From Okeania sp. (GTDB taxonomy: Bacteria > Cyanobacteriota > Cyanobacteriia > Cyanobacteriales > Microcoleaceae): a DNA stretch of 16,453 nucleotides. The stretch covers positions 1 to 16,453 of the forward strand of contig NZ_JAYKGW010000231.1 in assembly GCF_035285525.1 (NCBI RefSeq). The letters run 5' to 3'. Shown one piece after another: positions 1 to 16,453 of this stretch. The position numbers and the translations under genes are program-made. Below the pieces are notes generated by a model. The model had not been told where the DNA came from and searched no databases. It was given only the letters and a program-made list of their open reading frames with translations. Positions within the stretch are counted from its first letter, which is position 1. Each line of letters opens with the position of its first letter.

Positions 1-257
1 CAAACCCTCGACAAATGTAATTGATGTTCCGTAGGGGTTTGGTCTCCAAACCCTCGACAAATGTAATTGATGTTCCGTAGGGGTTTGGTCTCCAAACCCT
101 GGATAAATGGTGTGTATGCTCTGTAGGGGTTTGGTCTCCAAACCCTGGATAAATGGTGTGTATGCTCTGTAGGGGTTTGGTCTCCAAACCCTGGATAAAT
201 GGTGTGTATGCTCCGTAGGGGTTTGGTCTCCAAACCCTGGATAAATGGTGTGTATGC
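1..257. repeat. Tandem 46-bp repeat (about 5.6 units; window starts inside it). Two sequence variants (2 x A, then ~3.6 x B), each containing the hairpin GGGTTTGG-TCT-CCAAACCC
   Basis: Exact period 46: units start at 1, 47 (variant A, ...cgacaaatgtaattgatgttcc...) and at 93, 139, 185, 231 (variant B, ...ggataaatggtgtgtatgctc...). The shared core gtaggggtttggtctccaaaccct is an 8-bp stem with a 3-nt loop. Confidence 0.9.
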
Positions 258-306
258 GTAAACTGTGATAAACTATCTGTTGTTGAATAGTTTGATAAAT
301 TTTAAT

Positions 307-804
307 ATGCAGATATCATCATCCATTGAAGAACTTACAGAAAGAGCAAAACAGGTACTCAATCAAATTACCTACCTTACCTTAGCAACAGTAGATCAAC
401 AAGGACAACCTTGGAACTCACCAGTTTATTCTAGTTTTGATGAAGATTACACATTTTATTGGTCATCATGGATAGAAAATCAGCACTCTCAAAATATTGT
501 TAATAATGGGCGAGTTTTTGCAGTTGTTTATGATTCAAGAGCAGTAAGTGGAGAGGCATTTGGTGTTTATTTTCAAGGTGTAGCTGAAGTTATTGAAGCA
601 GAAAACGAAATATTTAATAAAGCAATTGATACTATCGACACAAAACGTGGCAAACCCAAAAGAGATAAAAAATATTTTCTTGACTCAGGACCACGACGTT
701 TATTTCGGTTTATACCAACAACTATTTGGGTTAATGTAAAAGAACCTTACGAGAATTCTTTTCTTGATAAAAGAGTAGATATTACTCAAGAAATAAAACA
801 ATAA
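307..804 (+). CDS. Pyridoxamine 5'-phosphate oxidase family (FMN-binding split-barrel) protein. The ORF track starts at a GTG at 265, but the ATG at 307 (MQISSSIEELTERAK...) is the more likely start
   Basis: The segment LTLATVDQQGQPWNSPVYSSFDEDYTFYWSSWIENQHSQNI..GRVFAVVYDS matches by eye the typical PNPOx-like pattern (helper helix, then LATVD..G.PW..PV.f). The ORF is clean with no competing frames. Confidence 0.72.
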   Translation: MQISSSIEELTERAKQVLNQITYLTLATVDQQGQPWNSPVYSSFDEDYTFYWSSWIENQHSQNIVNNGRVFAVVYDSRAVSGEAFGVYFQGVAEVIEAENEIFNKAIDTIDTKRGKPKRDKKYFLDSGPRRLFRFIPTTIWVNVKEPYENSFLDKRVDITQEIKQ

Positions 805-805
805 A

Positions 806-830
806 AAAAAGCCCGTTTACAGGCTTTTTG
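806..830 (+). terminator. Weak rho-independent terminator candidate after the PNPOx-like gene
   Basis: AAAAAGCC (806-813) pairs with GGCTTTTT (822-829) around an 8-nt loop, 2 nt after the stop codon. Only 3 G:C pairs, so it is weak. Confidence 0.35.
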
Positions 831-1202
831 TAAATCTCAAAAAAAGATATTAATGTGAAAACTTAACCAAAGATGTCAATATCTGAAATTGTTTTCCACC
901 ATTATGTATGTCAGCAATTATTAGTAGTGAAATTCACAGGAAATAATCATGATTTCTTCATCAAAACTCTCAGTTAAAAATGCGACTTTCCTCATAATTT
1001 GTAAGCCTTCAGACGTCAGCCATTAGCTGATAGCTTCATTACTTTTAGTTGATAACTAGAGCTAGTCACTATTGTGCTTCAATTCTCTAATTAAAAATAT
1101 AGTAGTATAAAAAAAACAAATATTGACTTTATTAATTAAAAAGCTGATAGCTAATAGCTAAATGCTTACCATAATTTGGTGGGATGTATATAAATATAGT
1201 TG

Positions 1203-1403
1203 TCAGGATTTTTTTAGTAATTCTACAACTTCTTTGAGATGATGAGGGTTTGCTTCTGTTGAAAAAAGATACTCTGTTTCATCAGTTTCAGTAGATTCTT
1301 TAATTAATAAAATTGCTTCAACAACTGTTCCTTCTGGTAAATCAAGGGGAGGTAAATCAAGTTGACCGTTTTTGATAGTTGTTTGATATTTTAGTGGATT
1401 CAT
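1203..1403 (-). CDS. Small antitoxin-like protein (AF2212/DUF104-like N-terminus, Phd/YefM-like C-terminal tail), apparently orphan
   Basis: TIKNGQLDLPPLDLPEGTVVEAILL resembles the DUF104 antitoxin pattern (..G.l.P...l.L.EG..v.i.i). The C-terminal EYLFSTEANPHHLKEVVELLKK resembles the YefM-type tail (YLL.SP.NA..L..si). No intact toxin ORF lies downstream. Confidence 0.45.
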   Translation of the reverse strand: MNPLKYQTTIKNGQLDLPPLDLPEGTVVEAILLIKESTETDETEYLFSTEANPHHLKEVVELLKKS

Positions 1404-1532
1404 AGTTATAATCCAGTTTCTGCGTAAGTCCTATTCTGATCCATAAATCACATTAAAAAAAATGATGACTTTGTAGGAACCTTCGCATTTTTGTTATGCA
1501 ACGTCCCTACAATAAAACCAACTGTAACTCAA

Positions 1533-1757
1533 CTATTCCAATATCTCGAAAGATTCAACTTCCAAAACAGGACCAATCATCGCGATCGTCATTACATCGT
1601 CTCGCACCACACCTGTAACCCTCACCTTTTGGTCAGACTTACATAGCTCCGTGGGAGCATCCTTTAATTCATAAGTTACAGCATCACTCACTAAAGCCCA
1701 AGTACCAGTACCAAATCCTTGTTTTTCCACAATACCAGTTACTGTAATGCTACTCAT
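1533..1757 (-). CDS. Small conserved hypothetical protein (74 aa), translationally coupled to the upstream S8 peptidase gene
   Basis: Clean ORF. Its ATG (1757-1755) overlaps the TGA stop of the peptidase gene (1756-1754) in an ATGA arrangement. No signal peptide or TM segment is visible. Confidence 0.6.
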   Translation of the reverse strand: MSSITVTGIVEKQGFGTGTWALVSDAVTYELKDAPTELCKSDQKVRVTGVVRDDVMTIAMIGPVLEVESFEILE

Positions 1758-3556
1758 GCTAATTTTTCCTCCGTTCTAATTGCTAAACGTGCTAAACCCA
1801 AACATAACAGAGCATTCACAACTAGGAATATTTGAGCAGTTATACCAGCACCTAATCCCCAAACGGCAGGATCGATAAATGCACTGACAATTAAACAGCT
1901 TGCAACTCCAATAGCAGTACCGATCGCTATCCACTTTCCTTGGTGATGACCTAATAACAACACTATTAATAATAGTGGAATCAATATACTGGCAAAAATG
2001 GGATTCAAAATACCACTACCTTGAATAGCTCCACCCAGTTCCGGTAAAGAACTACCCATGACCCGCATCGGCCATTGGGGTAAATCAAAAACATAGAAAC
2101 TACGCAAGAAAAATAACCCACTGCTACCAAAAATTAATCCGGTATGTAGAGGGAAACTCCAAGCAAAAGGGAAATAATTTCTTAGTAACCAAGCTAACAA
2201 ATAAGAACCTAACACCATTGCTAACTTCGGCAACAATGCTACCGCACCACCATCCAGCCAAAAACCAGGATTTAGATAACCGTTGTCATGCAACCACCGG
2301 AAGAAATCCCGGAAGGTAATTTGACCTTTGATTGCTAAATTAACGGCGGCGGCTGCATCCAACTGGCCTGCACCAAAATGATTTAATGGATCTTCTTCAA
2401 CTGCTCTAGCAGATTTTTTGAGAATATTGGTGATTTCCTCTGGGTCTTCAATACCACTCGCTTTAATTAATGCTGCTACCCCGGCAACGTGGGGAGATGC
2501 CATGCTTGTTCCTTGGAAGGAAGCAAATATAGTGCTGCCATTTTCTGGATTGATGGTTTCTTGGAGAATACCGCCACCTTCATTTTTATCTTTAGTGGAA
2601 CCACCAGGAGCAGAAATATCAACTCCGGCACCAAAGTTAGAGTATGGAGCTTTGTCTCCAGTGGCGTCGGTAGCGGATACTCCAATAACATGGGGATAAC
2701 GAGCAGGGTAACTTGCTGAACTTTGGTTGGCGTTGCCCGCAGCAGCAATAATAACTACACCTTTATTGTGAGCATAATTAATTGCTTCTTGCATTATTTG
2801 GCTTTCACCACCACCACCAAGACTCATATTAATAATGTCTGCACCGTTATCGGCAGCAAATTTTATGGACTCGGCAATATCGGAAACTGTGCCGCCACCT
2901 TGAGCAGATAATACTTTTAGAGGCATGATACTAGCTTCGTAAGCAATACCTGCTACACCATAGTTGTTGTTGGTAGTTTGAGCAATAGTACCTGCAACAT
3001 GAGTACCATGACCGTTGTCATCAGTAGCTGATGTGTTATCATTCACAAAGTCGTAGCCATCAACGAATTTGGTTTTTTGCAGGTCAGGAACTCTCGTAAC
3101 TCCTGTATCAATAACTGCTACAGTTATGCCGTCGCCTTTGGTTTGATTCCAGGCAGATTCGACATTGATGCTCCGCAGGTTCCATTGTTTCCCGTACATG
3201 GGGTCGTTAGGACCGTCACCACTGTCAAATATGATGGCATTAGCGCTATAAACATAGTTGGGTTCAATGTATTCGGTATATTTGCCCAGAGAACTTTTTA
3301 ACTTTTTGAGAAGTTGGCGATCGCCCTTGACAATATACACATTATCTGATAAAGAAAATTCACTATTTAGAGTAGGTGTGACTTGGTATTTGTCGGAGAT
3401 TGTCCTAATTTCATCGACAATTTTAGTAACTCCGATATCTTCACGGAAGTCTAAAACGATTGAGTCATAGATTCCTTTATTGGCCAAACCAGAGAAATTG
3501 GATAAGGCCCAACCAAGTCCAATTAAGAATAAGCAGGCAAACAGAAATTTTTTCAT
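1754..3556 (-). CDS. S8 family (subtilisin-like) serine peptidase: signal/anchor, I9-like propeptide, catalytic domain, and a ~170-aa polytopic C-terminal membrane domain
   Basis: The catalytic triad motifs are explicit: VAVIDTGV (D150, nt 3107-3109), NGHGTHVAG (H183, nt 3008-3010), GTSMASPHVAG (S351, nt 2504-2506), with the oxyanion Asn in AAAGNAN. The N-terminus MKKFLFACLFLIGLGWALS is hydrophobic. Residues ~435-590 contain about 5 hydrophobic helices. Confidence 0.95.
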   Translation of the reverse strand: MKKFLFACLFLIGLGWALSNFSGLANKGIYDSIVLDFREDIGVTKIVDEIRTISDKYQVTPTLNSEFSLSDNVYIVKGDRQLLKKLKSSLGKYTEYIEPNYVYSANAIIFDSGDGPNDPMYGKQWNLRSINVESAWNQTKGDGITVAVIDTGVTRVPDLQKTKFVDGYDFVNDNTSATDDNGHGTHVAGTIAQTTNNNYGVAGIAYEASIMPLKVLSAQGGGTVSDIAESIKFAADNGADIINMSLGGGGESQIMQEAINYAHNKGVVIIAAAGNANQSSASYPARYPHVIGVSATDATGDKAPYSNFGAGVDISAPGGSTKDKNEGGGILQETINPENGSTIFASFQGTSMASPHVAGVAALIKASGIEDPEEITNILKKSARAVEEDPLNHFGAGQLDAAAAVNLAIKGQITFRDFFRWLHDNGYLNPGFWLDGGAVALLPKLAMVLGSYLLAWLLRNYFPFAWSFPLHTGLIFGSSGLFFLRSFYVFDLPQWPMRVMGSSLPELGGAIQGSGILNPIFASILIPLLLIVLLLGHHQGKWIAIGTAIGVASCLIVSAFIDPAVWGLGAGITAQIFLVVNALLCLGLARLAIRTEEKLA

Positions 3557-3778
3557 TGTCTGAGATATTCAATATGGGGGACTTTTTTAACTAGCTATCA
3601 GCTTTGAGCATTGAGCTAGTCTCCAGCAAAGGAAATGCTTTAACAGCTTTTTTAGTTTCCGTGCTTCTATAAGCAGGATGGTTGAGTCAGGGTTAAAACC
3701 CTTTCTGAACTAAAAAAAACAGTTTTGCTGAATGTTGACCGCTTTTTTTATACGATAGCTTACAGACTTTAGTATTGG

Positions 3779-4213
3779 ATGTTAAAAATGGAAAGAGGTT
3801 TGTTATGGTTGCCTTTATTGGGTGTATTTATCTGGTTAGCTTGGGCTGGTTGGAATGAGTATCAAAAGGTGGAAGCTTATCGTGTTTGGGCAGAATCTTT
3901 TGAGAAAGCTAAATATGATATTTATGCGGTATTGGGTCAGAATGGCGATCAGATAACTTGGGGGAAACCGACGCGCAAAGGACCTATTAATTTGGAGACT
4001 TTTTCTTTGTCGAATGTGCGATCGCTAGAATTATTGGTTGATAATGAGGTAGTGGAGGTAGAAAATCCGCCTAATAATGGTAAGGTAGTTTTGGAGTTTG
4101 TTTTTTCTGATTCCAAAAGTATCCAAATTCCTTTTACAGATATTAGTTTAGCTGTTAATTGGTGTAAATATTTACAGTCTATTACGGTGGGTTTTGTTGA
4201 CGCAAACCTTTGA
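3779..4213 (+). CDS. Hypothetical membrane-anchored protein (144 aa; alternative start ATG at 3788)
   Basis: Clean ORF, divergent from the peptidase gene. It has one N-terminal hydrophobic helix (LLWLPLLGVFIWLAWAGW). I recognise no family. Confidence 0.55.
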   Translation: MLKMERGLLWLPLLGVFIWLAWAGWNEYQKVEAYRVWAESFEKAKYDIYAVLGQNGDQITWGKPTRKGPINLETFSLSNVRSLELLVDNEVVEVENPPNNGKVVLEFVFSDSKSIQIPFTDISLAVNWCKYLQSITVGFVDANL

Positions 4214-4261
4214 TGTCCGGTTGAATACTTATCACTTTCGAGGCAGGAAAATAGAGGAAAT

Positions 4262-4290
4262 TCTCCCGCTTTGAAAGGGGGAGATATTTT
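4262..4290 (+). terminator. Candidate rho-independent terminator downstream of the 144-aa ORF
   Basis: TCTCCC (4262-4267) pairs with GGGAGA (4279-4284) around an 11-nt loop and is followed by TATTTT. Confidence 0.35.
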
Positions 4291-4544
4291 CTGCTGCTTA
4301 ATTTATATTATACCAATTACCATGCATTAATGCTATACTAAGTGCCATAGTTCAACAGTGCATAGTTACCAAGATTAAAAGTCTGTTTTTGATAATTATT
4401 TAGTCGATTAGTAATTATTTTTCCTGCTTTTCCTCTACCCACACTTCCCACACTTCCCCGTCCAATCAGACATAGCATTTTTTTGAGAAATGGTATTAGA
4501 TGATATCCCTAATTTATTTAATATTTGTTTCTTGTTCCTTGCTT

Positions 4545-5171
4545 CTAATTTTTTTTGGCTTTAAAATCCGAAATAGCATCAAAAGACTCATCCCAATCTA
4601 GATAACTAACTAATAATTCTAAATCAATATTTGGCAATAACTGAATATTTTTTTTGTCTAAATATTCACCATTTTCTAGGCAAAAAACCTGTAACTATTC
4701 ATTTTGCCAAAAACAAACTTCAGAAACACCTAAACTTTGATAAATTCCTAAAGTTTTAATTCCTCCGCTAGTAATTACAACTTCAATTGCTAGATCTGGA
4801 ACCTTTTTTTTTACTACCAATGCAATAACGTTGGTCTGGCTTAATACCTTTTAATTTATCTTGAGATTTCAGAGTTGTAGAACCAAAAGGATAAAAATAA
4901 ATCCCAGTTTCCAAACAATAATTTTCGACCAACATCCCCAACATTTTTTTGTGAATTTCATGGCGACTACTAGGAGATATAATATTTTTAAAATTCTTTG
5001 ATTATAAATAACTTTAAAATCAGGTGAATTTCCTAAATAATTCAATAAATTTTCATAAATATTCCAGCTTATATGAGTAGAAATTAATAAGCGAGCAGTA
5101 TCGAGATTGTCACAATTTCAGTATTCGATAAGTTTTACAAAAGATGGGGTATTAGATAATGAAACTACCAT
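4545..5171 (-). pseudogene. Decayed Uma2 family (DUF820, PD-(D/E)xK-type) endonuclease gene
   Basis: Manual translation of the minus strand gives MVVSLSNTPSFVKLIEY*..DTARLLISTHISWNIYENLLNYLGNSPDFKVIYNQRILKI / ISPSSRHEIHKKMLGMLVENYCLETGIYFYPFGSTTLKSQDKLKGIKPDQRYCIGSKKK / VPDLAIEVVITSGGIKTLGIYQSLGVSEVCFWQNE*LQVFCLENGEYLDKKNIQLLPNIDLELLVSYLDWDESFDAISDFKAKKN*. It carries the Uma2 hallmarks (SP..RHE, PDLAIEV..S). Disruptions: an in-frame TGA (5118-5120), a frameshift near 4981-4985, a frameshift in the 9-nt homopolymer at 4804-4812, and an in-frame TAG (4695-4697). No ORF of 60 aa or more appears here in the track. Confidence 0.72.
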
Positions 5172-5272
5172 AAAATTAACCTCTCATAATTCCATTTTAG
5201 TGATATAATTTAGTATTTTTCACAAGTATTTACCGAAAAATAAAGGTATAAAATTTAGAATTAAGAATTTAA

Positions 5273-5413
5273 AATTTAGAATTGGAGAGTATACTGAAAA
5301 CATTATGGAAAAAGACTTACAGCACTTAAAGTTCCGAATATAAAGTTTCTCACCTTTAGATAGCTGAAAGCCTTATCTAGTAATAATTATTCTTATAACT
5401 TTGTACTGTAGAC
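5273..5413. repeat. Dispersed repeat copy A. Its paralogue at 10667-10977 carries a MITE-like insertion
   Basis: Shared blocks with copy B: aatttagaattggagagta (5273-5291 vs 10667-10685), ggaaaa(a)gacttaca, aaagtttct, and tagctgaaagcYttaKctagYaataRttattcttaKaactttgYactgtMgaS. Confidence 0.75.
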
Positions 5414-5528
5414 ATCTCCGGAAAAGAGGGAAAAGGGAATACTTAACTGGGAATAGGAGGAAGTAATTGATGATTTATAAATAAGAATTGATTCTATTTT
5501 TTATTTCTGGAGATCTCTTATCTAGTTA

Positions 5529-6446
5529 TTAATTATTAACTATAGAAAATCCTAAATGATTAGCAATTGAACGTTCACGCATAGGTATCCAAGTATGAAC
5601 TGGTGAATTTAATAATCTCCCTTTAGAATCAGGTCTCACTACTAAAGTTGTGGAACCTCCACCATCTAAATTTAATGCTTTATCTACACCCAAATTAATC
5701 ATAAATTCCTGTAATTCTGCTACAGTCATACCATCACTATAAAAAGGTTGTTTACCATCAACTAAAACCAACCATAATTTATCACCTTTTTGATTAATTC
5801 CTACTGCGGTTCGTGGATAAGGTTTTATATCAATATAAGAATTTCTTGGTAACTTTACTGGTTGACCATTAGCAACTAAAATTAAATTACCAGAAATAGC
5901 TTGAGTAGTTGAAGTCGGACAAATAGAACTATCTGATATTTCAGCATAATTATTGACATTAAAACATAAAGTCGGCCAGTTTCTATCCATTACATCTCCT
6001 ACAGAATAGTCATTACCATGAGATATTGCTCGTCCGACTACGTTGACTAAATCCCCACTTCTTGGATAAAAATCCCAAGGTGTATTCTCATAAAAAGGAT
6101 AGAAAAAGTTAGCATTTATTCCTAATTGTAAGTCAAATTCATTGACAAATTCAGAAGTGGTGCGGGCAGTAATTTTCATATCTGGAGAAGTGGAAATTCT
6201 GGGGGTTACTAATACTTTCATACCTGATGTATTTAAGTAAATAGTAACAACATGAATCATTATCGAACGAGGTTGATAAAAAGGTATTCGTTCATATAAA
6301 ACTCCAGGAAATAGTAATAAATTTTTGTTAGTTCTAGGAGGGCGAATAAAAGATAATGTTGTAAAAATTGTTAGTATTAAAACTAACAAAAAAACGATGC
6401 CTATAGTTAAAAGCGATCGCCATCTGAAAATTCTAGATTGAGACAT
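5529..6446 (-). CDS. Phosphodiester glycosidase family protein (DUF2233/NAGPA-like) with an N-terminal membrane anchor
   Basis: The C-terminal signature ALNLDGGGSTTLV, followed by ..P.RERSIANHLGF, is typical of the phosphodiester glycosidase family. The N-terminus WRSLLTIGIVFLLVLILTIFTTLSFI is a TM helix. Confidence 0.72.
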   Translation of the reverse strand: MSQSRIFRWRSLLTIGIVFLLVLILTIFTTLSFIRPPRTNKNLLLFPGVLYERIPFYQPRSIMIHVVTIYLNTSGMKVLVTPRISTSPDMKITARTTSEFVNEFDLQLGINANFFYPFYENTPWDFYPRSGDLVNVVGRAISHGNDYSVGDVMDRNWPTLCFNVNNYAEISDSSICPTSTTQAISGNLILVANGQPVKLPRNSYIDIKPYPRTAVGINQKGDKLWLVLVDGKQPFYSDGMTVAELQEFMINLGVDKALNLDGGGSTTLVVRPDSKGRLLNSPVHTWIPMRERSIANHLGFSIVNN

Positions 6447-6707
6447 TAGATAAAATCCTTTAATAGGGAGTAGGGAGTAGGGGGTATACTCAGAAACCCG
6501 GTTTCTCTCAAGGAACAGGGATTAGGACACAGCTAGCAGTTTCCTCGATGAGGCCACCGATGGGAAAAATCGCACTTGTCTGGAAATTTCTTGGTTTGAA
6601 CAACAATATCACAGCAATAAACTAGGTTTTTTGGTGGCTTTGCGTAAGTCTTGAAATTAATCCTCTCTATTTCCTGTTCCCTCCATACCTGTTCCCTATT
6701 CCCTATT

Positions 6708-7319
6708 TTAACAAATAGGTTTTTTTCCTGATTTGACAGCATGAATATACTCACTACCAGAATTAGGAAAATCTCTACGATATTTTGCAGATTCTGGTTT
6801 TCCCCATCCTAACTGTAGCAGCATCTCTAGAAAATCTGATTTTTCCCACTTCAACATATTTGCCCATTCTGTGCGTTGAGCGATCGCTTCTATCTCTGGT
6901 ATTTCTATAGGGCAAAATTCTCGACCATGATTTACACTTAAATATAAATCCATACCTATAGTTACTTGATACCAGAAATTTAACACAGAAGCTTTAGCTG
7001 CCTGCAAAATTTCTAAATCATTAGACAAAGCAATTAATTGTTCATGCACCACAGGAAAACTAATTTTTTGCTCATTTACTGTCACTTGTCGCCACACAAT
7101 ACCAGAAACCAAATATTCTCTTTGATAGCGATGAATAGTAGCTTGAAAATCTTGATAGGCAGCAAATTTTTGGAACCCCTCTGGTTTGATAAATTTGTCA
7201 ACCACTGGGTTGCCAGTATGAGGAGTTGCAGCCAAATTAAGGCGTTGGCCTCCTATACAAGCTTGGCGTTCTTTTGCTAATATATTAATTAATTCAGTAG
7301 TGTTGTAGACCTTTGACAT
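6708..7319 (-). CDS. Conserved hypothetical protein (203 aa), same strand and downstream of the thrC / MoaD-like pair
   Basis: Long clean ORF with a non-repetitive, balanced composition. I recognise no family. Its 3' end runs into a GGGAAYAGG-type repeat block, so the exact C-terminus is uncertain. Confidence 0.6.
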   Translation of the reverse strand: MSKVYNTTELINILAKERQACIGGQRLNLAATPHTGNPVVDKFIKPEGFQKFAAYQDFQATIHRYQREYLVSGIVWRQVTVNEQKISFPVVHEQLIALSNDLEILQAAKASVLNFWYQVTIGMDLYLSVNHGREFCPIEIPEIEAIAQRTEWANMLKWEKSDFLEMLLQLGWGKPESAKYRRDFPNSGSEYIHAVKSGKKPIC

Positions 7320-7354
7320 CAGAACATACTATAGTCAGAGTTACATAAAATATA

Positions 7355-7402
7355 CAGGACTTACGCAAAGGTATTATATCTACGGTCGGTGCGTAAGTCC
7401 TG
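7355..7402. repeat. Perfect 13-bp inverted repeat CAGGACTTACGCA / TGCGTAAGTCCTG (22-nt loop), a member of a dispersed family
   Basis: Arms at 7355-7367 and 7390-7402. Half-site copies occur at about 1421-1433 (ctgcgtaagtcct) and, degenerate, at about 6644-6656 (tttgcgtaagtct). Confidence 0.85.
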
Positions 7403-7410
7403 ATATATTC

Positions 7411-7446
7411 ATTATTAAATTAGGGACGTTGCATCCAACGTCCCTA
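7411..7446 (-). terminator. Candidate intrinsic terminator for the thrC / MoaD-like transcript, also a dispersed palindromic repeat
   Basis: TAGGGACGTTG (7421-7431) pairs with CAACGTCCCTA (7436-7446), an 11-bp stem with a 4-nt loop. On the minus strand it is followed by ATTTAATAAT and lies ~90 nt after the stop of the 91-aa gene. A half-site, gcaacgtccctaca, recurs at about 1499-1512. Confidence 0.4.
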
Positions 7447-7534
7447 CAAGGTTTTGGTTATAAAGTGATTTTTAGAAACTGATGGGAAATTTTAAAAAAC
7501 TCAACCCATGAAATACCCTTTTTTCCAAACCTAT

Positions 7535-7810
7535 CTAACCACCAGCAACAGCAGGAACAATACTAACTTCATCCCCATCTTTCAAAGATGTCTTTGTTCC
7601 TTCTAAAAACCGGATATCTTCATTATTCACATAGAAATTTAAAAATCTCCTGGGTTCTCCTTGGTCATCACAGAGACTTTTTTTAATCCCTGGATAATTT
7701 GTTTCTAGAGACTCTATTAATTCTGAAATATTACCACCGCCACATTCAATTTTTGCTTGCTCTTTAGTGAATTTTTGTAGTGGTGTAGGAATTAAAACTG
7801 TAACTGCCAT
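7535..7810 (-). CDS. MoaD/ThiS family ubiquitin-like sulfur-carrier protein (ends ...VPAVAGG)
   Basis: It is 91 aa with a C-terminal Gly-Gly directly before the stop and the [14 protein letters not shown] motif characteristic of the beta-grasp sulfur carriers MoaD, ThiS and CysO. Confidence 0.8.
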
Positions 7811-7842
7811 AACTTAGTAATTGATTTTTGTAACTAGTTGAG

Positions 7843-7932
7843 AATTTGAAGGTTTTTTGGGGGTTTGGAGACCAAACCCCTACATAGAAAATTTGAAGGT
7901 TTTTTTGGGGGTTTGGAGACCAAACCCCTACA
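7843..7932. repeat. Two tandem 47-bp units containing the hairpin GGGGTTTGG-AGA-CCAAACCCC, the inverse orientation of the family at 1-257
   Basis: Units at 7843-7884 and 7890-7932 (aatttgaaggtttttt(t)gggggtttggagaccaaacccctaca). The 9-bp stem is at 7860-7868 / 7872-7880. The repeat sits in the 132-nt spacer between thrC and the MoaD-like gene. Confidence 0.9.
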
Positions 7933-7942
7933 GCGATAAAAA

Positions 7943-9256
7943 TTAAACCAAAACTTGTTGCCAGTCAAGACGCTCTAATGTTTGAGCGCGTTCCCATGCT
8001 CTTTCAAAACTATCCAACTTGGCATCTATAGTTAGAGGTTCGCCAATTTCACCTTGTACTGCTTCTTGAGTCTTCAAACCATTACCTGTAATATAAGCAA
8101 CAGTAGTTTCTTCAGGGTCAATCTTACCAGCCTCTACTAATTTTTTCAATACAGCAATAGTTGTACCACCTGCTGTTTCAGTAAAGATACCTTCTGTTTC
8201 TGCCAATAACTTAATACCTGCAATAATTTCAGCATCAGTCACAGACTCAATATTACCATTTGTTTTACGAGCTAAGTCTAATGCGTAAATACCATCAGCA
8301 GGGTTGCCTATAGCGATTGACTTAGCAATAGTATTAGGCTTAACTGGAGTAATAAAATCACGACCTTCTTTAAATGCTTGAGCTACTGGAGAACAACCTT
8401 CAGCTTGCGCTCCACTGAAACGAACTGCTTTATCTTCTACTAAACCTACTTTGATGAACTCTTGGAAACCTTTATAAATTTTGGTGTAGAGGGAACCAGA
8501 AGCAATAGGAGCAACTACATGATCTGGTAGTTTCCATCCTAGTTGTTCGGCGACTTCAAAACCGAGAGTTTTGGAACCTTCAGAATAGTAAGGACGAAGG
8601 TTAATATTTACAAAACCCCAACCGTAAGTATTTGCTACTTCGCAACAGAGGCGGTTTACTTGGTCGTAGTTTCCTTTTACTGCCATAACTGTAGGGTTGT
8701 AAATTAGAGTACCCAAAACTTTACCTGCTTCTAAGTCAGCAGGAATAAATACACAACAATCTAATCCTGCTTTGGCAGCGATCGCTGCGGTGGAGTTAGC
8801 TAGGTTGCCTGTACTTGCACAGGATACTGTGGAGAAACCTAGTTCTCTAGCGCGACTGAGGGCAACTGATACTACCCTATCTTTGAAACTGAGGGTCGGC
8901 ATATTTACGGCATCATTTTTAATGTAGAGATTTTTTAGGCCCAAGCGACGAGCTAAACGTTCTGATTTTAATAGGGGGGTCATTCCTGTGCCTACGTCTA
9001 TAACGTTGTCTGTTGTTACTGGTAAAAAGTGACGATAACGCCAGATAGATTTTGGACCTGCTTCTATTGTTGCTCGACTAACTATTTGACTGAGCTTTTC
9101 ATAGTCATATTTTACTTCTAGGGGACCAAAGCATACGTCTTCACATATATGTTTTGCTTCTAATCCGTACTCTTCTCCACATTCTTTACATTTGAGTTTT
9201 TCTATAACTGTGTTTGTTGTTTGGGTTTGGTTGTGAGTTGTTGTAGTCTGGGTCAT
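7943..9256 (-). CDS. thrC: Threonine synthase family enzyme (fold-type II PLP) with an N-terminal Cys-rich zinc-ribbon
   Basis: The PLP-lysine motif PTLSFKDR is present, with the glycine-rich loops ASTGNLANS and ..TGNGLK. The N-terminus CKECGEEY...HICEDVCFGPLEV is typical of the long (about 430-aa) ThrC class. Function could alternatively be a ThrC-like sulfur-carrier-dependent enzyme (see findings). Confidence 0.88.
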   Translation of the reverse strand: MTQTTTTHNQTQTTNTVIEKLKCKECGEEYGLEAKHICEDVCFGPLEVKYDYEKLSQIVSRATIEAGPKSIWRYRHFLPVTTDNVIDVGTGMTPLLKSERLARRLGLKNLYIKNDAVNMPTLSFKDRVVSVALSRARELGFSTVSCASTGNLANSTAAIAAKAGLDCCVFIPADLEAGKVLGTLIYNPTVMAVKGNYDQVNRLCCEVANTYGWGFVNINLRPYYSEGSKTLGFEVAEQLGWKLPDHVVAPIASGSLYTKIYKGFQEFIKVGLVEDKAVRFSGAQAEGCSPVAQAFKEGRDFITPVKPNTIAKSIAIGNPADGIYALDLARKTNGNIESVTDAEIIAGIKLLAETEGIFTETAGGTTIAVLKKLVEAGKIDPEETTVAYITGNGLKTQEAVQGEIGEPLTIDAKLDSFERAWERAQTLERLDWQQVLV

Positions 9257-9304
9257 AATTTTTTTTCTTAGTTTTATTTTTCATATCTCTTTAATTGTTT
9301 TTGG

Positions 9305-9333
9305 ATATTAGCATGGGTAAAAATGCTCGTCAA
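9305..9333 (-). promoter_or_regulatory. Sigma70-type promoter candidate for thrC: TTGACG-N17-TAATAT
   Basis: On the minus strand the -35 TTGACG is at 9333-9328, the spacer is exactly 17 nt (9327-9311), and the -10 TAATAT is at 9310-9305, about 49 nt upstream of the thrC ATG at 9256. Confidence 0.5.
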
Positions 9334-9413
9334 CTATACCCGACAAATAAAGTCGGGATTGATTTTTACATATATTTTTCTATATTAAATGCTACAGATA
9401 ATTTCTATTTTTA

Positions 9414-9534
9414 GGGAACAGGTATGGAGGGAACAGGTATGGAGGGAATAGGGAATAGGTATGGAGGGAATAGTTTAGACTATCTGCTAATTTATATTTT
9501 TAGGTATGGAGGGAATAGTTTAGACTATCTGCTA
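9414..9534. repeat. GGGAACAGGTATGGA / GGGAATAGG oligomer repeats plus a 34-bp direct duplication
   Basis: gggaacaggtatgga occurs twice (9414-9443). taggtatggagggaatagtttagactatctgcta occurs at 9456-9489 and again at 9501-9534. Inverse-orientation relatives are at about 6670-6708 and 10441-10472. Confidence 0.85.
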
Positions 9535-10001
9535 CGGGGAACTTTTCAGCATTGTCAGGGTCAAGACTTTACCAAAAAAATTTGGGTCTAAAGCCTCGTG
9601 TTTGAAAAGGATAAAAAAAAAAGAAAATTCCATATTTCAAGCCTTTTGATTTCCTAGGTTATGCTGGGCAAACAGCTAGAGGTACTGATAAATGATAACT
9701 GAAATGACCATTTTGAGACTACAACACTTTAAAACCAGGAACTTTTTTCTACATAAAAATACGCTTATCTTTATCTGTAAATGGTTTGAGATTTAATCAG
9801 AAAGCCACAATTAATTTTAGATAGTTAGCTCTATTGTTCATTCCTTTTTGTTAAAGGTTTATTCCTTCTTTCCTCTTCCTTCTTCTTTTTGGTATTATTT
9901 GATTTTGATTTGTAAGTGTAGCATTTGATTTTGAAATTTTACTTTTATACTTACTTCTTATTGCTAGATAGGCAATAAATTCTATTTTCTAAAAAAAATA
10001 T

Positions 10002-10280
10002 CTAAATTCTAAATTTGTTGAGGCCACCACTGACTGGAGGAATAAGGACTACTTCATCACGGTCCTTGAGGATGGTTTCTGGTGGGACAAAGTTGAGGTT
10101 GATGCCAAATTTGGTAACATTTCGCCACTTTTCTAATTCGGGGTGCTGGCTAATGATTGTTTCTAGGAGTTGGGATACTTTTGTTCCTTCGCAGAGGGTT
10201 AGTTGGAGTTCGGGAACTTTGTAGGCTTCTTGGTATGCTGCGAATAGTTTGAGGGTGATGGTGATTTGGGTATGGTTCAT
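10002..10280 (-). CDS. moaD: MoaD-like sulfur-carrier protein with a 6-residue extension (LNKFRI) after the Gly-Gly
   Basis: ...DRDEVVLIPPVSGG is the canonical MoaD C-terminus. Here the frame continues CTC AAC AAA TTT AGA ATT TAG. The gene symbol is tentative. Confidence 0.68.
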   Translation of the reverse strand: MNHTQITITLKLFAAYQEAYKVPELQLTLCEGTKVSQLLETIISQHPELEKWRNVTKFGINLNFVPPETILKDRDEVVLIPPVSGGLNKFRI

Positions 10281-10509
10281 TAGTTTAAGGAAGAAGGAAG
10301 AGGGAAGAAGTAATAGGGAAGAACTGGAGACGACAAAGTTCTCCTCAAAAATGATTTATAGCAATTTGCGCACTTAATATTTACAAATTTCAGGAGGTGT
10401 CCAATAGCTAAAAACCTTATATTATAGGCTATTCTTTCTGCCTCCATACCTGTTCCCTGTTGCCTGTTCCCTAAAAGCAGCGCTATACTTTTAAGGCTAA
10501 AAATATTAA

Positions 10510-10643
10510 AGGTATCAATAGTTGAACAAAAAATCATGTGTATGGGCGAATAAGCATCAATAACATTTCTTACTTTAATAATATCAGAGTTTTTGGCTGA
10601 AGGCAACCTTTCTGCGAAAAATCTGGGAGCTTTTCAGGATGAG
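10510..10643. repeat. ~134-bp dispersed direct repeat, copy a (copy b at 10999-11133, about 90% identical)
   Basis: Alignable by eye: atcaatagttgaaYaaaaaatcatgtgtatgggcRaata...caataacatttcttactttaataatatcagagtttttgSctgaaggcaacc..tctgcgaaaaatYtgggagcttttcaggatgag. It contains the small hairpin TTGCC-TGAA-GGCAA. Confidence 0.85.
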
Positions 10644-10775
10644 AAGAGGGGAGTGAAAGAACTTAGAATTTAGAATTGGAGAGTACAAAATTCTCCTAAA
10701 AAAGGATTTACTTTTAAGGCTGAAAGTATTACTGGAAAAGACTTACATTACCTAAATTCTAAATAGAAAGTTTCT

Positions 10776-10915
10776 AGGCCGTGTCATCAATTAAATAAGT
10801 TGACAAAAAGGCTACTCTCTGTTATGTAAAAATGGCGATCGCGATTGAGTAGGTTCAGATACAGGCCACTACTTTTGTTGATCAACCCTCTCAGGTGTAA
10901 TTGATGACACACCCT
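10776..10915. mobile_element. MITE-like ~140-bp insertion with terminal inverted repeats, inside dispersed repeat copy B
   Basis: The perfect 13-bp TIR is GTGTCATCAATTA (10781-10793) / TAATTGATGACAC (10898-10910), extendable to 16 of 18 matches (10776-10793 / 10898-10915). The paralogous copy A (aaagtttct|cacctttagatagctg, about 5342-5367) lacks the insert, so it acts as an empty site. The element has no coding capacity. Confidence 0.65.
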
Positions 10916-10998
10916 AACTTTAAAATAGCTGAAAGCTTTAGCTAGCAATAGTTATTCTTAGAACTTTGCACTGTCGAGTTAAGCAACCTTTAACAAAA

Positions 10999-11133
10999 AG
11001 GAATCAATAGTTGAATAAAAAATCATGTGTATGGGCAAATAACCCTCAATAACATTTCTTACTTTAATAATATCAGAGTTTTTGCCTGAAGGCAACCCCT
11101 TCTGCGAAAAATTTGGGAGCTTTTCAGGATGAG
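10999..11133. repeat. ~134-bp dispersed direct repeat, copy b
   Basis: See copy a. The offset between the copies is about 489 bp. Confidence 0.85.
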
Positions 11134-11185
11134 GAGTGTGGGAGGTGTGGACAGTGTGGGAAGTGTGGGAGGTGTGGGAAGTAGA
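11134..11185. repeat. Short tandem GTGTGGGA(R) oligomer repeat
   Basis: gtgtgggaggtgtggacagtgtgggaagtgtgggaggtgtgggaagt. An inverse relative, cccacacttcccacacttcccc, lies at about 4438-4460. Confidence 0.8.
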
Positions 11186-11228
11186 ATATGTGTTAGAAAG
11201 CAAATTTGTAGTAAACTAACACGCCTAA

Positions 11229-11365
11229 AAATGTAGGTGGGCTGAAACGATAGTGAAACCCAACACGCGCCTTACTTTGTTGGGTTACTCTTGGGGATAA
11301 ACAAGCTACGTTCCATGCTTTGTTTTACTAACGCAACCCTAACCGGAACAACCAAACCTACATTT
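11229..11365. mobile_element. MITE-like or structured 137-bp element closed by a 10-bp inverted repeat, immediately upstream of the TerB-GTPase gene
   Basis: AAATGTAGGT (11229-11238) pairs with ACCTACATTT (11356-11365). An internal 9-bp hairpin AACCCAACA...TGTTGGGTT lies at about 11258-11287. There is no ORF. Confidence 0.5.
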
Positions 11366-11438
11366 ATTACAGTATCTAAGATGAAACAGTCCACTACTTG
11401 TATACCACTACCAATTATTTAGAGGACATTATTAAATT

Positions 11439-13937
11439 ATGAAACAGTCAGAAAATCAAGACCTAGATTACCCATTTCTATTAGTAACTCATATAGTTTG
11501 TGCTGACCAACAAATTCACAGTGAGGAGTCAAAAGCTTTGGATGAGTTGGCAAAACAAAGCCAAGTCGGAACCAGGACTCTTGCAGAGATGGAAAAAATT
11601 CTGGCTCAGGATGAACAACAGTTATCTGTGGCAGAAATTGCATTGCGAGTAGCACCCAAACAAAGAAACGAGACGATGTGGCAAATGTTAAGCATCGCTT
11701 ATGTGGATGGTTTTTGCTCGACATTGGAACGACAAATGGCGCAACAAGTAGCCCAAATTTGGGGTTGGTCTGATGGTGAGTTAGAAAGACAGATAGAGGA
11801 AACTGGTGCTTTTGCTGATACTAGATTTATTGTGGGTGGGAATAAGGAGGAGGTATCTTTGGGAGCGCGGATGTTGAAAAATGCTGATTCTCTTTTGTCA
11901 AAAGCTTTGGTAGATAAGTTGGCAACTTTTAGTAGGAAGCAGCAAAAGGTTGAACAACTAAGGCGGGAAATTTTGTTGTCTGGACTTGAATATGATGAGG
12001 TAATACATCAGTGTGCAGTTATTGCGGAGGAAGATTATTTATTTGGCGAAAGAGCATTGAAATATACAGATAAAGCTTTGCAAAATTTAGGAATAAGTCT
12101 GCAAAAAGCTATTGCAGAAATAAAGGATAAAAGTAGTGAAAAAGGTGCAAATAGTCCTGCTGAAGAAGTGGCAAATCAATTAGAGGGAATTTGCAAGGAA
12201 CTTACTGCTAAAATTATTAAAAAAATTGATGGGGTTAGAGAATCTTTGTGTTCTAAAGAACGAGCTTTAAATCATTTTAGTATTGCTTTTATGGGGAAAA
12301 CTAAGGTTGGAAAAAGTACCCTTCATGCAATTATTACTAATAATGGATGGGATGCTATTGGTGTGGGAAAACAAAGGACTACTCGTTTTAATCGAGTTTA
12401 TGAATGGAAGAATATTCGGGTAATTGATACTCCTGGTATTGGTGCACCTGGAGGTAAAAGTGATGAGGAAATTGCTAAGAGTATTATTGATGAGTCGGAT
12501 GTAATTTGTTATGTGGTGACTAATGATAGTATTCAGGAGAGTGAGTTTAGTTTTTTAGGTTTGCTGAAGCAGAAGGCTAAACCTTTAATTATTTTGTTGA
12601 ATGTTAAATATAATTTGAGAGATAATCGGAGGTTGGAGTATTTTTTAAATAATCCTAATAAGTTGTTTGAAATGAAGGGAAAAAGTGGTATTGGCGGACA
12701 TATTAATCGGATTCGTAGTTATGCTCAAAAATATTATGGTAATGATTATTTTTCGATAGTACCTGTTATGTTATTGGCAGCACAAATTTCTGTTGAAACT
12801 GAGGATAAAAGACGAAAAAATGAGTTGTTTCAGGCTAGTCGAATACAGGATTTTTTAGATTCGTTGAGAGAGTCTTTAATGAAGGATGGAAAAATTAGGA
12901 GATCTCAAACTTTATTGGGTTCGACTGTGGGTGCTATTGAGGATCCTTTGAAGTGGTTAAGATTATTGTCTGAAGTTTATGCTAATTTAGCGCAAGTTCT
13001 GAAAAATAAGCGTGAAGAAATTGAGAAAAAAATTTATAGATCTCGTCAGAATTGTTTGCTTTTTTTGGTGCAAGAAATTAAAATTGTTTTTGAGGATGCT
13101 TTGAATATTATTCCTTCTTTTGCTGAGGATTATTGGGATAAAAATGATAGGGAGTTGAAAGAGGGGTGGCAGACAAAAATTAAGGAAATAGATTTAGAAA
13201 AAAGACTAGAAAGTTGTTATAAGTTGGCTAGTGAAAAGTTTAATAGGGAAGTAACTGAAGTGGTTGAGGAGGTAGGTAGTGAATTACAATTAATTGCTCA
13301 GTCAGAAGCTTTTGATTTGAGTGAACAAGATGCAAGTTTTCTTGACAATAGTTTTGTCAGAATAGCTAGTAGTTTTGTGTTGATAGCTGGAACTATATTT
13401 ACTTTTTTGACTCCGGTAGGTATTTTTGCAGGTTTAACTTTGGGAATTTTTGGTACAGTTTTGACTACGATTAATGGATTGTTTAAGTCTATAGATCAAA
13501 GAAGAACTGAAGCTTTTCAGAAAATATTTGAGTCGTTAAGTAATCAAGTTATTTTTCAAAGGGAAACTACTGTGAAAAAATTTGAGAGTGAGTTTTCTAA
13601 GTCTTGTCAGTTAGTGTCTGAAAATATTGATGATTATTTTGATAATTTAAGTCGGGAGTTAGAGAAAATATCTGAAGAGTCAGAATTAACTAAAAGGAAA
13701 CTTGAATCAGGTGTTAATTATCTAAATCGTGCTTATGCAAAACGTATTATTGATTTGCTTACAGAAAATTATGAACCTCTAGCTGAGGTAAGAATTAATG
13801 AAATAATTGGTAAGGTTAGACGGGAATTTGGGAAAAAGATAATTATTTCTACAAAGACTCAAGTACCAATCAGTAAAACATCTGAAGAAATTAATCTTGT
13901 TATTCAGGAGGATGTGACTATTAAATATATAAAATAG
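11439..13937 (+). CDS. Multidomain P-loop GTPase: N-terminal TerB-like domain, helical region, dynamin-like/LeoBC-like GTPase domain, helical stalk, two-helix hydrophobic membrane hairpin and C-terminal coiled coil
   Basis: The TerB-like double motif is VCADQQIHSEESKALDEL ... IAYVDGFCSTLERQMAQQVAQIWGW (aa ~10-120). G1 is GKTKVGKST (aa 286-294, nt 12294-12320), G3 is DTPG (nt 12426-12437), and G4 is degenerate, NVKYN (nt 12600-12614). The hydrophobic hairpin FVRIASSFVLIAGTIFTFLTP-VGIFAGLTLGIFGTVLTTINGLF covers aa 639-682 (nt 13353-13484). Confidence 0.85.
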   Translation: MKQSENQDLDYPFLLVTHIVCADQQIHSEESKALDELAKQSQVGTRTLAEMEKILAQDEQQLSVAEIALRVAPKQRNETMWQMLSIAYVDGFCSTLERQMAQQVAQIWGWSDGELERQIEETGAFADTRFIVGGNKEEVSLGARMLKNADSLLSKALVDKLATFSRKQQKVEQLRREILLSGLEYDEVIHQCAVIAEEDYLFGERALKYTDKALQNLGISLQKAIAEIKDKSSEKGANSPAEEVANQLEGICKELTAKIIKKIDGVRESLCSKERALNHFSIAFMGKTKVGKSTLHAIITNNGWDAIGVGKQRTTRFNRVYEWKNIRVIDTPGIGAPGGKSDEEIAKSIIDESDVICYVVTNDSIQESEFSFLGLLKQKAKPLIILLNVKYNLRDNRRLEYFLNNPNKLFEMKGKSGIGGHINRIRSYAQKYYGNDYFSIVPVMLLAAQISVETEDKRRKNELFQASRIQDFLDSLRESLMKDGKIRRSQTLLGSTVGAIEDPLKWLRLLSEVYANLAQVLKNKREEIEKKIYRSRQNCLLFLVQEIKIVFEDALNIIPSFAEDYWDKNDRELKEGWQTKIKEIDLEKRLESCYKLASEKFNREVTEVVEEVGSELQLIAQSEAFDLSEQDASFLDNSFVRIASSFVLIAGTIFTFLTPVGIFAGLTLGIFGTVLTTINGLFKSIDQRRTEAFQKIFESLSNQVIFQRETTVKKFESEFSKSCQLVSENIDDYFDNLSRELEKISEESELTKRKLESGVNYLNRAYAKRIIDLLTENYEPLAEVRINEIIGKVRREFGKKIIISTKTQVPISKTSEEINLVIQEDVTIKYIK

Positions 13938-13972
13938 GAAGAAAAATAAATCTTTATCGGAAATATTGTCTG

Positions 13973-14590
13973 TCTGAGAAAGGATTTTTTGAGGAATGAA
14001 AGTAGAGGTTGGAAATGTTAATTTTGGCAAATACTTTCTAACTATTCCTACTTTGACTTTTGGAAAGTAAATATTTCTGAGAAAGGATTTTTTGAGGAAT
14101 GAAAGTAGAGGTTGGAAATGTTAGTTTTGGCAAATATTCTCTCAATATTTCTACTTTGACTTTTGGAAAGTAAATATTTCTGAGAAAGGATTTTTTGACT
14201 AAAGGAGGTTGGAAATGTTAGCTTTGCCAAATATTCTCTCAATATTTCTACTTTGACTTTTGGAAAGTAAATCTTTCTGAGAAAGGATTTTTTGAGGAAT
14301 GAAAGTAGAGGTTGGAAAGGTTAACTTTGGCAAATATTCTCTCAATATTTCTACTTTGACTTTTGCTTTTGGAAAGTATTTTTTCTGGGAAAGGATTTTT
14401 TGACTAAAGGAGGTTGGAAATGTTAGCTTTGCCAAATATTCTCTCAATATTTGTACTTTGACTTTTGGAAAGTAAATCTTTCTGAGAAAGGATTTTTTGA
14501 GGAATGAAAGTAGAGGTTGGAAAGGTTAACTTTGGCAAATATTTTCTCAATATTTCTACTTTTGCTTTTGCTTTTGGAAAGTATTTTTTC
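13973..14590. repeat. Intergenic tandem array of about six ~97-108-bp units in two variants; the last four units form two 205-bp higher-order copies
   Basis: Unit starts (tctgRgaaagg) are at 13973, 14076, 14179, 14276, 14384 and 14481, ending at about 14590. Variant 1 reads ...tttgaggaatgaaagtagaggttggaaa... and variant 2 reads ...tttgactaaaggaggttggaaatg.... Positions 14179-14383 are nearly identical to 14384-14590. Confidence 0.92.
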
Positions 14591-14700
14591 TGGCTTAAAA
14601 ATTTAGATACACCCTGTTTTGGAGACCAAAAACCTACGAAATAACATATATTAATCAGTAAAAAAAATTATAAACTTTATAAAATTGGTGGCAAAAAACA

Positions 14701-16407
14701 ATGACTAACAATAATCAACAATTCCAAGCTGCTAAAGTTGGTTATATCTTTAAAAAAGCGCTAAGCAAGTTTGACAAACTACTAGCTGATATAAATAAAA
14801 AACAATTCACTAATATCCGCAAAAAAATTCGGAAAGAATTAAAAGAATATCGGGAGCAAGGCACAATTAAAGTTGCCTTTATCGGACAATATAGCGCTGG
14901 TAAATCTACAATTATTTCTGCTTTAACAGGAATCAGAAATATTAAAATAGATACTGATATTGGTACTGAAAAAACTATAACTTATGATTGGAATAGTATT
15001 AAAATAATAGATACTCCCGGACTTTTTACAGAACGTCAAGAACATGATGAGATTACTTATGAGGCAATTAATCAAGCTGATTTATTAGTTTTTTGTTTGA
15101 CTTATATGTTATTTGATTCTGTGACAATTGAGAATTTCAAAAAGTTAGCTTATGATAAAGGTTATCGTTGGAAAATGATGTTAGTTGTTAATAAAATGTC
15201 TGATGAAGCTGGAGAAGATGAGGAAAAAATTACTAACTATCGGTACAGTTTAACAGAAGCTCTTAAACCTTTTAATTTTGATGAATTTCCGGTTTGTTTT
15301 ATTGATGCTAAAGATTATTGTGAGGGTATTGATGAGAATGATAATTTTTTGCTGGAGATGAGTCGGTTTGAAACTTTTATTGCTGCTTTAAATACTTTTG
15401 TTGAACGTCGAAGTAGTTTGGCAAAATTCGATACTCCTGTTAGAATAGTATTAAAATTTGTCGAAGATACTCAGTTGATTTTGATGAGCAACTTTGTTGA
15501 AAATACGACATTTTTTGAAGTAGCTAACCGTCTATCTAGAACTATCCGAAAGGAACGAGATAGACTCCGCACAAAAGTTAAAGGCATTTCTTTAGATATG
15601 TCTTCAGCTATTATCAAAGAAGGAAATAAATTAGCAATGGCGGTGGGAACTGATGCAGATTTTGTCAAACTGAATAAAACGGCAGAATTAAATGTTCGTA
15701 ATTTCTATGAAGAAGCAGAAAGTAAGTTACAAGAAGTTTGCGAAACAGCAGTATCAGATATTCGGGAAGCAGTTGCAGAAATATTAGATAGTGACTTGGT
15801 TGAAGCTTTTATTTGTTGTTTAGATAAGGAGCAAAATATTTCGGCTTCTAATATTGATAATGGAAGAAATTTTCCAAGGCTTAAATCTCAAGTTTACTGG
15901 ATAAAGAATATTGCTGAAGTTGCAGGTGTAAAAATAGAAAATTCAGAAACTAAAAGTTTCTTGACAACAACAGAAAGTAGTTTAGGGGTGGGAAAATTTA
16001 TAGGTTTTAAGTATAAATATTGGGAAGCAGTTAGTATTGCTCAAAATCTTGGTAATGATGCTAAATTTTTAGGCCCTGCTGTGGCATTAGTTTCTGTGGA
16101 AATGGATGTTTCGGAAATGCGCAATGAAAGTCAACGAGAAACAGAAATGTCTGATTTAAGAAGAGAAATTTATAGTCAATTTCAGACAATAGCTAAAGAT
16201 TTAGAGGCACAAATAAATCTACAATTATCTGAATTTGAAACTCAGGTTTATACAGAGATTGAAAGGCAAATTGCTGAAGCACGAAAACAGGAAGAGGAGG
16301 CGATCGCTACTTCTAATAATTGGATAAAACAAGTAGGAGAAATTAGAAGTAATTTTGAACTAATTATCCAATATATTCAGAAGGTAACGGCAAAAGCAAA
16401 AGGTTGA
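14701..16407 (+). CDS. Soluble dynamin-like (LeoA/BDLP-type) GTPase, 568 aa
   Basis: G1 is GQYSAGKST (nt 14884-14910), with switch-I threonines in GTEKTITY. G3 is DTPG (nt 15010-15021) and the G4-like motif is VVNKMSD (nt 15190-15204). A long helical, coiled-coil-rich C-terminal region follows. No convincing TM segment. The GTPase domain aligns block by block with that of the upstream 832-aa protein. Confidence 0.85.
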   Translation: MTNNNQQFQAAKVGYIFKKALSKFDKLLADINKKQFTNIRKKIRKELKEYREQGTIKVAFIGQYSAGKSTIISALTGIRNIKIDTDIGTEKTITYDWNSIKIIDTPGLFTERQEHDEITYEAINQADLLVFCLTYMLFDSVTIENFKKLAYDKGYRWKMMLVVNKMSDEAGEDEEKITNYRYSLTEALKPFNFDEFPVCFIDAKDYCEGIDENDNFLLEMSRFETFIAALNTFVERRSSLAKFDTPVRIVLKFVEDTQLILMSNFVENTTFFEVANRLSRTIRKERDRLRTKVKGISLDMSSAIIKEGNKLAMAVGTDADFVKLNKTAELNVRNFYEEAESKLQEVCETAVSDIREAVAEILDSDLVEAFICCLDKEQNISASNIDNGRNFPRLKSQVYWIKNIAEVAGVKIENSETKSFLTTTESSLGVGKFIGFKYKYWEAVSIAQNLGNDAKFLGPAVALVSVEMDVSEMRNESQRETEMSDLRREIYSQFQTIAKDLEAQINLQLSEFETQVYTEIERQIAEARKQEEEAIATSNNWIKQVGEIRSNFELIIQYIQKVTAKAKG

Positions 16408-16453
16408 ATAGAATAATTACTTCAGGATAATTATTTTCAGATTGTTTCTAATA

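What the first reader, a model, noticed from the sequence alone, without database searches (positions are those of the whole stretch)
11439..16407. Two-gene dynamin-like GTPase module (TerB-GTPase-membrane hairpin plus soluble LeoA-like GTPase): candidate Eleos-like defence or membrane-surveillance system with a new architecture
- Seen in the sequence: two co-oriented large ORFs each carry a translation-factor/dynamin-type P-loop (GxxxxGKST ... DTPG ... N-K-type G4) followed by hundreds of residues of helical, coiled-coil-like sequence. Their G domains align block by block, so they look like distant paralogues.
- Seen in the sequence: only the first protein has a hydrophobic two-helix hairpin, and it carries an extra N-terminal TerB-like domain.
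- Established knowledge: bacterial dynamin-like proteins are commonly encoded as tandem or fused pairs (LeoABC, B. subtilis DynA, Campylobacter DLP1/2). A LeoA + LeoBC pair is catalogued as the anti-phage system Eleos in DefenseFinder and PADLOC.
- Sizes fit that model: 568 aa compared with my recollection of ~577 aa for LeoA, and 832 aa with a membrane segment compared with LeoBC.
- Inference: this is an Eleos-related or parallel system in which a TerB stress or membrane-sensor module has been grafted onto the membrane-anchored subunit. I do not recognise that combination as described.
- Context: the pair sits next to a MITE- and repeat-rich gene desert, which is typical of accessory or defence loci.
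Basis: partly seen in the sequence, partly recalled or inferred. Interest (0 to 1): 0.82.

Follow-up and report, generated by a model that had tools for sequence, protein, structure and literature searches.

The report
TerB-fused Eleos dynamin-like GTPase pair
Two neighbouring genes of an Okeania cyanobacterium encode a membrane-anchored and a soluble dynamin-like GTPase that match the known Eleos (LeoBC/LeoA) anti-phage pair; the anchored one also carries a TerB metal-binding domain, a widespread variant I found described in no paper, which may hint at how such systems sense trouble.

Summary
ORFs 11439-13937 (832 aa) and 14701-16407 (568 aa) are intact, co-oriented GTPase genes.

- **Family match:** PADLOC profiles match both almost end to end. 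Protein 1 matches LeoBC (E 2e-102) and protein 2 matches LeoA (E 3e-115).
- **Structure:** An AlphaFold model of protein 1 (pLDDT 86) resembles BDLP, LeoA, IniA and Campylobacter DLP1/2.
- **TerB domain:** Residues 11-133 are a real TerB domain. They score above the Pfam threshold, the best fold matches are TerB-like structures, and two acidic pairs are conserved.
- **Membrane anchor:** Only protein 1 has a hydrophobic hairpin (638-682).

The fusion is not unique to this locus. It is the usual architecture of a large subfamily: 122 of the 150 closest cluster representatives carry it. The 80 best genome loci are all cyanobacterial, and there are divergent Clostridia relatives.

A LeoA-like gene or its remnant follows in 76 of 81 loci. 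Flanking genes differ between genera. One copy sits on a mobilizable Pseudanabaena plasmid, and Capilliphycus has a 5.1-kb duplicate.

The neighbours are mostly housekeeping genes, not a defence island. Anti-phage function is inferred, not shown.

Verdict: a new variant of a known kind, of moderate interest.

The parts
11439..13937 (+). Gene 1: TerB-LeoBC, an 832-aa membrane-anchored dynamin-like GTPase
   Evidence: ORF. PADLOC LeoBC PDLC03841 scores E 2.3e-102, covering residues 204-768 and profile positions 19-593 of 601. AF2 model has pLDDT 85.8 and pTM 0.82. Foldseek top hits are BDLP 2j69/2j68, LeoA 4aur, IniA 6j72 and DLP1/2 5oxf.
11469..11837 (+). N-terminal TerB-like helical domain (residues 11-133) with conserved acidic pairs D23/E30 and D90/E97
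   Evidence: Pfam PF05099 scores 30.7 bits against a 24.4-bit cut-off. TerB is found in 36 of 58 family members. The family profile hits TerB-like PDB entries 2ou3 and 2h5n. The domain model has pLDDT 91, and its top five fold hits are 2h5n and 2ou3 (probability 0.89-0.97, TM 0.50-0.55). D23, E30, D90 and E97 are invariant or nearly invariant in 30 diverse sequences.
11838..11978 (+). Low-confidence linker (residues 134-180) between TerB and the dynamin-like body
   Evidence: pLDDT is 52-60 across blocks 131-180. The PADLOC LeoBC profile starts aligning only at residue 204. Non-cyanobacterial plasmid homologues align only from residue 185 or later.
12276..12881 (+). G domain of protein 1 (residues 280-481): P-loop 286-294 (nt 12294-12320), DTPG 330-333 (nt 12426-12437), G4-like N388
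   Evidence: Pfam MMR_HSR1 covers 282-388 at E 1.2e-13. G286, K289, G291, K292, D330, T331, P332, G333 and N388 are invariant in 58 sequences.
13350..13484 (+). Hydrophobic two-helix hairpin or paddle (residues 638-682), the membrane anchor
   Evidence: All Kyte-Doolittle windows of 1.6 or more start at residues 638-660, spanning 638-678, with a maximum of 2.09. The family consensus keeps G/P-rich hydrophobic residues followed by LFKSK. The segment sits between the trunk helices of the model, and the tip has low pLDDT.
13785..13928 (+). Small C-terminal alpha/beta domain (residues 783-830), beyond the end of the PADLOC LeoBC profile match
   Evidence: The model shows strands 790-796, 800-805 and 825-830 and helices 783-789 and 815-822, with block-mean pLDDT of 93-96 over residues 781-830. 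The PADLOC match ends at residue 768. The domain is kept in TerB-less relatives P0138, P0181 and P0202, which align through residues 828-829.
13973..14593 (.). 103-bp tandem repeat (5.9 copies) filling the unusually long 763-bp spacer between the two genes
   Evidence: TRF score 876. The typical spacer in other loci is 15-50 nt. A homologous 104-bp array (3.8 copies) lies at the same place in Dapis locus L007. No Rfam hit and no significant fold (z -1.5).
14701..16407 (+). Gene 2: LeoA-like soluble dynamin-like GTPase, 568 aa
   Evidence: PADLOC LeoA PDLC03839 scores E 3.2e-115, covering residues 1-559 and profile positions 1-554 of 559. Pfam Dynamin_N scores 40.3 bits against a cut-off of 27. 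The best PDB sequence hit is LeoA 4aur. Orthologues carry PF18709 DLP_helical. Klebsiella plasmid homologues are annotated as LeoA/HP0731 family.
14869..15315 (+). G domain of protein 2 (residues 57-205): P-loop 62-70 (nt 14884-14910), DTPG 104-107 (nt 15010-15021), NKMSD 164-168
   Evidence: Pfam MMR_HSR1 covers 57-165 and GTP_EFTU covers 95-205.

Best explanation
This is an Eleos-type (LeoBC + LeoA) pair of bacterial dynamin-like proteins, in a subfamily whose membrane-anchored subunit carries an N-terminal TerB domain.

**Shown here**
- Protein 1 has a TerB-like helical domain that retains both acidic, metal-chelating-type pairs.
- A flexible linker follows, then a complete dynamin-like body: neck helices, G domain and a long helical trunk.
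- A hydrophobic hairpin sits in the trunk, and a small C-terminal alpha/beta domain ends the protein.
- Protein 2 is a soluble LeoA-like paralogue with an intact G domain.
- The two genes are inherited as a unit.

**Inferred from the LeoABC, Campylobacter DLP1/2 and Bacillus Eleos literature**
- The hairpin holds protein 1 at the cytoplasmic face of a membrane.
- Protein 1 recruits protein 2.
- Heterotypic G-domain contacts switch on GTP hydrolysis.
- The assembly then tethers or remodels membrane in response to damage or phage infection.

**Inferred, more speculative**
- The TerB domain is the input module. It would couple a membrane-proximal signal, such as a change in divalent cations, to activation of the GTPase.

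The module behaves as an accessory, occasionally mobile cassette in cyanobacteria.
For: - **Eleos profiles:** LeoBC scores E 2.3e-102 and LeoA E 3.2e-115, each over at least 95% of the profile.
- **Gene order:** LeoBC then LeoA is the order of leoC-leoB-leoA in ETEC (PMC4159319). It is also the order in the TerB-less pairs on Klebsiella plasmids.
- **Dynamin-like fold of P1:** The top Foldseek hits over 620-745 aligned columns are BDLP, LeoA, IniA and DLP1/2.
- **P2 identity:** The best PDB sequence hit is LeoA. Orthologues carry the LeoA-derived DLP_helical domain.
- **TerB domain:** Supported.
- **Membrane anchor:** The hairpin is present only in P1.
- **Intact P-loops:** Both proteins keep them. 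In the tested Bacillus vietnamensis system, P-loop mutation of either gene abolished defence against jumbo phages (bioRxiv 10.1101/2022.05.11.491447).
- **Co-conservation:** The partner follows in 76 of 81 loci, usually 15-50 nt downstream.
- **Accessory or mobile behaviour:**
  - Flanks are not conserved between genera.
  - The pair lies on mobilizable plasmid pPg_04 next to a Tn3 transposase.
  - Capilliphycus has a 5.1-kb, 99%-identical second copy.
  - Several genomes carry interrupted or degraded copies.
- **TerB in defence:** TerB proteins occur in the validated systems Bunzi and Shango, where membrane surveillance was proposed.
Against: - No experiment exists on any TerB-bearing member, so anti-phage activity is extrapolated from one Bacillus system.
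- The neighbourhood is not a defence island, either here or among 144 nearest neighbours in 51 loci. Those are mostly housekeeping genes, with only single cases of DrmD, DpdF, BrxH and PsyrT. The canonical family was reported at about 60% co-localisation with defence systems.
- P2 falls far below NCBIfam's cut-off for the LeoA/HP0731 family (84.5 bits against 325).
- P1's sequence identity falls roughly with taxonomic distance in cyanobacteria: 78-81% to Dapis, about 60% to Microcoleus, about 53% to Nostocales. This also fits long vertical residence.
- In this window a 763-bp repeat array separates the genes, so co-transcription is uncertain.
- The TerB ligand and its coupling to the GTPase are pure inference. 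The linker is modelled with low confidence.
Confidence: 0.62

Rival explanations
1. The pair is a stress or housekeeping membrane-maintenance machine rather than an immune system. In filamentous cyanobacteria it would repair or remodel the cytoplasmic or thylakoid membrane, as Bacillus DynA does. TerB would report ionic or oxidative stress. The PADLOC Eleos match would then reflect shared ancestry only.
For: - Nearest neighbours are mostly housekeeping genes and show no defence-island pattern.
- The family is spread over many cyanobacterial orders, and identity falls roughly with taxonomic distance.
- The locus is syntenic within Microcoleus/Tychonema.
- Cyanobacterial dynamin-like proteins have been proposed to serve thylakoid and membrane dynamics (PMC5827413).
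- ETEC LeoABC itself was first linked to vesicle release, not immunity.
Against: - Only 299 of the 185,579 species genomes scanned encode a relative.
- Flanks vary between genera.
- The pair is carried on a plasmid next to a Tn3 transposase, a helicase and a methyltransferase.
- Capilliphycus has a recent intragenomic duplicate.
- The LeoA partner is repeatedly interrupted or degraded. These traits suggest a dispensable accessory module.
- The closest experimentally tested relatives by profile are an anti-phage system.
Confidence: 0.3
2. The genes are ordinary ribosome-associated or Era/EngA/EngB-type GTPases, as the database names suggest ('50S ribosome-binding GTPase', 'GTP-binding protein EngB').
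For: - Pfam MMR_HSR1 is the top Pfam hit for both proteins.
- There are weak NCBIfam hits to Der, Era and EngB.
- Public names follow these hits.
Against: - All those NCBIfam hits lie far below their cut-offs, for example Der at 38.6 bits against 306.7, and they cover only the ~110-residue G-domain core.
- Full-length matches are to LeoBC and LeoA.
- The protein 1 model has the long neck-and-trunk helices and membrane hairpin of dynamin-like proteins.
- Neither protein has a KH or other RNA-binding domain.
Confidence: 0.02
3. The pair is part of a tellurite or metal resistance (Ter) system, with TerB as the functional core and the GTPases as accessories.
For: The TerB domain is real and keeps its acidic pairs.
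Against: - No terZ/A/C/D/E or other Ter-associated genes occur in the window. None appears among the 25 most frequent Pfam families of 144 neighbours.
- The only gene co-conserved with P1 is the LeoA-like GTPase.
- TerB-less relatives keep the same pair, so the GTPase pair is the core.
Confidence: 0.03

Closest known systems
Eleos anti-phage system (LeoA + LeoBC; the 'dynamin-like' system of Millman et al. 2022, tested from Bacillus vietnamensis NBRC 101237)
   Same: - Two adjacent co-oriented dynamin-like GTPase genes.
- Near full-length matches to both PADLOC profiles.
- Both P-loops are intact.
- The family was reported to include Cyanobacteria.
   Different: - Protein 1 carries about 180 extra N-terminal residues (a TerB domain plus linker) that the LeoBC profile does not cover.
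- It also has a C-terminal alpha/beta domain beyond the profile match.
- There is no defence-island context.
- No functional test exists.
LeoA/LeoB/LeoC of enterotoxigenic E. coli H10407 (LeoA structure 4AUR)
   Same: - Same gene order, with the anchored subunit upstream of soluble LeoA.
- LeoA is P2's best PDB sequence hit and among the top fold matches of P1.
- The sizes agree: 568 aa against 577 aa.
   Different: - In ETEC the anchored subunit is split into LeoC and LeoB, with a separate transmembrane helix on LeoC. Here it is one chain with a hairpin in the trunk.
- Sequence similarity to the ETEC-type profiles is weak: LeoB E 1.7e-6, LeoC E 1.2e-3 and the LeoA PDLC03840 profile E 1.8e-17.
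- P2 misses the NCBIfam LeoA/HP0731 cut-off.
- ETEC has no TerB.
Tandem bacterial dynamin-like pairs: Nostoc punctiforme BDLP (2J68/2J69), Campylobacter jejuni DLP1/DLP2 (5OWV/5OXF), Streptomyces DynA/DynB, fused B. subtilis DynA
   Same: - G domain plus neck, trunk and paddle architecture.
- These are the best fold matches of the P1 model.
- One partner is membrane-bound and the other soluble.
- Heterotypic cooperation is expected.
   Different: - They belong to a different sequence clade: 11-14% identity in the structural alignments.
- None has a TerB domain.
- Jilly et al. 2018 sorted cyanobacterial dynamin-like proteins into the KGK, HSR1, chaperone and Tandem A/B clades and an unclassified remainder, and never mention TerB.
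- The family member MC7420_3127 of Coleofasciculus PCC 7420 is absent from their list.
TerB-containing defence systems Bunzi and Shango, and stand-alone TerB proteins (2OU3, 2H5N)
   Same: - The TerB fold and its acidic pairs.
- TerB is coupled to an NTPase or effector in a membrane-proximal setting, which led to the proposal of 'membrane surveillance'.
   Different: - The partner here is a dynamin-like GTPase, not a helicase (Shango) or the Bunzi proteins.
- No PADLOC hit to Bunzi or Shango components was returned for either protein.

Membership tests
Eleos (PADLOC/DefenseFinder: LeoA + LeoBC) | A protein matching the LeoBC profile | tested here: met
   PDLC03841 scores E 2.3e-102 (342 bits), covering profile positions 19-593 of 601 and residues 204-768.
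Eleos (PADLOC/DefenseFinder: LeoA + LeoBC) | A protein matching the LeoA profile | tested here: met
   PDLC03839 scores E 3.2e-115 (384 bits), covering profile positions 1-554 of 559.
Eleos (PADLOC/DefenseFinder: LeoA + LeoBC) | The two genes are adjacent, on the same strand, and co-conserved | tested here: met
   Both genes are on the + strand and 763 bp apart. The partner lies directly downstream in 76 of 81 loci.
Eleos (PADLOC/DefenseFinder: LeoA + LeoBC) | Intact phosphate-binding loops in both proteins (needed for defence in the tested system) | tested here: met
   GKTKVGKST and GQYSAGKST are present. The mutational requirement comes from bioRxiv 10.1101/2022.05.11.491447.
Eleos (PADLOC/DefenseFinder: LeoA + LeoBC) | Frequent co-localisation with other defence systems (about 60% in Millman et al.) | tested here: not met
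   The window's neighbours are metabolic. Among 144 nearest neighbours in 51 loci there are only single cases of DrmD, DpdF, BrxH and PsyrT. This is a crude survey with no background control.
Eleos (PADLOC/DefenseFinder: LeoA + LeoBC) | Protection against phage | not testable with these tools
   This needs an experiment. Only the Bacillus vietnamensis system has been tested.
LeoA/HP0731 family dynamin-like GTPase (NCBIfam NF041922) | Score at or above the curated cut-off of 325 bits | tested here: not met
   P2 scores 84.5 bits, and the best-scoring matched stretch covers only residues 19-130. Klebsiella plasmid homologues at 30% identity do carry this name.
Dynamin superfamily / bacterial dynamin-like proteins | Dynamin-type G domain (Pfam Dynamin_N) | tested here: met
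   P2 scores 40.3 bits against a cut-off of 27. P1 alone scores 20 bits, below the cut-off, but 52 of 58 P1-family members hit at E of 1e-3 or better.
Dynamin superfamily / bacterial dynamin-like proteins | Helical neck and trunk bundle with a membrane-binding paddle or hairpin | tested here: met
   The AF2 model has pLDDT 85.8. Foldseek top hits are BDLP, LeoA, IniA and DLP1/2 at E 3e-9 to 9e-6 over 620-745 columns. The hairpin spans residues 638-682. TM-scores are low (0.16-0.30), as expected for hinged proteins.
Dynamin superfamily / bacterial dynamin-like proteins | GTP-dependent self-assembly and membrane remodelling | not testable with these tools
   This needs biochemistry.
TerB domain (PF05099) | Pfam score above the gathering threshold | tested here: met
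   30.7 bits against 24.4, covering residues 15-117 and profile positions 7-115 of 118.
TerB domain (PF05099) | TerB-like helical fold | tested here: met
   The domain model has pLDDT 91.2. Its five best PDB matches are 2h5n and 2ou3 (probability 0.89-0.97, TM 0.50-0.55). No other hit exceeds probability 0.18, although the E-values are weak at 0.3-0.6.
TerB domain (PF05099) | Two conserved acidic (D...E) pairs proposed to bind metal | tested here: met
   E30 is invariant, and D23, D90 and E97 are at least 90% conserved in 30 diverse sequences. Metal binding itself was not tested; its role rests on my knowledge of Anantharaman et al. 2012, which is not held in the library.
Ter (tellurite resistance) operon | Presence of terZ/A/C/D/E or associated genes nearby | tested here: not met
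   None occurs in the window or among the commonest neighbour families.

The most novel reading that the evidence does not exclude
TerB-LeoBC/LeoA may be a distinct, ancient branch of Eleos-like systems, found in cyanobacteria with divergent cousins in Clostridia. In this reading the TerB domain is the long-sought sensor. It would bind a divalent cation or another membrane-proximal signal released when the envelope is breached, for example by phage genome injection or pore formation, and so license heterotypic dynamin-like GTPase assembly. That would make it the first Eleos variant with an identifiable input module. It would also link TerB mechanistically to Bunzi and Shango.
Probability: 0.25. 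Interest if true: 0.65.

Novelty: new variant of a known kind. Interest (0 to 1): 0.45.

Why it matters
Eleos is a validated anti-phage system, but its trigger and mechanism are unknown. The ETEC LeoBC subunit could not be produced for biochemistry (PMC4159319).

A large, naturally occurring subfamily whose anchored subunit is fused to a recognisable sensor-type domain offers two things:
- A concrete hypothesis for signal input, testable by point mutations in four conserved acidic residues.
- A fresh set of orthologues for biochemistry and structure work.

The result also corrects database naming. Hundreds of cyanobacterial proteins labelled '50S ribosome-binding GTPase' or 'EngB' are dynamin-like LeoBC homologues. 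It also adds a clade that the 2018 survey of cyanobacterial dynamin-like proteins did not recognise.

The limits are clear. The kind of system is known, TerB is a promiscuous domain in conflict systems, and no function has been shown.

Tried and rejected
- **Literature on a TerB-dynamin or TerB-Eleos fusion.** Full-text searches for TerB with dynamin, TerB with Eleos, Eleos with dynamin-like and phage, and Eleos with cyanobacteria found no description. The key TerB paper (Anantharaman et al. 2012) is not held, so an earlier mention there cannot be excluded.
- **Ribosome-GTPase reading.** Rejected. The hits cover only the G-domain core and lie far below the curated cut-offs.
- **Phage origin.** There is no tblastn hit in 50,697 phage records.
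- **RNA genes.** The window has no tRNA or Rfam family.
- **The inter-gene tandem repeat as a structured RNA.** One unit folds no better than shuffled sequence (z -1.5). Promoter and terminator scans were uninformative.
- **Taxonomy of distant representatives.** A cluster look-up returned no organism names. A profile search did name Clostridia.
- **Pfam scan of all 150 representatives.** I replaced it with a local jackhmmer run and a 58-member scan.
- **A conserved third gene.** None was found across genera. A small membrane-protein ORF lies between the genes in only four loci.
- **Lyngbya aestuarii multi-copy.** The three hits are overlapping contig ends with 100% identical sequence, so they are not proof of several copies.

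Full report
**1. The observation**

Both proteins carry a GxxxxGKST P-loop, at P1 286-294 and P2 62-70. Both carry DTPG, at P1 330 and P2 104. Both have an N-K-type G4 motif.

Their G domains align at 28% identity over 110 residues (E 2e-9). Each also cross-hits the other's PADLOC profile. They are therefore distant paralogues.

Only P1 has a strongly hydrophobic stretch, about 45 residues at 638-682. P2 has none.

The Pfam TerB match at the N-terminus of P1 scores above the gathering threshold, 30.7 bits against 24.4.

The exact protein exists in NCBI as 'GTPase [Okeania sp.]' on a contig of 16,453 bp. The window is therefore a whole contig of an Okeania assembly.

**2. What the two proteins are**

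*PADLOC.* These profiles give near full-length matches.
- P1 matches LeoBC at E 2.3e-102, over profile positions 19-593 of 601.
- P2 matches LeoA at E 3.2e-115, over positions 1-554 of 559.

*Pfam and NCBIfam.*
- P2 passes the Pfam Dynamin_N cut-off.
- NCBIfam hits to Era, Der and EngB cover only the G-domain core and lie far below their cut-offs. The public names '50S ribosome-binding GTPase' and 'EngB' are therefore misleading.
- P2 also falls below NCBIfam's strict LeoA/HP0731 cut-off, 84.5 bits against 325. It belongs to the broad LeoA family but not to that subfamily.

*Sequence and structure.*
- By sequence, P2's best solved relative is LeoA 4AUR.
- Orthologues of P2 carry the LeoA-derived DLP_helical domain PF18709.
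- An AlphaFold2 model of P1, built on 58 sequences, has pLDDT 85.8 and pTM 0.82.
- The model shows two long neck helices (183-275), a G domain (280-481) and a long helical trunk (484-624 and 685-775). The hydrophobic hairpin interrupts the trunk, and a small alpha/beta domain follows at 783-830.
- Its best PDB matches are all bacterial dynamin-like proteins: Nostoc BDLP, LeoA, mycobacterial IniA and Campylobacter DLP1/2 (E 3e-9 to 9e-6 over 620-745 columns).
- TM-scores are low, as expected for hinged molecules.

**3. The TerB domain**

- The family profile hits the TerB-like structures 2OU3 and 2H5N by sequence.
- A separate model of residues 1-135 has pLDDT 91.2.
- Its five best fold matches are those same two entries (probability 0.89-0.97, TM 0.50-0.55). 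Nothing else exceeds probability 0.18.
- In an alignment of 30 diverse members, E30 is invariant and D23, D90 and E97 are at least 90% conserved. These are the two D...E pairs that characterise TerB. Their metal-binding role rests on my knowledge of the TerB literature and was not tested.
- The domain is joined to the dynamin-like body by a low-confidence linker at residues 134-180.
- The PADLOC LeoBC profile starts only at residue 204.
- TerB-less homologues on Klebsiella and Bacillus plasmids align only from residue 185 or 248 onward.

TerB plus the linker is therefore a true addition to the canonical LeoBC.

**4. How widespread the fusion is**

*Close relatives.* The 120 best 90%-identity clusters are all roughly full length (692-852 aa) and 52-81% identical. 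Nearly all carry PF05099. They come from Dapis, Microcoleus, Tychonema, Capilliphycus, Symploca, Stigonema, Trichocoleus, Nostoc, Calothrix and Rivularia.

*Representative search.* An exhaustive search of 1.84 billion cluster representatives found 343 proteins at E of 1e-30 or better.
- Of the best 150, 122 carry an N-terminal domain homologous to the query's.
- Among those of at least 780 aa, 109 of 114 carry it.
- Pfam itself recognises TerB in 36 of 58 sampled members.

*Genome scan.* A scan of 185,579 species genomes found 299 with a relative. The best 80 loci are all cyanobacterial and span Oscillatoriales, Nostocales, Pleurocapsales, Chroococcidiopsidales, Pseudanabaena and Leptolyngbya.

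*Clostridia.* A more distant branch of about 820-830 aa lies in Clostridia, including Clostridium saccharobutylicum, Mobilitalea and Blautia.
- Its N-terminal domain is too divergent for Pfam.
- It is still homologous by profile-profile comparison (probability 89.9%, E 1.7e-6).

The architecture is therefore old and common, not a peculiarity of this locus.

**5. Co-conservation and context**

*Partner gene.* A LeoA-like gene or its remnant follows P1 directly in 76 of 81 loci. The other five are cut by contig or locus ends. The usual spacer is 15-50 nt.

*Flanks.* No flanking gene is shared beyond Microcoleus/Tychonema.

*Mobility.*
- The pair sits on the mobilizable plasmid pPg_04 of Pseudanabaena galeata, next to a Tn3 transposase, a DEAD-box helicase and a methyltransferase.
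- Capilliphycus salinus has two copies, 99.1% identical over 5.1 kb, at 1.26 and 3.29 Mb.

*Decay.* Several genomes carry damaged partner genes:
- Nostoc FACHB-152 has a frameshift.
- Capilliphycus has an in-frame stop.
- Planktothrix has a gap of about 1.1 kb between the two matching segments of the partner gene.
- Floridaenema has a truncated P1-like match followed by only the tail of the partner.

*Defence neighbourhood.* These traits mark an accessory, occasionally mobile two-gene cassette. The neighbourhood, however, is not a defence island.
- The window's other genes are PNPOx, an S8 peptidase with DUF5942, NAGPA, two ThiS genes and a PALP enzyme. Their only PADLOC hits are the S8 peptidase's matches to subtilase and IetS profiles.
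- Among 144 nearest neighbours in 51 loci, housekeeping families dominate. Defence components appear only singly.
- This survey has no background control.
- No phage record carries a homologue.

**6. Mechanism**

*Shown here.* The domain anatomy, the pairing of the genes and the intact nucleotide-binding motifs.

*Inferred from the literature.*
- LeoA alone binds no nucleotide, and activation by heterodimerisation with membrane-bound LeoBC was proposed (PMC4159319).
- In the tested Bacillus vietnamensis system, P-loop mutation of either gene abolished defence against the jumbo phages AR9 and PBS1 (bioRxiv 10.1101/2022.05.11.491447).

*Model.* I therefore propose the following sequence:
1. P1 is held at the cytoplasmic face of a membrane by its hairpin.
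2. P1 recruits P2.
3. Heterotypic G-domain contacts drive GTP hydrolysis.
4. The assembly tethers or remodels membrane.

*Speculative step.* TerB, which is flexibly tethered, may be the input module. TerB proteins occur in the defence systems Bunzi and Shango, where membrane surveillance was suggested.

*Main rival.* The pair could be a non-immune membrane-stress or thylakoid-maintenance machine. The housekeeping context and broad cyanobacterial spread support that reading.

**7. Comparison and novelty**

- By sequence profiles, gene order and architecture this is an Eleos-family pair, and PADLOC-type tools would very probably call it so. That last step is an inference; I could not run the full pipelines.
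- It differs from the described systems by the TerB fusion, the extra C-terminal domain and the lack of defence-island context.
- Searches of the held literature found no description of a TerB-dynamin or TerB-LeoBC fusion.
- The 2018 survey of cyanobacterial dynamin-like proteins never mentions TerB. Its list omits the family member MC7420_3127 of Coleofasciculus PCC 7420.
- The key TerB review could not be read.

I rate this a new variant of a known kind, with moderate interest (0.45). It is real, widespread and gives a testable handle on how Eleos senses its trigger. The class of system is known, however, and TerB is a promiscuous domain.

Noticed in passing
window 13973-14593; L007 8490-9224: The 763-bp spacer between the two GTPase genes is filled by a 103-bp tandem repeat (5.9 copies). 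Dapis sp. BLCC M172 has a 104-bp array (3.8 copies) at the same position. The two arrays are about 70-72% identical to each other, and within each array TRF reports 86-89% matches between adjacent copies. The array is thus positionally conserved across two genera and looks homogenised within each genome. Most other loci have only 15-50 nt here.
   Followed up: partly
L017 8505-9011, L027 8517-8795, L043 8617-8931, L048 8619-8990: In four loci from different taxa, a small ORF (93-169 aa) lies between the LeoBC-like and LeoA-like genes. It has a conserved N-terminus of the form M.[LV][IF][LF]A[ED]FCGRWGC followed by a hydrophobic segment. It may be an optional third membrane component. It is absent from the window.
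   Followed up: partly
L003 9954-15052 and L025 5900-11004 (Capilliphycus salinus chromosome CP178543.1, at about 1.26 and 3.29 Mb): The same chromosome holds two copies of the whole module plus a downstream 221-aa ORF. They are 99.1% identical over 5.1 kb and have different flanks, so this is a recent segmental duplication or transposition. In the L003 copy the LeoA-like gene is called as two same-frame ORFs (320 + 266 aa), which implies an in-frame stop near codon 320; whether the L025 copy shares it was not checked.
   Followed up: partly
L004/L037 (Nostoc sp. FACHB-152), L032 (Planktothrix sp. PCC 11201), L056 (Floridaenema aerugineum): The LeoA-like partner is damaged in several genomes. 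In Nostoc it is frameshifted near residues 300-308 into a GTPase ORF and a DLP_helical ORF. In Planktothrix its two matching segments lie about 1.1 kb apart. In Floridaenema a P1-like match that ends at residue 693 is followed directly by a match to P2 residues 457-562 only. The module is therefore dispensable in some lineages.
   Followed up: partly
window 24-257, 7853-7939, 14618-14646; 6667-6707, 9412-9534, 10432-10468; 10508-10651 and 10997-11141; 5263-5412 and 10657-10977: The window holds several families of short dispersed repeats. One is a palindromic GGGGTTTGGTCTCCAAACCCC element, which includes a 46-bp tandem array (5 copies) at the window start. Another is a TAGGGAACAGGTATGGAGGGAA element found on both strands. 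There are also two duplicated intergenic segments of about 65-145 bp. These confirm the 'repeat-rich' surroundings, but their nature (MITE or other) was not established.
   Followed up: no
window 1754-3556 (-); L004 1-1700: A Peptidase_S8 + DUF5942 protein lies about 8 kb upstream of the pair, both in this window and in Nostoc sp. FACHB-152. It gives a PADLOC 'subtilase' hit (E 1e-27). This may be coincidence or residual linkage. It did not recur in the flank clustering, which used only ±6 kb flanks.
   Followed up: no
P0188 (962 aa), P0137 (1089 aa), P0142 (1299 aa): Some metagenomic relatives have further fusions. P0188 carries TerB plus ankyrin repeats ahead of the LeoBC body. P0137 and P0142 carry long extra regions of unknown nature.
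   Followed up: no
window 7535-7810, 7943-9256, 10002-10280 (all -): Two ThiS/MoaD-like sulfur-carrier genes flank a PALP-family enzyme, possibly a CysO/CysM- or threonine-synthase-like arrangement. This cluster is unrelated to the finding.
   Followed up: no
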